Source of the DNA: Opitutus sp. GAS368 | Lineage (GTDB): Bacteria; Verrucomicrobiota; Verrucomicrobiia; Chthoniobacterales; Chthoniobacteraceae | Direction: 5' to 3' | DNA length: 64,000 nucleotides | Assembly (NCBI GenBank): GCA_943329925.2 | Contig: CALQFT020000002.1 | Location: 33-64,032 of the forward strand | Part shown: piece after piece, positions 1 through 64,000 of the stretch | Position numbering within the stretch: position 1 is the stretch's first letter | Layout: every line of letters starts with the position of its first letter | The notes under the pieces: generated by a model | What the model was told of the DNA's origin: nothing | What the model saw: the letters and a program-made list of their open reading frames with translations, nothing else | Databases searched by the model: none | Program-made: the position numbers and the translations under genes

Positions 1-734
1 TCATCGCCTCCTCCTTGCCCCGCCGCTGCACACTGCGACACAGCACCAAGCGACTATCCTCATCGTCCGGATCGACGCTCATCTTTACCTCAATCTTCTG
101 CTGCTCACTACGCCCCGGAAGCTCTTCAAACTCTGCCGCCGCAAACGCTTTGGCATACTTGGCCCGGGTTCCACGAGTGATGTTAATGATGTAACTATAG
201 CCCCGATTTTTAAGCATCGCGATATTCGCCTTGGAGGCAAATCCCGCATCGAGGATGACCACCGGCTTGATTCCATCCTTGATGACGGTGAGCCTATCGA
301 GCATCAATTCCAGCGTTTTTGTATCAGCATTGAACCCGAGATCGGCAAGTATGGGAGTGAGGCCGAGTTTCTCCCAGGCTTCTAGCGCGACCAATTCCGG
401 ACCGAACTCCATGACTTGCTCGGTCTCGATTTGGTCAATAAGCACCCCATCGACTGAGGCCGTGCCGAGCGGATGCCTTCGATCGGGCTGCCAGGGAGAC
501 GATGCGTGCCACCCAATTTAGGGCTTCCTTTGAGAGGTCAGCCTCAAAGAGATCTTGCTCGCCTTGTAGGCGGGACTGGACGGCGAGAGCGATGGGGCGC
601 TCCTCGTTTACTGGAAGTTGAGCATCACCGAGGGAAGCGATTACGCGTTGGCGCGGTTGGCCTTGCTCATCGCGAAAGTATTGAATGAGTTGGAGGAGAG
701 GAGTGTCCTTGATGGACTTTGTTGGGAAAAACAC
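1..734 (-). pseudogene. IS1634/IS4-like transposase remnant (frameshifted, apparently internally shortened, runs off window start)
   Basis: The N-terminal ORF 435-734 (MFFPTKSIKDTPLLQLIQYFRDEQGQPRQRVIASLGD...) resembles IS1634-type transposase N-termini. My translation of a second minus-strand frame from about 480 to position 2 gives VDGVLIDQIETEQVMEFGPELVALEAWEKLGL...VVILDAGFASKANIAMLKNRGYSYIINITRG...LVLCRSVQRRGKEEAM, which looks like a DDE region. The two parts are in different frames, and the spacing between the N-terminal part and the second Asp region is much shorter than expected. Confidence 0.6.
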
Positions 735-1090
735 ACCGGTGAAAGTGAGGGGCAGTTAGCAAAAATAACTATTTATTTACAAATTAGGCACTACATTTTG
801 CCTTTCGAAAATAACAGGGTTGATTTTAAACGGCTTGCGATTTTTGGCCATCGAAAAAACGGCATAAAAATGGACTCCGAGTGCAATTTTGAGAAACTTG
901 GGTTAAATCCCGCGATCCAGTCTTCACTTGAATCTGAGCCTTGGCTCTCGCTGAGTGTCGCATTCCACAACAGCATGCAAATGAAAGATAGGTGCAAAAA
1001 GCACTCACCAGAAAATCTGACGTCAAAATAAAAAGCCCTGCAGGGAATGGAAATTCAGTCCCACCATGGACGTTCTCCCTCAAACGCGCG

Positions 1091-1492
1091 TTATTCCCCT
1101 TGAAGAAACACCTGCGCAGCGGCCATGGATTCGGTGTGCGTCAGACTCACTAGGATTTCGCAAACTCCGCGTTCTGCGGCGAGTTCGGCGCCCTTGCCTG
1201 AGAGCCGTATTTCTGGAGCACCTGAGGCGGTGTGGCGCACTTCAATGTCCTGCCAACCTAGTTGCGCGCCTATCCCCGTGCCGAACGCTTTGGCAATGGC
1301 TTCTTTGGCGGCAAACCTTGCGGCGTAAAACTGGGCGGGGGAGTGCTTGGAATTGCAGTAAAGCTGTTCGTGCGCCGTGAAGATGCGCTGGATAAAGGGC
1401 TCGCCATGACGCTCGATAACAGCAGCAAAGCGAGGGACTTCTACAAGATCAAGACCCACACCCAGCATGCGCGCGCGTGGTGCCGGGATCAT
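1091..1492 (-). CDS. acpS: holo-[acyl-carrier-protein] synthase
   Basis: MLGVGLDLVEVPRF...FAAKEAIAKAFGTG...LSLTHTE is typical of AcpS. The ATG at 1492 overlaps the pdxJ stop codon (ATGA). An alternative start lies at 1468. Confidence 0.85.
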   Translation of the reverse strand: MIPAPRARMLGVGLDLVEVPRFAAVIERHGEPFIQRIFTAHEQLYCNSKHSPAQFYAARFAAKEAIAKAFGTGIGAQLGWQDIEVRHTASGAPEIRLSGKGAELAAERGVCEILVSLTHTESMAAAQVFLQGE

Positions 1493-2268
1493 AAGTGAGG
1501 TGGCTGAGCGGAGTTCATAAGCGCAAACATCTCGCTCACAGCAGGCTCCAATCCAATAAAGAGAGCGCGCGAAATGATGGAGTGTCCGATGTTAAAGTCA
1601 GACATTGGTCTCACATCCCGGATAAGCGCGATATTTGAGTAGTTGATCCCATGCCCTGCATTCACCTGCAATCCAGCTGCATCAGCCGCACGTGCTGCCG
1701 TCGCGAGGCGCTCTAGTTCCATCATCTGCTTCGCTCCCACGGCATTGGCGAAGGCCCCCGTGTGAAGCTCAATCATCTCGGCACCCAACCGTGCGGAGGC
1801 TTCTATCTGTTTAATTTCAGGTTCGATAAACATGCTCACTCGGATGCCCGCCCCGCGCAACGCTGCTACCGTGTCGTGAAGCTCCGTGCTTTGGCCTGCC
1901 ACATCCAACCCGCCTTCAGTGGTAATTTCCCTGCGACTCTCCGGTACCAAACAGGCTTCTCGAGGCATTAGGCTCAGCGCGATGGCAAGAATCTCGGGGG
2001 TGTTGCCCATTTCGAAATTTAGAGGCAGGTGTATATGTTCTTTCAACCGATACACATCCGCATCCTGAATGTGGCGGCGGTCTGAGCGTAGATGAATGGT
2101 AATACTGTCTGCTCCGCCTTTTTGGCAGGCGATAGCCGCCTGCAGAATATCGGGCTCGCAGTTGTGATCGTCCAGAAGGTTCGGGTAACGGGCCTGGCGC
2201 AACGTGGCCACATGGTCGATGTTGACCCCGAGTTTTAGCGCGCCTTGAATGGTTGCGTTCACTGTCAA
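1489..2268 (-). CDS. pdxJ: pyridoxine 5'-phosphate synthase
   Basis: [15 protein letters not shown]...[12 protein letters not shown]...NFEMG...ELHTG...NAGHGINY are PdxJ motifs. The listed ORF extends to 2481 inside purH. I place the start at TTG 2268 or GTG 2262, next to the purH stop. Confidence 0.85.
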
Positions 2269-3806
2269 TGTTTGAAGTGCCGGGTGCCGATGCAAAGCAT
2301 GGCCATTCCGCGGGAATTGGCCGCTTCGATGACTTCGGCATCGCGTAGAGAGCCTCCTGGCTGCACCGCGCAAGTCGCTCCCGCATCGGCTGCTGCGATG
2401 AGCCCGTCGGCGAATGGAAAGAAGGCGTCGCTGCCAACGGCGGAACCCTTTAGGGATAGGCCTGCATCTTTGGCTTTCCAAATTGCGATGCGGGAGGCGT
2501 CGATGCGCGACATCTGGCCCGCGCCAATGCCAAGCGTGCGATCTGCCGCCGCATAGACGATGGCGTTACTCTTGACCTGCTTGACTACGCGCCAGGCGAA
2601 AAGCAGTGCCTTGAGTTCCTCCGCAGTCGGTTCGCGATGGGTCACGGTCTTTCCCGTAAAGTCCGCGAGCCCGGCGCATGGCCTGTCTCGCGTCTGTTCC
2701 AGTACTCCGCCTACGACGGAACGCAGTACCATTTCCTCGCTGGAATCCTTCGAAAAAACGGAGCTGAGTTTGCGCATCAGGCGGAGGTTTTTTTTCTTTT
2801 GGAGCAGGGCGCGGGCGTCTGGGTCAAAGTCCGGGGCGATGATGACTTCGCTGAAAATCTCACTGATGGCGCGGGCAAGGGGCTCGGTGAGGATTTGATT
2901 GGTGATGATGATTCCACCAAAAGGAGCTTGTTTGTCAGTCGCAAAAGCCTTGTCCCAAGCGAGTCGCAGATCGGGATCCGAGCCGACTCCACAGGGGTTT
3001 GTGTGTTTGAGAATCGCCACGGTGGGTTCATCAAATTCTTCGATCAATTCGGCTGCGGCCGAGATGTCCAAGATGTTGTTGTAGGAGAGGTCCTTGCCGT
3101 GGAGCTTCTGGAAGAAGTCGTCGAAGCGGCCGTACAGTGCGGCCTTCTGGTGTGGATTTTCACCGTAACGCAACCTCGCTGTGCAGGGCAGGGAGAGGGA
3201 GAGGGAACTGGTGGCTTCCTGAGCGTTGTTAAGATAATTGGCGATCGCTCCATCGTAACGGGAAGTGTTGACGAAGACTTTGATGCCCAAACGTTCCCTC
3301 AACTTCAGCGTGGTCGAACCGGCATTGGCGCGCATGCTTTCCAAGACATCCTGGTAGTCGGCGGGATCCACTACGACGGTGACTGAGCGGTAGTTTTTTG
3401 CCGCAGAGCGCAGCATGGATGGGCCGCCGATATCGATGTTTTCGATGGCCTCTTCGAGTGTCACTCCCGGCTTTGCAACGGTTGCTTCAAAGGGGTAGAG
3501 GTTGACGATGACCAAGTCGATGGGCCGTATGTCATTCGCCGCCGCCTCGGCGCAGTGCTCCGGATCCTCACGAAGATACAGTAACCCCCCATGGACTTTG
3601 GGATGGAGCGTCTTTACCCGGCCGGCAAGAATTTCGGGTGAACCGGTGAAGGAGGAAATATCCGTTGTGGTAATTCCGTTTTTTCGAAGCAGCGCGGAGG
3701 TGCCTCCCGTGGAGATGATTTCAACTCCCATGGCCTCCAGTTCGCGCACGAACTCCACTAAACCGGTTTTATCGGAAACGGAAACCAAGGCCCTCTGAAT
3801 TTTCAT
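2265..3806 (-). CDS. purH: bifunctional AICAR transformylase / IMP cyclohydrolase
   Basis: 513 aa. [19 protein letters not shown]...GGTS...[11 protein letters not shown]...HTNPCG...QPGGSLRD are conserved PurH blocks. Confidence 0.95.
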
Positions 3807-3864
3807 TTGTCCCTCAGGTTAGGGAAACGGGGGCGCGCTGGTCAAGGGAGGCTATTTGCGGCTG

Positions 3865-6621
3865 TTATCCGGTGGTGCGCAGGCCACTCGCTATCGCGTT
3901 GATAGAGAGCAATAAATCAGGCAACATCGCGTCTGCGCCAAGCGTATCACCTTTTCGGATGCGACCCCGCCATTCCCTGAGCATCGCCACCTGCTGGCGG
4001 TGTAGCACGCCGAGGGCTTCGCTGCGCAATTCCAGCGTTTTGAGCATCCGTGGACGGCTGTTGGCTAACGATTTGCCTCGGATACGTTCCAGCATTTCAT
4101 GAGTCCGATTCCATTCATCGCGGATGATCGCCGAAAACTTTTCACGAAGAACAGGATCCTCCACCAAGCCCTCATAAAGTTCCATGAAGACCGGATCCGC
4201 GCTCGCTAATGAGGATTCAACGTTGGTGAGAACGTAGCGCCAGAATGGCCAGGCGCGTAGGCGCTCCGAGAGCGACTGGACCTCTTCGGGTGAGAGGGCG
4301 GCGAGGGCGCTTCCCATCCCAAACCAGCCGGGGATATAATAACGTGCTTGGCTCCACGAGAAAACCCAAGGTATCGCACGTAGATCTGCCAGACTCGGCT
4401 GGCCGGTGCGGCGCGAGGGCCGGGAGCCGATGCGGCTGTGCTCCAGAGCATCAATCGGAGTGGCCTGCCTGTAGAATTCAAGAAAGCCATCGGCATCAAG
4501 CAGTTGCCTGTAAGCTACCCGGCTGGTGGTTGCGAGCTTTTGCATCAGTGGCGCGAACTCGGGCGCCTCTTCGAGAGGTACTCTGTGCCGCGCGGTGGTG
4601 GCGGCGACTCCCGCGAGAAGCATTTCTAAATTGTACGTGGCGGTAGCAGGGTTGGCGTATTTCTGCGCAATGGTTTCGCCCTGCTCAGTCAGGCGCATCT
4701 GGCCGCTGAGCGAGCCGTGGGGAAGGGCCTCCAGAAACCGGTGTGTCGGACCGGCGCCGCGACTTACGGTGCCACCTCGGCCGTGGAAAAAACGCAGTTC
4801 AACGCCGGCCTCGGCTGCGACTTGGGCCAGACGCTGTTGCGAACGTTGCAGGGCCCACTGGCTCGCCATGATTCCTCCGTCCTTATTGCTGTCGCTGTAG
4901 CCGACCATGACCTGCTGGATCAATTCGCCGGGCCGCGCGGCCACCTTGGCGTGATAGGCCAGACTAAAGTGCGTCACTGGTTGTTCCAAAAACACCTTTA
5001 ACATTTGGGGCGCACCTTCCAGATCCTCTATGGTTTCAAAAAGAGGAACCACGGGGAGCAAGCATACAATCCCTTCCGGGAATGCACGTAACAGTCCGGC
5101 TTCCCGCGCCAAAAGATAAACCACCAAGAGATCAGAGAGCCGGCGTGTCATGCTCACGATGAGAGCCCCCACACCACTGGTGCCAAATTGATCGATGTGC
5201 GCGGCAAGAACCCGGTAACAACCCAGCACCGCATCGGCCTCGGGGCCGGCACTTGCTGAGGGATGCAAAAACGGGCGTGGTGAACGCAGTTCCTTTTCTA
5301 AAAAGCGCAACCTTTCGACTTCTGACCAGTCCTCCCAGTCGTCTGCAGACAAGCCGGTTGCACCTAAGAGCTGTGTGAGGGCTTTGGCGTGGAAAAGAGA
5401 ATTTTGCCGGATATCCAGCTTCGCCAGATGGAGGCCGAATACCTCTACGCCGCGTCGCACAGGCAGCACTTCGGATTCCGCCAACCGCCGTGCTCCAACC
5501 TGAACCAGCGATTCATGCAGTCGATCCAAGTCGGCAAGAATTTCTTCGGCATGCCGGTAGGTGCCATCGACTTGGCGCAGTTGCGCAAGCTGGCCATGAG
5601 TGCGCGTGATTGGAAGTCGTGAGACCATGAGTTCGACAAACCACCGCCATGGCTCGTCTTTGCGGGATAGTCCGGGCAGGGAGTTTCCTAGAGCGGCTTC
5701 AAGGCGGGCAATGCCTTCGTTCAAAAGGGTCGGCGCCGATTGCATCCAAGAGGAGAGAGAGAGGCGTTCAGACAGAGATGTAAGTTGTTCGGCAATAACT
5801 AAAAGAGCGTTGACTCTGAGGCGCTCTAATGTCTCGCCAGTCACTTCGGCGGTGACGCCGGGATGGCCGTCGCGGTCGCCTCCAACCCAAGTGCCGAAGC
5901 GTAGTCGGGGTAAAGTCCCAGGCTCGCGCAGGAGTGCGACATCGTAGCCGGCATCGACCCAAGCTTGGCGTAAGCGTTCATCCAGAGCTGGCAACACGGC
6001 GGGAAAAACGTCCCGAAGGTAGTGGAGCACATTTCGTCGCTCGTCGGTGAGGGAGGGCTTTTCCAGCAAGATCTCCCCAGTACGCCAGAGTCTCTCAAGC
6101 GCTGCCTTTACCGCTTCGCGTACCGTTCGAGCTTCCGCTGCCGGAAGTGCTCCGCCAGACACTCGCTCCAGCAAGCCAAACAAAACCCGGTGCTGATCCA
6201 AGACGGATAGTCTTTTCGCTTCGGTTGGATGTGCTGTAAGTACTGGCTCCACTCGGACTTTGCGCAGTGTCGCCGCGAGAATCGCACCATCCGCCCCCTC
6301 TTTTCGCAGTCGGGCCAGGTGTCCTCCCCAGGCTCCGGGTTCAGCGCAAAACCCGTCCACGCGTTCCCGGAGAGAGCGTGTTTGAGCGGCCGCGTTTTCC
6401 TCGACCATGTTAAGCAATTGAAATGCTACGGAGAGCGCGAGGCCAAGACGCGGTGGCGCTTCCGAGTCTAGGGGCGCCTCTGCTCTCCACGGAAGATGTT
6501 GTGCGAGTTCTCCAAAGCCCATCTCCACCAATACTTCCCCGAAGCATTCCACGAGATAATGGAGATCGCGCTCCATTCGCGAAAACCCTAATTGCACGTA
6601 ATCCGGCGTCTCAGCACTCAT
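3865..6621 (-). CDS. ppc: phosphoenolpyruvate carboxylase
   Basis: 918 aa with VLTAHPTEAKR, VMVGYSDSNKDGG and FHGRGGTVSRGAGP, and a C-terminal ...GLRTTG. Confidence 0.95.
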   Translation of the reverse strand: MSAETPDYVQLGFSRMERDLHYLVECFGEVLVEMGFGELAQHLPWRAEAPLDSEAPPRLGLALSVAFQLLNMVEENAAAQTRSLRERVDGFCAEPGAWGGHLARLRKEGADGAILAATLRKVRVEPVLTAHPTEAKRLSVLDQHRVLFGLLERVSGGALPAAEARTVREAVKAALERLWRTGEILLEKPSLTDERRNVLHYLRDVFPAVLPALDERLRQAWVDAGYDVALLREPGTLPRLRFGTWVGGDRDGHPGVTAEVTGETLERLRVNALLVIAEQLTSLSERLSLSSWMQSAPTLLNEGIARLEAALGNSLPGLSRKDEPWRWFVELMVSRLPITRTHGQLAQLRQVDGTYRHAEEILADLDRLHESLVQVGARRLAESEVLPVRRGVEVFGLHLAKLDIRQNSLFHAKALTQLLGATGLSADDWEDWSEVERLRFLEKELRSPRPFLHPSASAGPEADAVLGCYRVLAAHIDQFGTSGVGALIVSMTRRLSDLLVVYLLAREAGLLRAFPEGIVCLLPVVPLFETIEDLEGAPQMLKVFLEQPVTHFSLAYHAKVAARPGELIQQVMVGYSDSNKDGGIMASQWALQRSQQRLAQVAAEAGVELRFFHGRGGTVSRGAGPTHRFLEALPHGSLSGQMRLTEQGETIAQKYANPATATYNLEMLLAGVAATTARHRVPLEEAPEFAPLMQKLATTSRVAYRQLLDADGFLEFYRQATPIDALEHSRIGSRPSRRTGQPSLADLRAIPWVFSWSQARYYIPGWFGMGSALAALSPEEVQSLSERLRAWPFWRYVLTNVESSLASADPVFMELYEGLVEDPVLREKFSAIIRDEWNRTHEMLERIRGKSLANSRPRMLKTLELRSEALGVLHRQQVAMLREWRGRIRKGDTLGADAMLPDLLLSINAIASGLRTTG

Positions 6622-6757
6622 AGGGAGAATGGTTGTAGTTCGAATTACCTCAAAAGAACGAGACTTATTCTGAAAGGCTTGGCGAGGGTGTTTGCGCTGT
6701 GGTGCGCGCGGATGCAGCGCACCTCTGGCGCTTGAGATGTCTGGAAATTAGCCGCGC

Positions 6758-7903
6758 CTAAGAATGCTTTGCGTGGGTGCAAATTAGATCCATCGCCGGG
6801 TCAATTCCCCAGCGGGCCGCCACAGACTCCAATTCTGCCGTCACCTCCCAACGATCAGGCAGCGACTCGCCCTGATGTTCCGGGTTCCCTCCCTTGAGGC
6901 TCATGCACCCTTTGTTGTTGCCCAGCGCTGCAATCTCTTCGACCTCCTCGGCGTTTAGCTGGAAATGGGGCAGAGCTGCCAGATCGTCCACCTTGGATTC
7001 AATGCTGCGGGCTCCCTCTCCGATTTCCTGAATCAAAGTGGGGATCACGCTTTTAACGGGCTCCTGCGATAAGTTCCAAGCGCAAGCGAGCTGCAACAAG
7101 CTCAGTCCATGGCGTTTGGCAATGGGAAGAAGGAGGTCGATTTTGGCAGAGCCGCTCTCCACCCAACCGGCGGCCCGATAGCTGCGGTGGTCGTATTTGG
7201 CAAACTCGTGGCCTGGTTTGACGTCCCCGTGAAACAGACCGCCATGGTCCACGACGCGGGTGATGATCTTAATGTCCTGTTGTATAGCTCCTTGCAAGCA
7301 TAGGTTTCCGGGCCAGGGCTCCAGCGGGTTGAGGATGACCATGGCCCAGTCAAGGATTGGGCCAAATCGTTCAAAACAAAGGAGTAAGTCTAATGAAAAG
7401 CCGTTCGCCGGTCCGGGTGCAACCCCCAGCCTGTGCGTCAGCTTTTGCTCCTTCACGCGCTCCATTCCCTTCCAGACTGCGTCGCTGCTAAAGCCCGTGA
7501 AATCTGGGTTGTGGAGCATCAGGCAGTCAAAGTGGTCGACTCCGCAGCGCTTAAGCTCCTGTTCGGTGGCCATTTCGATGTAGTCTGCAAAGTCCTGTGG
7601 CTGGCGAAGCGATGCGTCAGTGAAGCGAGGAAAGCCTTTGGATCCAACACGTTCTCCTTTGTAGAAATCGTGGCCTATCAGCCCCACCAAACAGTAGGAG
7701 TCCCGTGGTAGTCCGCTCAGGGCGCGGCCGAGCATTTCGTCAGCGGCGCCGTTGCCGTAGACATCGGAGGTCATGAAGGTACGAATGCCGGACTGGTAAG
7801 CATGTTGGAGGACGCTGATAAAGCGTTCATCGGAAAGTGGTTCTCCGAAGTGCATAAAGCGGCCGCCGTTCCAAGTTCCGTAAGCTGTGCGGGTCAAGTC
7901 CAT
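6758..7903 (-). CDS. aldo/keto reductase family oxidoreductase
   Basis: MDLTRTAYGTWNGG...GIRTFMTSDVYGNGAADEMLGRAL...LMLHNPD are AKR-like blocks. The ORF track extends to 8047, but that would run into divergent nth. I chose the ATG at 7903. Confidence 0.8.
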   Translation of the reverse strand: MDLTRTAYGTWNGGRFMHFGEPLSDERFISVLQHAYQSGIRTFMTSDVYGNGAADEMLGRALSGLPRDSYCLVGLIGHDFYKGERVGSKGFPRFTDASLRQPQDFADYIEMATEQELKRCGVDHFDCLMLHNPDFTGFSSDAVWKGMERVKEQKLTHRLGVAPGPANGFSLDLLLCFERFGPILDWAMVILNPLEPWPGNLCLQGAIQQDIKIITRVVDHGGLFHGDVKPGHEFAKYDHRSYRAAGWVESGSAKIDLLLPIAKRHGLSLLQLACAWNLSQEPVKSVIPTLIQEIGEGARSIESKVDDLAALPHFQLNAEEVEEIAALGNNKGCMSLKGGNPEHQGESLPDRWEVTAELESVAARWGIDPAMDLICTHAKHS

Positions 7904-7986
7904 AGAGTGTTGTAGGAGACTACTCCGTTTTGAACCAAGGTTAAGTCGCAATGTTGCCAGTTCTTTTTTGCGGGGCATGCTGAGGT

Positions 7987-8721
7987 GTGCCAATTCCACC
8001 CAAAGTCCAACGCATCCCTGAAGTGCTTCGTCTTCTCTCCCAGACATATCCAGAGGCGCACTGTGAATTGATTTTTTCCAACCCCTTGGAGTTGTTAATG
8101 GCGACTATTCTCTCGGCTCAATGCACTGATGTCCGTGTTAACCAAGTCACGCGCAGGCTGTTTGAATGCTGCACGAAAGCGGAGGATTACGCGAAAATCC
8201 CCCTGCCGGAACTCGAGGCAATTGTACAATCCACCGGTTTTTTCAGGGCCAAGGCGAAAAATTTAAAGGGCTGCGCGGAAGCACTTCTTGAGCGACATCA
8301 CGGGGAGGTGCCACAGTCCATGGGGGAACTCACTGCATTGCCGGGAGTGGGGCGCAAGACTGCGAATGTGGTGCTTGGCGATGCGTTTGGTGCACCGGAG
8401 GGTGTTGTGGTGGATACTCATGTGCAGCGCCTTTCAATGCGGCTGGGTTTCTCCAAGCACAGAACTCCCGAGAAAATCGAATTGGATCTGATGCGCCTCG
8501 TTCCGAAGCCCCAGTGGGCGGTACTGAGTCACTGGCTCATTTGGCACGGCAGGCGGCGCTGCAAGGCGCTCAATCCGGACTGCGTAAATTGCGAACTGAA
8601 AGCGCTTTGTCCCAGTGTCGGTGAAAATGCGGTGAACATTGGGAGAAAAGCGGCAGCGCCCAAGCGCCCTGCTTCAACCCACAAGAATTCTAGTCGGAGC
8701 ATCTCCAGGAGCGGCGCATAG
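7987..8721 (+). CDS. nth: endonuclease III (DNA-(apurinic/apyrimidinic site) lyase)
   Basis: GTG start. LMATILSAQCTDVRVN, the HhH-GPD block LPGVGRKTANVVL and the 4Fe-4S cluster motif CKALNPDCVNCELKALC. A C-terminal tail of about 30 aa overlaps the convergent gene. Confidence 0.9.
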   Translation: MPIPPKVQRIPEVLRLLSQTYPEAHCELIFSNPLELLMATILSAQCTDVRVNQVTRRLFECCTKAEDYAKIPLPELEAIVQSTGFFRAKAKNLKGCAEALLERHHGEVPQSMGELTALPGVGRKTANVVLGDAFGAPEGVVVDTHVQRLSMRLGFSKHRTPEKIELDLMRLVPKPQWAVLSHWLIWHGRRRCKALNPDCVNCELKALCPSVGENAVNIGRKAAAPKRPASTHKNSSRSISRSGA

Positions 8722-9453
8722 AACCTCGACGGTTTCACCGCCACCCAGTGCGAGGCGTTCCCGGACCGTGCGCAGGGCGAGGGCGGGGGTGTTGCAGTCT
8801 TCGCTCAAATGTCCCAGCAGGACCCTGCGCAGGCTCCCGCCGAGGATCTCTGCAAGAAGCTCCGCTGCAGCATTATTCGAAAGGTGACCATGGCGTGATA
8901 AAATGCGCTGCTTGATCGCCCAGGGCCGCCGAGTGTCGTTGTGAAGCATGGTCTCATCGTGGTTGGCCTCGATGAGCAATGTGTGGACGGCGCGCACACG
9001 CTCAAGCGCCATGCGCGTGGCGTAGCCCAGATCGGTGAGAAACCCCACGCCCTGACCGTTGTGTTGTAAAACAAAACCAACGGGCTCCGCGGCATCGTGC
9101 GGGACGGAGAAACTTTGGATGCGCAAGTCGCCCAGATCAAAATCAGAGCCGGTGGTGAAAATGCGCCACAGGACCCCCTTGCTCTCGAGTTTGAGGGCCT
9201 CCGCGGTGAGGCTGTTTGCGAAAATGGGCGTGCCGTGGCGGCGGGCCCAAACTCCAATGCCCTGTGCATGATCTGAATGCTCGTGGGTGAGCAGAATGCC
9301 ATGGAGAGAATCTGGAGAGACCCCTAGGAGTTCGAGTTTCTGGGCAATTTTGCGCGCACTCAGGCCCGCGTCCACAAGCACCCGGGTGGATGTTGTTTCC
9401 ACGAGTGCACAATTACCTGAGCTACCACTGGCGAGAACGGAGAGATGAAGCAT
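8674..9453 (-). CDS. MBL-fold metallo-hydrolase (YycJ/PhnP-like)
   Basis: MLHLSVLASGSSGNCALVE...LLTHEHSDHAQG...SRHGHLSN, a metallo-beta-lactamase fold signature (HxHxDH). Confidence 0.8.
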   Translation of the reverse strand: MLHLSVLASGSSGNCALVETTSTRVLVDAGLSARKIAQKLELLGVSPDSLHGILLTHEHSDHAQGIGVWARRHGTPIFANSLTAEALKLESKGVLWRIFTTGSDFDLGDLRIQSFSVPHDAAEPVGFVLQHNGQGVGFLTDLGYATRMALERVRAVHTLLIEANHDETMLHNDTRRPWAIKQRILSRHGHLSNNAAAELLAEILGGSLRRVLLGHLSEDCNTPALALRTVRERLALGGGETVEVLCAAPGDAPTRILVG

Positions 9454-9603
9454 GACTGGCTTTGGGGAGTATGGAAGGCTTGGGGGCGAGGGGCAACGGG
9501 AAGCGTGTGGGTTGTTCGATTTTTCAAGTGGATGGAGTCTGCACGCGATCTCGTTGTTTTGCAGGGTTGCGCAAAGCGGGGTTTCACGCTTTTTAAGGGG
9601 GTA

Positions 9604-10875
9604 ATGGGTTTGTTTCGCCGAATCATGGGTGCGCTCTTCAATGGGCCGCCTTCCAAGCCAGAAGAAATTGTTTTTGAGCCGATTGACGGCCCGATTGACG
9701 CGCCCTCAACTCAGTTGCTCTTTTCAAGTAAGCGCGGGATTCTTCAACGTGTGTCTCTCGCAGAGCTTATGCCGCGGGTGCCGTCTCAATGGAAGCGTTC
9801 GGGGGATTGGACGCCAGAGCGTCTCATCGAGCTGCCCGTAGAGGCCCGCCTTGACGTTGGAGCTGAGCGACCCCTTGCATTTTCCTTGCGGTATTTGGCG
9901 CGACAATACCCGGAACATTTCCGCGACCCGAGTGCGTCTGAGCTTGATGTGGGGTTTGATCTTTCTCTTGAACCCCTTCGGGAGCCGCAGCCGCTTCAAG
10001 CTGATATTCCTCTGGAGTCCTTCGCTGAAGCCGAGCAGGAGCGGGGCACTTTTTCGGACTGGGAGGAGGAGTTGCGTGCTTCAAAAAAGACGACAGCCGA
10101 GGCGCGTGAAACCATGAAGGCTTTGCGGGGAGTCCGGTTGCCGCCGCCGGAGGGGCCAAACCCGGAAGCCTTCGAAGCGGTTATGGAGCAGAAGAATACG
10201 GCAGACTCCCAGCCTCTTTCCTCTCGCGGCTCACAGAAAAAAGCACCTGCTGCCACGGGTTCAAATTCGAGATTGCGGAAGATTCTGGAGGCTTATGCGG
10301 AGTCCGTCCCGGAAGCGGAGCGCGTCACTCCGCCAGAGCCTGCGAGTGCTGCGGTGGAGCTCCCCGCAAAGCGGCAGTTACTTGAAATGCCGGCTCGCAC
10401 CAGGGCTTCGGGAATCGAGTCCGCAACTGATTGGGCGAAAATGGATTTGGGGAGTGAGGTGGAGGCGCGGCCTCTTCGAGCGAAGAACGAGCTCGCTTCG
10501 GAGGTTCACGCTGAAGCGCGCATTGCGTTGCCTCATACACGCTTCGAGGAGTTGGGCTTGTCGCTTTCCAGGTTTCCTGAGGTGCGCGGTTTCGCTTTGT
10601 GGTTGGGGCAGGATGCATTGCAGACCGGAGAGCTCGGGTTTGATGCGCGTGGCAGTCTGATACGGCCCCGGCTGGAGAAGATGTTGGAAAACGGTTTTTT
10701 GGGGCAGCGGGGGCAGGATGGTTTTCTCAGCGTGACGGTGCACCAGGCAACCGGGGGAATTTCAATTTTCGGCGGTGGTCCGTGCCTTGTGGCGGTGGCG
10801 CATCACACGGAGGGAATGCCGGCACACTTGCGGGCGTGGTTATGCGGTTGGGTTTCTCAACCTCTGCGGGGATAG
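9604..10875 (+). CDS. hypothetical acidic protein, possible roadblock/LC7-like C-terminal domain
   Basis: Long ORF with ATG at 9604 (MGLFRRIMGALF). The middle is low-complexity and rich in E, P and A. The C-terminus (FPEVRGFALWLGQD...GGISIFGGGPCLVAVAHHTEG) loosely resembles roadblock/MglB-type domains. I recognise no family with confidence. Confidence 0.5.
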   Translation: MGLFRRIMGALFNGPPSKPEEIVFEPIDGPIDAPSTQLLFSSKRGILQRVSLAELMPRVPSQWKRSGDWTPERLIELPVEARLDVGAERPLAFSLRYLARQYPEHFRDPSASELDVGFDLSLEPLREPQPLQADIPLESFAEAEQERGTFSDWEEELRASKKTTAEARETMKALRGVRLPPPEGPNPEAFEAVMEQKNTADSQPLSSRGSQKKAPAATGSNSRLRKILEAYAESVPEAERVTPPEPASAAVELPAKRQLLEMPARTRASGIESATDWAKMDLGSEVEARPLRAKNELASEVHAEARIALPHTRFEELGLSLSRFPEVRGFALWLGQDALQTGELGFDARGSLIRPRLEKMLENGFLGQRGQDGFLSVTVHQATGGISIFGGGPCLVAVAHHTEGMPAHLRAWLCGWVSQPLRG

Positions 10876-10940
10876 CGGCCGGTGTACATTGAGCTTTTTC
10901 GAACGTGCTTTTTACTCCGTTTTGCAAAACGATTTGAGGC

Positions 10941-11780
10941 ATGGCAGAAAAGGTTTGGCTCATTACCGGTTGTTCCAGCGGCTTTGGTCGGGCATTGGCC
11001 GAGGCGGCTCTTGAACGCGGCGATAGCGTCGTGTTGACGGCTCGCAATGTCGCGATGTTGGCGGATTTTGCGGCGCGCTGGCCTACTACCACGCACCTCG
11101 CAACTTTGGATGTGACTGATTTCGCACAGATTCAACAGGTTGTTGATGAGGCAGTCCGTGTGTTTGGGCGAATAGATGTTCTTGTCAACAATGCGGGCTA
11201 TGGTCTTTTAGGGTCGCTGGAAGAGTGTTCCGCTGCTCAGATTCGCCGCAATTTTGAGGTCAATTTCTTTGGCCCGCTCGAAATGATTCGCTGCGCCCTT
11301 CCTCATTTTCGAGCGGCGAAATCCGGGCACGTGCTCAACATCAGCGCGGCCGCAGCGATTACGAATTACGCGGGTTTTGGAATTTACGGCTCGGCAAAAT
11401 GCGCTCTTGAAGGAATGAGCGAATCTCTGGCTGCTGAAGGTCGTTCTTTCGGTTTGAAAGTTACCATTGTGCAGCCGGGACCGTTCCGTACGGACTTTAT
11501 ATCCCGTTCATTGGATCGGGCTCAGGTGACTTTGCCCGAGTACGAGGGAAGTGTCGGCAAGTTTACAAAGTTCATTGATGGCATTGATGGGAAGCAGCCG
11601 GGCGACCCTGTTTTAGCCGCTCAGGTTATATTGCAAGCCGTCGAGGCAGAGCGCCCGCCGCTGCGACTGGTGATTGGAAAGTATGCGCTCGATAAAGCGC
11701 GCCGTACAATTACTGGGCGCGATACCGAGCTAAAAGCGTGGGAGGTTGCGAGTCTTGCTGCCGACGGCCCGGCAAGGTAG
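10941..11780 (+). CDS. SDR family oxidoreductase
   Basis: The N-terminal Rossmann motif VWLITGCSSGFGRALA, NNAG, and the catalytic YGSAK region (GIYGSAKCALEG). Confidence 0.85.
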   Translation: MAEKVWLITGCSSGFGRALAEAALERGDSVVLTARNVAMLADFAARWPTTTHLATLDVTDFAQIQQVVDEAVRVFGRIDVLVNNAGYGLLGSLEECSAAQIRRNFEVNFFGPLEMIRCALPHFRAAKSGHVLNISAAAAITNYAGFGIYGSAKCALEGMSESLAAEGRSFGLKVTIVQPGPFRTDFISRSLDRAQVTLPEYEGSVGKFTKFIDGIDGKQPGDPVLAAQVILQAVEAERPPLRLVIGKYALDKARRTITGRDTELKAWEVASLAADGPAR

Positions 11781-11912
11781 CTGGCTTTTTGCGACAGCGC
11801 AGTGCCCCAGCGTCCTGATTGGTAACAGCGGTTCCAAACCGCACAAGAACGTGCCACGCAGATAATAAGCAAGCATTCACATGGAGAAATGCGAACGGGT
11901 GCGCTCGTCCAT

Positions 11913-12836
11913 TTATTGGAGTAACTCGCTAACGCGGCGGCCGGCCTCAATCACGAGGGGGGCATGTCTTTGTTCGGCCTCCGCATCCAAACGGGGTGCG
12001 GGCGCGGTAATCCATACGGAGGCACACACGCGGCCTTCAGCGTCAAAAACCGGGGCTCCAAGACAGCGGAGACCTTCCATGGTTTCGCCCAAGTCCATGG
12101 CATAGCCTTTAGCGCGGACCTCCCGCAGGTGGGTTGCAAAAGCCTTCTTGGACGTGATGGTCGCGGCTGTGAGCCGGGTCAGCTCCGCCTGCGAAAGAAG
12201 GAGTTCTAGTTCCGCTTCCGGAAGCCAGGCCAGCATCACTTTTCCAGGGGCACCCGCGTGCAACGGTCCCCGCGCCCCAGCCTCCACGTAATACTTGAAC
12301 AGACTCAGGCCGATAACCCGCTCCAAGACTATGCAATCGAATCCGGATCTTATCCCGATATGCGCGGATTCGCCCGTGGAATCCCTCAGCAGTCGTAGCG
12401 TTTCCCAAGAAAGTTGGGCAAGACTGCGGTCTTCCCGCTTTGGTTGGACAAGGGTCAGCAGTTTTTGCGTTAGCAGGAAACGGGTTCCGGAGAGATCTCG
12501 CTCAACGTAGCCGTGCACGGAGAGCGCCTTTGTGAGCCGGAAAGCCAGGTTTGCTGAAAATCCGAGAGCCTCTCGGATCTCTCCAGTTGTCACTCCTCCG
12601 GAATGGGCGCTGATGAATTCCAGCAGAGCGAGGGATCGGTCCAAGGCAGGAGTTTGAACGCCGGAATCACGGACCTCGAAAACACGCACGGCTGCTTTCC
12701 TTTTGGTTTTGATCTGCAGTTTCATTTCGGATTTCAGCGGCAAGGCGGAGTCCTTTCCATTATCGGTTCTGTGCGCACCAGCCGCTTTGGATTTCGGGGT
12801 TCCTTTACTGGATGAAGGGCCTGACTTGAAGTTCAC
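11913..12836 (-). CDS. IclR family transcriptional regulator with Lys-rich N-terminal extension
   Basis: LDRSLALLEFISAHSGGVTTGEIREALGFSANLAFRLTKAL is the wHTH. An IclR-type effector domain follows (GESAHIGIR...GAPVFDAEGRV). Confidence 0.8.
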   Translation of the reverse strand: MNFKSGPSSSKGTPKSKAAGAHRTDNGKDSALPLKSEMKLQIKTKRKAAVRVFEVRDSGVQTPALDRSLALLEFISAHSGGVTTGEIREALGFSANLAFRLTKALSVHGYVERDLSGTRFLLTQKLLTLVQPKREDRSLAQLSWETLRLLRDSTGESAHIGIRSGFDCIVLERVIGLSLFKYYVEAGARGPLHAGAPGKVMLAWLPEAELELLLSQAELTRLTAATITSKKAFATHLREVRAKGYAMDLGETMEGLRCLGAPVFDAEGRVCASVWITAPAPRLDAEAEQRHAPLVIEAGRRVSELLQ

Positions 12837-12854
12837 GCAAAAACGTTTCTGGAG

Positions 12855-14168
12855 TTAAATAATTTCCAGGCCGGAGAGCGGCCCTGTGCTAGACCCAAAG
12901 GAATCCACCTCCGCCCCAAAACACTGGAGCATCGAAACGAATAGATTGCTCAGGGGCGCATTGGCCTCCCGGTTGAACGCGAGGTGCTGGCCGTGTTTGA
13001 ACCCGCCCCCGGCAAGCAGGATGGGCAGGTTCGAATTGGCGTGAGTATTGGCGTCTCCCATGTTGCTGCCATATAGAACCATCGTACGATCCAACAACCG
13101 CCCGCCTTCCTCTCCTTTTGCCGAGAGACCTGCGAGCAGATTCTTGAGCAGCCGCATTTGCTGGCAATCAGCATCCTCAAGCTGTTTCACCTTCTGCTCG
13201 GCCTGTCCGTGATGGCTCAGGTTGTGATATCCGTCCGTCGTGTTCTGGTTCTCGTGCAATTGAAACACGGGGGTGGCAAAGGCGTCCACCATCAGGGTGA
13301 CAATCCGGGTTGAGTCAGATTCAAACGCCAGTTCAGCCATGGAGAGTAGTAGCTGGAACTTTTCAAAAAAGAGCTTCTTGTCCTTTAACTCGGGAGGTTC
13401 AGCCTGTGCGTGCGCCGGCTTGGGTTTGGTTTCCCATTCCCTTGCTGTGGCGAGGCGCTGCTCCACCTCGCGCACCGAAGTGAAATATTGTTCCAACCGG
13501 TGGCGGTCGTCTTGTCCGAGCGAACGACTGAAGCGCTCTGTCTGTTCGAGCAGCGTATCAAGAATGCTCCCGCGTTCTTCAAGGCGGTGCAGTTGCTGGT
13601 CAACCTCCTTTTGGTTTCCTTGCAAAAACATCTTCCGGAAAACCACCAAGGCGCTGTCCTCAGCAGGTAACAGGACTCCATCCCGAGTCCAAGAGAGGCT
13701 GCGATTCGCCCTGTCGATGTTCACGCCAAGGTTGAGGGATGCAAACCGCGTCACCTGCCCGATTTTTTCTGCGGCAAATTGGTCCAGCGAAATCTGATTT
13801 CTAAAGCCGCTTTTGGTGGGGCCGCGGGCTGCGGTCAGAAAACAGTTCTCCGTGCTGTGTCCACCCACGACTCCCGGATGCGACAAGCCGCTGAACACTG
13901 TGAAATTTTGACGGTACTCCGAAAGCTCCTGCAAATAGGGAGAGAGCTCGTAATCCCGGCCATTTTCACTCGGAAAGAAAAGCTTTGGCAGGACGCCGAG
14001 ATTGTTGGATATCAGCAGCATTCGGCGCGGAGCCGCTGTTTGCGAGGCGCTGCTGAAAACTGGCGTCATGCACTCCAGAAACGGGAGTGCTAGCGTCACG
14101 CCCACGCCTTTCAAAAAGGATCGGCGCGCCACCGATGCAGACGGAGAGGAGACATGGGGAGCTTTCAT
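12855..14168 (-). CDS. DUF1552 domain protein (Tat signal)
   Basis: The twin-arginine leader RRSFLKGVGVTLALPFLE and the overall pattern match DUF1552 proteins, which pair with DUF1592-type proteins in Planctomycetes/Verrucomicrobia. Confidence 0.8.
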   Translation of the reverse strand: MKAPHVSSPSASVARRSFLKGVGVTLALPFLECMTPVFSSASQTAAPRRMLLISNNLGVLPKLFFPSENGRDYELSPYLQELSEYRQNFTVFSGLSHPGVVGGHSTENCFLTAARGPTKSGFRNQISLDQFAAEKIGQVTRFASLNLGVNIDRANRSLSWTRDGVLLPAEDSALVVFRKMFLQGNQKEVDQQLHRLEERGSILDTLLEQTERFSRSLGQDDRHRLEQYFTSVREVEQRLATAREWETKPKPAHAQAEPPELKDKKLFFEKFQLLLSMAELAFESDSTRIVTLMVDAFATPVFQLHENQNTTDGYHNLSHHGQAEQKVKQLEDADCQQMRLLKNLLAGLSAKGEEGGRLLDRTMVLYGSNMGDANTHANSNLPILLAGGGFKHGQHLAFNREANAPLSNLFVSMLQCFGAEVDSFGSSTGPLSGLEII

Positions 14169-14180
14169 AAGGTCACGGCT

Positions 14181-16730
14181 TTACAGGCACCCCGAGGTTC
14201 CGAGGAAAACAGGGCTTTGAATCAGTCCGAGCAGCAGGTCGCGCACGCGGAAGCCATCCCTCGCGCACGAGTCCAAAATGGCTTCGATTGCGGGCCTGTC
14301 CGAAAAACGCACCGGCGTTCCCGTGGCGTATACGGTGAATTGATGAAGTAGGTTGCGTGCCAACTGGCGGGGATTTGCGGCGAGAATTATTTTCAAGTCG
14401 CGGATATTATTAAAGCGCCCACCCTCTAACATTTTTCCGCTGGCATCCACCGGGAGCGAAAGTGTGTAGGCGAAATCGTGCCCAGCTCTATCGATGCCTT
14501 TGATGGTGTCGCCTTTTTCCATCCCGCGGTAACGGGCGCGCCAACCTCCAAGAATATCGAAGTTTTCAAGAGCCAGCCCCACGGGGTCGAACTTCGCATG
14601 ACACGCAGCGCACGTCTTGTTTTGCGTGTGGGCGGCGAGTAATTCGCGAATGGTTGTGGCTCCCCGAATGTCGGGTTCTACGGCGGGAACGCTTGCAGGC
14701 GGCGGCGGCGGGGGTTGCCCGAGGAGCCGCTCCATCACCCAGGCTCCCCGCACGACGGGCGAAGTGGTGGTGCCGTTTGCTGTGACTTTCAAGATCGCGG
14801 CCTGTGTCAGTAGACCGCCGTAGACACTGTTTTCTGGCAATGACACCTTTCGCACTGAGGAGCCGGAGAGGACAGGCAACTGGTAATGCTTGGCAAGACG
14901 ATCATTGGCGAAGGTGAAATCCGCTTGCACGATAACTTTAGCCGGTAAGTTTTCACGGATCATTGCTGAAACAAAGGCGCGAGTTTCCAGCTCCATGCTT
15001 TCCACAAGGTAGTCGTCAAACCGGTATTCCGGATATAGACGGATGTCGGGATCATCCCGCCGCACATGCCGCAAGCTCAGCCAATACGCAGTGAAGTTGT
15101 CTATGAACCGCTCGAAGCGCTCGCCCGCGATGAGGCGGTCCGCCTCCGAGCGCAAGGTTGATCGGTGTCGCAATGCTCCGGCTCGCGCTAGGGCGCTGAG
15201 TTTTTCATCCGGGCGCATGTTGTTAAGGAAGTATGACAGCCGCGACGCCACTGCAAAGTGATCCTCTGCATGAACTGGTTCGCGCAGGTAGAGAAAATGT
15301 CCAGAGCACAAGAGGGCCTTGTATCCGGCTAAAAGCGCCTCGGAGAAGGCGTCTCCTTTGTCGAGGCGTCGAAGCACCAGTGCCTCAAACAGGGCCAACT
15401 CTTCTTCCGGAATCCTCTCGCGAACCGCGAGGTTTGCGAAGCGTCGCAGCAGTCGCCTCGCCTCGTCTTTGGGTTGAGGCGGCGTTGCTCCGACAGGCAA
15501 CTCGTCGAAGAGAACCTTGTGGGACTGCGGTGGCCATAAGGCTGGGTTGATAGGCCCCTCTACCTCCAGCCATTGCACTGCGATTCCCGGCTGGCCGTCA
15601 GCTGGGAGGGGAGGATAGCGGTAGGTGGGGCCCCCTCCATTGATGTTCAATGCGAGCGGAACTGGTAGGCCCAGAGGGCTGTATTCAAAGGTCTCCTTTT
15701 CCTTAAGGAGTACGGTTGTCTCGTACACTCCCACTTCAGGTTGAATATCCAAAATTCCGCCGGTCGCTCGAACATCGCCTGAAACATCCGGCCCTGAGGG
15801 TTTCCGGGCGCGGAACGTCATCGCTTGGGGCATCTCGGCGGGGAGGAGTTTAAACCCGGCGAGCTGTTTCACCGCACGGGCGGAAAAGCGCACCCGGTAT
15901 TCCCCGGAGACTTTAGCCACAAATCCCTTTGGATATCCGTAATAAGGCCAGTGGGCGGAGCGGAACAAGGCCATCTCCAGCCCGCCATCCTGATCCAATT
16001 TCGCGGCCTCTTCCTTCGGCAGTTTCGGATCGATAACGGCCGCACGGGCGTCTCTGGCGAAAAACATCGCCTCCTTGTTTCCGAAAGTACTCAAAGAAGA
16101 AAATAGCCGGGTTCCCACCGCCCTGTAGACATCTCCTTTCGGGGGAGTGGGCTGAGTCACCATGGCTTCGCGCAAGGCCGTCTCTGCCGCATCCAGATAA
16201 GCCGTCAACTGCACCCGTGACATGTCCAGTGTCTCTGTCGCCTTGTTAAAGTGATTCCCTTCGCGGTCTTCCGGCAGGATGTCCTTAATGTCCAACAACG
16301 GCATCTGCAAGAGGTCGCGCAGGTTGTTTTGGTATTCCTCTCTGTTGAGCCTGCGCAGGGGGCCGCGGCCTTGGGCTGCAACTTCTTCGCTATCGACTTT
16401 AAAAAGGGAACCGCCCAAGAGGCGCACCATCCCGGCTCTGTCTTGATCGGGTAAATCGCCCTTTTTGGGAGGCATCTCGCCTTTTTCCATGCGGTCATGA
16501 ATCCTGATCCAGCGCTCGCGAAGGGACCTGTCGTGTAGGTCCTGCGGTAGTTTGGTTAGGTCGAGACCGCCCTTTGCTGTATCTTTGTCGTGGCATTCCA
16601 CGCAGTGGCTTTCCAACAATGGGAATAGCTCTTTAAAGGACGTGGCACCCGAAGCGGGGGCAGCACTCGCTGGTTTCAGTCCCACTAGGGAAACGAGGCT
16701 AAAGCAGAGAAGCTGGACGTAAACTTTCAC
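14181..16730 (-). CDS. DUF1592/DUF1588/DUF1585-type putative heme-binding protein
   Basis: 849 aa with a signal peptide and two CxxCH motifs (CVECHDKD near the N-terminus, CAACHAKFDPVG near the C-terminus). Its architecture and its pairing with DUF1552 are typical of the PVC family. Confidence 0.8.
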   Translation of the reverse strand: MKVYVQLLCFSLVSLVGLKPASAAPASGATSFKELFPLLESHCVECHDKDTAKGGLDLTKLPQDLHDRSLRERWIRIHDRMEKGEMPPKKGDLPDQDRAGMVRLLGGSLFKVDSEEVAAQGRGPLRRLNREEYQNNLRDLLQMPLLDIKDILPEDREGNHFNKATETLDMSRVQLTAYLDAAETALREAMVTQPTPPKGDVYRAVGTRLFSSLSTFGNKEAMFFARDARAAVIDPKLPKEEAAKLDQDGGLEMALFRSAHWPYYGYPKGFVAKVSGEYRVRFSARAVKQLAGFKLLPAEMPQAMTFRARKPSGPDVSGDVRATGGILDIQPEVGVYETTVLLKEKETFEYSPLGLPVPLALNINGGGPTYRYPPLPADGQPGIAVQWLEVEGPINPALWPPQSHKVLFDELPVGATPPQPKDEARRLLRRFANLAVRERIPEEELALFEALVLRRLDKGDAFSEALLAGYKALLCSGHFLYLREPVHAEDHFAVASRLSYFLNNMRPDEKLSALARAGALRHRSTLRSEADRLIAGERFERFIDNFTAYWLSLRHVRRDDPDIRLYPEYRFDDYLVESMELETRAFVSAMIRENLPAKVIVQADFTFANDRLAKHYQLPVLSGSSVRKVSLPENSVYGGLLTQAAILKVTANGTTTSPVVRGAWVMERLLGQPPPPPPASVPAVEPDIRGATTIRELLAAHTQNKTCAACHAKFDPVGLALENFDILGGWRARYRGMEKGDTIKGIDRAGHDFAYTLSLPVDASGKMLEGGRFNNIRDLKIILAANPRQLARNLLHQFTVYATGTPVRFSDRPAIEAILDSCARDGFRVRDLLLGLIQSPVFLGTSGCL

Positions 16731-16776
16731 GGCGTAGAAATCCGGAGAGATCTTAGAGGATGCGTATAAATGCCTT

Positions 16777-17859
16777 TCAACGAGTCGGTTTCAGCACGTC
16801 CTCCAGCCGCTCTGAATCGTAGGCGTGCACGTTGGTGATCCGCATTTCTTCCAAACCAGACTTGGCGTCAACGACCCCCTCGATCTGGTCCACCAGTTGG
16901 GCTCTATTGAGCCGCCAGACTACGCGCCCTTCGGAGTCAATCTCTGCAAGCAGATCCGAACCTTCCTCGATTGCTTTCAAATGATAATCTCCGCACGCCA
17001 CTAGCAAACGTCCGTTTTCTAGCTGCTGTGTACCCAGTAAATAACGGCACTTCAGTCCCAACTCCTGGGCGCTCCAAGACCGCTCCACCGCTCCTTTGCC
17101 ATTCAACTTTAGCAACTGCTTGCCCGTGGAAGTTGCCACCCAGAGCACCCCTCCCTGCAGCGGGGTCACTCCGAATGCTGTATGGCCCGCGGGGGTCGGC
17201 TTGAGCATGGGATCTAATAAAAGGCTCTGGAGAATCTCTCCTGTGCCTTCTGCCACTTTCAAAAGCGTCCTCCGTCCGTATTGGGCTACCCAAAAAGCCT
17301 TCTCTCCCGGAACCAACCGCACCGTTCGGTAACGCGAATGCAAAGAGTCCTCGGTAAGCTCTGGAAGCTGCGTCTCGCTCAAAACATGACCGGCCCGATC
17401 CACGACTCGTATCTGTGCCACCCCGGAGTCCATGAGCGCAAAGCGCGCTCCACCGTCCATCACGGCGCAGCTGTTAGCCTCTGTTCCTTTCGTTCCATTA
17501 CGCGCCGGATGGGAGAGGACCAAGTTCTTTTGACGGTCGAACACGGCCAGGCCGCCTTTGTGTGCGTAGGCGATCCCGCCATCGGGAAGCCGCCAAGCCT
17601 CGTAGATTCCCGAGTGTCCCTGCTTGGCAAGCGAGTCAGTCACTTTGCCTAAGCGATTGATCTCAACGACCTGATTATCTGCAGCCAAAAGCATTCGTTC
17701 CTCGGCATGCCCCAAACGCGGAAGAGTCAGAATCCAGAGCGCTGCTGCGACTCCGGCGATCCAGCCGCGGGCGCACCTGTTGTGTGAGACGGGCAGGCGG
17801 TTCTGGTTTGGGGAGAAGCGACCCCGCGCGGTGGCGTCAGAAGGGAGGAGCAGTGGCAT
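16777..17859 (-). CDS. hypothetical secreted/membrane-anchored beta-propeller-like protein
   Basis: N-terminal hydrophobic anchor (WIAGVAAALWILTLP). Repetitive segments rich in G, W and V suggest a PQQ/BamB-like propeller. The assignment is weak. Confidence 0.5.
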   Translation of the reverse strand: MPLLLPSDATARGRFSPNQNRLPVSHNRCARGWIAGVAAALWILTLPRLGHAEERMLLAADNQVVEINRLGKVTDSLAKQGHSGIYEAWRLPDGGIAYAHKGGLAVFDRQKNLVLSHPARNGTKGTEANSCAVMDGGARFALMDSGVAQIRVVDRAGHVLSETQLPELTEDSLHSRYRTVRLVPGEKAFWVAQYGRRTLLKVAEGTGEILQSLLLDPMLKPTPAGHTAFGVTPLQGGVLWVATSTGKQLLKLNGKGAVERSWSAQELGLKCRYLLGTQQLENGRLLVACGDYHLKAIEEGSDLLAEIDSEGRVVWRLNRAQLVDQIEGVVDAKSGLEEMRITNVHAYDSERLEDVLKPTR

Positions 17860-18030
17860 ATATGATTCTATATCCGCAGTGGCGGTTCATTCATAGAGTC
17901 TTTTTTAACAGAAACATTTGAGTTCAGCGGCTTGATAGATCGGCTCATACAGCGCGATTTATTTATCCTTATACACTTGGGCTGTTTTAAGAATTTAAAA
18001 ACAGGCGAGTGAGAAATGGAGTAATACCAT

Positions 18031-18182
18031 CTCTTTTAGGTTTATGGATGATTAAAAGACCTCAGCGCTTGGGACCGCGGAGCCCGAGCTCCGCAAGGAC
18101 TGTCTGAGTTTTTGGAGCGTCAAAGCGGAGCAGGGGCTCCGCGGTCCCGGGAGAGAAGGACCAGTTTTTCTTCAAGATTTGC
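18031..18182. repeat. palindromic MITE/REP-like element, copy A
   Basis: About 91 percent identical, by my manual alignment, to the reverse complement of 25495-25648. It contains a 24-bp inverted repeat (GGGACCGCGGAGCCCGAGCTCCGC ... GCGGAGCAGGGGCTCCGCGGTCCC) around a spacer of about 30 nt. Confidence 0.8.
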
Positions 18183-18671
18183 ACGACGTACAAAATCCAA
18201 AGAAGACAGCGAAGGACGAACGGGCGTCGCCCGTAAAACGCCCGCAGAGGCGCATGGTCCGAGACTTGGTGGAATCTATTGGCCGCAAACTTCGCACGAA
18301 CGACGACGAGCACGTCGTTTACGTTAGTCATTAGACTGCGGCAACGAGGCGGTGCCATCGCGCGGTGCCAGCCGTGTGTCGCAAGTCATGATCCGCGGCA
18401 CCTCGTCGCCAGCTATATCGAGCTCTGGAGGGAGGCCTCAAATGACGAAAGGCTCGCAGTGGCCAATGGACTTCTCCTGACGCCAAGCATTAAGCCGCAA
18501 ACGGCATCGTACTCGGGTTTGGATACATTGCCGTGAGGTTCTCCTGTATCCAATCTGAGGCATTGGAGGCTGGGTGCAATCATTGCCAGAAGACGCTTGG
18601 TTGTCGTCGTATTGGAGACGAGCTCGTCGCAGGCGGTTGGGTGGATGGGCGATTGGAGCCCGCTGATACTA

Positions 18672-18715
18672 GAAAAGGCAAACGCCCCGGAAGCATCGAA
18701 GCCTCCGGGGCGTTT
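18672..18715 (-). terminator. Rho-independent terminator downstream of rplT
   Basis: Stem AAACGCCCCGGA / TCCGGGGCGTTT at 18680-18715. On the minus strand it is followed by GCCTTTTCT. Confidence 0.6.
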
Positions 18716-18741
18716 GTGGGTTGGGAGGGAAAGCAAAAAGC

Positions 18742-19125
18742 TTAAGCAGCTTTTGGTACACCCGGCTTTGCAGCGAGAGCGACCTTGGCTTTTTCGATAA
18801 GCACCTTGAAAGCACCTTCGTCCTTGATTGCGATATCTGAGAGGACTTTGCGATCCAAGTCAATCCCGCAAGCTTTGATCCCTTCAATGAAGCGGCTGTA
18901 AGTCAAGCCGTGGACCCGAGCGGCTGCGTTGATGCGCTGTTGCCAGAGCATCCGGAAATTACGTTTGCGGGTTTTGCGGTCGCGATAGGCCCAATACTGC
19001 GCCTTCATCACGGCGTTTTTGGCGTAGCGAAACAGTTTGGAACGACGACCGCGAAAGCCCTTGGCTTTATCCAGCGTCTTTTTTCTGCGAGACCGGCTGG
19101 CCGGTCCGTTGGTTGCTCTTGGCAT
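18742..19125 (-). CDS. rplT: 50S ribosomal protein L20
   Basis: MPRATNGPASRSRRKKTLDKAKGFRGRRSKLFR...WQQRINAAAR... Confidence 0.95.
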   Translation of the reverse strand: MPRATNGPASRSRRKKTLDKAKGFRGRRSKLFRYAKNAVMKAQYWAYRDRKTRKRNFRMLWQQRINAAARVHGLTYSRFIEGIKACGIDLDRKVLSDIAIKDEGAFKVLIEKAKVALAAKPGVPKAA

Positions 19126-19349
19126 CTGATGGGTTGGTTTCTTTTGCTTTCAGCGGATTGTTTTCTCCAGGAAATGTCCGGCGTCTCACCCGCTGAGGAG
19201 TCCGGTTTACCCTGTAAAACAGGTGCGGCCGGACAGACGCTTGGGACTGGGCCACTGGCAGCACCAAGAGGTGAGCCAGGGTTCGCGCGACTCAAAGTGC
19301 ACAAGGCACTTCAAGCATGTGTCTCCGCGCAAGGAGGTTGCCGTTTCGC

Positions 19350-19559
19350 TTACGCGAAAGGCATGCACTCCTTGATGCGAGCCACCATCGTCTCGTGCAC
19401 AAGGCCAGCCTTTCCGAGATTGCGTTTACGCTTGGCATTCTTGGAAGAAGCCAGGTGACGCAGGCCCGGTTTACGGCGTAGCAACTTGCCCGAGGCGGTG
19501 AGTTTGAACCGCTTGGCCACGGCTTTTTTAGTCTTTCGACGTGCAATGGATCTAGGCAT
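19350..19559 (-). CDS. rpmI: 50S ribosomal protein L35
   Basis: 69 aa and basic: MPRSIARRKTKKAVAKRFKLTASGKLLRRKPGLRH... Confidence 0.9.
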   Translation of the reverse strand: MPRSIARRKTKKAVAKRFKLTASGKLLRRKPGLRHLASSKNAKRKRNLGKAGLVHETMVARIKECMPFA

Positions 19560-20090
19560 GGGGCGGGGGATATTAAGGAGTTTTCAAAGAGAGGCAATCT
19601 GTTTTTGCACAAATCACACTCTCCCGAATTCACTCACAGCAAATAACCCTGTGTCGTTTCGCTCTGAGCGGCACGGCTTGATGCATTGTCTAGTAACAGA
19701 TAATGCTGGGGCAATGTTACTTGAGCCAGTATCTTCACAAGCTGTAGCAGGGTGGTGAATTTGTTGAGCTGCCGCCGGGCGCACTTGTGGGGTGCTTAAT
19801 CGCGGTGTGGGGAACGGAAGCGTCTCGTGGCGTGGGGTAAGTTTGCTAAAAGAATAAGGCCGGCGGTTATGACTGACTTGCTCGCTGAGTTGGCGGAGCG
19901 TTCCAAGAATGTGTTTGCGATGAAGTTAGGAGCACGCTTAAGACGCATTGAGGAGTAAGAGGGGAGGCTGGGAAAATGGCTAAATGACAGAAGCTTGAAG
20001 ATAAGCTAGGAATCAGATCTCAAATCTTTTGCAGAAAAACATTGCCACCCTTGTTAATTCTCGTAGCCTGCCCAACCCACAAGCAACTTT

Positions 20091-20360
20091 ATGGCTAAGA
20101 CGAGCTGGATCGAACGTGAAAAAAAGAAGGCGGCAACTGTCGCAAAATACTCCGACCTGCGTGCAGAGTTGAAGGCTAAAGGCGATTATATCGGCCTCTC
20201 CCTTCTTCCCCGCAACGCAAGCCCCGTGAGAATGTCGAAACGCTGCCTCCAAACAGGCCGCAAACGCGCGTTTATCGGGCGTTTCAAGCTCTCGCGCATC
20301 GCCTTCCGCGAATTGGCCTCACACGGGTTAATCCCCGGAGTGACCAAGTCGAGTTGGTAG
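20091..20360 (+). CDS. rpsN: 30S ribosomal protein S14 (89 aa, non-zinc C-minus form)
   Basis: MAKTSWIEREKKK...RNASPVRMSKRC..TGR.RAFIGRFKLSRIAFRELASHGLIPGVTKSSW. It has no CxxC pairs. Confidence 0.9.
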   Translation: MAKTSWIEREKKKAATVAKYSDLRAELKAKGDYIGLSLLPRNASPVRMSKRCLQTGRKRAFIGRFKLSRIAFRELASHGLIPGVTKSSW

Positions 20361-20456
20361 AATCCCTTTTTTACAGTTTTGCGAGATCCGAGTCGCAGGT
20401 AAATCCTGTGACTCGGTTCTTTTTTGCAGTGTCCCCCCTAGCGTTTGCAAGTTAGT

Positions 20457-21800
20457 ATGTTACCTGAAGTTGGATCGAATGTGCACAACGTGCCTGTGTT
20501 CCTTCAACTGGGAGCGGTCCTCGTCCTTGTTGGATTAAACGGCTTTTTCGTCGCCTCGGAGTTCGCAATCGTGAAGGTGCGCTCCAGTCAACTGGAGGCG
20601 TTGGAGGCTTCTGGCGACAGAAAGGCGAGGCTCGCCATCGAGGTCACTGAAAACCTCGAGGCCTACCTTTCCGCCACGCAGTTGGGCATCACGCTGGCTA
20701 GCTTGGGCTTGGGTTGGGTGGGACAGGACTTCGTCGCTGGACTAATCGCGCCAGCACTCCGGGCCATGGGGTTCATTTCCGAGACGGTCGTCCATGCCGT
20801 CTCCGTGGGCGTTGCCTTCGCCTCGATGACCTTCCTCCATATCGTACTGGGTGAACTTGCCCCAAAGTCGTTGGCCATCTCCAAGCCGGTGCCGACCACA
20901 ATCTGGGTCAGCGTCCCCTTGGGGATATTCTACCAGATGTTTCGTCCGGCGATCTGGTTTTTGAACTGCTCGGCTAATATTTTTCTGCGCAAAATCCTCC
21001 GGCTTAGTCCAGTAGGGGAACACGAGCTGGCGCATTCCGAGGAGGAGTTGCGCGTGATTCTCGCGGAGAGTGAGGACGCACGGCAGGTGACGCCAATTGG
21101 CAAAGAGATACTGATTAACGCTTTAGATCTCCGTAAGCGAGTTGTCCGGGACATCACTACGCCTCGCAAGGAGGTTGTTTTCCTCAACACAGAGGACACT
21201 TTCGAGGAAAACCTCAAGCATGCGGTGAGCTCGCAGCACACTCGCTTTCCAGTGTGCGAAGGGCATTTGGACAACGCCATCGGCTTGGTTCACATCAAGG
21301 ATTTGATGTTACAAATGCGTACAGCCCAGCCGGATCTGATGAAGGCGCGCCGCGATATCCTGCCTGTGCCCGAAATGATGCCTTTGGAGCGATTGCTGAC
21401 GTTTTTCCTCACGAAGCACGCGCACCTCGCCCTGGTGTTGGACGAGTATGGTGGAACGGTCGGAGTGGTCACCTTGGACAACGTGCTGGCGGAGATTGTC
21501 GGAGATATTCAGGACGAGTTTGACACCGAGTTGCCCGAGTTCAAACGCGTGAATGCCGATGAATTTGTCGTTGATGGCAGCCTTGCCCTCTACGAACTCA
21601 AAGATCTCGCGGGGTTAAACTTGGAGAGCGAAGACGTCAGCACTGTGGGCGGCTTTGTCACCCACCTTGCTGGCAACCTGCCCGCAGTGGGCGATCAGGT
21701 GCGGATCGAACCTTTTGAAGTCACGGTTTTGAAAGCGGATGGACGGCGTGTGCTGGAAGTGCGCTTTCGGCGAGTCCGCGCCGAAGTCTCCGACGCGTAG
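20457..21800 (+). CDS. CNNM/HlyC/CorC family transporter (DUF21-CBS-CorC_HlyC)
   Basis: DUF21 membrane domain (NGFFVASEFAIVKVR...SATQLGITLASLGLGW), then a CBS pair region and a CorC/HlyC C-terminal domain. ATG at 20457; the track starts at TTG 20445. Confidence 0.85.
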   Translation: MLPEVGSNVHNVPVFLQLGAVLVLVGLNGFFVASEFAIVKVRSSQLEALEASGDRKARLAIEVTENLEAYLSATQLGITLASLGLGWVGQDFVAGLIAPALRAMGFISETVVHAVSVGVAFASMTFLHIVLGELAPKSLAISKPVPTTIWVSVPLGIFYQMFRPAIWFLNCSANIFLRKILRLSPVGEHELAHSEEELRVILAESEDARQVTPIGKEILINALDLRKRVVRDITTPRKEVVFLNTEDTFEENLKHAVSSQHTRFPVCEGHLDNAIGLVHIKDLMLQMRTAQPDLMKARRDILPVPEMMPLERLLTFFLTKHAHLALVLDEYGGTVGVVTLDNVLAEIVGDIQDEFDTELPEFKRVNADEFVVDGSLALYELKDLAGLNLESEDVSTVGGFVTHLAGNLPAVGDQVRIEPFEVTVLKADGRRVLEVRFRRVRAEVSDA

Positions 21801-21868
21801 GGTACGTCGAATCTCCGAGGACAAATTTTTGAAGTGAGTCCGCTTCAAAATTAGCAGAGCATCCCGTC

Positions 21869-23101
21869 GTGCCTCAGTCTGATTCAACAGAAAACGCCCC
21901 ATCACCGCTGCCACGGCCTCCTGGCAGACTGCGCCGCTGGATGCAGGCGGGCGGTGGTTTCTTGATGTTGAGCATTATAGTGCACGGGGTGTTGCTTTTG
22001 GGGGCCGCAGTCTGGGTGGTGCAAACTGTTCAGGCCAAACGTAAGCTTAATTTTACCGGCACTCCTCCGCCCTCCAGTCAGGGTGCAAGACAGCTCGAAT
22101 ACCGTGTGCAGGCGGCCAAGCGCACCGCCACCATGAAGCCGCCGCCGGTCGCCACTCGTATCGTATCCACTGCACTGGATGCAAAGGTCGCCCTCCCGGA
22201 GGTTGCGCTGCCTCCCACAAGCACCCTCGCGGCTCCCGGTCGAATGGGTGCGCTCACCGGCAACCCCTCAGCATTCAAGCCGTTGACGGCGCCGGCAAGC
22301 GCCTCTCCTCCAGCGGCCATGGTGGCCATGCCCGTCGGAGTCACCGCCTTCGGCTTTAAAATGCCACCCAGCGGGACCTCCACCGGCCTGCGCGGCGTGC
22401 TCTATTACATGCGCCGAAAGCCCGACGGCACGGCGTATCCGGAGAACACGGATCGCGGCGATTATCTGCAGCGCATCGAGGCGCTTTTTGGGAACAAGGG
22501 TAAGTTGAACGAAGGGGAGGCGCAGAAGTACCTCAAGTTCGGCCAGCAACTGGTCGCCAATGTGATTTTGTTTCCCGCCAGCGCGGGTGAGTCCGCTCCA
22601 AAGGCGTTCGGGGTGGATCAAGTGCCGGGCACACAGCAAAGCTGGTTTGCGGTGTATAAGGCGAAGGTTGTTTCGGAAGCTAAACAACGCTACCGCTTTG
22701 TGGGAGGCGGCAACGAGGTGCTTATTGTGCGTGTCGACGGGAAAATCGTGCTGGACGGCTGTTACGCCGGGTTGCCATGGAAGGCGGGCAAGAACCCGAC
22801 GGGGTACGGCGCCAAGGGCAGTCTGGGCGCGCTTTGGAGTGATGTGCGGAATGTGGGGGAGTACTTCGCCTTTGGGCCGAACGGCTCGGAAGTGGAAATC
22901 ATTGTTGGCGAGGGCTGGGGAGGGGCCTTTGGTGCAGATCTTTGCATTGAGGAAGAAGGCAAGACCTACACTGGCGATCAGCGACCGCTCTTCAAAATTG
23001 AAGGCTACCAGAAATCACTGCCACATATACAAGCGGCTCTGGCCCTTCCAGAAAGCGCCAAGGCCTTCACCCTGGAGGGGCCCACTTTCAAAGTCCGCTG
23101 A
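21869..23101 (+). CDS. membrane-anchored hypothetical protein with PA14-like C-terminal domain
   Basis: GTG start and one TM helix (GGFLMLSIIVHGVLLLGAAVWVV), followed by a Pro/Ala-rich linker. GLRGVLYY...SWFAVYKAKVVSEAKQRYRFVGGGNEVLIVRVDGKIVLDG resembles PA14. Confidence 0.45.
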   Translation: MPQSDSTENAPSPLPRPPGRLRRWMQAGGGFLMLSIIVHGVLLLGAAVWVVQTVQAKRKLNFTGTPPPSSQGARQLEYRVQAAKRTATMKPPPVATRIVSTALDAKVALPEVALPPTSTLAAPGRMGALTGNPSAFKPLTAPASASPPAAMVAMPVGVTAFGFKMPPSGTSTGLRGVLYYMRRKPDGTAYPENTDRGDYLQRIEALFGNKGKLNEGEAQKYLKFGQQLVANVILFPASAGESAPKAFGVDQVPGTQQSWFAVYKAKVVSEAKQRYRFVGGGNEVLIVRVDGKIVLDGCYAGLPWKAGKNPTGYGAKGSLGALWSDVRNVGEYFAFGPNGSEVEIIVGEGWGGAFGADLCIEEEGKTYTGDQRPLFKIEGYQKSLPHIQAALALPESAKAFTLEGPTFKVR

Positions 23102-23121
23102 GGTCGGCCTGCGCCCTTAAA

Positions 23122-24096
23122 CTAAAAGAGGCTCAGGACCTTAGCCACGATATCTACCGGACGAGGCAACTGGCGGCGTTCCAATTCCGGACTATAAATC
23201 GCAGGCGCGTCGATGGAGCTAATTCTGAGAACCGGCGCGTCCAAATCGTCGAAGCACTTCTCCATGATGATGCTCGAAATCTGTGCGTCCACGCCGCAGA
23301 AGGGCTTGTTTTCTTCCACCAAAACAGCGCGGTGCGTTTTGCGAACGGTGCGCAAAATAGCCTCTTCATCCAGGGGACGAATGGAGCGCAAGTCGAGCAC
23401 TTCCGCATGAATATCATGTTCGGCTTCAAGCAATTCCGCTGCCTTAAGCGCGGTTAATACAGCCCGGCCATGCGCGATGATGGACACGTCGGTTCCTTCC
23501 CGCTTCAAGTCGGCCACGCCCAAAGGGATGATGTATTCTTCTTCGGGCACTTCGCCTTTTTCACCGTAAAGAAGCGTGTTTTCCATGAACATCACCGGGT
23601 CGTTATCCCGGATGGCAGCCTTAAGCAACCCTTTGGCGTCGTAGGGTGTTGCGGGGCAAACTACCTTTATTCCAGGCACGTTTGCCAGCCAGTTTTCCGG
23701 CGTGTGGGAGTGCGTCGCTCCCACGTTGGTGCCCCCGTTGGCGGGGCCGCGAATGACGATGGGGCAGTTGATGAGACCGCCGCTCATGTAGCGCACGAAA
23801 CCGGCGTTGTTGACGATTTGGTCCCAAGCCACGGCGGAAAAACTCCAAAACATGAGTTCCATCACGGGGCGTAGGCCGAGCATCGAAGCGCCGATACCCA
23901 TTCCAATAAAGGCGGACTCGCTGATGGGGGTATCCACCACGCGCTTGTCTCCGAAGCGCTTCCAAAGTCCTTCGGTAACCTTATAAGCGCCATCGTACTC
24001 GGCGACTTCTTCGCCCATGACGATGACGTTGGTGTCGCGCTCGATTTCTTCGGCCATTGCATGGCGCAAAGCTTCGCGGTAAGTAATTTCAGCCAT
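23122..24096 (-). CDS. pdhB: 2-oxo acid (pyruvate/acetoin) dehydrogenase E1 beta subunit
   Basis: MAEITYREALRHAMAEEIERD..VIVMGEEVAEYDGAYKVT.GL...DTPISE..F.G..IGA, a typical E1-beta. Confidence 0.9.
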   Translation of the reverse strand: MAEITYREALRHAMAEEIERDTNVIVMGEEVAEYDGAYKVTEGLWKRFGDKRVVDTPISESAFIGMGIGASMLGLRPVMELMFWSFSAVAWDQIVNNAGFVRYMSGGLINCPIVIRGPANGGTNVGATHSHTPENWLANVPGIKVVCPATPYDAKGLLKAAIRDNDPVMFMENTLLYGEKGEVPEEEYIIPLGVADLKREGTDVSIIAHGRAVLTALKAAELLEAEHDIHAEVLDLRSIRPLDEEAILRTVRKTHRAVLVEENKPFCGVDAQISSIIMEKCFDDLDAPVLRISSIDAPAIYSPELERRQLPRPVDIVAKVLSLF

Positions 24097-24125
24097 AGTA
24101 AGCAGCGTTCCTTTGTGGGGAAAAA

Positions 24126-25253
24126 TTAGTCGTTAAAGAAGTGGCGTCCGGTGCGTCCTGCCAGCGTCTGGCGGTCGACTTCAAAATAAACGTCCTCTGT
24201 GATGGACTCCACGGAGGGGATCGGGCTTGCATCTGCAAATTCCACGCTATCAGTGGCTTCCTGTTTCGCCGCCGCATCAATCGCCTCGTAATGCTCCTCG
24301 TTTAGGACCCGCTCTTCCAGCAGCCGCGCCTTCCATAAATTGATGGGGTCGTGTTGCGTTTTGTACGTCTCAATTTCGCTCTCGGAACGGTACACCTTGT
24401 GTTTGGCGTCCGCGACGGAGTGTCCGTAATAGCGGTACGTGGCGATTTCCAGCACGGTGGGGCGAGACTGCTTGTGGGCGCGTTCGACCGCGACGTTTAC
24501 CTTGGCGCGGACCTCGTAAAGATCCTCGCCGTTTAGCGTATCCCATTCGATTCCAAATCCTTCCGCTCGCTCAGCAAGGCACGATTTGAAGGAGCTGGAA
24601 CGGGCCAGGCTAGTCCCCATCGAGTAACCATTGTTCTCGATAATGTAAATGACCGGCAAATTGAACAAAGACGCCATGTTCAAGGACTCGTAGAAGCAGC
24701 CCTGATTCACCGCCCCGTCTCCCATGAAGCACATGGCTGATCCTGTAAGGCCTTTATACTTAACTCCATAGGCTAAGCCTAGTCCCAGGGGGGTCTGCCC
24801 GCCTACAATCCCGTGGCCGCCCCAATAATTCTTGTCCGGAGCGAAGAAGTGCATCGAGCCGCCCTTGCCCTTGGAACACCCCGTCGCCTTGCCGAAAAGT
24901 TCTGCCATGCACTCATTCATGCTCATTCCCACCGCCAGCGCGTGGCCGTGGTCGCGATAAGCCGTGATGACATGGTCGTTGGGGCCCATCAAAGAGCAGG
25001 TGCCAACAGCCACGCTTTCCTGGCCGATGTAAAGATGGAGAAATCCACCCATTTTGCCGCCTTGGTAGGCTTTAAGGGCGGCCTGCTCGAATCGGCGCAC
25101 GCGCACCATATCTTTGAGGAGACGAATTTTTTCCGTAGCATCCAGCGCCGCGTTAATCGGCGCCGAGGCGTGTTCACAGTTGGTAATGGTTTCCATGGCG
25201 GGTGGGCTTTTAAGGAACTGCTCTAAGATAAACCCCTCTCGGGGCTCGGGCAA
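24126..25253 (-). CDS. pdhA: 2-oxo acid (pyruvate/acetoin) dehydrogenase E1 alpha subunit
   Basis: Contains the YRDHGH and GDGAVNQG TPP-binding region plus YRYYGHSVAD. An alternative start lies at 25196 (METITN). Confidence 0.9.
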   Translation of the reverse strand: MPEPREGFILEQFLKSPPAMETITNCEHASAPINAALDATEKIRLLKDMVRVRRFEQAALKAYQGGKMGGFLHLYIGQESVAVGTCSLMGPNDHVITAYRDHGHALAVGMSMNECMAELFGKATGCSKGKGGSMHFFAPDKNYWGGHGIVGGQTPLGLGLAYGVKYKGLTGSAMCFMGDGAVNQGCFYESLNMASLFNLPVIYIIENNGYSMGTSLARSSSFKSCLAERAEGFGIEWDTLNGEDLYEVRAKVNVAVERAHKQSRPTVLEIATYRYYGHSVADAKHKVYRSESEIETYKTQHDPINLWKARLLEERVLNEEHYEAIDAAAKQEATDSVEFADASPIPSVESITEDVYFEVDRQTLAGRTGRHFFND

Positions 25254-25267
25254 CTCTTAGGAGCTTA

Positions 25268-25768
25268 TTAATTCTTTATCGGAGCGGATTGGGAATCGAG
25301 GGAAAAAACCTCTTTCAATGGAATAGCTCTGGGGCGCTTGTCTGCATCGGTTTCCATCAACTCTGCCATATGGGTCCACCAGCGCAAACACACGGGCGTG
25401 GAGGCGATGGCATCCCAGCGCGCCTCATCCTGAATCTCGGCATACCCAAAGAGTTGCAACGTCTCTTGGTGGAGGTGAAGGGTATACTGATACCAAATCT
25501 TGAAGAAAGCTGGTCCTTCTCTCCTAGGACGGCGGAGCCCCAGCTCCGCTTTGACGCTCTAAAAACTCAGACAGTCCTTGCGGAGCTGGGGCTCCGCGGT
25601 CCCAGGTGCTGAGGTCTTTTAAGCATCCATAAACCTAAAAAAGAGGGCCTGAGATACCCCGTGCGAGCGCAGTACGGCCGTCAACTCCGGCCAAATTGGA
25701 TTGTGGCGCCGGACGTATTCCGCCTCGCATCCCGGCCGCAATTGACGCACGAACGTCTTTCGAATCAT
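25268..25768 (-). pseudogene. rhaM: L-rhamnose mutarotase interrupted by a ~154-bp repeat element
   Basis: The N-terminal part is [40 protein letters not shown] (25649-25768). The C-terminal part is YTLHLHQETLQLFGYAEIQDEARWDAIASTPVCLRWWTHMAELM... (25268-25489). After removing the insert they join in frame and align along the full length of E. coli RhaM as I recall it. Confidence 0.8.
25495..25648. mobile_element. palindromic MITE/REP-like element, copy B, inserted in rhaM
   Basis: An inverted copy of 18031-18182. On the plus strand it is flanked by CTGATACC (25487-25494) and CTGAGATACC (25649-25658). Its internal 23-bp inverted repeat is nearly perfect. Confidence 0.8.
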
Positions 25769-25793
25769 CGCAATGGGGGCTCGCTTCTGCGCG

Positions 25794-27644
25794 CTATTCC
25801 ACCGTGACGCTCTTGGCCAGATTGCGCGGCTTGTCCACATCGCATCCCAGCGCGACGGCGGTGTGGTAGGCTAACAATTGCAAGGGTACCGCGTTGAGGA
25901 TGGGCGAGAGGAAGTCGGGACAGCGCGGGATGAGAATAGTGTCGTCGCAAATCTGCTCCAAGCGGCGGCAGCCTTCCGTGCCGATGCCGATCACCGGCCC
26001 CTTGCGGGCGCGAACCTCCTCGATGTTGCTGAGGTTTTTTTCAAAAACGCCGTCTTCCGGCGCCACAAACACACTGGGCACCTCTGGGGTAATTAGCGCA
26101 ATGACCCCGTGCTTGAGCTCCGCACTGGGATGGCCGCTGGCGTGGATATACGACACTTCCTTCATCTTTAAGGCACCTTCCAAAGCCACCGGATAGTTGA
26201 ACTGCCTGCCCAAGAACATCATCGACTGCGAGTGGCAGTACTTCAGAGCGATGCTGCGGATTTGCTCGGAGAGGGCGAGAATGGCGCGGATTTTGTCCGG
26301 CAAAGCTTCCAATTCGTCCAACATCCTGAGTCCCTGAGAGCTGGAGAGGTTGCGAATGCGTCCCATGAGCAAGGCTACCAGCGTCAACACGGCGCACTGG
26401 CTGGTGAAGCTTTTTGTCGCGGCCACACCGATTTCTGGCCCAGCATGCATGTAAACGCCGCCGTCACTTTCGCGGGCGATGGTGGAGGCGACGTTATTGC
26501 AGATCCCAAGGGTGCGGTGGCCCTTGCGCTGGCTCTCGCGCAGGGCGGCGAGGGTGTCGGCCGTTTCGCCGCTTTGGCTGAGAGCAAAAACGAGCACGTC
26601 CTTGGGCAAGGGCATGTTTCGGTAGCGGAATTCAGAGGCAAACTCAACCTCAGCAGGAATATGCGCAAGCTGTTCGATAAGATGCTCCCCCACCATCGCC
26701 GCGTGGAACGCAGTGCCGCAGCCCGTTAGCACCACGCGCTCCACGGCACGCAGCTCCGCATTGGACATGTTCAGCCCGCCGAGCTTCGCCGTGGCCTCCT
26801 CGTGCGAGAGTCGCCCCCGCAGCGCATCGGTAATCGTCTCGGGTTGCTCGAAAATCTCCTTGAGCATGAAATGCGGGTATTCCCCCATGGTCATGTCCTG
26901 CGGTTTGAAATCCACCGCGCTGATTTCATAACCGCTGCTCCCTCCTGGAAGCGTCGAGATTTCGAAGCCGTCGGCCTGCACGGATATCAAGTCAAAATCT
27001 TTCAAGTAAACCACTTCCCGCGTGTAGTTCGCAATCGCGCCCACGTCGCTTGCCAAAAAGTGCTCGCCCTTGCCAATCCCCAACACCAGCGGACTGCCTC
27101 GCCTCGCGCCCACTAAAACGCCCGGCACGTCCCGATGCAGCACCGCAATCCCGTAAGTACCCACGACCTGCTGCAGAGCCGCCCGCAAGGCGTCCAGCAA
27201 TCGGCGCGCAGTGGCCGGTTCCCCGTCCGCTGACAAATGCTTGCCGACAAGGTGCGCCAAAACTTCCGTGTCTGTCTGAGAAAGAAAGCGATGTCCTTCG
27301 CGCACCAGTGTTTCCCGCAAGGTGGAATGGTTTTCAATCACCCCGTTATGAACCAAAACCAGCGCGCCGGACTGGTCGGTGTGTGGATGTGCATTCTCGT
27401 TGGTGACCCCCCCGTGAGTCGCCCAGCGGGTATGGGAAATCCCCATCTGGCCTTGAACCGGCTGCTCGTGCAGCAACTCCGCCAGATTGGCGATACGCCC
27501 GATACGCTTGCGCAAGGAAATCTCCCCGGCGTCGAGGACCGCCATGCCCGCGCTGTCATAGCCCCGGTATTCCAATCTGCGCAGCCCTTCCAAAAGCAGG
27601 GGCGCCGCCTCCTGTTTGCCAATGTATCCGACGATTCCACACAT
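25794..27644 (-). CDS. glmS: glutamine--fructose-6-phosphate aminotransferase
   Basis: MCGIVGYIG (Ntn Cys2) at ATG 27644, with SIS domains and a C-terminal ...NLAKSVTVE. The ORF track extends further upstream, to 27749. Confidence 0.95.
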
Positions 27645-27833
27645 ATTAGATCTCACCATAAGCTCGAAGATCACGCTTGGGAAAGGCCAACGATGGCATA
27701 AAAGTCGATTGCGTGGGCCCAGCGCCAAGGCCGCTTCCATCGCCCTCATCGGAGTGGAATCCTCATACTCCAGCGGTGACTAATCCCCATTTATAAAGTA
27801 AACCCGAAATGCATACGTTTCGATTTACCCACT

Positions 27834-29135
27834 ATGAGCCTCCAGAACTGGTCTTCCGTCACCGACAAAACCCTCGCCATTATCATGGGGGGCGGCGCAG
27901 GCACTCGCCTTTTCCCCCTCACCAAGGAGCGCGCCAAGCCGGCCGTTCCCCTCGCCGGCAAATACCGGATCGTGGACATCGCGGTGAGTAACTGCATCAA
28001 CAGCGGATTGCGCAGTATCTTCGTTCTCACTCAGTTCAACAGCGTCTCGCTGCACCGCCATATTCACGCCGCCTACAAGTTTGACGACTTCTCCCGCGCA
28101 TTCGTTGAAATCCTCGCTGCGCAGCAGACCCTTAGTGGCGAGCGTTGGTACCAGGGCACTGCCGACGCGGTGCGCCAGAACCTGCGGGACTTTCTCAACA
28201 CCCCTTACGAGCATTTCATCATCCTCTCCGGTGACCAGTTGTACCGGATGGATTTTCGCGACGTCCTTGCCCAGCACATCGAAAGCGGCTCTGACATCAC
28301 CATCGCCACCACCCCGGTTTCCCGCCAAGACGCCTCCGAATTCGGCATCATGCGCACCGATGCCAACCGCCGCATTTACGAGTTTGTGGAAAAGCCCAAG
28401 GATCCCGCCATTCTCGACGGCCTGCGTGTGGGGCCGCAGCTTCTGGAAAAAATGGGTAAGTCCGCAGACGCCGAGTTGTATCAGGCCTCCATGGGGATCT
28501 ACGTGTTCAATCGGGCGGCCATTGTCCGGGCGCTCGACAACACGCACGTGGACTTTGGCAAGCACATCATCCCAGAGCAGATCCATCGCTCCAAAGTGAA
28601 CGCCTACATTTTCCAAGGCTACTGGGAAGACATCGGCACCATCCGCTCTTTCTTCGACTCTAATCTCGCCCTTGCGCGAAGCCACCCGCCGTTCAACTTC
28701 TTTGACAGTTCCGCGCCGATCTACACCCATGCGCGGTTTTTGCCTGCCAGCAAAATCAACTCCGCTCGCGTGAGCGAGGCCGTTGTCTCCGACGGATGCG
28801 TCATTACCGATGCGACCATCGAGCGAGCCGTCATCGGTATTCGCAGCGTCATTGGAAGCGGGAGCGTGCTGCGCAACTGCGTGATGATGGGTGCCGATTT
28901 CTTCGATTCCGAACAAGCCCGCCCCAGCTCATTGACTGCGCCCCCAGCCGTGGGCGTCGGTCGCAACTGCAACATCGAGAACGCCATCATCGACAAAAAT
29001 GCGCGCATCGGGGATCGAGTCACCATCAACCCGGCGGGCAAACCCGACAAATTCGACGGCGAGAACTACTTTATCCGCGACGGCATCGTTGTCATTCCAA
29101 AGGACGCTATTATTCCTTCGGACACTGTGATTTAA
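27834..29135 (+). CDS. glgC: glucose-1-phosphate adenylyltransferase
   Basis: [35 protein letters not shown]...WYQGTADAV...[10 protein letters not shown], then a hexapeptide-repeat C-terminus. Confidence 0.95.
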
Positions 29136-29186
29136 GTGTGGTTGGAGCGGGGAATCGGAAGGTGGCTTTTTTCCGGTTCCCGCTTC

Positions 29187-30290
29187 CTAGCCAATCTTCT
29201 CCAGCAGCCGGTTAACACTTACCTGCGCCTCGATCATTGCTTGGATCTTGTCGATTTTTTCGACATCGCCCGGCAGCGTTTTGATTGTCATCGAGTGAAT
29301 GCTGCTCGCCACATCGTAGCTGTCCAAGGGTGAGCTGATTACCGGCAAGTGCGAGTTGCGCAACAGCTCCAAAAGTGGCGCGTCGGGAAGCACATCGCCC
29401 GAAAGCACCAAGCCGGCCAACCGGTTGCCGTCCGGAACGCCTGGGTCCACCGACGTCAGGGCCGCCAACAAAATGTCCTCCCGGTCGCCGGGTGAAATAA
29501 TGAGCGTCCCAGCGGAAAAGAAGTCCGTGACGCGGGCCGTGCTCATTGCGCCGATGACCACTTTTTTTACTAGGCGGCGGGATTGGCTTCCTCCATGTAA
29601 AAAATTGCCCCGGATGATCTTGCTGATCTGACCGAGGTTAGGCTTCGCCAGCACCGGATCCTCCGGTATGCACCCCAAAAGCTCCACGCCGAGCCGCTCC
29701 AAACCGCGCCCGGCGAACTCGCGCACGGTATCGAATTTCGAGGGGAGGACCTTGTTGATAATGGCCCCGATGACCTCCACGCCTTCCTGTTGAAAGAGGG
29801 CCTTGTTGAGCGCAATCTCGTCCACAGGACGCCCAATACCGCCGCGGGTAATCAATATCGCCTTGCTCTGGAGCAGTCTCGCCACCCTCGCGTTGGAAAG
29901 GCCAAACACCGACCCCACTCCCGCATGACCGCTGCCTTCGATGATGACAAAATCCTTTTCCCAAGCCGCTCTGTCGAAGGAGTTTTGAATCCGGCGCACC
30001 AGCGAGGCGTGATGAACTTCCTCGACGTATTTTCGGGTGAAATCGGGCTCCACGGCGATGGGACTCATCGCCTCCAGAGGCGTGTGAACTTTGTAGGTCT
30101 CGTCGATGAGCACCGTGTCCTCATCAATGTTCCTTCCGTCGATAGTCACGAAGCGCTGTCCCACCGGCTTGATGTACCCTATGCGCCCGATGCGCTTACG
30201 CAGTGCCGCGAACAGCCCCAAACAGGTCGTGGTCTTGCCATCATTTTGTTCTGTGGCTGCTACAAAAATGCGGGGTGTTACCGTATTCAT
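29187..30290 (-). CDS. Pta N-terminal-like protein (P-loop AAA_26 + DRTGG domains)
   Basis: IFVAATEQNDGKTTTCLGL...IKPVGQ... and GTLIISPGDREDILLAAL...LVLSGDVLP...LPVISSPLDSYD align with the N-terminal half of E. coli-type Pta. Confidence 0.75.
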   Translation of the reverse strand: MNTVTPRIFVAATEQNDGKTTTCLGLFAALRKRIGRIGYIKPVGQRFVTIDGRNIDEDTVLIDETYKVHTPLEAMSPIAVEPDFTRKYVEEVHHASLVRRIQNSFDRAAWEKDFVIIEGSGHAGVGSVFGLSNARVARLLQSKAILITRGGIGRPVDEIALNKALFQQEGVEVIGAIINKVLPSKFDTVREFAGRGLERLGVELLGCIPEDPVLAKPNLGQISKIIRGNFLHGGSQSRRLVKKVVIGAMSTARVTDFFSAGTLIISPGDREDILLAALTSVDPGVPDGNRLAGLVLSGDVLPDAPLLELLRNSHLPVISSPLDSYDVASSIHSMTIKTLPGDVEKIDKIQAMIEAQVSVNRLLEKIG

Positions 30291-30299
30291 AGTGCAAAA

Positions 30300-31343
30300 C
30301 TACGACACCACTTTGCGGCTTTCCATCGCCAAGACCCCGAGAATGGCTGCCACTCCCAAAATATTGTCCTCTGTCGCTCCTCGGGAAAGGTCGGCGCTGG
30401 GGCGCGCAAGTCCCAGCAAAAGCTGGCCATAAGTTTCAGCCCCTGAGAGATATTGGACAAGCTTCACCGCTATATTGCTGCTTGCGAGGTCAGGGAAAAT
30501 CATCACGTTTGCACGGCCCGCCACGAGGCTCTGGGGCGCCTTCTTTGCTCCCAACTCTGGCAACAAAGCGGTGTCGGCCTGCATTTCTCCGTCAATTTCC
30601 ATCTCGATACCCCGCTGGCTCGCGCGCTGCCGCGCTAGCGCCGTGGCCGCCGCCACCTTTGCGGGGCCGGGCAGTCCTCCATTGCTAAACGTCGTGAAAG
30701 AAAGCATCGCGATGCGCGGCTTCATCCCCGTCAAAGTCCGGTACAAAATACCTGTCTCCACCGCGATATCAGCGAGCTGATCCACCGTGGGATCCGGAAT
30801 GACGGCGCAGTCCGCAAAGAACATGACCCCGCGCTCGCCGTAACGTTTGTTAGACAAATCCAGCGCGGTGCAGGAGGAGACGCTTTTTAGGTGAGGTTGG
30901 GGGCTGATTAACTGTAACAACGGCCGCAAAGTGCTCGCGGCCTCCTCTCCAGCGCCCGTCACAATGCCGTCCGCATGACCATATTGCACCATCATGGCGC
31001 CAAAATAGTTGGGCTTAATCATCAGCTTCTTTGCCATCAAGGGTCCGAGATCCCTGTAACGTTTAAGCGTCTCGAGCCGATCGCAAAACAACGCCAAATC
31101 CTCCGCGTGCGCCGGGTCAATTACCCCAACATGATCCAGACTCACGCCCTCCCGTTTTGCCACCGCCTCGATCTCCTCCCGCTCCCCCAGCAACACAGGT
31201 GTCCCCAAGCCCAACTTCACATATCGTGAGGCGGCTCGCTGCACCCGCGGCTCGGTCCCCTCAGGAAACACGATTCGCTTGGGACTTTTACGCAGTCTCT
31301 CATAAATGTTGCCGATAAACTTAATCACCCCTTCACTCTGCAC
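30300..31343 (-). CDS. pta: phosphate acetyltransferase catalytic (PTA_PTB) protein
   Basis: KRIVFPEGTEPRV...GHADGIVTGA...ADCAVIPDPT...FPDLASSNIAVK...DLSRGA. The start is uncertain: GTG 31343 (AGGGG lies 6 nt upstream), GTG 31328, or the longer track ORF reaching 31472. Confidence 0.85.
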   Translation of the reverse strand: MQSEGVIKFIGNIYERLRKSPKRIVFPEGTEPRVQRAASRYVKLGLGTPVLLGEREEIEAVAKREGVSLDHVGVIDPAHAEDLALFCDRLETLKRYRDLGPLMAKKLMIKPNYFGAMMVQYGHADGIVTGAGEEAASTLRPLLQLISPQPHLKSVSSCTALDLSNKRYGERGVMFFADCAVIPDPTVDQLADIAVETGILYRTLTGMKPRIAMLSFTTFSNGGLPGPAKVAAATALARQRASQRGIEMEIDGEMQADTALLPELGAKKAPQSLVAGRANVMIFPDLASSNIAVKLVQYLSGAETYGQLLLGLARPSADLSRGATEDNILGVAAILGVLAMESRKVVS

Positions 31344-31407
31344 AAAACACCCCTGATGGGCGAATCTTGAATTCTGCCCCAACTGAGCCAAGCTTACTTT
31401 CTTTTCT

Positions 31408-32367
31408 ATGACCCCATCCAAGCCCGTTCCTGTCAGCATCCTCACTGGTTTTCTCGGTGCCGGCAAAACCACATTGCTTAACTACATCCTCAAACAGCAG
31501 CACAGCTACAAGTTTGCAGTGATCATCAACGAGATAGGCAAGATCGGTGTCGACGGCCAACTCGTGGAGCGACAGCAGGAGGAAATTGTGGAAATGAGCA
31601 ACGGCTGTTTGTGCTGCACCGTTCGCAAAGACCTTGTCAAAGGGGTGCAAAACCTCCTCAAAAAGGGCGGCTTCGACTATCTGCTGATCGAGACCACGGG
31701 CATCGCCGAACCCGGCCCCATCGCACAGACCTTCCTTAACATCCCGGCCCTTCAGCAGCTCGTGCGCATGGATTCCATCATCACCGTGGTTGATGCGGAG
31801 CACATTCTCAAGCAGCTCAGTGAGTTGGAAACTGCCCGCGAACAGATCCGGATGGCCGACTTCCTTCTGCTGAACAAAACCGACCTCGTGGATGAAGCCG
31901 CCCTGCTCACCGCCGAGGCAAAAATCCGCGAACTAAATCCGCACGCGACTTTGTTTCGGACCAACCAGTCGCAAGTTAACCTCAACGAGTTGCTCGACAT
32001 GCACGCCTTCGACGTGGAGCAAAAGCTCTCAGTGGATCCCAAGTTCCTGGATGAACTCAGCCAGCGGCATCACCACGAAATTAATTCCGTCTCCTTTGAA
32101 TTCGAGAAGCCCTTCAGCGTGGAAGCCCTCGAAATGTTTGTTCAAGAGCTTTCCGAAAAAGAAAAAATCTTCCGTTCCAAGGGTTTTCTCTGGATCGAGG
32201 GCAATCCGCGACGGGCCATTTTCCACGGGGTGAACAATCGCTTTACCCTGCTGTGGGATCGGCTCTGGGAAAAAGGCGAGGCGCGCAAAAGTCAGTTGGT
32301 GTTCATCGGGCGGGAGATCAACGAGGGACGCATTCGCGCTGAGTTGGAGCAGTGCATGGTGAAATAG
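31408..32367 (+). CDS. COG0523/CobW-family G3E GTPase (putative metallochaperone)
   Basis: [17 protein letters not shown] (P-loop), the metal motif [14 protein letters not shown], and a CobW_C-like C-terminal domain. Confidence 0.85.
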
Positions 32368-32509
32368 GGCGGGGCATTTAGGACGCAGCGTGCAGGCCGG
32401 ACGAAGCCCGTCAAAGAATAAGGAACAACACATCCTCGCCAATGCCGCCTGGCTCAACTGCGCGGGGTTGGCTCAACACCCGAAGTGAGCATGGATGAGG
32501 GATGCGTTT

Positions 32510-33808
32510 CTATAAAATAAGTCTGAGCATAATTTGTTCTGGGGAAAAACTTTCCTTGAACATCGCCATGCTCGCCTGGCTCAAGATTTGACTATGCCTC
32601 AGGGCGCTTAATTCGCGCGGAATATCTGTATCCCGGGCCATGCTCAAAACACTTTGGAGTTGGATTGAGTTGTTTTGTCCCGTTTCCATTGCCATCTGAA
32701 GATGATTTTGAGCAGCAGCATTGCTCGCCTCCAGTTGGGCGAGGTCGGAAAGAGCAGAATCAACGGTGCCGGCGCTAATTTGAGAAAGCGTGGGGGCCGG
32801 GATTTCCTCGAGGTGGCCCGGAGTGGTTGAGGTGGAACCGGATTTTTCCAAAATGTAACCATCAACGGTTGTTGTTAAAGTGAGGAAACCCAGAACCATA
32901 TTGTAAGCGTTAATCCATTTATTCGGGCTTGCAGTATAGCCGGAAGAAAACTTCGCCAATGTGTTTCCAGGAATGTCCTGCCCATTGATTTGGATCATCA
33001 CAAATGGATAAGCAGAGCTCCACGCGGAGAAGGTAAAAGGTTCTCCGGAGACCCATTCCCAACCGTTTGAGGTGAGCTTGGCGCCTAGCCAAGCTTCATT
33101 GTTGAAATTCGCCCCCAAGGACGCTTGGATTTGGTTCCATTCGGTTTGACTGGTCACTGTTGCCAAATACCCCCCCTTGGATTCCGCATCTGATTTGGCT
33201 TCGCTCCAAGTGCCGGGTTTAGTCACATACGCGTAGCTGTTTGGATTTTGCGTGCTGGTTCCCGCGACGTAACGATACGAAACATTAGCGAACACATCAG
33301 CTAAACCCGAGTCGCTCAGGTTGGGCTGGGGGAGTTGGATGGACTGGGTGCCATTGGCGTTGGACACTTGGAGCGCCTCGCCGTTGGTGGCTGTCGCAAA
33401 CAGGGATAATCCGTTAAAAGACCCACTTTTCAACTGATTGTAGACTTCTTTGAGTTGGGAAAACTCTGCTTGATAGGAAGCCTTGTCGGACTCCGAGCGG
33501 GTCGCGTCGTTAAGCATCCCCTTCAACTCGCTGACTTGGTCCAGAAGCGCTCTAATGCCCATTAGGGCATCCTCTTGCGCATGGAGGTAAGACAAGGCGC
33601 TGGACATGGTTGCCATGCGAGTGGTTACAGCAGCAGACGTTGCGCTAATTTGCATCGAAACGGCTGCCCCAGAGGGATCTTCGGCATTTGTTTGGACCGT
33701 CGAGCCAGAGGAAAGCCGGCCCAGACTTAATTGGGTAGCTGCAACAGCACGTTGTAACGGCTGAACATTTCGCGCTGAAAAGTTGCTGAGAGGATTGATT
33801 GTTAACAT
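32510..33808 (-). CDS. flagellin-like protein with C-type lectin-like central domain
   Basis: Flagellin N-terminal helices (INPL..., GRLSSGSTVQTNAEDPSGAAV, ...SFNGLSLF). Flagellin C-terminal helices (AAQNHLQMAMETGQNNSIQLQSVLSMARDTDIPRELSALRHSQILSQASMAMF...LRLIL). Central CTLD motifs: TWSEAKSDAESKGGYLATVTSQTEWNQI, EAWLGAKLTSNGWEWVSGEPFTFSAW and GYILE. Confidence 0.75.
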   Translation of the reverse strand: MLTINPLSNFSARNVQPLQRAVAATQLSLGRLSSGSTVQTNAEDPSGAAVSMQISATSAAVTTRMATMSSALSYLHAQEDALMGIRALLDQVSELKGMLNDATRSESDKASYQAEFSQLKEVYNQLKSGSFNGLSLFATATNGEALQVSNANGTQSIQLPQPNLSDSGLADVFANVSYRYVAGTSTQNPNSYAYVTKPGTWSEAKSDAESKGGYLATVTSQTEWNQIQASLGANFNNEAWLGAKLTSNGWEWVSGEPFTFSAWSSAYPFVMIQINGQDIPGNTLAKFSSGYTASPNKWINAYNMVLGFLTLTTTVDGYILEKSGSTSTTPGHLEEIPAPTLSQISAGTVDSALSDLAQLEASNAAAQNHLQMAMETGQNNSIQLQSVLSMARDTDIPRELSALRHSQILSQASMAMFKESFSPEQIMLRLIL

Positions 33809-34118
33809 CGCTCAGGGGAGATTTGCGAGGATTGAAGGCTTCTTGGACGTTGAGAAAACGAGGCAGGAATTGTATACGTTTTTTAGCTGAGTGGAAATCA
33901 GCATGCAATTCCAAAAGGCTCGAAACATATGCATTTAAACTCAGCAAGGGAGTGAGTTGAATGGGGGCGCGTCTATCAGGAAATGGGGGTTCAAATGGCA
34001 TGCGGTTTACACGAGTAGCCGCGCTGAGTTTGGGTTTGCTGGCAATGAAATTTTGTCGAGTTGGGCTGACTTTTGAGTTTGGCGGGAGCGTTTGAGCATC
34101 GATTATTACGGTTTTCTC

Positions 34119-34571
34119 ATGAATCACTCCACAACACGCTGGGCGGCACGGTTGGGCATCGGCGGGCCGGTGGGTTCTGGGAAAAACATGCTGGTTTTGC
34201 GGCTTTGCCAGTGGCTGCGCGAGGAGTTGTCCATTGTCCTGGTCACCAACGACATCGACACCCGCGAGGACGCCGAGTTTCTTGCACGCAAGGAGGCGCT
34301 GGCTCCCGGGCGCTTTGGGGATGGTGCGAACGTGGTGCGGAAGCTGCACGACTTGCAGCAAGAGGAGGTCTGGGTGGGATCGAGTCGGCTCGGGGAGAGG
34401 GGTGTGTGCGTCCGTGTTTTGGCTCAGGATGCGCCGACATTGCGGGCGGTCCAGGAGAAGTTGCGGGCAAATACGTTACGCGGCGCTCGGTCGGCGGGAG
34501 CCCAGTTTGCGGCGGGTGGTGGGTCGCTAAAACTCAGTGTCGCGACACACTTGTTTCCAGATTGGCGTTAA
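34119..34571 (+). pseudogene. ureG: urease accessory GTPase UreG remnant (N-terminal ~65 aa only)
   Basis: [55 protein letters not shown] matches the UreG N-terminus, but the P-loop Thr is Asn. The conserved GVETGGCPHTAIRED block and everything after it are missing. The remaining ORF looks like random sequence. Confidence 0.6.
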
Positions 34572-34676
34572 ATTGTGACAAATTTTCTTGTCGAAGCACG
34601 ATATTTGTAGGCAAGACAGAGCTCGACACGGGTTGTAACAGCCCCCCGGCTGCCCGTCTCACAACCAAACATACCT

Positions 34677-35567
34677 ATGACGAACAAATCCGTCGCACAG
34701 ATCTGTGCAATCGCAGCAGTAGTAATTATGCCCTCCCTTTCCTGGGCCGGCACCCCCACCAAGTCCGTGGCTTCGAAAGCTCCCGCCCCGGAGAAACTCA
34801 ACGAAAGCTTCATCACCGGTGATATCGGTCTGAATGTTGTTTCCTCCTATTATTTCCACGGCGTTATGGAGGCCAACCACTCACCGAGCTTCCAGCCTTA
34901 CGCGGATATATTCCTCAAGGCGTATGAAGGCGATGGCTTCCTCAACAAGGTCGTCTTTGGTATTGGGGTTTGGGAATCCTACAACACCGACGCTAAGTAC
35001 GGACGTACTGGCAAGAATTCTGCCTGGTTTGAACATGATGTGACCCCTTCTGTCGCATTGAGTTTCGGCAAGGTGACAATCACGGAAACCTACCAGTTCT
35101 TCTCCTCGCCCAACGATCGGTTTTTAGACAGTCAGGCATTGAACTCGAAGCTCTCCTTCGATGACGCGGATCTACTCGGAGCATTTGCCCTTCATCCGTC
35201 GGTTTCCTTGACTCATGAAATTGATGGCAAGCAGGCAATTGATGGCCGTGACGCCGCTAATGCTGGCCCCGCCTCAAAGCACGGCAACTACTGGGAAGCT
35301 GCTGTGGCACCCAGCTATTCTGCTGGCCCTGTGACGCTGACTCTGCCTTTGGTCATAGGGATTGGTTCGCAAAATTACTATAAAGGGAACGGTTACGGCT
35401 TCTTCTCTGCCGGACTTAACGTCGCCTACACGCTGCCTATTTCCAAGAGCTACGGCACTTGGACGGCGAACGCAGGCGCGACTTACTACACGATCGACAA
35501 CAAAGTTGTTGGCAACAATGCCAACAGAGATGTTGTAGCCCAAGGCGGGCTTGGCGTTGCGTTCTAG
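34677..35567 (+). CDS. outer-membrane beta-barrel protein (TorF/Gcw_chp-like putative porin)
   Basis: Signal peptide (AIAAVVIMPSLSWA), alternating amphipathic strands and a C-terminal ...GGLGVAF. The N-terminal pattern ITGDIGLNVVSSYYFHGV resembles TorF-family porins. Confidence 0.55.
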   Translation: MTNKSVAQICAIAAVVIMPSLSWAGTPTKSVASKAPAPEKLNESFITGDIGLNVVSSYYFHGVMEANHSPSFQPYADIFLKAYEGDGFLNKVVFGIGVWESYNTDAKYGRTGKNSAWFEHDVTPSVALSFGKVTITETYQFFSSPNDRFLDSQALNSKLSFDDADLLGAFALHPSVSLTHEIDGKQAIDGRDAANAGPASKHGNYWEAAVAPSYSAGPVTLTLPLVIGIGSQNYYKGNGYGFFSAGLNVAYTLPISKSYGTWTANAGATYYTIDNKVVGNNANRDVVAQGGLGVAF

Positions 35568-35597
35568 TCGAACCACTGCGTTTCATCTAGTCTAAAG

Positions 35598-35630
35598 GGG
35601 CAGTCCTTCGGGGCTGCCCTTTTTCTTTTC
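35598..35630 (+). terminator. Rho-independent terminator
   Basis: A 9-bp stem GGGCAGTCC / GGGCTGCCC with a TTCG tetraloop, followed by TTTTTCTTTT. Confidence 0.8.
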
Positions 35631-35672
35631 GGGCCGCTGGCTTCTCCCGCTCTCCCCCGCTACATACCATAC

Positions 35673-36782
35673 ATGCTCTCTCGCGTTGACGTCGATCTCG
35701 GCGCTCGTTCCTACCCCGTTCTATGCGGTACCGGCTGCCTGCCGCAGCTCGGAGCCACGTTGCGCGCGCACGGGCTCGCTCACACCAACGCTTTCGTTCT
35801 TACAAACTCCGTTGTCGCCGCGCTTTATTTTTCCACAGTGGAACACTCCCTCTCGGAAGTCGGCTTTGAGCGGGTTGTGCTTCAGGAGATCCCCGCCACT
35901 GAGGAGGGTAAAAACTGGGAAGTATTTTCCGAGACATGTGCCGCGCTCTTGCGTCATTTCCCAGACGCAGGTGCTTCTCCTCTGGTGATCCTGCTTGGTG
36001 GCGGCGTGGTGGGAGATCTGGGTGGCTTTGCGGCGGCCGTTTACCGCCGGGGTGTGCCTTTTGTACAGGTACCAACGACGCTCTTGGCCGCCGTTGACTC
36101 GAGTGTCGGAGGCAAGGTCGCCGTCAATTTCGGCGGCGTGAAAAACATCATGGGGGCGTTTTCGCAACCACGGCTGGTCCTGTGCGACTTGGCCACGCTC
36201 TCCACGCTTCCCGCACGGGAATTGCGCTCTGGGACGGCTGAAGTCATCAAGTATGGGGCGGTATGTTGCGGAACTTTATTTGCGGATTTGGAGGCTGGCT
36301 TGTTGGAAAAGCTGCTCGCGCAAGAACCCGCCGCGCTCGTGGATGTGGTGACGCGGTGCGTCCGCCTGAAGGCCGCCGTGGTGGAGCGGGATGAATTCGA
36401 CAAGCTGGGCATCCGCAATGTGTTGAATTTCGGCCACACCATAGGCCATGCGCTGGAATTGAGCGCCGAATACGCGCTTACCCATGGGGAGGCCATCGCC
36501 ATCGGCATGACGGCCGCCACGCGTCTCGCCCTCCGCCTCGGGCTGTGCGATGCGACTTTCCAGGCCCGTCTCGAAGCGCTCCTGACGCGCGCCGGGCTGC
36601 CGCTGGCTTACCCCGGTCACGCCGGGTTGTTTGAGCCGATGGCACGCGCCTTGCAATTAGACAAAAAGTTCCAGCGCGGCAAAAATGTGTTCGTCCTCCC
36701 ATTAGCGCCTGGTTCCTGGCGGCAGGTCGAGGACGTCCCATGGCCGCTTGTTCACGAAATTATGCGTTCCGTTATTGAATGA
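35673..36782 (+). CDS. aroB: 3-dehydroquinate synthase
   Basis: GGGVVGDLGGFAAAVYRRGVPFVQVPTTLLAAVDSSVGGKVAVN...NFGHTIGHALE. Confidence 0.9.
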   Translation: MLSRVDVDLGARSYPVLCGTGCLPQLGATLRAHGLAHTNAFVLTNSVVAALYFSTVEHSLSEVGFERVVLQEIPATEEGKNWEVFSETCAALLRHFPDAGASPLVILLGGGVVGDLGGFAAAVYRRGVPFVQVPTTLLAAVDSSVGGKVAVNFGGVKNIMGAFSQPRLVLCDLATLSTLPARELRSGTAEVIKYGAVCCGTLFADLEAGLLEKLLAQEPAALVDVVTRCVRLKAAVVERDEFDKLGIRNVLNFGHTIGHALELSAEYALTHGEAIAIGMTAATRLALRLGLCDATFQARLEALLTRAGLPLAYPGHAGLFEPMARALQLDKKFQRGKNVFVLPLAPGSWRQVEDVPWPLVHEIMRSVIE

Positions 36783-36809
36783 CACAGGCCCGCACTTCAC
36801 TCCTTTCCC

Positions 36810-37688
36810 ATGCTTTTACACGCTCCTGAACTTCCTGGAATCCAAAAAGTTGCCTCTGGCAAAGTCCGCGACATTTTCGCCGTAGGCGAGCACCTTCTGC
36901 TGGTCGCCTCAGATCGCATTTCGGCCTTTGACTGCATTTTGCCCACTGCCATTCCGCAAAAAGGCGAGGTTCTCACCCGTCTGTCTGCATTCTGGTTTGA
37001 GCAATTCGACTTTCTGCCGAATCACATTGTAACCACCGATTTTTCACAGTTTCCCAGTGCGCTGAAGCCATTTCAGTCCCAGCTGGAGGGCCGTTCAATG
37101 CTGGTGAAAAAAGCGGCGCCTCTGCCCGTAGAATGCGTCGTGCGCGGCTATCTGGCTGGCTCTGGGTGGAAGGAGTACCTTCAGTCTCAAAGCGTGTGTG
37201 GCATTCCCCTCCCAAAGGGGATTGAGCAGGCGGGGCTTTTGCCTGAAACACTATTCACCCCCTCCACTAAGGCGGCCTCCGGTCACGACGAAAACATCTC
37301 TTGGGATGAGTGTCGCCGTCTTCTGGGCGATTCCGTCGCCGGACAAGTACGCTCCTATTCGGTGCGGTTGTATGAAACCGCGCGGATTCGGGCGGCGGAG
37401 AAGGGCATCATCATCGCGGATACCAAGTTTGAGTTCGGGCTTTTGGATGGGGCGGTAATTTTGATTGATGAGTGCCTTACCCCGGATTCTTCACGCTTCT
37501 GGCCAGCGTCGGGTTACGCGCCTGGAATGAGCCCTCCAAGCTTCGACAAGCAGTTCGTGCGCGACTATTTGGAGACGTTGACGTGGGACAAAACGCCTCC
37601 CGCCCCGGCGTTGCCCGAAGAGATTGTCGCTCGCACTCGGGCCAAATACATAGAGGCATACGAGCGTCTTACTGGCCTGCCCTTTTAA
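36810..37688 (+). CDS. purC: phosphoribosylaminoimidazole-succinocarboxamide synthase
   Basis: GKVRDIF...LLLVASDRISAFD...VECVVRGYLAGSGW...ADTKFEFG...DSSRFW. Confidence 0.95.
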   Translation: MLLHAPELPGIQKVASGKVRDIFAVGEHLLLVASDRISAFDCILPTAIPQKGEVLTRLSAFWFEQFDFLPNHIVTTDFSQFPSALKPFQSQLEGRSMLVKKAAPLPVECVVRGYLAGSGWKEYLQSQSVCGIPLPKGIEQAGLLPETLFTPSTKAASGHDENISWDECRRLLGDSVAGQVRSYSVRLYETARIRAAEKGIIIADTKFEFGLLDGAVILIDECLTPDSSRFWPASGYAPGMSPPSFDKQFVRDYLETLTWDKTPPAPALPEEIVARTRAKYIEAYERLTGLPF

Positions 37689-38419
37689 ATCTTCCACTGC
37701 GCCCGGTTGCGCGTGCCGAACTCGTTAAATTCGCCCGGTGAAGAGTAGTTGATGTAAATAGACAGGCTGGTGACACTGATGACGGTCACCGCAAACACGC
37801 CCACCACCAACCAAGGCGCCATGCCGTGTCCCGTCGCCACAGCATCAAAAAACGTCTGCCAAGAGCAGACCGGGGTTGGGGCATGAATGAAAATCTTGGT
37901 CATCCATGCCCCTAGGATGAGTATAAAGAGGTAGATATAGTTTCGCTTCAATCGCCGCCCCAGCGCTTCGAACTTGCTGATTTTAAACGAAGGCAGTAGC
38001 AGATCCTCGCACATCATTCGCTGCCAGTCCCCCTGCAAAAGATGAGTGTTTTGAAGCACCATCGGCACTAGAAAATGCGCCTCCAATAAGCGGACCCGCG
38101 CCCGAAATGCATCATAAAAGCGGTACCGTCGACTTTCGATCCACAGCAGCATCCAGACAACCGCGATATTGAAAAAGAAAATCCCGTGGGGAACGTCTCG
38201 AATCGAAAACGCGACGGTAAATACAGTGGAGGTGACGGTAATCGCCCAGTTTGTCGTCGCATCCAACCGCGTGCGCCACACCATGATGCGACCCAATTCG
38301 CCCCGGTAAAAGTGGGACATTGCATTGACGTAACTAGGGTCGAAAAGCGCCGGCTTAGGTGGTTGTCCTGTGTCGCCACCCTCGGGCATGGGAAAGGTTT
38401 TGGGCAGGGGAAATTCCAT
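37685..38419 (-). CDS. DUF2270 family membrane protein
   Basis: HFYRGELGRIMVWRTRLDATTNWAITV...IESRRYRFYDAFRARVRLLE. ATG at 38419; the track ORF starts at 38473. Confidence 0.7.
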   Translation of the reverse strand: MEFPLPKTFPMPEGGDTGQPPKPALFDPSYVNAMSHFYRGELGRIMVWRTRLDATTNWAITVTSTVFTVAFSIRDVPHGIFFFNIAVVWMLLWIESRRYRFYDAFRARVRLLEAHFLVPMVLQNTHLLQGDWQRMMCEDLLLPSFKISKFEALGRRLKRNYIYLFILILGAWMTKIFIHAPTPVCSWQTFFDAVATGHGMAPWLVVGVFAVTVISVTSLSIYINYSSPGEFNEFGTRNRAQWKI

Positions 38420-38528
38420 AGCGGCAAATAATTTGGTTCCATTTCGATGCAGATAAACCCGGCAAAACCGCATCTAAAATCCAACGGCGCCCACTTGCGC
38501 AACGTTCCCTCGCGCAATTTATTGTAAA

Positions 38529-38564
38529 GGGCGCTAGGGGCGCTAGGGGCGCTAGGGGCGCTAA
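38529..38564. repeat. 9-bp tandem repeat GGGCGCTAG x4
   Basis: A direct read: gggcgctag gggcgctag gggcgctag gggcgctaa. It abuts and includes the stop codon of the gene at 38561-39448. Confidence 0.85.
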
Positions 38565-39448
38565 GAGCGGCCCGCGCCCTTTTTGATCAATGCTTCGCGG
38601 GCGGACTCCAATTGGGCGCGTTCGTCTGCGGTCAAGCTTGCCAGACCAGAGCGGCCTATCTTTTCGAGCAACGGATCCAGCCGATCCAAGTCGCTGATCT
38701 CCTCACTTGGTGGAAGGGAACGCAGCGGCGGGTACTTGGAATCGGGCTTCTGCAACGGCATTCGCGCGGGCACCGCCTCCAAGACTCGCAATTTGGCCCG
38801 GCGGGCCGGAAAATGTAGCTCGGGCAGGACCCAGTTGCCCTGCTGGTAGCGTACGAAACCGAAGGCGAAGGCTGCTGCGGAGAGAGAGTTAATCAAGTCG
38901 CCCCACGCATGAGCTGCGATGCAGGAAAGCATCTGGAGCCCCAGAAAAATAACGGCCGTCCATTTGGCCGAGACCCCGAAAAGCAAAGTCACGCTTGGGG
39001 CCATGGTGGCAAATGCGACAAAGAGCGCGAAAGTCCCAGGCAACCCCACCCAGTGCAGATCCCATTGAAACAAGGGCCCTAAAAGCGAGCCGACCAACGC
39101 GGGAGCGATCACCAAGCCGCCGCACAGCTTCAGGAATGAAATGCGCCCGAAGAAATTCTCCAATTCCCGCCCGAACCACCACAGCATCAACATGTCCAGC
39201 GCCAGTGACAGCCCCCGTCCCGGTGAGTTCCAAACTATGTAAGACCCCAAGCGCCAAAGTTCTCCCCGCCAGACTCCTGCGCTGGAAAACGCTAAAAGCG
39301 GCTCCCAACTCTGGTTGAACGCCAGCACCGTGGTGGTTACTAGCATCGAAAAAATGCACGCGCCCACCAGTGCCAAGGGCGCGTTGACGGGATGCCCAGC
39401 CACTTCAAACCAAGGGCCGCGGTCTTCGGATGAATGTCCACCAATCAT
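38561..39448 (-). CDS. rhomboid-like membrane protein, catalytic Ser apparently replaced (pseudoprotease?)
   Basis: Rhomboid landmarks ELWRL...ML.LWWFGRELENFFG and AAHAWGDL are present. The GxSG position reads GLPGT, and the HxxxN position reads LALDM. It has a soluble C-terminal tail. Confidence 0.65.
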   Translation of the reverse strand: MIGGHSSEDRGPWFEVAGHPVNAPLALVGACIFSMLVTTTVLAFNQSWEPLLAFSSAGVWRGELWRLGSYIVWNSPGRGLSLALDMLMLWWFGRELENFFGRISFLKLCGGLVIAPALVGSLLGPLFQWDLHWVGLPGTFALFVAFATMAPSVTLLFGVSAKWTAVIFLGLQMLSCIAAHAWGDLINSLSAAAFAFGFVRYQQGNWVLPELHFPARRAKLRVLEAVPARMPLQKPDSKYPPLRSLPPSEEISDLDRLDPLLEKIGRSGLASLTADERAQLESAREALIKKGAGRS

Positions 39449-39703
39449 ACAATGTTAAAGATAGCAGATGCCGAGCCATTTGCACTGGAGAAAAAGTGCA
39501 TAAAACAGCTCAAATTTAGTTTCCTGGTTGGCTTTCGCAATCTTCGGGCAGGAAACCTCTCCCGTGAGGCCACTCCTTCGCGCTGATTTCTGGCACCCGC
39601 AGTTATCCGCTTTTGATTTTAGCGTTTGTCTTTTATTTGAACGCCTGTAAATTGCTGGGCTCTTTTCCTCATTCTTTTCCTCATGTTTCGCGTTTCTACA
39701 GAG

Positions 39704-40648
39704 ATGAAAGTCCTCACAGGTTCGGCTCACCGCCAACTTGCTGAGAGGATCTGTGCCTATATCGGCGTACCGCTTGGAGACGCTACGGTGACTTCGTTCC
39801 CTGATGGAGAAACTTATGTGAAGGTCAATGAGAACATTCGCGGGCGCGATGTCTTCATTGTTCAGCCTACTTGCCCGCCGACGAACCAGAACCTGATGGA
39901 ACTGCTCATCATGGTCGATGCCGTGCGCCGTGCCAGTGCCGCACGCATTACCGCGGTGATTCCTTTTTTTGGCTATGCACGACAGGATCGCAAGGATCAG
40001 CCGCGGGTGCCGATTACCGCGAAGTTGATCGCCAATTTACTCACAGCCGCTGGTGTTAATCGGGTGCTCACCATGGACTTGCACGCACAGCAGGTGGCTG
40101 GATTCTTCGATATTCCCGTTGATCACCTTTATGCTGCACCCGTGATTGTGCGCAAACTTCAGTCCCGCGATTTTATAAATCCAGTGGTGGTTTCCCCCGA
40201 TGTAGGCGGCTTGAAAATGGCATCCGCTTATGCGGAGAACATGGGAGCGGGGCTTGCCATCGTAGCGAAACGTCGCAAGAGCGCGACGGAGACGGAGGCT
40301 ATGAACGTGATAGGTGAAGTCGACGGTCGCGATGTGATTATCGTGGACGATTTGACCGAAACGGCTGGGACTCTGGTGAGTGCCGCGCGGGCACTAAAGG
40401 AGCGCGGAGCTGGCCGGGTGATTGCCTGCGTGAGTCACGCGGTTATTTCTGATTTGGGCGCGGAACGCTTGCAGGCCAGTTCCATCCAAGAGCTTATCAC
40501 AACCAACAGCGTGCCCGTGCGGGACGTTGCGGGGTTCCAGATTACCTCCCTCTGTATCTCAGAACTTCTGGGGGAGGGAATTAAGCGGATTCACGACGAT
40601 GAATCCGTGAGTTCACTTTTCGAAATCAGCAAAAAGGAGAAAGTATAA
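39704..40648 (+). CDS. prs: ribose-phosphate pyrophosphokinase
   Basis: MKVLTGSAHRQLAERI...FPDGE...YARQDRK...DLHA.Q..GFF..PVD...VIIVDDL..TAGT. Confidence 0.95.
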   Translation: MKVLTGSAHRQLAERICAYIGVPLGDATVTSFPDGETYVKVNENIRGRDVFIVQPTCPPTNQNLMELLIMVDAVRRASAARITAVIPFFGYARQDRKDQPRVPITAKLIANLLTAAGVNRVLTMDLHAQQVAGFFDIPVDHLYAAPVIVRKLQSRDFINPVVVSPDVGGLKMASAYAENMGAGLAIVAKRRKSATETEAMNVIGEVDGRDVIIVDDLTETAGTLVSAARALKERGAGRVIACVSHAVISDLGAERLQASSIQELITTNSVPVRDVAGFQITSLCISELLGEGIKRIHDDESVSSLFEISKKEKV

Positions 40649-40654
40649 CATTCT

Positions 40655-41311
40655 ATGTCAAAGCAAATTAAACTCGCCGCACAGACCCGTTCCGGAGCCG
40701 GCCGCACTTCCGTCAAAAAACTCCGCGCAGCCGGCAAAGTCCCTGCGGTAATCTACGGGGCGACCACCCCCAGCGCAAATTTGCAGATTGGCGCCCGTGA
40801 CATCAATGAAGTCCTTTCCCACGCCACTGGGGAACAGATGCTGGTGGAGTTGGAGATCCATGACGGAAAGAAAACCACCAACACGCTGGCGCTGATTCAG
40901 GCGGTGCAGCATCATCCCGTGCGTTCCATCGTGTTGCATGTGGATTTTCACGCTGTTTCCGCTGACGAAAAACTGCACGCGCACGTCACGGTGGAAGCCG
41001 TTGGTGAAGCCGTTGGGGTGAAGACCTTTGGCGGGCGTATGGAATTGATGTTGCACACCATTGAAGTGGAGTGTCTGCCCAAGGATTTGCCCGAAATTAT
41101 CAGGCTGAATGTTGCCCACCTAAATGTTGGTGAAGCCATTCATCTTAGCGATGTTGTGCTTCCCGCCGGGGTTGCTTTCCGGGGCGACGGCGAGTTGACC
41201 GTGCTGCGTATCGCAGCCTCAACCGTCGCCACCGCCGAGGTCGCCGCTGAAGGACCTTCCCAGCCCGAAGTCATTCGCGAAAAGAAGGTGGTCGACGCAG
41301 AAAAGAAGTAG
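40655..41311 (+). CDS. rplY: 50S ribosomal protein L25/general stress protein Ctc
   Basis: LAAQTRSGAGRTSVKKLRAAGKVPAVIYG...VQHHPV....LHVDF, with a Ctc-type C-terminal extension. Confidence 0.9.
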   Translation: MSKQIKLAAQTRSGAGRTSVKKLRAAGKVPAVIYGATTPSANLQIGARDINEVLSHATGEQMLVELEIHDGKKTTNTLALIQAVQHHPVRSIVLHVDFHAVSADEKLHAHVTVEAVGEAVGVKTFGGRMELMLHTIEVECLPKDLPEIIRLNVAHLNVGEAIHLSDVVLPAGVAFRGDGELTVLRIAASTVATAEVAAEGPSQPEVIREKKVVDAEKK

Positions 41312-41329
41312 TCGTTTTGTTTTTAGTTC

Positions 41330-41370
41330 AAACGCCGTCCGCCAGCTTGGGGACGGCGTTTGTCGTGTCT
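41330..41370 (+). terminator. putative terminator after rplY
   Basis: An 11-bp stem AAACGCCGTCC / GGACGGCGTTT. The downstream T-tract is weak (TTTGTCGTGTCT). Confidence 0.5.
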
Positions 41371-41419
41371 GGAGTTTGGGTTTAAACGGGATTTATTGCA
41401 GCCAGTTCGAGGTGTTACT

Positions 41420-41980
41420 ATGCAGCAGTTACCCCGCTTTCGGTTAATTGTGGGGCTCGGAAACCCGGGCCGCGAATACGAGGACACGCGCCACAACGTC
41501 GGGTTCATGGTGTTGGATAGGCTGGCGATGGGGAAGGCGGAATGGCGAAGGGAGCGGGCATGGAAAACGTTGGTGGCCAAGGTGGGGGACGTTGTTCTGT
41601 GCAAGCCTCAGACGTTTATGAATTTGAGCGGTCAGGCGGCTGTGGCAGTTGCCGGATTTTATCAGGTCCCGCCCGAGTCAGTGCTGGTGGTTCTAGATGA
41701 TATGGCCTTGCCGCTGGGTCGGTTGCGTCTGCGCCCAGGCGGCTCTGCGGGGGGGCACAACGGCTTAAAGTCCTTGATGGAGCATTTTGGCACCCAGCAG
41801 TTGGCGCGGTTGCGTCTGGGGATTGGTGGCGCGGCAGAGGGGGAAGCTGTGGGCCACGTATTGGGGAAATTTCGAAAGGACGAAAAATCAGCGTTGGAGG
41901 AGATGCTGGAACGCAGCGAATCGGCTATTGTCACCGCGCAATGTGAGGGATTTGAGGCTGCGATGAATGCTTTTAATTGA
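41420..41980 (+). CDS. pth: peptidyl-tRNA hydrolase
   Basis: LIVGLGNPGREYEDTRHNVGF...VLDDMALPLGRLRLRPGGSAGGHNGLKS. ATG at 41420. Confidence 0.9.
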   Translation: MQQLPRFRLIVGLGNPGREYEDTRHNVGFMVLDRLAMGKAEWRRERAWKTLVAKVGDVVLCKPQTFMNLSGQAAVAVAGFYQVPPESVLVVLDDMALPLGRLRLRPGGSAGGHNGLKSLMEHFGTQQLARLRLGIGGAAEGEAVGHVLGKFRKDEKSALEEMLERSESAIVTAQCEGFEAAMNAFN

Positions 41981-42027
41981 CGGCGGCTCCGCTGGCACCC
42001 AAAGTGAGTGGCTAATTTTTATAAGTG

Positions 42028-42330
42028 ATGAAGAACCGATACGAAGGATTGTTGATTTTGAATGTTAAGGGCAGTGAAGATGGTGCCCGTGAGGTCATTG
42101 AGCGGCTGGAAGCCGACTTTAAAAAGGAAGGTCTTGCTGTGGAGCAGGTCCAGAAAATGGGACACCGCCAGTTTTCCTACGCAGCAGGTGACCTAAACGG
42201 CGGCTACTATGTGAATTTCGTGTTTGAGGCCGAGCCTGTGGTTCTTGCCAAAATCCAAGCCAAATTGAAGCTGGATGAGGCCATTTACCGGCAGCACTAT
42301 CTGCGCCTTGCGGGGAAGAAAGCCGCTTAA
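42028..42330 (+). CDS. rpsF: 30S ribosomal protein S6
   Basis: MKNRYEGLLIL.......E.......F...G..V......G.R.F.Y......G.Y....F, the S6 pattern. Confidence 0.9.
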   Translation: MKNRYEGLLILNVKGSEDGAREVIERLEADFKKEGLAVEQVQKMGHRQFSYAAGDLNGGYYVNFVFEAEPVVLAKIQAKLKLDEAIYRQHYLRLAGKKAA

Positions 42331-42388
42331 GCCAACGGCTAGAGCGACTCCCAGCAGCGATGCAGTCAAGCAGGAAGCAATTAAGAAC

Positions 42389-42415
42389 GGCGGCTATTGG
42401 CCGCCTTCTTTTTTG
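42389..42415 (+). terminator. Rho-independent terminator after rpsF
   Basis: Stem GGCGGC / GCCGCC with a 5-nt loop, followed by TTCTTTTTTG. Confidence 0.7.
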
Positions 42416-42458
42416 TCTGGGGCCTGTGTCTCAACCGCAGTAATCTTTCACTACTCTT

Positions 42459-42938
42459 ATGCCAAATCTAAACAAGGTGATGCTCATCGGGAATCTAACC
42501 CGGGATCCGGAAATTAAGTATACGCCCAAAGGGTCTGCCATCGCGGACATCGCTTTGGCGATCAATCGGAGCTACTCCACGGACCAAGGTGAGAAGCGTG
42601 AGGAAACTACTTTTGTAGACATCGTGCTGTACGGACGCTTGGCGGAAATCGCTGGAGAATATTTGCGCAAAGGCCGGCCCGCTTACATTGAAGGGCGTTT
42701 GAAGCTGGATACTTGGGATGACAAGCAGACGGGACAAAAGCGTTCCAAGATGCGCGTGGTGGGGGAGTCCCTTCAATTGCTGGGATCTCGGGAAGGTGGC
42801 GGCGGGGATGCTGAAGGCGGTGGAGGTGGACGTTCGTTTCAGCGGCCTACGGAGCGTTCAGAGGCGCCCAGTCGAGTCGGGGCGAACAAGCCTCATGACC
42901 CGGATTTGGATGGTGGGCATGACGACGTCCCGTTCTAG
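42459..42938 (+). CDS. ssb: single-stranded DNA-binding protein
   Basis: MPNLNKVMLIGNLTRDPE.KYTPKG.A.A......N....D..GEKRE.T.F, a Gly-rich linker and an acidic C-terminal tip DDVPF. Confidence 0.95.
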   Translation: MPNLNKVMLIGNLTRDPEIKYTPKGSAIADIALAINRSYSTDQGEKREETTFVDIVLYGRLAEIAGEYLRKGRPAYIEGRLKLDTWDDKQTGQKRSKMRVVGESLQLLGSREGGGGDAEGGGGGRSFQRPTERSEAPSRVGANKPHDPDLDGGHDDVPF

Positions 42939-42967
42939 GGGTTATTTCAAAGGTTTCTGCGGAAAAA

Positions 42968-43002
42968 GGGCGCGCCTCCAACGAGGTGCGCCTTTTTGCT
43001 TT
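42968..43002 (+). terminator. Rho-independent terminator after ssb
   Basis: Stem GGCGCGCC / GGTGCGCC (one G-U pair) with an 8-nt loop, followed by TTTTTGCTTTG. Confidence 0.7.
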
Positions 43003-43164
43003 GCGAACATCGGATGGCGGTTGCGTCGAGAGAGCTGGCGCTGTGGGCAAATATTGGGCGCATGGGGACAAATGTCGTCTTGACCTCTCAACTTTCTTTA
43101 TTTGTTATGGATAACTTATTTTAAGAGCTGCGTCTAAGACGGCTTATCTATTTGTCTGTTAATT

Positions 43165-45513
43165 ATGAATTCACGTATTATCCCCTCCCTCCTGTGTGTG
43201 GTGGCTGTGTCACCCTTGGCTTCACAAGTGGCTTTTGCGCAGAATAAAGCGCCAAATGTAGTCGAGATTGAAGTGCAGTTCGCGGGCGCCGCTACTGTTG
43301 CTAAAGATCGCTTGCTCGCCAATATGCGTACCCGGGTGGGGCAGCCTTATTCGGAGGCCGTGGTGGAGGAGGATATTCGCAATCTGTATTCGACGGGGAA
43401 TGTCGTGAACGTTCGTATCTTTGGGGAACCCAAGGGCGACGGAGTGAAGGTGATCGTGGTGCTGCAAGCGAAGGCTAAGATCACTTCCGTTGAAATTGAA
43501 GGTGCTCAACAGGTTAAATTAAGTCGGTTAAAGGAGAAAATTTCCGTCAAGGCGGGCGACGCTGGCAGCGAGGCTGCGATGGAGGCCGACCGTCAAAAGA
43601 TTCTGGAGTACTACGCATCCAAGGGGTTCACCGATGTGAAGGTGGAGTACAAGTTGGACCTCAACGATCGACTTGGCACGGCGAAGGTGATCTACAAAAT
43701 CACAGAAGGCACCAAGACCTCAATTGCTTCCGTGCGCTTCGAGGGTAATCAGAAAATTACGGCGAGTGAGCTCAAGGGCGTGGTAAAAACACGCAAATTC
43801 GTGCCACTTTGGAGTCCGATCGTGAAGACGGGGCGAGTTAGTCAGGAGCAACTGGGGGAAGATGTGGTCGCCATCCGCGAATACTATCAAAACCGAGGCT
43901 TTTCCGACGTGCAAATCGCCGAGCCGCGGCTGGATAAGCGTGACGGCAAGGTCTCTATTGTTTTTTCCATCGTTGAAGGTGCGCCTTACCGTGTTGGGAA
44001 AATTACGCTCCGAGGGGCGCAACTCTTCCCCAACGAGCAGCTTCTGGGTCTAACCAAGCTGCAATCAGGTGCGGTGTATGCGCCCTCGTCGGTGCAGGCG
44101 GACGTTAAGGCGATGCAGGACTTTTACGGAGCAAAGGGCTACGTGGATTTTCAAGCCGGGGTGCGCACCACTTCAGGCGGCGACCATATCAGCGATCTGA
44201 CCTATACGGTGGAAGAAGGCGGGCAGGCCCGCGTAGGTCGCGTGAATATCACCGGCAATACGCGCACCAAGGACAAGGTCATTCGTCGAGAACTGGCTCT
44301 CGCGCCTGGTGAAACGTTCAACACGGTTCGCATGGACGCGAGTAAGCAGCGTCTCAACAATCTAAACTACTTCTCCAAAGTTGATTTGTATCCTTCTGAG
44401 TCGGGCGCTGTGAACGAGCGTGACCTGAACGTCGTCCTCGAAGAAAAACGCACGGGTTCACTCAACTTTGGAGCAGGCTTCTCCTCGGTGGATAGCTTGT
44501 TGGGGTTCGTGGAGTTGACACAGGGCAATTTTGACGCCTCGAATTGGAATAACTTTACCGGCGGCGGTCAGAAGTTCCGCTCTCGCATCCAGTACGGGGC
44601 GAAGCGCAAGGATGCAGTGATTTCGCTCACGGAGCCGTATTTCTTAGATCAGAAACTCTCACTGGGCGGTGAAGTGTTTTATCACGATGCCTCCTATCTT
44701 TCTTCTTACTTTTCCCAGCAGGACGTGGGGTTCGAGTTGGTGGCCCGTAAGCCATTGACAGAATTTGCGTTCGCTCGTCTCGGGTATCGAGTGGACCAGA
44801 TGGGTATACACGACGTCTCAACTGGGGCACCCCTCGCTGCGACGATTCTCTCAAACAAGGAATTCCTCAAAAGTCAGGTTTTCACGGGGATTACTTACGA
44901 CACGAGAGATTCTTTGTTCTTAACTCGAAAAGGCGAGCGGTTGGACGCATCGACATTCGTGACAGGCGGGCCGATGGGCGGAGATATCCAAATCTATGGA
45001 TGGAACGTGGAGGGCTCCAAATACTTGCGATTCAAGTGGGATACCATTCTCACCTTGAATGCTCAAGCCGGCGTGGTGGATGGTTGGGGCAAGTCGAACC
45101 CGACTTTCGCCGACACCGAAGGCGTGCCCCTTTTCGACCGCCTCTTTTTGGGCGGGGCTAACGATTTGCGCGGCTTTAAGTATCGCACTGTGGGCGGGGC
45201 TGGCAAGATAGCAGAGGGTACGCCTGGGAGTAAGGAGCCGATCGGGGGCAAGACGTTGGCGCGTGCCACTGCGGAATACACAATGCCGATAGTCGACAAG
45301 GTGCGCGGCGCGGTTTTCTACGACGTGGGTTTTATCAACGGCGACGCTTACGACTTCTCCTCCTCGATGTATAACGCCGATGCGGGGATAGGGTTGCGCT
45401 TGGATCTTCCCATCGGCCCAGTGCGTATCGACTATGGTGTGCCAACCAAGAAAGACACGGACCTCGGCTCCAGTCGCGGTCGGTTCAACTTCAACGTCGG
45501 CTACCAGTTCTAG
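43165..45513 (+). CDS. bamA: outer membrane protein assembly factor BamA
   Basis: 782 aa. Signal peptide, repeated POTRA-like units (I..I.F.GN......L), an Omp85 barrel and a C-terminal ...FNFNVGYQF. Confidence 0.9.
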   Translation: MNSRIIPSLLCVVAVSPLASQVAFAQNKAPNVVEIEVQFAGAATVAKDRLLANMRTRVGQPYSEAVVEEDIRNLYSTGNVVNVRIFGEPKGDGVKVIVVLQAKAKITSVEIEGAQQVKLSRLKEKISVKAGDAGSEAAMEADRQKILEYYASKGFTDVKVEYKLDLNDRLGTAKVIYKITEGTKTSIASVRFEGNQKITASELKGVVKTRKFVPLWSPIVKTGRVSQEQLGEDVVAIREYYQNRGFSDVQIAEPRLDKRDGKVSIVFSIVEGAPYRVGKITLRGAQLFPNEQLLGLTKLQSGAVYAPSSVQADVKAMQDFYGAKGYVDFQAGVRTTSGGDHISDLTYTVEEGGQARVGRVNITGNTRTKDKVIRRELALAPGETFNTVRMDASKQRLNNLNYFSKVDLYPSESGAVNERDLNVVLEEKRTGSLNFGAGFSSVDSLLGFVELTQGNFDASNWNNFTGGGQKFRSRIQYGAKRKDAVISLTEPYFLDQKLSLGGEVFYHDASYLSSYFSQQDVGFELVARKPLTEFAFARLGYRVDQMGIHDVSTGAPLAATILSNKEFLKSQVFTGITYDTRDSLFLTRKGERLDASTFVTGGPMGGDIQIYGWNVEGSKYLRFKWDTILTLNAQAGVVDGWGKSNPTFADTEGVPLFDRLFLGGANDLRGFKYRTVGGAGKIAEGTPGSKEPIGGKTLARATAEYTMPIVDKVRGAVFYDVGFINGDAYDFSSSMYNADAGIGLRLDLPIGPVRIDYGVPTKKDTDLGSSRGRFNFNVGYQF

Positions 45514-45656
45514 TAGTCTGCTCAGCGCAAATAAAATCGAAACTTGTGAGTTGACGACTCTGACCTATCTTACACAAGCTCCGTAACCGTCGGTTTTCTT
45601 AGGCTGGTCCTTGGAATTCGACTGCACCCCATAAATTACCCCTTAGCTAATAAATC

Positions 45657-46244
45657 ATGAAATTAAATAATTTTGTTGCCCTCTTCGCACTCTCCTTCGG
45701 GATCGTGGCCGCCCCTATTTCCGCTCAAGCTGATATCAAGGTCGGAACCATCGACATGAAGGCCGTCTTTGATAATTACTACAAAACAAAGGACGCCGAA
45801 GCCAAGATCAACGAGTCCCGCACCCAAGCAAAGAAAGAGCTCGACGATCGTCTCGACACTTTCAATAAGGGTCAGGAACAGGCTCGCAAACTCAACGACG
45901 AAGCCAACAAGCCGGAACTTTCCGAAAAGGCTAAGGCCGAAAAGGTCAAGGCACTCAACGAAAAGCTTCAAGAACTGGGCGTCATGCAGCGCGAAGTGCA
46001 GGAGTTCCAACAGACTCGTGAGCGTCAGCTTTCCGAGCAGTCTGTGCGCTCCCGTAATTCACTCGTTGAAGAAATCAACAAGGTGATCAACGACGCAGTG
46101 AAGGCAGCCGGCTACGACCTCGTGTTCGACAAGTCTGGCCAGAGCCTCAACGCAGTGAACGTGTTGGTCCACTCCAAGGAATCTATGGATTTCACCAATG
46201 AAGTGGTGTCCAAGCTAAATTCTGAAGCTCCCAAGAAGAAGTAG
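45657..46244 (+). CDS. OmpH/Skp family periplasmic chaperone
   Basis: Signal peptide, IKVGTIDMKAVFDNYYKTKD and a Lys/Glu-rich coiled coil. It sits between bamA and lpxD. Confidence 0.8.
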   Translation: MKLNNFVALFALSFGIVAAPISAQADIKVGTIDMKAVFDNYYKTKDAEAKINESRTQAKKELDDRLDTFNKGQEQARKLNDEANKPELSEKAKAEKVKALNEKLQELGVMQREVQEFQQTRERQLSEQSVRSRNSLVEEINKVINDAVKAAGYDLVFDKSGQSLNAVNVLVHSKESMDFTNEVVSKLNSEAPKKK

Positions 46245-46252
46245 TTTTACTG

Positions 46253-47377
46253 ATGTCACAGACATCTCAAAACTTGTCTCTTTCAAAACTGGCCGCCCTG
46301 GTGGGCGGCCAGTTTCCTTTTGTAGGCAATACAGGGCAGACTCCCCACGCTCAGGGCGAGTTGCTCATCACTGGTGTCGCGGGGGCCTCCGAGGCCGGCC
46401 CGACGGATGTCACCTTTCTTGGGAATGGGAAGTATCTTCCCGCTCTGAAGCATTCCAACGCGGGCGTGGCTCTTGTTCCATTGGATTTTAATGAAACGGT
46501 TCCTCCGCTGCTCATCCGAGTGGAAAATCCTTCTCTAGAATTTGCCAAGCTGGTGGCGCACTTCGCGCCTAAACCAATCGAATGGAAGCCGAGCATTCAC
46601 CCCACTGCAGTGCTGGGAGAAGGTGTTATTTTAGGTGAGAACGTTTCCATTCAGCCGTACGCGGTACTTGAAGCGGGTGTGTGTGTGGGTACAGGCACGG
46701 TGATTGGTGCCCACAGCTACCTTGGTCACGGGGCTAAGCTGGGCGCGCATTGTTTTCTGCACCCGCGCGTCGTGGTTGGAGAGCGTTGCTTGGTGGGGGA
46801 CCGGGTTATTTTACACTCAGGAGTGGTTTTGGGTAGTGACGGTTTCGGTTTTGAAAACGTCAAAGGCCGGCACATTAAAATCGCGCAAGTCGGCATTGTG
46901 CAGGTGGACGATGATGTGGAAATTGGAGCAAACTCCACCGTGGATCGGGCGCGGTTTGGCCGCACTTGGATTCAGGAAGGCACCAAAATTGATAACCTTG
47001 TGCAGATAGCCCACAACGTGATTGTGGGGCGACATTCGCTCCTAGTAGCGCAGGCCGGTATTTCTGGCAGTACAAAGCTGGGTGAGCGGGTCACGCTTGC
47101 CGGTCAAGTTGGAGTGGTGGGGCATATCGAGATTGGCTCTGATGCGGTGGTCGGAGCGCAATCAGGCGTGAGCAAGAGCCTTGAGCCCGGCGCCTTGTAC
47201 ATGGGGACTCCGGCAGTGCCGGCGGCTGAATATCGCGAACAAGTGGCTTACCTTCGCCGCCTTCACAAATTGGTTGATCGTGTGGCAAAGCTCGAGCAGG
47301 TCCTCAAGTCGCAGCCACCGTCTGGGCGTCAAATAAAGCCCGCCGCTCCTCGGCCCAGCTCAGAGCGTGGAGAGTGA
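46253..47377 (+). CDS. lpxD: UDP-3-O-acylglucosamine N-acyltransferase
   Basis: LpxD N-terminal domain followed by a long run of hexapeptide repeats (IGANSTVDRA..G.T.I..GTKIDNLVQIAHNV.VG). It lies in the conserved bamA-skp-lpxD context. Confidence 0.9.
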   Translation: MSQTSQNLSLSKLAALVGGQFPFVGNTGQTPHAQGELLITGVAGASEAGPTDVTFLGNGKYLPALKHSNAGVALVPLDFNETVPPLLIRVENPSLEFAKLVAHFAPKPIEWKPSIHPTAVLGEGVILGENVSIQPYAVLEAGVCVGTGTVIGAHSYLGHGAKLGAHCFLHPRVVVGERCLVGDRVILHSGVVLGSDGFGFENVKGRHIKIAQVGIVQVDDDVEIGANSTVDRARFGRTWIQEGTKIDNLVQIAHNVIVGRHSLLVAQAGISGSTKLGERVTLAGQVGVVGHIEIGSDAVVGAQSGVSKSLEPGALYMGTPAVPAAEYREQVAYLRRLHKLVDRVAKLEQVLKSQPPSGRQIKPAAPRPSSERGE

Positions 47378-47441
47378 ACTTATACTTCGGCTTGGTCCCA
47401 ATGAGGTGGACCCGGATTTAGTTCAGGTAATTATTTGCGCC

Positions 47442-49640
47442 CTACTTTCTTTTAGCCGTTGTCGTGCCTTCCATTTTGGTTAGTTCAACCAAATCGGAAA
47501 GGATATTGAGTGCTTCTTGCTTCACGGGATCTAGGCGGATGGGGGAGCTTTTGAATGCTGGTTTGCCCTCCTTGTCGAGCTGCGGCTCGGTGATGGCGTC
47601 GCTGGGGGGCGCATCTTCCTCATCGGACTGTGGAGCAGAAGGGTCTTTGGCAGGCTTGGGTTCCACAAACTTCACGGGTATCAAATCCTTCTTGGCAGCG
47701 TTGTCCAAAGTGATTCGATATACGCGTGGCTCCTTGTCCTTGGTGTGGCTTAGGCGGTCTTTTTCCCGCTGTTCTTTGCGGCTGGTTTCCTCAGCCATTT
47801 CGGCGCGCCTCGCGGCTTCGTTCAGCGAGATGCGGTTTTCTAAAGTCTTTTTGTGGATTCGGTTCAAGTCCTCCTTCACGTATGAGAACTCGGTGTTTTG
47901 CTGGATGCGCGGTTCCGCACGGCGACGCAGTTCATCTATGTGAAGGGGTTTTTCCCATTTGTCGAATTCCTGGGCTGTAATGGTGTCATAGGGGAGAGGA
48001 TCCTTGAGGGATTCCTCGCCAATCTCGGGTTGGTCGTAAATGGAGGGGAGGATGAGGTCGCTTTCTACGCCTCTGAGCTGGGTGGATCCGCCCGAAATAC
48101 GATAGAACTTTTGGATGGTGGGTTTAAGCGCACCGGCTTCCGGCCCGTTGGCTAAAAAGGGCACCGCCCGGCTCATCTCAATCATTTGCTGCACAGTCCC
48201 TTTACCAAAGGTCTTACTGTCGCCAACGATGATCGCACGGCCGTAATCTTGCATGGCGCCTGCGAAGATTTCGCTGGCAGATGCCGACTGTCGGTTGACT
48301 AGAACCATCATCGGACCTTCATAGGAGATGGTCGGATCCTTGTCTCGGTTGACGGTGAGTTCACCGTTCCAGCTGCGGGCCTGCACGACAGGTCCCTTTT
48401 TAATAAAGAGCCCGGTAAGATTCACCGCCTCATCGAGAAACCCGCCGCCATCTCGGCGCAGATCCATGATGAGCCCCTGAATTCCCTCAGCTTTGAGGCG
48501 ATTGAGCAGGGCTAGTACGTCGCGAGTAGTGCTCTTCGCGTTCGGATTGCCATTGCGATCCGGATCCCCGTAAAAGCTGGGAAGCACAATGATGCCTAGT
48601 TTGACGGTCTGGCCGTTTGGTTTGGTCCATTCGAGGAGTTCAGCGCGCGCCTCTTCGTCCTTGAGCTTCACTTCGTCACGCTTGATTTCCACAACGTTAC
48701 GTTCGGTGCCGTTGGTGATAAGCTGGAGGCGTACGATGGTGTCTTTTTTGCCCCTGATCATTCCGACAACCTTGTCTAGTTTCAGGTCCACGCAATCGAC
48801 GAACTCTTTTTCGCCCTCTGCAACAGCTGCGATCTTGTCGCCTACCTTGATTTTTCCGCTTTTCATGGCGGGGCCGCCCGGGAGGAGCTCTGCCACGCGG
48901 GCGTACCCGTCTTCAGCGCGGAGTTTTGCCCCGATACCAGAGAGGGAGAGGCGCATGTTGATGCTGAACTGTTCCAGATCGTTTTTGCTGAGATACTCGG
49001 AATGCGGGTCGTAGGTTTGGGCGAGGCAGAGCAGAAAAGTTTTCAGAACATCCTCCGGCGTTTGCTCGGAAAGATTGCGGGCAAATTGGTCGTAGCGCTT
49101 GGTTACCGCGATGACGGGATCGGTGGTTTTTTTGCTTAGTTTTTCTTGAAGCAATTCGGAGGTGACCCGGTCCTTCCAAACGTTGCGGGCGGCTTCTTCG
49201 TTGGCAGGCCAGGGGACTTTTTGGCGGTTGATTTCCACAAAGCCGTTGCCCTCGAAATTAGGCGTAGTGCTTATGATTTCTTTGGCGAAGGCAATTCTTT
49301 CTTCGGCACGCTGTTTGAAGAGGTCATAGATTTGATGGGCAGCGAGGGTGCGCCCGGCGAGGATCTCTGTATCGAGCTTGTCGGCCCACTGGGCGGTAAA
49401 GGAGTTGACGTCTTCTTGGGTGAAAAAGAGGTGATTGTAATCCAGTGCGTCCAGATAGTTGCGCAGCAACCGCCGCGAAAGGGCCGTGTCGAGGCGCTGT
49501 TTGGAGTAGTGTACATTTTCCAAGAGGCGCGCCACGGAAATGGTCACCTGACCGGGATCTGGTTCTGCGGCCGGGAGGTCGAGCCTCCAGAGCAAACTAA
49601 TCGCCGCGAAAGGGATAAGGAAGGAACGGTGCAGCTTCAT
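47442..49640 (-). CDS. S41 family carboxy-terminal processing (tail-specific) protease
   Basis: PDZ region GIGAKLRAEDGYARVAELLPGGPAMKSGKIKVGDKI and catalytic region VLVNRQSASASEIFAGAMQDYGRAIIVGDSKTFGKGTVQ. Confidence 0.9.
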   Translation of the reverse strand: MKLHRSFLIPFAAISLLWRLDLPAAEPDPGQVTISVARLLENVHYSKQRLDTALSRRLLRNYLDALDYNHLFFTQEDVNSFTAQWADKLDTEILAGRTLAAHQIYDLFKQRAEERIAFAKEIISTTPNFEGNGFVEINRQKVPWPANEEAARNVWKDRVTSELLQEKLSKKTTDPVIAVTKRYDQFARNLSEQTPEDVLKTFLLCLAQTYDPHSEYLSKNDLEQFSINMRLSLSGIGAKLRAEDGYARVAELLPGGPAMKSGKIKVGDKIAAVAEGEKEFVDCVDLKLDKVVGMIRGKKDTIVRLQLITNGTERNVVEIKRDEVKLKDEEARAELLEWTKPNGQTVKLGIIVLPSFYGDPDRNGNPNAKSTTRDVLALLNRLKAEGIQGLIMDLRRDGGGFLDEAVNLTGLFIKKGPVVQARSWNGELTVNRDKDPTISYEGPMMVLVNRQSASASEIFAGAMQDYGRAIIVGDSKTFGKGTVQQMIEMSRAVPFLANGPEAGALKPTIQKFYRISGGSTQLRGVESDLILPSIYDQPEIGEESLKDPLPYDTITAQEFDKWEKPLHIDELRRRAEPRIQQNTEFSYVKEDLNRIHKKTLENRISLNEAARRAEMAEETSRKEQREKDRLSHTKDKEPRVYRITLDNAAKKDLIPVKFVEPKPAKDPSAPQSDEEDAPPSDAITEPQLDKEGKPAFKSSPIRLDPVKQEALNILSDLVELTKMEGTTTAKRK

Positions 49641-49702
49641 GGGAGGCGTTATTTATTGGAACGGAAGGTGAGAGAATGCGGAATGGGGAGGGGGCAAACA
49701 AA

Positions 49703-49750
49703 GCGCGCGTCAGATAGAGGATATAGAGGATATAGAGGAGAAAGAGGATA
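49703..49750. repeat. 9-bp tandem repeat (T/G)A(T/A)AGAGGA x5
   Basis: A direct read: gatagagga tatagagga tatagagga gaaagagga tatagagga. It lies upstream of the S41 protease start. Confidence 0.85.
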
Positions 49751-49810
49751 TAGAGGAGAAACCCAGTGCATCGATTGGTTTGAAGGGGTGGGGCTTTGGG
49801 GAGACCGCGC

Positions 49811-49837
49811 CCAATTAGCTTAATTAGCCCAATTAGC
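49811..49837. repeat. 9-bp tandem repeat CCAATTAGC x3
   Basis: A direct read: ccaattagc ttaattagc ccaattagc. Confidence 0.8.
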
Positions 49838-50084
49838 CCGAACTGACCTCAGCCCCGACCGACTGCGGCAAATGTTTCGCCGAATTTGAAGCAAGCCTGA
49901 CACAAACTTTGCTTAGACTTTGGCACAGACTTTGGCGCGCGCAAAGAAGCTTTACTATAACTACGGAGTTCGCTCGTCCAAAGTTCTACCAAAATTACTT
50001 CGGCATCAAATTTTTTTGGAATTCTTAAAAGTGGCGGGTGAATGGGGTTTGTGTGTGGAGTTGGGCAAAAGGAGGAGGGGCAAA

Positions 50085-51410
50085 TTAAGGAACCAGTTCG
50101 CCCACCAGAAAGATGGCTCCAGGATACCAATTAGATCCGTCATACTTGGCGGGTTTTTTTACAAAATCGTCCCGGTTTTTTTCAAAAAGGATGGATTCTT
50201 TTGGTAGTTTTTCTGCGAGCACCCGGATTTTAACCTCATGCACATCTGATTCGATCAGACCCGCAGCCAGTCCAGAGGTGGCTAATCGGCTATAGGTGCA
50301 ATAGCCGTCAAAACGTTGGCGGTTGGAGGGCTTGCCATCGACGGTGACTTCAATTTTGCCGCAGTCAGGGCCTACCAAATCGTAGATTTTTGCGGCGCTG
50401 CCTTTGAAGCGGAAAGCGAGTTCAGCCCCTGGTTCGGCCTTCCAAAGGGAACCCATCCGGCTGGAGAATTGCCGGCCTAGGCCCGCGTCTGTCGGGAGCA
50501 AGGTCCAAGGGCCGCTTTGGTTGGCCTTGTTGAGGGGAAGCATGACGGTGTTCTGATAGTTGTGCGGATCCAGAGGCTCGGGCAAAGGGTGCGTTCCCTG
50601 AGTTTTGCCCGCCTGCTGTATGAGGGGGAGCGATCTCATAACGGCTTCCGTATAGAGACGGTGGCCGGTATCGACATAGGGATGAACGCCGTCTTGAGAA
50701 AACGGGATTTTCCCATCGGGCCCCACCGCCATCGGTGAGGAAACGTTGAGTTGCTCGCCGGATACGCGCTCCACCTTGCCCTCGGCGGCCTTCATGAGGA
50801 GTTTGCCCTCGGAGGCAAGACGCACTGCCTCTAGGCCCATGTGGATGCTGGGAATACTGTAATGGTCGGCCACGATTTCCATTGTGGCAGTGGAACGGTT
50901 AAAGTAGCCGCCTTGTAATTCAGCCAGCATTGGCTCGGTGAACGTGTACACAAAACATAGGTCGCACTGCGGGAAAGAAGCCTGGGTTTTTCTCACGATG
51001 CCTTCCATTGCGCGGATAATTTCCACGGGTGCGGCTCCTGCATCGTTGACTGCAAACTCCACAAAAAGCAGGTCAGGCTTCGCTGTGAAAACATCGTGTT
51101 CGAGGCGGAATACGCCTAGGTCGCTACCGGTTCCGCCGATTGCTGCGTTGATTTCCCTGAACCGTGCTTGAGGATAAAGTTTGGCGAATTGCGCCAATGT
51201 TTTCACGCGATATCCCGGTTGGGCAGTGATGCTGCCACCCAGATAGGCTACGGCGATTTCGCCCCCAGCGGCGGCTTTGGCAAAGAAGTTTGGGAGGCCG
51301 CTGCGGGGGGTGCATTCTGTCGTTTGACGCTTTGGTGGAAAATCTTGAGTCTCGGCGGCGGGTGCGAGGAGGGGAAAAAGACACAGACCGATGAGGTGGG
51401 AAAAACGCAT
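50085..51410 (-). CDS. SGNH/GDSL-like hydrolase with C-terminal beta-sandwich-like domain
   Basis: Signal peptide MRFSHLIGLCLFPLLAPA (ATG 51410). GDS-like block IAVAYLGGSITAQ, GG block NAAIGGTGS, and FAVNDA. The track ORF extends to 51551. Confidence 0.65.
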   Translation of the reverse strand: MRFSHLIGLCLFPLLAPAAETQDFPPKRQTTECTPRSGLPNFFAKAAAGGEIAVAYLGGSITAQPGYRVKTLAQFAKLYPQARFREINAAIGGTGSDLGVFRLEHDVFTAKPDLLFVEFAVNDAGAAPVEIIRAMEGIVRKTQASFPQCDLCFVYTFTEPMLAELQGGYFNRSTATMEIVADHYSIPSIHMGLEAVRLASEGKLLMKAAEGKVERVSGEQLNVSSPMAVGPDGKIPFSQDGVHPYVDTGHRLYTEAVMRSLPLIQQAGKTQGTHPLPEPLDPHNYQNTVMLPLNKANQSGPWTLLPTDAGLGRQFSSRMGSLWKAEPGAELAFRFKGSAAKIYDLVGPDCGKIEVTVDGKPSNRQRFDGYCTYSRLATSGLAAGLIESDVHEVKIRVLAEKLPKESILFEKNRDDFVKKPAKYDGSNWYPGAIFLVGELVP

Positions 51411-51474
51411 ACGATTGAGCTCGGGGAGAGGGAGGGGTGAATGCTCGGGAAGTTGGGTTTCAGATCGCGAGGAA

Positions 51475-52467
51475 TCAGGGGAGGCGCAATTTTTCCAAGA
51501 GGTAATCCAGAGAGGATTTGTGCAGCACATCTGGGGCTCCAGGGTAAACAAGTTCGCAGGGCACGCCCAAGGTTTGGAGTTTTTCCTGCAGTTTCACGCC
51601 GTAATTAGAAGTGTGTGTAGGATCCTTTTGCTCCTGCCCAAGCCCCGGAGGCTCCGCGTAATTTAGATAAATGGGAGGTGCTCCGGCGGCGGCGTGTTCG
51701 AACGGAGAAAACTCCTTGATCCAAGATAGCACGTCTGCGCGGTGTTCGAGGAATTCGGCGAACCGTGTGTCGCGAGTGGCCAAGTCGGCTGGGTTCATGA
51801 AGCCAAAGGCGTGGCCCCCATAACGGCTGTTTGGGGTCCATTCTTTAAGTTGCAGTGGATCCAGCGAGGTTTGGGCGCCATCCACTGCCGCACACCAGAG
51901 CCGGGTGGACTCATGCGCGATCGGGTCGGAGCTTTTCGGATCGGCCATGTCGGAATGAAAGGCCAACCAGAGAGAGGAACACGCGCCGGCCGAGCCGCCA
52001 CTGGCGCCGATGCGTTTTGGATTGATGTGCCAGTCCTGCGCCTTGCTTCGCACAAATTGCAGTGCCCGTGCGGCGTCCTTCAGCGGCCATTCTACGGGCG
52101 GCTTCACCTCGGCTAATTGAGCCTGCCAAGTGTAGCGGTAGTTGATGGATACGACGGAGATTCCGGCACTCAGGCAGCGCTTCACCATGCCGCCGACGCT
52201 CGCTTTGTCGCCACGCACCCAACCGCCGCCGTGGATAAAGAACAGTACGGGGGCGGGATTCTGTGAATCAGCTTTCCAAAAATCCAGCACCTGCCGCTCA
52301 TGGGGTCCGTAAGGGACGTTTGCTAAAGTGGGCTCGGGAAGCGGGGCAGGCTTGGGTTTGGCTGCTTCCGTCGCGCTTGTGGGGGCTGCGGGAGAGGTGT
52401 TGGGGCTATTCTGCCCCAATCCTGCTTGGGTGAATAGAATGATGAGTGCGAAAATCTGAAGTTTCAT
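51475..52467 (-). CDS. alpha/beta hydrolase (esterase/lipase-like)
   Basis: Signal peptide, oxyanion block VLFFIHGGGWVRGDK and nucleophile elbow GASGGSAGA. Confidence 0.8.
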   Translation of the reverse strand: MKLQIFALIILFTQAGLGQNSPNTSPAAPTSATEAAKPKPAPLPEPTLANVPYGPHERQVLDFWKADSQNPAPVLFFIHGGGWVRGDKASVGGMVKRCLSAGISVVSINYRYTWQAQLAEVKPPVEWPLKDAARALQFVRSKAQDWHINPKRIGASGGSAGACSSLWLAFHSDMADPKSSDPIAHESTRLWCAAVDGAQTSLDPLQLKEWTPNSRYGGHAFGFMNPADLATRDTRFAEFLEHRADVLSWIKEFSPFEHAAAGAPPIYLNYAEPPGLGQEQKDPTHTSNYGVKLQEKLQTLGVPCELVYPGAPDVLHKSSLDYLLEKLRLP

Positions 52468-52533
52468 TTTTGGGGTGGAATGAGGAGGTTGCCCATAACA
52501 ACAACCGCCGAAAGCGGTGGTTATTGTGGTAAT

Positions 52534-52965
52534 TCATAAATCCTTCTTAAAATGAAAACCCAGAATTTCGTAGCCTTGGCGGAAATAAAACCGATGAGCA
52601 CCCGCAAACGTGACATAGGAATCCAGCGCCACGATTTTGCACCCCAGAGAACGGGCTTTGTCTTCCAGCCAGTCCATCATTTTAGCGCCTACGCCCTGCG
52701 ACCTGAAGGCTTCGTCGACCACCACATTGTCGACGTCCATGTACTCTCCACAATAAAACCTCGCTCCGAGCCAGTATCCGGCAACGCCGACCAAGCGCCC
52801 CGCATCAAACGCTGCGATGCAGTGGTATCCGTGCGTGGTCATTACTTGTAATCGGCGCCGCAACTCCTCGGCTGGAATTTTGAAATTATGTTTTTCAATA
52901 AGAGGCAGAATCAACGACAACTCATCCTTCAAGAGCTCGCGAATACTGATTGATTGAGGAAGCAT
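52534..52965 (-). CDS. GNAT family N-acetyltransferase
   Basis: VDNVVVDEAFRSQGVGAKMMDWLEDKARSLGC is the acetyl-CoA binding motif A. ATG at 52965; the upstream extension of the track ORF overlaps the divergent gene. Confidence 0.75.
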   Translation of the reverse strand: MLPQSISIRELLKDELSLILPLIEKHNFKIPAEELRRRLQVMTTHGYHCIAAFDAGRLVGVAGYWLGARFYCGEYMDVDNVVVDEAFRSQGVGAKMMDWLEDKARSLGCKIVALDSYVTFAGAHRFYFRQGYEILGFHFKKDL

Positions 52966-53083
52966 GCGCTCTAGTAAACAATGCGCGCTCGCTGGCGCAA
53001 GGGCGGGCGATTTAATTCTTCTATTCAATAAATCCTTTAATACGTTCAAAGGCATTTCCAAAAACTTGGTTCTCTCACACACT

Positions 53084-54121
53084 ATGACTTCCCCCCGCTG
53101 GATCCTCCCCGCCCTAGGTCTCGTTTGCTCCGCCTCACTGGCCTGTGCCGCATCGGTAGAAACCGAGATGGTAGCGGCCGCGCAACGCTTCTTGGTAACA
53201 TTGTCACCGGAACAAACGACCAAAGCCGTATTCACGCTTGAAGACGCAGAGCGTAAAAATTGGCATTTTATTCCGCGGCCGCGCCTTGGGCTTCCATTGA
53301 AGGCGATGACTCCGGAACAGCGGCTCGTGGCGCAGGCCCTTTTGGCGACTGGGCTCAGCAGCCAGGGCTACAGCAAGGCGCTTACGGTAATGAGCCTGGA
53401 AGCGGTGCTTGCGGAGCTTGAGAAAGGCCAGACGGGCAAAGCGGTGCGTGATCCTGAGATGTACTTTTTCTCTGTATTTGGAACTCCAAAAAACGGGGCT
53501 GCCTGGGGTTGGCGTTTGGAAGGGCACCATCTTTCGTTAAACTTCACCTGTTCAGGGAAAGGCACGACTTCGACCCCATCGTTCTATGGGACAAACCCGG
53601 GAGAAGTACGTCAGGGCCCACGCATGGGATTGCGGTTGTTGGAAAAGGAGGAAGAACTCGGCCGCGCGCTGGTGAAGTCGCTTAGCGAGGAGCAAAAGAA
53701 GGCGGCGGTTCTCGCAAGCGAAGTTCCCAAAGACGTGCTTAATGATCCGAAGCGCACTGAACTTACTGCAAGCGAAGGAGTGTTGCTGTCCTCGTTGAGC
53801 GCCTCCCAGCAGGAAATGGCGGCGCAGCTAGTTCGCGAATATCTTGGGACGCACCGCGCGGAGGTGGCCGCCGCCGAGTGGGATCGGATCAAGTCTGCGG
53901 AATGGAATCAGGCACGCTTCTGTTGGGCGGGAGGCTTCGAGCCCGGGGCTGGACATTACTACCGTATTCAGGGGGCGAACTTTGTCATGGAGTACGACAA
54001 CACGCAGAATGGGGCCAATCATCCGCACGCAGTTTGGCGGGATCGGGTTGGGGACTTTGGCGCGGATTTGTTGAAGGAGCATTACCAGGCTAGCCACGCT
54101 CCGTCGGGTGGCCAGAAGTAA
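53084..54121 (+). CDS. DUF3500 domain protein (secreted)
   Basis: Signal peptide MTSPRWILPALGLVCSASLACA. The blocks ERKNWHFIPRPR, GWRLEGHHLSLNF and EYDNTQNGANHPHAVWRD are as I recall for DUF3500. Confidence 0.7.
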   Translation: MTSPRWILPALGLVCSASLACAASVETEMVAAAQRFLVTLSPEQTTKAVFTLEDAERKNWHFIPRPRLGLPLKAMTPEQRLVAQALLATGLSSQGYSKALTVMSLEAVLAELEKGQTGKAVRDPEMYFFSVFGTPKNGAAWGWRLEGHHLSLNFTCSGKGTTSTPSFYGTNPGEVRQGPRMGLRLLEKEEELGRALVKSLSEEQKKAAVLASEVPKDVLNDPKRTELTASEGVLLSSLSASQQEMAAQLVREYLGTHRAEVAAAEWDRIKSAEWNQARFCWAGGFEPGAGHYYRIQGANFVMEYDNTQNGANHPHAVWRDRVGDFGADLLKEHYQASHAPSGGQK

Positions 54122-54134
54122 CGTTTTTGGAGGA

Positions 54135-54578
54135 TCAGCGCTCGCAGTCTGCCAGAGGCTGGCCGCAGCCACAGGTTTCCCCTGTGACTTCGACTTCGAA
54201 GGCGATGGATTGCAGCGCCATCTGATCATGGACATGCTGGAGGAAAGCAAGTTCCTGTTGTCCGGGGGGAGCTGCGCAATCCAATCTGATGCGCAGGGGT
54301 TTGCCGACGAAATCCGGATATGCATCCGCCATCTCACCGTCGAGGGCGAAGGAAAGGTAGGCGTTTAACTTTTCTTGAAGCTGGAATAATTGGAGTTCTA
54401 TCTCAGTCCAGGGCCTTTTTTCAACCATCACTAAAAGGACTTCTTCTGCAACCCGGTTGAACCCCAGAAAGTCGATTACTCCAGCATGTTCCACTCCCTT
54501 TGGGGCGATGTCTTCAGGTTCTGAAGACGGTTGGGAAGTAGAATGAGCGGTTTGAGAAGTGAAGTTTGGCTGGCTCAT
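54135..54578 (-). CDS. hypothetical protein
   Basis: A 147-aa ORF with an acidic/Ser-rich N-terminus and a conserved-looking core (VIDFLGFNRVAEEVLLVMVEKRPW...LQEKLNAYLSFALDGEM). I recognise no function with confidence. Confidence 0.45.
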   Translation of the reverse strand: MSQPNFTSQTAHSTSQPSSEPEDIAPKGVEHAGVIDFLGFNRVAEEVLLVMVEKRPWTEIELQLFQLQEKLNAYLSFALDGEMADAYPDFVGKPLRIRLDCAAPPGQQELAFLQHVHDQMALQSIAFEVEVTGETCGCGQPLADCER

Positions 54579-54638
54579 GAGAATATTTGATAGAAATGTA
54601 GCAAGGGGCGCGAGTTCGCCCGAGTGTTTTTGAAAGAA

Positions 54639-55616
54639 ATGAGAGCGATTGTTGTCGAGAAATTTGGCGGTCCGGAAGTGCTAACCCTCAAACATCAGCC
54701 TGAGTTGCGCCCAAGTCCGGAGCAACTACTTGTGCGGGTGAATGCGGCGGGGGTTAATCCGGTGGATGGCTATATTCGTTCGGGTAATTACGGCAAGTTG
54801 CCAGCGTTGCCGTATACTCCCGGAATGGACGGAGCCGGGTTGGTGGAGGCCGTTGGCGGGCAGTTGCGCGGGTATCGAAAAGGACAACGGGTGTATCTAT
54901 CGGGAAGTTTGACGGGCACCTACGCCGAGTTTTGCTTGTGCTTGCCCACGCAGGTTCACGCTTTGCCTCCGCAAATTAGTTTTGAAGAAGGGGCCTGCCT
55001 TGGCATTCCGTATGCGACGGCAAGCTACGCCCTTTTCTACAGAGGTGGTCTCAAGAAGGGGCAGAGCGTGTTGATTCACGGAGCCACCGGCGGGGTCGGC
55101 CTCGCGGCAGTTCAATTGGCCAAGCGCGCCGGGTTGCGAGTCTTCGCCACGGGGGGTACTGAGTCCGGTCGGCAATTGGTTAAGGGCCATGGTGCAGATT
55201 ACGTTTTTGACCACAATCTACCTGGATACCAACAGCAGATTTTGGAAAGCACGAAGGGTGAGGGCGTGAGCGCTATTATTGAAATGTTGGCCAATGTGAA
55301 TTTGGGCCGCGACTTGCCGCTCCTCTCCCATGGAGGCTGCGTGGTGGTGGTTGGGAGTCGGGGGCCTGTGCAGATTCAACCTCGCGAATTGATGACGCGT
55401 GAGGCTGACATCCGTGGAGCAATGATCCTGCAAGCACCCCCAGGCGTTTTGGCCCGAATTCACACGGATTTACTCACGGGCCTCACCGACGGCACATTGA
55501 AGCCCGTGATATGGGCGGTGTTCGATTTGGAGCACGCCTGTGATGCGGCGGCCTTGCAAATGCAACCGGGGGCCTCAGGCAAAGTTGTGATTTCTTGCAC
55601 GCCCCCGACTGCTTGA
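54639..55616 (+). CDS. NADPH:quinone oxidoreductase (zeta-crystallin/MDR family)
   Basis: MRAIVVEKFGGPEVL...VRV.AAGVNPVD...G.D.AG.V.AVG and the nucleotide motif IHGATGGVGLAAVQLAK. Confidence 0.85.
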   Translation: MRAIVVEKFGGPEVLTLKHQPELRPSPEQLLVRVNAAGVNPVDGYIRSGNYGKLPALPYTPGMDGAGLVEAVGGQLRGYRKGQRVYLSGSLTGTYAEFCLCLPTQVHALPPQISFEEGACLGIPYATASYALFYRGGLKKGQSVLIHGATGGVGLAAVQLAKRAGLRVFATGGTESGRQLVKGHGADYVFDHNLPGYQQQILESTKGEGVSAIIEMLANVNLGRDLPLLSHGGCVVVVGSRGPVQIQPRELMTREADIRGAMILQAPPGVLARIHTDLLTGLTDGTLKPVIWAVFDLEHACDAAALQMQPGASGKVVISCTPPTA

Positions 55617-57131
55617 GCTTGAGCTCGTTGGGGTCAATGCTTCGGGTTCTTGAGCCGAATGCAGGCCCAGTTGAGCCTCGAGCGCAAGCTCCTGCCTGGG
55701 CTCTCGTCGTGCTTGATGAATTCTAGATTTGTTGTTGCTCCAAGTGCAGCCCAGCCAGAAAAGCGAGACCAGTAGAACGCTTGGATTTTGAAGTGGAAAA
55801 TCTGCTATGGCATGCAGGCCTAAGGCGCCCAAGGCGGCAAGTCCGCAGGCTTTCTCCCGATAATTGCGCCCGTTTGCAGGAATAAGGACAGGGTGCGCGT
55901 TGAGCGGAAACATTCCAAGGACGCCGCGGAGGAGTAAGGACAGCCAGCAAAGCGCTCCGACACAGCCCCATTCGATCCAAAACTCCAGATAATCGCAGTG
56001 CGCATGCTTCCACACCCCGGCGATGGAATTCGACGTTCCCGCTGTGTATTGAGGAAACACGGCTTGAAAAGTTCCCGGCCCAAATCCCCAAAGACCAGCA
56101 TCATGCGTTATTTTGAGCGAGACTCCTGCGGCTTCCACCCGGGGGTTTGAAAGCGTCCATTGTTGTGGGAGCATGCGCCATTTTTCCAGTAACGGGTGCA
56201 CCTGAAACACAGCCAAGCTCAGCAGTGCCAGAGCTGCTAAACAAAGCCCCACAGTTCTCCTCTCGCTGCGAGGATGCTCTGGTGTGGTATGTTTGGACTG
56301 CACGTCGCCTTTGCTCTCCTGCCCGCCGCGCATCAAGACGGCTGTCAGCACGAGAGTTTCCAGCAACCCGACCACACTGCTGATGCGGGACGTATTCCAA
56401 AAAAGTGCCACCCCACTCAACAGCACCCCAGCGAATCCTATCCAACGTTGCATGCGGCGCTCGTACAGCAGGATGCAATATCCTGGCAGCAGGGCATTAA
56501 AGTAGGCCCCTGCGCTACCCGGGTAGATGAAGGTCCCGAAGAAGGGCTGTTCCACACCCAGTCCGGAACCCAAAATTGAGGTGCTTTCTGTTAGGCGTTG
56601 ACCCAAGGCAATGAGCAGCATCACCAGCCCCCCGCTCAAAAGCGCGATTCGCATTCGGGCCCGGCGCTGCGGATTGGAGCAAAGGTCGGCTGTCATGCAA
56701 AGCAGCCCAAGCATAAGCGTCCAGCGTATCATCGCGACCCGCGAGGTGGGACCATCCACGGACGAGGGCAGCCAGCTCCAATAGCTCTCCACGGGCAGGA
56801 AGCCTTGGTTTGGCCCCATAAAAGTGAAGCTCGGATTCAGTGCGGACGTCCAGCCCAGCAGCAGCAGTCCCGCCACGAGCCATCCAAGCGCCGGGCGAAA
56901 GGAACAAGACCGCAACATTGTCAGTTGGGCGCTTGCCCAGAGCAGGAGCGAGCACGCGGCCAGTGCTGCAAACCAAATTCTGGCGGAATCCGTGACGCCG
57001 CCGAGAAACAGGGGGAAGGTTCCAGCCAAAAGCATCCAAAGCAAAGCGCTGGCCTCTCTCGCCAGCGCTGCGGCTTGGAGCCAGGAGGGCGGTTTTGAAC
57101 TTCCTCGACTGGTTGTTGATGAGCTCACCAT
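55575..57131 (-). CDS. O-antigen ligase (Wzy_C) family membrane protein
   Basis: Polytopic membrane protein with WNTSRISSVVGL and the periplasmic-loop motif HAHCDYLEFWIEWG. ATG 57131 overlaps the upstream GT stop (ATGGTGA). Confidence 0.7.
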   Translation of the reverse strand: MVSSSTTSRGSSKPPSWLQAAALAREASALLWMLLAGTFPLFLGGVTDSARIWFAALAACSLLLWASAQLTMLRSCSFRPALGWLVAGLLLLGWTSALNPSFTFMGPNQGFLPVESYWSWLPSSVDGPTSRVAMIRWTLMLGLLCMTADLCSNPQRRARMRIALLSGGLVMLLIALGQRLTESTSILGSGLGVEQPFFGTFIYPGSAGAYFNALLPGYCILLYERRMQRWIGFAGVLLSGVALFWNTSRISSVVGLLETLVLTAVLMRGGQESKGDVQSKHTTPEHPRSERRTVGLCLAALALLSLAVFQVHPLLEKWRMLPQQWTLSNPRVEAAGVSLKITHDAGLWGFGPGTFQAVFPQYTAGTSNSIAGVWKHAHCDYLEFWIEWGCVGALCWLSLLLRGVLGMFPLNAHPVLIPANGRNYREKACGLAALGALGLHAIADFPLQNPSVLLVSLFWLGCTWSNNKSRIHQARREPRQELALEAQLGLHSAQEPEALTPTSSSSSSRGRARNHNFA

Positions 57132-58321
57132 GCACCTCGGTTTCGACGTTGTGAAAATTTGCGCCAAGCCCCATCGATCCATTGCCGCAAGGCTGCCCGA
57201 AATACCCTTGGTTCAAATCCCATGGCGTTGTTTCTCAGTGTGTTGGGATCAAATGTCATCGACTCGGATGCCAAAACAGCCTCCACGACGGCTTCAGCGG
57301 TTTGTTCGTAGAAAAGCACCCCTGTTATGCTGGGAATCACCGATTCGCAGGCTCCCCCCTTTCCGTATGCAATAACCGGTGTTCCAGCTGCCTGCGCCTC
57401 CACCGGCACGAGTCCGAAATCCTCCTCGGCCGCAAATAAAAGAGCCCTAGCCTCTCGGAGCGCTATATCGACTTCCTTTTGGGGAAGGCGTCCGAGTAAC
57501 CGGACGTTGTCGGGAAGGTCCCGTGCCAACCTGTTGCGCTCTGGTCCGTCCCCGATAATTTTCAAGGTGCGCTCTGGCATTTTACGGAATGCTTCAATCA
57601 AGATATCCACCCGTTTGTACGGAACCAAACGGCCGAGGCTCAGGTAGTAGGAGCGAGTTTTTTGCGTATCAGTTTTATCATCTGCCTGGATTCCGGCCAC
57701 CGGCGGATAAATAACCACGGCCCTGCGCCGGTACACCTTCCAGATTCGCCGTGCAATGAAGCGCGAGTTGGCGGCGAAGGCGTCGACTCCGTTGGGTGTT
57801 CGGCAATCCCAGAGCCGGATGTAGTGTAGAAGAGCTCTTGCCAGAAAGCCCCGGATTCCTTTGTCGCGCCGGGTTTGCCGCAGATATTGCTCCTGAAGAT
57901 CCCATGCATAGCGGGCGGGGGAGTGGCAATAACACAAGTGCAATTGATCCGGTCCGGAGAGGACCCCTTTGGCGACGGCGTAGGAGCTGGAGATGATTAG
58001 ATCAAAGCTGGAGAGGTCGAAGTATTCGATCGCCAAGGGCATCAATGGTAAAAACCCCCGGTAGAAACGGCGGGCCCAAGGGATGTGTTGCAGAAAGGAA
58101 GTATTCACAGGCTTGCCGCGCAGAAAAGAGCGGTCAGCCTCTGGTATAAAGTCCAGCAAACTATATAGTTCCGCTTCTGGAAAAACTTCTAAAATTTCTC
58201 CAAGCACGTGCTCTGCTCCTCCCACTTCGGGCAACCAATCGTGGACGATGGCTATGCGTTTCGGAGGTGGGAATTGCCCGCGCGCTCCTTCATCGACATG
58301 CATACCGATAGGCGCGTTCAT
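57125..58321 (-). CDS. glycosyltransferase family 4
   Basis: RIAIVHDWLPEVGGAEHVL... is the GT4 N-terminus. The C-terminal half carries an EX7E-like region (FAAEEDFGLVPVEAQAAGTPVIA). ATG 58321 overlaps the upstream stop (ATGA). Confidence 0.85.
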   Translation of the reverse strand: MNAPIGMHVDEGARGQFPPPKRIAIVHDWLPEVGGAEHVLGEILEVFPEAELYSLLDFIPEADRSFLRGKPVNTSFLQHIPWARRFYRGFLPLMPLAIEYFDLSSFDLIISSSYAVAKGVLSGPDQLHLCYCHSPARYAWDLQEQYLRQTRRDKGIRGFLARALLHYIRLWDCRTPNGVDAFAANSRFIARRIWKVYRRRAVVIYPPVAGIQADDKTDTQKTRSYYLSLGRLVPYKRVDILIEAFRKMPERTLKIIGDGPERNRLARDLPDNVRLLGRLPQKEVDIALREARALLFAAEEDFGLVPVEAQAAGTPVIAYGKGGACESVIPSITGVLFYEQTAEAVVEAVLASESMTFDPNTLRNNAMGFEPRVFRAALRQWIDGAWRKFSQRRNRGAW

Positions 58322-59637
58322 TTTATTAAATTTGTAGGCATCCAAACCCGCGCCCTCGAAGCTGCCGCGGTATCTGTTGCAGCTCTATTGGCTGTTTGGA
58401 GAATGGCGTTGTCGCTGAGCCCGCCTTCCAGCCACGGCCACTGCCGTCGGCGGTGAACGCCGGGATTAAAAACAGTCTCCCAAACTTGCTCCATTTCGCG
58501 GGCGACACGTTCGCTTTGAAAGCATTCCAGCGCCCTAGCCCGGGCTGCCTTGGCAAAATTGCGGCGCTGTTCAGGCGCATTCAAAAGCTGCTCTATTGCA
58601 GAGCACAACGCATCTGGATTGTCCGCAGCGAAAAGCACTCCACAGCGGCCGTAATCCAGCAACTCCGGCACTCCTCCCGCATTGGCTCCCACTATTGGTA
58701 CGCCTGCCGCCATTGCCTCTAGGACGACGTTCGGACAGGGATCCGGCATCGTGCTGGCATGCACGAAAATGTCCCACTGACGGATGCGCTGTGGGACGTC
58801 ATCCACCTGTCCAGTATAGAGCACGTTTTCTTTCAAAGTGCATGCAGTGGCGAAGCGCTGCAGCCGCTTCTGGTAGGCTTCCTGCGCGAAAAGGGGGCCA
58901 CCCAGAATTTCAAACTGAATTTTCCAGCCGCGCTCCAGCAGCTTTGCTGCGGCTTCGATAAAAACGTGCTGCCCTTTCCCTGGGCAAATGCGTCCGGCAA
59001 TCCCCACCCGCCAAGGGCCGTTATGCTCTAGGGAAGGCAATGGAGCTGGATTTTCAAAGCACGCCTCCTCCAATCCATCATACACGATCGCGCACTTTTT
59101 AACTGCAAGCTGACCAAAGGCATCCTGAGCGACACTCTGTGAAGCACTCGCTACACGATCCGGGAGGTGGCGCGCTAAAAATCGCATCATTTGAAGCGCT
59201 GCGCCCGGCAGGCAAGCTGGATGTAGAGCGTCTCGTAATCGCCAGACCAAGGAAATACGCGCCGCTGCCGCAGCTAAGCCTCCCAGCACATGCGCTTTCA
59301 TCGAATTGGTATGTACGATGTCCACGCCGCGTTCTTTAAAAAAGCGTCTGAGCGTCAGGACGTACCGTGCCGCGGCAAGGGGCAGTTTCGTGCGCAAGCA
59401 GAAGTCAAGGTGGAGCTCCTCTTTGCGGACCTTGGCAATACCCTCGCGCATCGGAAGCACATAGGTTTCCACGGATCGATTGCGCAGCAGCTCCACCGCC
59501 GGCCCAGCCTCTCCAAAAACCACCACTGGATGCCACCGCTCCCGATTCATGGCGGCAATGAGACGGGCAAGAGCGTACTCCGCGCCGCCCATTTCTGCGG
59601 TGTGATTGACAAAACAAACCACGCGTTCCCTCTGCAT
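58318..59637 (-). CDS. glycosyltransferase family 4
   Basis: VVCFVNHTAEMGGAEYAL... and HASTMPDPCPNVVLEAMAAGVPIVGANAGGVPELL. ATG at 59637. Confidence 0.85.
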   Translation of the reverse strand: MQRERVVCFVNHTAEMGGAEYALARLIAAMNRERWHPVVVFGEAGPAVELLRNRSVETYVLPMREGIAKVRKEELHLDFCLRTKLPLAAARYVLTLRRFFKERGVDIVHTNSMKAHVLGGLAAAAARISLVWRLRDALHPACLPGAALQMMRFLARHLPDRVASASQSVAQDAFGQLAVKKCAIVYDGLEEACFENPAPLPSLEHNGPWRVGIAGRICPGKGQHVFIEAAAKLLERGWKIQFEILGGPLFAQEAYQKRLQRFATACTLKENVLYTGQVDDVPQRIRQWDIFVHASTMPDPCPNVVLEAMAAGVPIVGANAGGVPELLDYGRCGVLFAADNPDALCSAIEQLLNAPEQRRNFAKAARARALECFQSERVAREMEQVWETVFNPGVHRRRQWPWLEGGLSDNAILQTANRAATDTAAASRARVWMPTNLIK

Positions 59638-59751
59638 AAAGACCCCTCCTTTCGGCCCCAATTTCTGCGTTGAAGCCTTTGCTAACTAGCCGTAGTCACC
59701 TGTACTCAGCTACTTTTTGCAATCCAGCGTCCCCTCCGACAAACTCCCAAA

Positions 59752-59799
59752 CCATTTCGCCATTTCGCCATTTCGTCTTTTCGCCATTTCGTCTTTTCC
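59752..59799. repeat. 8-bp tandem repeat CCATTTCG / TCTTTTCG x6
   Basis: A direct read: ccatttcg ccatttcg ccatttcg tcttttcg ccatttcg tcttttcc. It lies in the divergent intergenic region. Confidence 0.8.
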
Positions 59800-60010
59800 C
59801 AAGAACCCGCCCCCCTCCAGTGCTCTCTCCGATTATTGCATCCCGATGCACCACGGTGCGTCCTTCGCGAAATACGTTACACCCTTAGCTACGGATTTCG
59901 AGAGCGTGCTGGGGGGAGATAAATCTAAATTGCCGCGCCCCCATTCGCTCGGTTGTGGGGCGGGCTCCTTTGGTTTGGAAGTTCGAGGCGGCACTGGCTT
60001 CTTTTGAGTC

Positions 60011-60045
60011 GCTGATTCTGGGGGCTGATTCTGGGGGGCTAATGC
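60011..60045. repeat. 13-bp tandem duplication GCTGATTCTGGGG x2 plus a partial copy
   Basis: A direct read: gctgattctgggg gctgattctgggg ggctaatgc. Confidence 0.7.
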
Positions 60046-60125
60046 ATGAAAACTTTGCGCACTGAGCGCAACGGCCTCAATATCCGTTGTCACCCCCCGC
60101 CCCCGCCCCATTTTTTTCGCTCCCC

Positions 60126-61136
60126 ATGCAGCTTTGCGTTCTCCAGCCCGGTAGCCGGGTTCCCCAACAACTCTTCACTGATTTCGCCGGCGCGCCGGAC
60201 CCCGCCAAGCATCCGCCCACAGGATACCACGGTTTTGCGGCTTGCTCCGGCGGCGGCTTTTACCGGGATGACGCCGCGATTCCCGAGGGTGAGCGCCGAG
60301 TCTTGCTGGTACTCACTCGCAACTTAAAGGCTTGTCGCCAAGCCGCCATCAATCTGAGACGTGCAGGAAAAACCCTGATTCTAGCATGGGAAAAACCCGG
60401 CACCTTCGCCTTGGATGCCCTTATCCGTTCACCGGGTGATTTGGCCCTGTTTCGCGATATCTGTGGCCGTGCCAATGGGGCCATTGCCGTCACCCCAGAA
60501 CTGGAGCCCGTTTTCCGCGGAGGCGGCATTTTGCATGTAGAGACGATTCCCACGCCGCTGCCGGTGGAGGAAGTGGCGTGGGATTTTTCAGGACGCCCAG
60601 AGCAACGGCACGGCATTATGGTGGGAAGTTTTGATCGGCACGATCCGGCGCGGCGACATTTGGCGGCATTGCTTGGTCTGCGGGATGTGGCGTCCCAGAT
60701 GTATGAGCCGGTGACGGTGATGAACTTGGACGGGTGGCAGGGGCGGCGCTGGCTGCGGCAACTGGGTTATCCCTCGGGAATGCTGCGGGTGATCGAGGCG
60801 AGGCTTCCCTACCCTGAATATTTGCGTCGGATGGCAGAGCACAAACTTGTATTTCAACTAGACGCATCCGGCGGGGTCGGGAGTGTGGCTGGGGATGCGC
60901 TACTGTGCCGGGTGCCTTGCATTGGGGGAAATGGGATAATAGAGCGTATTGTTTTTCCGGAGTTGTGCGGGCACGGCGCGACGGCTCCTGATTTACTACA
61001 TTTGACCTCGAGGATGCTAGACCACGGACATGACCGGGATTCGGCAGTGGAGCAGGCGCTGGTGCTGGCGAAGCAGCGGCTCTCTTTCGAAGTCATTCAG
61101 CAATCCCTGGAGCAGTTATTTCACTGCTTCGGCTAG
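60126..61136 (+). CDS. hypothetical protein, weakly GT-B glycosyltransferase-like C-terminus
   Basis: A long ORF (ATG 60126, MQLCVLQPG). The C-terminal GSVAGDALLCRVPCIGGNG resembles the donor-binding region of GT-B enzymes. The assignment is weak. Confidence 0.4.
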   Translation: MQLCVLQPGSRVPQQLFTDFAGAPDPAKHPPTGYHGFAACSGGGFYRDDAAIPEGERRVLLVLTRNLKACRQAAINLRRAGKTLILAWEKPGTFALDALIRSPGDLALFRDICGRANGAIAVTPELEPVFRGGGILHVETIPTPLPVEEVAWDFSGRPEQRHGIMVGSFDRHDPARRHLAALLGLRDVASQMYEPVTVMNLDGWQGRRWLRQLGYPSGMLRVIEARLPYPEYLRRMAEHKLVFQLDASGGVGSVAGDALLCRVPCIGGNGIIERIVFPELCGHGATAPDLLHLTSRMLDHGHDRDSAVEQALVLAKQRLSFEVIQQSLEQLFHCFG

Positions 61137-61171
61137 GCATTTGGGAGGTTTTCGCTAAGTCTGCTTCACCC

Positions 61172-63538
61172 ATGCCCCGTTTCCGTTTGCGCCGAATTCT
61201 ACAGCTTGTCGTGTTACTCCTCGTTGGAGTGGTGCTGTGGGCGGCGTGGTATGGGGCCAAACGCGGACTGACACGTAATTGGAGGGAGAGGGTGTTCGCG
61301 GAGTTTCGGGCGCAGGGGATCGAGATAACGTTTAAGAAGCTCACCGCGGACGCACTGCGTGGATTTGTGGCACGGGATGTCACAATTTTTGATGCGAACG
61401 ACCACCAGCGTGTTTTGGCAGAGGTTGACAAACTTACGCTCAATGTGGACTGGAGCCGCTTGCTGCGACGGCGCTCGTTTGTCAGCGCACTGGAGTTGCG
61501 AAATGCCAGGCTTTCTCTGCCGTTGAATCGCCGGGATCCCAAAAGCCGCCGTCTTGAAGTGGAGCATTTGCAGGCGCGGTTGTTGTTTCCTGAGAAACAA
61601 ATCCGCCTTGTCCATGCGGAGGCCAGCATGCTGGGGTTTCAGGTCAGCGCGGAAGGCTGGCTCTCTAATCCCGCTTCGACCAAGGAGAAGCAGTCCGGCG
61701 AGCAGCCTTCGTGGCTACCCGGCGTGGAGCGTGCGTTGCAGGAACTCGAGGCGGTGCAATGGAGAGGTGCGGCGCCTCGTTTGCGGGTTCAATTTACTGG
61801 TGACATGAGCGCGCCGGAGTCGGTTGCGGCGAGTTTACACGTTCAGGCGGAGGAGGCGACGGTGAGAGGGGTTGCGCTGGAGAGCTTGGTTTTGAGCGCA
61901 GCATGGCGCTCGGGGGCGTTGGAATTAGAAGAGCTTGCGCTGGAGGATAAGGGTGGTCGTCTGCATGCGGTGGGGCGTTTCACTCAGGAAGGCGGCTTCG
62001 AGGCGCGCGTGGAATCCACTCTGGATCCGGCGCAGATCGCGACGGCGCTTGGGCGGCCGCTGCCCACCGAATGGGTGCAATTCCAGCAGCGCCCCTCGGT
62101 GCAATTGCAATTGCGGGGGGCAACTTTCGAGAAAAAAGATGTGCACGCGACAGGCACGCTGGAGATGCCGGCCTTTTTGCTCAAAAAGGAGCCCTTTGAG
62201 AGCCTCAAGGCTTCGGGTTCTTGGGAGATGGAGCGTTGGTCGGTGCGTGAATTTCGCCTCGTCCACAAATCCGGCGTGCTTACGGCCGATCTCATGCAGA
62301 TCCCGGACGACTTCCGTGTGCGACTCACCAGCACTCTCCCAACGGCGTTATTTGAATTGGCCCTTCCCGAACCGGCGCCGCAAGGGCCGCTGCGCTGGCT
62401 CCAAAATAAGGAGCCGTTACGTGTGGAGGTGGAGGCTCGCGGCAAGACGCCTGAATTGGCGGCCTGCGCGGTTTGGGGGCGAGTGGAGGTGGGGAAGTCG
62501 ACTTTCCGCGGAGTCGCGCTGGAGCGGTTTACTTCGCCGTTCGCCTTTAAGGGCGGGGTCTGGTCGTTCGGCCCGCTACAACTAAAGCGTACGGAGGGCG
62601 TTGGGGAGGGAAGCGTGACCTACGACGCGGTGCACAATGATCTTTTTCTCCACGATTTACGCCTGCGTTTGAATCCGGTGGACACCATGAAAATGATCGA
62701 GCCAGAGTGGTTGGAAGAGGTCTTGCCGTATAGGTTTAAGGGCGAACCTCCGTTGGTGACGGTTCGTGGGAAGGCCGCGCCGCAGACGCCGGACCGCACA
62801 AACTTGCTGGTGGATGTGACGAGCAAGACTGGGATGGACTATGATTTCGCTGGTAAGACCCTGTCGTTTAACCAAATTACGGCCAAACTTGTCTTTATTC
62901 CACATCGGGTTCAGATCAGTTCGTTGGACGGCGAGCTTTTTGGGGGGCACCTTGCCGGCAATGTCGATATTGCGGTCAGACCGAACTCCTCGCCCCACAA
63001 GGCGTCCCTTTACATCACCAACATGGATTTCGCGCCGTTGAGCCGCTTGTACACAGGGTATGACGAGTCCAAGGGAAAGCTGAACTGCTCGTTTTTGTGG
63101 AAGGGGGACAGCGACAATGCGCGACTAGTGGACGGCTCGGGCGAACTGACCATCACCGATGGCAACGTGTTTGCCATCCCTTTTCTCGGGCCGATTTCCG
63201 GCATCCTGAACTCCATCTTGCCTGGCTTGGGAATGAGCAACGCTCACAAGGCCACCGCCACCTTTACCATCAAAAAAGGCGTTTTCAACACGCCCGACCT
63301 GCATGTCGACGGTGCTGGCTTTTCGCTCATCGGCCACGGGGATCTGCGCTTCCTGGACGACGCCATGCAATTTTACGCCCGCATCAACGCCCGGGGCATT
63401 CCTGGGTTGATGTTGTTCCCAGTCAGCAAGTTGTTTGAATACGAATCGGATTCGAAACTCTCCAAGCCTGTCTGGAAAGCCCGCCTTCTTCCCAAGGGCG
63501 AGAAGGAAAAGCCACCGGTTGAAGCACCCGCTCCGTAG
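61172..63538 (+). CDS. AsmA/TamB-like large envelope protein
   Basis: 788 aa with an N-terminal TM anchor (ILQLVVLLLVGVVLWAAW). It has long beta-rich repeats and a C-terminal AsmA-like block (GELTITDGNVFAIPFLGPISGIL...FTIKKGVFNTPDLHVDGAGFSLIGHGDL). Confidence 0.5.
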   Translation: MPRFRLRRILQLVVLLLVGVVLWAAWYGAKRGLTRNWRERVFAEFRAQGIEITFKKLTADALRGFVARDVTIFDANDHQRVLAEVDKLTLNVDWSRLLRRRSFVSALELRNARLSLPLNRRDPKSRRLEVEHLQARLLFPEKQIRLVHAEASMLGFQVSAEGWLSNPASTKEKQSGEQPSWLPGVERALQELEAVQWRGAAPRLRVQFTGDMSAPESVAASLHVQAEEATVRGVALESLVLSAAWRSGALELEELALEDKGGRLHAVGRFTQEGGFEARVESTLDPAQIATALGRPLPTEWVQFQQRPSVQLQLRGATFEKKDVHATGTLEMPAFLLKKEPFESLKASGSWEMERWSVREFRLVHKSGVLTADLMQIPDDFRVRLTSTLPTALFELALPEPAPQGPLRWLQNKEPLRVEVEARGKTPELAACAVWGRVEVGKSTFRGVALERFTSPFAFKGGVWSFGPLQLKRTEGVGEGSVTYDAVHNDLFLHDLRLRLNPVDTMKMIEPEWLEEVLPYRFKGEPPLVTVRGKAAPQTPDRTNLLVDVTSKTGMDYDFAGKTLSFNQITAKLVFIPHRVQISSLDGELFGGHLAGNVDIAVRPNSSPHKASLYITNMDFAPLSRLYTGYDESKGKLNCSFLWKGDSDNARLVDGSGELTITDGNVFAIPFLGPISGILNSILPGLGMSNAHKATATFTIKKGVFNTPDLHVDGAGFSLIGHGDLRFLDDAMQFYARINARGIPGLMLFPVSKLFEYESDSKLSKPVWKARLLPKGEKEKPPVEAPAP

Positions 63539-63628
63539 CGCAGGGGGCTCAACTGTAGGCGGATTTCCCATTCTTTTTAAGATAATCGGCGCCTCACTTT
63601 TTGCACCCCATCTGGGCCACTTAATTCC

Positions 63629-64000
63629 TTGAAAAAATTATTCCTTATTCTGTCCATTCTCCTCCTCCCACTGGTGGTGCCCGCCGCTTGGGCGGAGGGT
63701 CCTGTTCTTTTGGATTTGGAATACGCTCGAATTGGAGACCAATCGCAGGCGCTTGATTTATTTCTTCCAGACGGAAAACCGGCGGGGCTTGTTGTCTACA
63801 TCCATGGGGGTGGCTGGCGTTCTGGATCCAAGTTGGACTGCCCCATCCGGAGCCTTCGGAACAAGGGTGTCGCGGTTGCCAGTGTGGATTACCGTCTGAG
63901 CGGAGTTGCTCGGTTTCCGGCTGCTGTTCACGACATAAAGGCAGCGATTCGTTTTTTGCGCACGTGCTCTGAAAAATTTGGTTATCCCAGCGATAAAATT
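63629..64000 (+). CDS. alpha/beta hydrolase (esterase), 5' partial at window end
   Basis: My translation from TTG 63629 gives (M)KKLFLILSILLLPLVVPAAWAEGPVLLDLEYARIGDQSQALDLFLPDGKPAGLVVYIHGGGWRSGSK...YRLSG..RFPAAVHDIKAAIRFLR. The frame is open to the window edge. Confidence 0.7.
   Translation, partial: MKKLFLILSILLLPLVVPAAWAEGPVLLDLEYARIGDQSQALDLFLPDGKPAGLVVYIHGGGWRSGSKLDCPIRSLRNKGVAVASVDYRLSGVARFPAAVHDIKAAIRFLRTCSEKFGYPSDKI

Follow-up and report, generated by a model that had tools for sequence, protein, structure and literature searches.

The outer domains of flagellins fall into 682 structural clusters (PMC11532411), and foreign functional domains carried in the flagellin hypervariable region have been found to co-assemble into filaments (Eckhard et al., 2017; PMC5595980). 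In the flagellinolysin type, exemplified by FliA(H) of Clostridium haemolyticum, a peptidase domain that has clear homologues among proteins other than flagellins lies between the N- and C-terminal D1 segments, and its incorporation into the filament has been shown (PMC5595980). The flagellin-family proteins p5 and p6 of Sphingomonas sp. A1 (2zbi and 3k8v) are credited with polysaccharide binding and a non-propeller location, their alginate-binding site is a cleft in the alpha (D1-like) domain, and they lack a lectin-type insert (PMC9751261). Flagellins can also be carried by phages, as in the FliC-P/TldR Enterobacter prophages, whose encoded flagellins remodel flagella (PMC13418256). The 61 hypervariable-region domains catalogued by Eckhard et al. 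(2017; PMC5595980) do not include a C-type lectin-like domain (CTLD), and the survey of 682 clusters never uses the word "lectin" in its main text (PMC11532411). The combination of a flagellin with a CTLD thus seems undescribed, as an earlier note on the DNA analyzed here had supposed, although foreign-domain and polysaccharide-binding flagellins as such are known.

The gene described here lies in a 64,000-nucleotide stretch of DNA (the window) and is intact and selectively maintained in an uncultured Chthoniobacterales-like verrucomicrobium (Table 1). Its product starts at an ATG, is 432 aa long and contains no cysteines. The sequence quoted in the earlier note is exactly that of this ORF, and the note was also correct that the disulfide cysteines of eukaryotic CTLDs are missing. 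The ordinary flagellin of L007 likewise has zero cysteines, and their absence is compatible with export through the flagellar type III route. At least 10 contigs from several metagenomes carry the gene in identical or 98-100% identical form, and none of the copies seen has a disrupted ORF; the gene is therefore neither a one-off nor an assembly artefact. A pseudogene or an N-terminal truncation, considered in view of cluster members of 350-381 aa, was rejected, as these are internal start calls and both the N-terminal coding DNA and the upstream intergenic region are identical in L017. Like flagellinolysin, the protein has a domain with homologues outside the flagellins between its N- and C-terminal D1 segments, the two have in common the idea that polymerization multiplies a domain's function on the filament surface, and each exists alongside ordinary flagellins in the same phylum. 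However, no catalytic activity is expected of a CTLD, and incorporation into a filament would here involve a core far more diverged than usual.

Table 1. Features of the flagellin-CTLD gene and its upstream region (positions in the window)
Feature	Position (nt)	Strand	Basis and remarks
Complete flagellin-CTLD gene	32510..33808	(-)	ORF list; stop codon at 32510-32512 included
N-terminal D0, aa 1-34	33707..33808	(-)	Model helix 6-34; INPLSN instead of the usual INTN-type N-terminus
N-terminal D1, aa 35-175	33284..33706	(-)	Helices 45-99 and 106-127; beta-hairpin 146-159; Flagellin_N match
Inserted CTLD, aa 176-336	32801..33283	(-)	Lectin_C, family HMM, model and Foldseek; in place of D2/D3
WLG, aa 240-242	33083..33091	(-)	Equivalent of the CTLD WIGL core motif; invariant in family alignments
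AYPFV, aa 266-270	32999..33013	(-)	At the G(E/Q)P(N/D)N position; alignment with 40 family copies; motif census
WIN, aa 298-300	32909..32917	(-)	At the W(N/D)D position; family alignment; motif census
C-terminal D1 helix, aa 346-392	32633..32773	(-)	Model helix 346-392; weak Flagellin_C; FliC alignment
C-terminal D0 helix, aa 393-432, and stop	32510..32632	(-)	Model helix 396-431
Upstream intergenic region, divergent with ORF at 34092	33809..34091	(-)	Compared with about 18 ordinary verrucomicrobial flagellin genes

In the full-length AlphaFold2 model (pLDDT 86.2), the helices given in Table 1 surround an alpha/beta domain at aa 177-336, and a Foldseek search of this model against the PDB returned flagellins as all of the top 50 matches. 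The Pfam profile Flagellin_N matches aa 17-139 with 43.6 bits (E 3.9e-11), above its cut-off of 26.6, and Flagellin_C matches aa 348-419 with 20.1 bits (E 8.4e-4), below its cut-off of 23. The earlier note had proposed flagellin termini on both sides of a CTLD-like fold and had said beforehand that a missing profile match at either end, or a different central fold, would refute it; the proposal withstood these tests, with profile matches at both ends, the C-terminal one sub-threshold, and a CTLD-like central fold (see below). With the same profiles, an ordinary verrucomicrobial flagellin reaches 79 bits for Flagellin_N and 74.0 for Flagellin_C, and among the relatives of the window protein the Flagellin_C score is 63.0 bits in a double-CTLD protein and 33.7 in a phage-borne one. 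Despite the sub-threshold score, the C-terminal flagellin homology is real, because FliC (1ucu), which is matched by both termini in a PDB sequence search (E 3.9e-13), aligns over aa 334-428. The Sphingomonas proteins p5 and p6 also appear among the structural and sequence matches. The best NCBIfam flagellin model gives 64.6 bits against a curated cut-off of 332, but these cut-offs are uninformative in Verrucomicrobiota because an ordinary verrucomicrobial flagellin falls short of them as well (131.8 vs. 332). Hook-associated protein 3 (FlgL) was suggested by the JGI label on the relatives P0003, P0005 and P0006, which is a COG name only; it was rejected since flagellin models score better than FlgL models (1e-17 vs. 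9e-11) and the top 50 structural matches are flagellins throughout.

The flagellin core is nevertheless diverged. At 74 near-invariant positions, defined as at least 85% conserved in 29 ordinary flagellins, the window protein keeps 41 residues and its clade 39-42, compared with 50-74 in ordinary flagellins. The D1 core is retained (including E94, L95, D101, T103, D108, Y112, E115, L119, F131, N132, G133, L136 and F137), whereas the changes affect the N-terminal N..N, where the conserved Asn of ordinary flagellins give way to P6 and S8, as well as R91 (Q in the window protein), the SRI motif and the near-universal LAQAN, which is replaced by FKESF (aa 417-421, nt 32546-32560).

The CTLD-like center proposed in the earlier note is borne out by both profile and structure. 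Pfam Lectin_C matches aa 200-263 with 30.2 bits (E 8.1e-7), above its cut-off of 22.6, and a family HMM matches aa 185-328 with 120.8 bits. In a PDB sequence search, aa 192-269 match animal CTLDs, among them PLA2R (7qsr, E 3e-10), DEC-205, the mannose receptor and the sea raven antifreeze protein. The AlphaFold2 model of aa 171-345 (pLDDT 92.3, pTM 0.80) has the CTLD fold, with two helices, two antiparallel sheets and a long-loop region. Foldseek gave 418 PDB matches to it at E<=1e-3. The 50 best are CTLDs without exception, including CD23, SRCL, MGL, Mincle, mannose-receptor CRD4, tetranectin and type II antifreeze proteins, each with a probability of 1.00 and with target-normalized TM-scores mostly of 0.6-0.78. 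The range first given for the insert (32846-33283, aa 176-321) was correct, and the modeled fold runs on to about aa 336 (nt 32801).

With animal CTLDs such as CD23, MGL, Mincle, mannose-receptor CRD4 and MBP, the insert shares the fold (target-normalized TM up to 0.78) and the landmarks W..A...A..GG.LA, WLG, W.W..GE and W. The residues W201, A204, A208, G212-G213, L215-A216, W240-L241-G242, W250, W252, G255-E256 and W263 are invariant in the flagellin-family alignment, and the landmark residues from W201 to W263 are also conserved across 46 CTLD sequences. The insert differs from animal CTLDs in lacking the disulfides, EPN/QPD and WND, and its last strand is preceded by an additional beta-hairpin-like stretch, MVLGFLTLTTTVD. 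Its direct family is that of the bacterial Lectin_C modules which giant surface proteins carry in the PVC superphylum and other bacteria; the insert is 30-46% identical to these and has their cysteine-free flavor, DAE ... GY(I/L)xE. Copies without cysteines are common in this family (DAE ... YILE), while others keep a C...C pair; the missing cysteines are thus normal for the bacterial subfamily of the insert. At E<=1e-3, 5,559 representative proteins match the insert, often with many copies per protein. Carriers of related CTLDs include a 4,110-aa Ig/NHL protein, TSP3-repeat proteins, a Ser/Thr-kinase ectodomain and CBM6 proteins, which are extracellular binding contexts, and the closest full-length copies are found in P0121 (7,192 aa) and P0124 (4,110 aa). 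In these proteins the modules form tandem arrays with Ig, NHL, TSP3, CBM6 or kinase domains, whereas the window protein has a single copy inside a flagellin. The best explanation is that the CTLD was drawn from the very large pool present in giant surface and secreted proteins of these bacteria.

A Lectin_C match alone does not make a protein a lectin, and here the classical sugar site is gone. The canonical pattern in the bacterial family is G(E/Q)P(N/D)N ... E(D/H)YL ... W(N/D)D. In a motif census of 318 anchorable family copies, 54% have both an EPN/QPD-type and a WND-type motif, and [EQ]P[ND] is present in 213 but absent from the window protein and from its three closest relatives (P0002-P0004). 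The window protein has GNTL in place of the loop Glu motif E(D/H)YL, between the AYPFV and WIN listed in Table 1, and P0002-P0004 read DYPLV ... WTN at the EPN and WND positions. Because AYPFV, GNTL and WIN replace the canonical motifs, the classical Ca2+/carbohydrate site has been lost. Judged from the sequence, the label "lectin" is not justified for this CTLD, and the glycan-binding lectin of the earlier note finds no support, as the EPN- and WND-type ligand motifs are both replaced; the sequence would leave room for a Ca2+-independent binding mode.

A sugar-binding, adhesive flagellum that bears a classical Ca2+-dependent carbohydrate-recognition domain along its entire filament is thus very unlikely. 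Such a filament would agree with the established fold, with the closest solved structures being true lectins (CD23, MGL, Mincle and mannose-receptor CRD4), with the motifs kept in more than half of the anchorable family copies and with the CBM6 modules in some carriers of related CTLDs. Sister proteins also keep parts of the site, namely QPG...E...WND in P0006 and QPD in the first of the CTLDs of L003 and L005. However, neither the window protein nor P0002-P0004 has these motifs: EPN is replaced by YPF or YPL, and WND by WIN or WTN. The loop Glu of the window protein has given way to GNTL as well, and the Pfam match spans only profile positions 4-71 of 107, ending before the ligand-binding half. 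Many CTLDs, moreover, bind proteins, ice or nothing, and the matches found here include type II antifreeze proteins.

CTLD flagellins form a rare clade in Chthoniobacterales-like Verrucomicrobiota, with one or two CTLDs each. In a tree of D0/D1 cores they all group together (83/100 bootstraps), with the window clade on a long branch, and in a profile search they score at least 502 bits while ordinary flagellins score at most 230. Among the matches listed from 5.8 billion clusters, the architecture occurs only in P0001-P0004, P0324 and P0325. The N-terminal D1 segment of the window protein ends in the junction LADVF, directly ahead of the insert, and both the insertion point and the L.DV junction are common to the window clade and the double-CTLD clade. 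The best explanation is that the CTLD was inserted once, at the usual position of the hypervariable region, and so founded a small clade to which a phage-borne branch belongs. In full-length relatives (51-53% identity), the CTLD core residues are all preserved, as is the D1 core, and there are no frameshifts. Their CTLDs are 54-60% identical to that of the window protein, compared with 40-55% for the D0/D1 segments, so that the insert is the most constrained part of the protein.

The window gene is solitary. No flagellar gene was found among the approximately 45 ORFs scanned in the 64-kb window, or within 10 kb on either side of any chromosomal CTLD flagellin examined. The gene is flanked by pta, cobW, aroB and purC, with the same synteny in another strain, and the housekeeping proteins of the window cluster at 90% identity or more with proteins from MAGs of Chthoniobacteraceae/Verrucomicrobiota. 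The neighboring cobW/ureG-like ORF appears truncated. In one relative, the CTLD flagellin adjoins a second, divergent flagellin-like gene of 290 aa, which comes after a 2,184-aa Ig/HYR/FGE-sulfatase protein and an NHL protein, and an NHL/SBBP protein is next after P0004. The GC content over the gene and its upstream region is 0.49-0.54, compared with 0.55-0.59 typical of the window, a dip too modest to be decisive for horizontal transfer.

The upstream intergenic region contains no purine-rich Shine-Dalgarno sequence, hairpin leader or sigma-28 consensus, whereas the approximately 18 ordinary verrucomicrobial flagellin genes compared share a hairpin and an AAGGAAG leader. An Rfam search of this conserved leader gave no family match, and its fold z-scores were insignificant. 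The sigma-28 consensus TAAA-N14-16-GCCGAWAA has no match in the 64-kb window, the nearest upstream string, TAAA-N14-GCCTTTTG, being a poor match. Ordinary flagellin genes with sigma-28-like promoters are present in other MAGs of the family (L008 and L009). The element TTAAATCTGGAT...GAAT, common to the upstream regions of L018 and L020, is absent upstream of the window gene. The sole feature there is a sigma-70-like match, TTTCCA-17-TACAAT (33897-33869), and the two sigma-70-like matches of the promoter scan are at chance level (1.3 +/- 1.0 expected).

The absence of flagellar context, the diverged core, the weak Flagellin_C match and the different gene control all count against reading the protein as a specialized filament subunit, the reading favored below. 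An alternative possibility, which we consider conceivable if somewhat doubtful, is that it is derived from flagellin but belongs to no propeller, with D0/D1 kept only for secretion or for a short fiber or surface layer on which the CTLD serves as adhesin or receptor. Such a role would fit the inverted conservation (CTLD above core), the retention of only 41 of 74 near-invariant positions on a long branch, the sub-threshold Flagellin_C score, a solitary gene in variable neighborhoods with no flagellar genes nearby, the absence of the flagellin-type leader, Shine-Dalgarno sequence and sigma-28 promoter together, and the 290-aa flagellin-like and NHL/SBBP neighbors in relatives. The cell-surface alginate-binding flagellins of Sphingomonas provide a precedent (PMC9751261), although these family members bind through a D1-like cleft and the window protein has a discrete CTLD. 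On the other hand, a full D0-D1 topology with its beta-hairpin is confidently predicted, the top 50 matches are filament flagellins, the D1 packing core is mostly retained and no alternative secretion signal was identified. The Sphingomonas flagellins also form a flagellum under other conditions (PMC9751261); since they do both, a non-propeller role and a place in the filament are not exclusive. It is scarcely credible that the gene is instead drifting as the decaying remnant of a flagellin gene, its lineage having lost motility. A diverged core, a solitary gene with no recognizable flagellar promoter and an apparently truncated neighbor could be read in this way, but the ORF is intact in all copies seen in several metagenomes, relatives at 51-53% identity conserve the CTLD and D1 cores without frameshifts, and both structure models are confident.

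A further branch of the family is phage-borne. P0005 and P0006, full-length relatives with 33% and 31% identity, lie between the large terminase and portal genes in the head module of a BPP-1-like podophage from two different samples, and both fall inside the CTLD-flagellin clade. A scan of IMG/VR with the family alignment gave no match and one with the phage pair gave a single weak match of 53 residues (L016), and 50,697 deposited phage genomes searched by tblastn with P0005 yielded none; the phage link thus comes from just two metagenomic contigs. Like FliC-P, these are flagellins carried by a phage, but the verrucomicrobial carrier is a BPP-1-like podophage with the gene in its head-morphogenesis module and no TldR seen. 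Neither the neighbors of the window gene nor the 21 kb of L015 phage DNA gave a TnpB/TldR-like match with Pfam or PHROG; a 379-aa ORF in L015 is of the Exo_endo_phos type. A diversity-generating retroelement, considered because of the CLec folds in BPP-1-like phage, was rejected, as neither L015 nor the surroundings of the window gene contain a TR/VR-like repeat.

The window gene itself, unlike FliC-P, is chromosomal, and no phage gene, integrase, tRNA-linked junction or flanking repeat was found around it. It is highly improbable that it is a phage-derived or mobilized flagellin isoform that arrived with a temperate phage and remodels the filament as FliC-P does, for example by blocking flagellotropic phages or changing surface properties. 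The place of P0005 and P0006 inside the clade, the GC dip and the documented remodeling by prophage flagellins would all be in keeping with such an origin. However, the gene lacks these phage hallmarks, the pta/cobW/aroB/purC synteny recurs in another strain, the window and phage proteins group together in only 15/100 bootstraps, no TldR/TnpB-like gene was seen in the 21 kb of L015, and the searches of deposited phage genomes and IMG/VR gave nothing comparable. A broader proposal, in which a flagellin lineage was repurposed from propulsion to display, its D0/D1 scaffold (exported and polymerized, or anchored at the surface) mainly presenting a strongly conserved, non-canonical CTLD adhesin or receptor, and in which the podophage cassette in the head module re-coats the host filament (lysogenic conversion) or even builds a virion fiber, seems rather unlikely to us; if true, it would be a second, independent case of phage-encoded flagellin.

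In our judgment, there is about an even chance that the window protein is a specialized flagellin-family subunit displaying a non-canonical binding CTLD. Such a subunit would be exported unfolded via the flagellar type III apparatus. Through packing of its D0/D1 helices it would become part of a filament, or of a segment of one, and probably a specialized or minor component there rather than the main propeller flagellin. The CTLD would then project outward as a binding module. CTLDs are among the most versatile binding folds known, and the presence of one in a flagellin thus suggests that the protein binds something. With the classical EPN/WND Ca2+-sugar site missing, we propose that binding would take place via a non-canonical, Ca2+-independent surface; polymers, particles and components of cell surfaces are candidate ligands.

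A flagellar filament lends itself naturally to display, and any new type of outer domain widens what it is capable of. The inverted conservation suggests a possible exaptation of flagellin away from motility, and the control of the gene is equally unusual, with the leader and promoter features of the ordinary flagellin genes of the phylum missing. The phage-borne sister branch extends phage-encoded flagellins to a new phylum and a new type of phage. Ultimately, in the polysaccharide-degrading Verrucomicrobiota, candidate targets of a CTLD displayed in this way may be particles, polymers and other cells.

The ORF at 32510-33808 on the minus strand, which in the ORF list yields the 432-aa protein quoted in the earlier note, is a real gene, because copies that are identical or 98-100% identical to it occur on at least 10 contigs from several metagenomes. 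L017, a second strain sharing the locus, matches the window gene exactly over the N-terminal coding sequence and the preceding 300 nt, and the shorter database entries are thus the product of internal start calls only. The flagellin N-terminus recognized in the earlier note is borne out by a Pfam Flagellin_N match at aa 17-139 (43.6 bits against a cut-off of 26.6), as is the lectin-like middle by a Lectin_C match at aa 200-263 (30.2 bits against 22.6; profile positions 4-71 of 107). Its flagellin C-terminus holds in part, in that Flagellin_C matches aa 348-419 but at 20.1 bits stays under the cut-off of 23. In a search of PDB sequences, both termini align to filament flagellins (1ucu, E 3.9e-13), and aa 192-269 align to animal C-type lectin-like domains (CTLDs), namely those of PLA2R (E 3e-10), DEC-205, the mannose receptor and type II antifreeze protein. 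The protein contains no cysteine whatsoever, and the disulfide cysteines of eukaryotic CTLDs are indeed absent.

An AlphaFold2 model of aa 171-345, built on a 46-sequence alignment of the insert and bacterial CTLD copies, has a pLDDT of 92.3 and a pTM of 0.80. The CTLD-like fold proposed for this region is recovered in the prediction: the best 50 of 418 Foldseek PDB matches (E<=1e-3) are all CTLDs, including CD23, SRCL, MGL, Mincle, mannose-receptor CRD4, tetranectin and type II antifreeze protein, each with a probability of 1.00 and with target-normalised TM-scores mostly of 0.6-0.78. The full-length model (pLDDT 86.2) has a textbook flagellin layout (see table), and its best 50 PDB structure matches are all flagellins. 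These models and structural matches establish, as far as prediction allows, a flagellin core in which a CTLD replaces the usual outer domains D2/D3; the protein is predicted to retain the D0/D1 scaffold, and its CTLD would face outward.

Features of the window protein and of the loci discussed in the text
Feature	Location	Strand	Remarks
ND0 helix	aa 6-34		full-length model
ND1 helices	aa 45-99, 106-127		full-length model
Beta-hairpin	aa 146-159		full-length model
CTLD	aa 177-336		full-length model
CD1 helix	aa 346-392		full-length model
CD0 helix	aa 396-431		full-length model
DUF1552 (HXXSHH) gene and adjoining PSCyt/PSD multi-domain gene	window 12855-16730	-	
ORF	window 34092-34571	+	CobW/HypB/UreG P-loop match, first ~50 residues only
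296-aa ORF	window 34677-35567	+	follows ORF 34092-34571; no Pfam match
Double-CTLD flagellin	L003 2170-4107		Chthoniobacteraceae/Spartobacteria MAGs
Double-CTLD flagellin	L005 10001-11962		Chthoniobacteraceae/Spartobacteria MAGs
Double-CTLD flagellin	L004 3417-5174 (= L022 10001-11758)		Chthoniobacteraceae/Spartobacteria MAGs
Double-CTLD flagellin	L021 10001-11773		Chthoniobacteraceae/Spartobacteria MAGs
290-aa flagellin-like gene region and upstream giant/NHL genes	L022 11926-21111	-	

A whole-protein search of 5.8 billion protein clusters found the full architecture in only five other proteins, the closest relatives P0002-P0004 (51-53% identical), which together with the window protein make up the window clade, and the phage-borne P0005 (33%) and P0006 (31%); the remaining matches covered the termini only. 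A profile search, which separated CTLD flagellins (at least 502 bits) from ordinary flagellins (at most 230 bits) by a sharp gap, extended the set to P0324 (585 aa) and P0325 (590 aa). When 185,579 species-representative genomes were scanned, relatives were confined to Verrucomicrobiota MAGs (Spartobacteria, Chthoniobacteraceae and Opitutales). Flagellins of 585-653 aa at L003, L004 and L005 have two CTLD matches apiece, the first CTLD at L003 and L005 featuring a canonical GGQPDNGG, and other long flagellins of these relative loci are without a CTLD. The double-CTLD genes are also solitary amid housekeeping genes, and their cores are less diverged than that of the window protein. In a 250-column D0/D1 alignment, CTLD flagellins form one clade (83/100 bootstraps) that is sister to ordinary verrucomicrobial flagellins, and the window clade (100/100) has a long branch. 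Because there is one clade of CTLD flagellins, and because the window and double-CTLD clades have a common insertion point and L.DV junction, these comparisons point to a single acquisition of the CTLD by flagellin.

Foreign domains of 61 types, including peptidases, vWFA, sialidase-like, NPCBM and Ig domains, have been described in the flagellin hypervariable region, with no lectin or CLECT entry in the domain table (Eckhard et al., 2017; PMC5595980). The word "lectin" likewise appears nowhere in the main text of a 2024 survey of AlphaFold-modelled flagellin outer domains in 682 clusters (PMC11532411). In an exhaustive phmmer search of 1.84 billion representative proteins, the insert had 5,559 matching proteins at E<=1e-3, of which 689 reached E<=1e-10; many of them are giant and have up to 14 copies each. 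The alignments are mostly restricted to the N-terminal half of the domain, with at least 120 residues covered in 11 of 543 copies. The closest full-length copies are carried by extracellular multi-domain proteins, among them a 4,110-aa Ig/NHL protein, TSP3-repeat proteins and a CBM6 protein, and another carrier is a Ser/Thr-kinase ectodomain with an FGE-sulfatase domain. In a 40-copy alignment, the family consensus reads TW.EAK.DAE..GGHLA.I.S..EW ... WLGA.D...G.W.WVTGEP..Y..W and continues ..G(E/Q)P(N/D)N..G.E(D/H)YL ... W(N/D)D ... GY(I/L).E, which includes equivalents of the EPN/QPD, loop Glu and WND positions that in animal C-type lectins supply the Ca2+ site and sugar ligands. Both [EQ]P[ND] and W[ND]D are present in 171 of 318 anchorable copies (54%) and neither in 51 (16%). 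The window protein and P0002-P0004 all belong to this last class, reading AYPFV, GNTL and WIN in the former and DYPLV and WTN in the latter at the consensus ligand positions, and the Pfam Lectin_C match in the window protein ends before the ligand-site half. The glycan-binding lectin envisaged in the earlier note was tested against the hallmarks of a Ca2+-dependent carbohydrate-recognition domain (CRD) and is not supported, the EPN/QPD and WND motifs being replaced. Since AYPFV, GNTL and WIN occupy the ligand positions, the domain has the predicted fold of a CTLD but lacks the features that define a Ca2+-dependent CRD. Lectin activity is thus unsupported by sequence, and a filament acting as a classical Ca2+-dependent lectin is improbable. 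The window CTLD may instead feature a Ca2+-independent site; its long-loop half is aromatic-rich and is 54-59% conserved within the window clade, on par with the rest of the domain.

The flagellin core of the window clade departs considerably from that of ordinary flagellins. At 74 positions that are at least 85% conserved among 29 ordinary flagellins, the window protein keeps 41 residues and its clade 39-42, as compared with 56-58 in double-CTLD proteins, 53 in phage proteins and 50-74 in ordinary flagellins. The window protein has P6 and S8 in place of the conserved N-terminal Asn residues, Q in place of R91 and FKESF (aa 417-421) in place of the C-terminal LAQAN, with further D0/D1 changes at E360 and M390-A391, and its Flagellin_N/Flagellin_C scores of 43.6/20.1 bits compare with 79.2/74.0 in an ordinary verrucomicrobial flagellin. 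Identity to the 51-53% relatives is 54-60% in the CTLD versus 40-55% in the D0/D1 segments; judged by this pattern, the "hypervariable" region, from which the classical sugar site has been lost, is the most constrained part of the protein. The gene is maintained, and that it is a decaying relic is highly improbable.

The window gene is monocistronic and is flanked by cobW and a truncated cobW/ureG-like ORF, with no flagellar genes among the ~45 housekeeping or envelope ORFs across the 64-kb window, nor within +/-10 kb of each other chromosomal CTLD flagellin examined. Ordinary flagellin genes, by contrast, are found in tandem arrays, with seven in tandem at L007 5753-12806. About 18 ordinary verrucomicrobial flagellin genes have a common 5' leader, in which a hairpin with a GGA loop (GYGACGACGGACNGTCGY) is followed by ATCAAGGAAG 6-9 nt ahead of the ATG (L006, L007, L008-L013), and several have sigma-28-like promoters (TAAA-N15-GCCGA). 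This leader, which has no Rfam matches and insignificant fold z-scores, is reminiscent of the pair of CsrA sites in Bacillus subtilis hag. None of the five distinct CTLD-flagellin genes has the leader or its AAGGAAG Shine-Dalgarno, the sigma-28 consensus has no match anywhere in the window, and the sole promoter-like match upstream of the window gene is sigma-70-like and at chance frequency. Given the diverged core, the inverted conservation, the context and the control elements, incorporation of the window protein into a propeller is not to be assumed, and a non-filament role is likewise unproven by divergence, context or control.

Several other features of the window deserve mention. The split of the ORFs at 34092-35567 is also found in L017, and these may represent a GTPase gene that was disrupted or rearranged, next to the intact cobW (31408-32367). 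GC content dips to 0.49-0.54 over 32400-34200, which covers the flagellin gene and upstream DNA, versus 0.55-0.59 in most of the window. At >=90% identity, the window's housekeeping proteins fall into clusters with MAG proteins from Chthoniobacteraceae/Verrucomicrobiota. The PSCyt/PSD protein has DUF1585/1587/1588/1592/1595 and a cytochrome c motif, and its pairing with DUF1552 is typical of Planctomycetota/Verrucomicrobiota (PVC superphylum) and a useful taxonomic marker for the window.

It is plausible that the window protein would be exported via the flagellar type III apparatus, where its cysteine-free sequence would suit unfolded export, and would assemble in the filament or a filament segment, probably as a specialised subunit with its own regulation, with the CTLD binding a polymer, particle or cell-surface ligand via a non-canonical surface. 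Taken jointly, these steps have in our judgement about an even chance of being right. The main rival, in which the scaffold has ceased to serve propulsion and the protein acts as a surface or fibre adhesin, is possible if rather unlikely; it fits both the inverted conservation (CTLD above D0/D1) and the fact that a relative's CTLD flagellin adjoins a second divergent flagellin-like gene near giant protein genes. Its closest parallel is found in p5/p6 of Sphingomonas A1, cell-surface flagellins whose alpha domain binds alginate (Kd ~1e-9 M; PMC9751261). The 290-aa flagellin-like protein at L022 is very divergent ('KLASGS...', ending '...FAQAN...LKLYAL'), and its gene lies tail-to-tail with the CTLD flagellin and directly downstream of those for a 2,184-aa Ig/HYR/FGE-sulfatase giant protein and a 569-aa NHL-repeat protein. 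At L018, likewise, P0004 is followed by an NHL/SBBP protein. Divergent flagellin-like genes may be repeatedly associated with giant adhesin-like genes.

CTLD flagellins are also found in phages. The gene for P0005 (402 aa; L015 10001-11209), on the 45-kb contig Ga0620986_10564, has the two terminase genes (small and large) on one side and a T7-type portal on the other, in the order TerS, TerL, a 195-aa ORF, flagellin-CTLD, portal, Bbp19, scaffold-like protein, FGE-sulfatase-fold protein, major head protein, holin and endolysin; this neighbourhood is a BPP-1-like podophage head module. P0006 shares 72% identity with P0005 and is encoded ahead of the same portal and Bbp19 genes on a 5.5-kb contig from another sample, and between the two proteins the termini are near-invariant while the CTLD varies, which is the normal flagellin pattern. 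Neither a TldR/TnpB-like gene nor a DGR-type repeat was found in 21 kb of this phage DNA. The FGE-sulfatase-fold gene is bracketed by a 58-nt direct repeat (L015 14040-14097 and 15483-15540, 88% identical) that repeats the 3' end of the scaffold-like gene upstream and has the appearance of a cassette-insertion scar. There is no phage context around the window gene itself, and a phage-derived remodelling gene at that locus is quite improbable. Nothing similar to the phage CTLD flagellins was found in 50,697 deposited phage genomes or IMG/VR. The flagellin termini of both P0005 (E 1.1e-12) and the window protein (E 1.6e-11) are matched by the PHROGs family phrog_16088, a 510-position profile annotated as 'unknown function'; flagellin-like proteins are thus already represented, unlabelled, among phage protein families. 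Enterobacter FliC-P has been reported as the first prophage-encoded flagellin (PMC13418256), and the verrucomicrobial phage flagellin would be a second, independent phage-encoded lineage after it. Ultimately, the interest of the CTLD flagellin lies mainly in its signal of exaptation and its link to phages, not in lectin activity.
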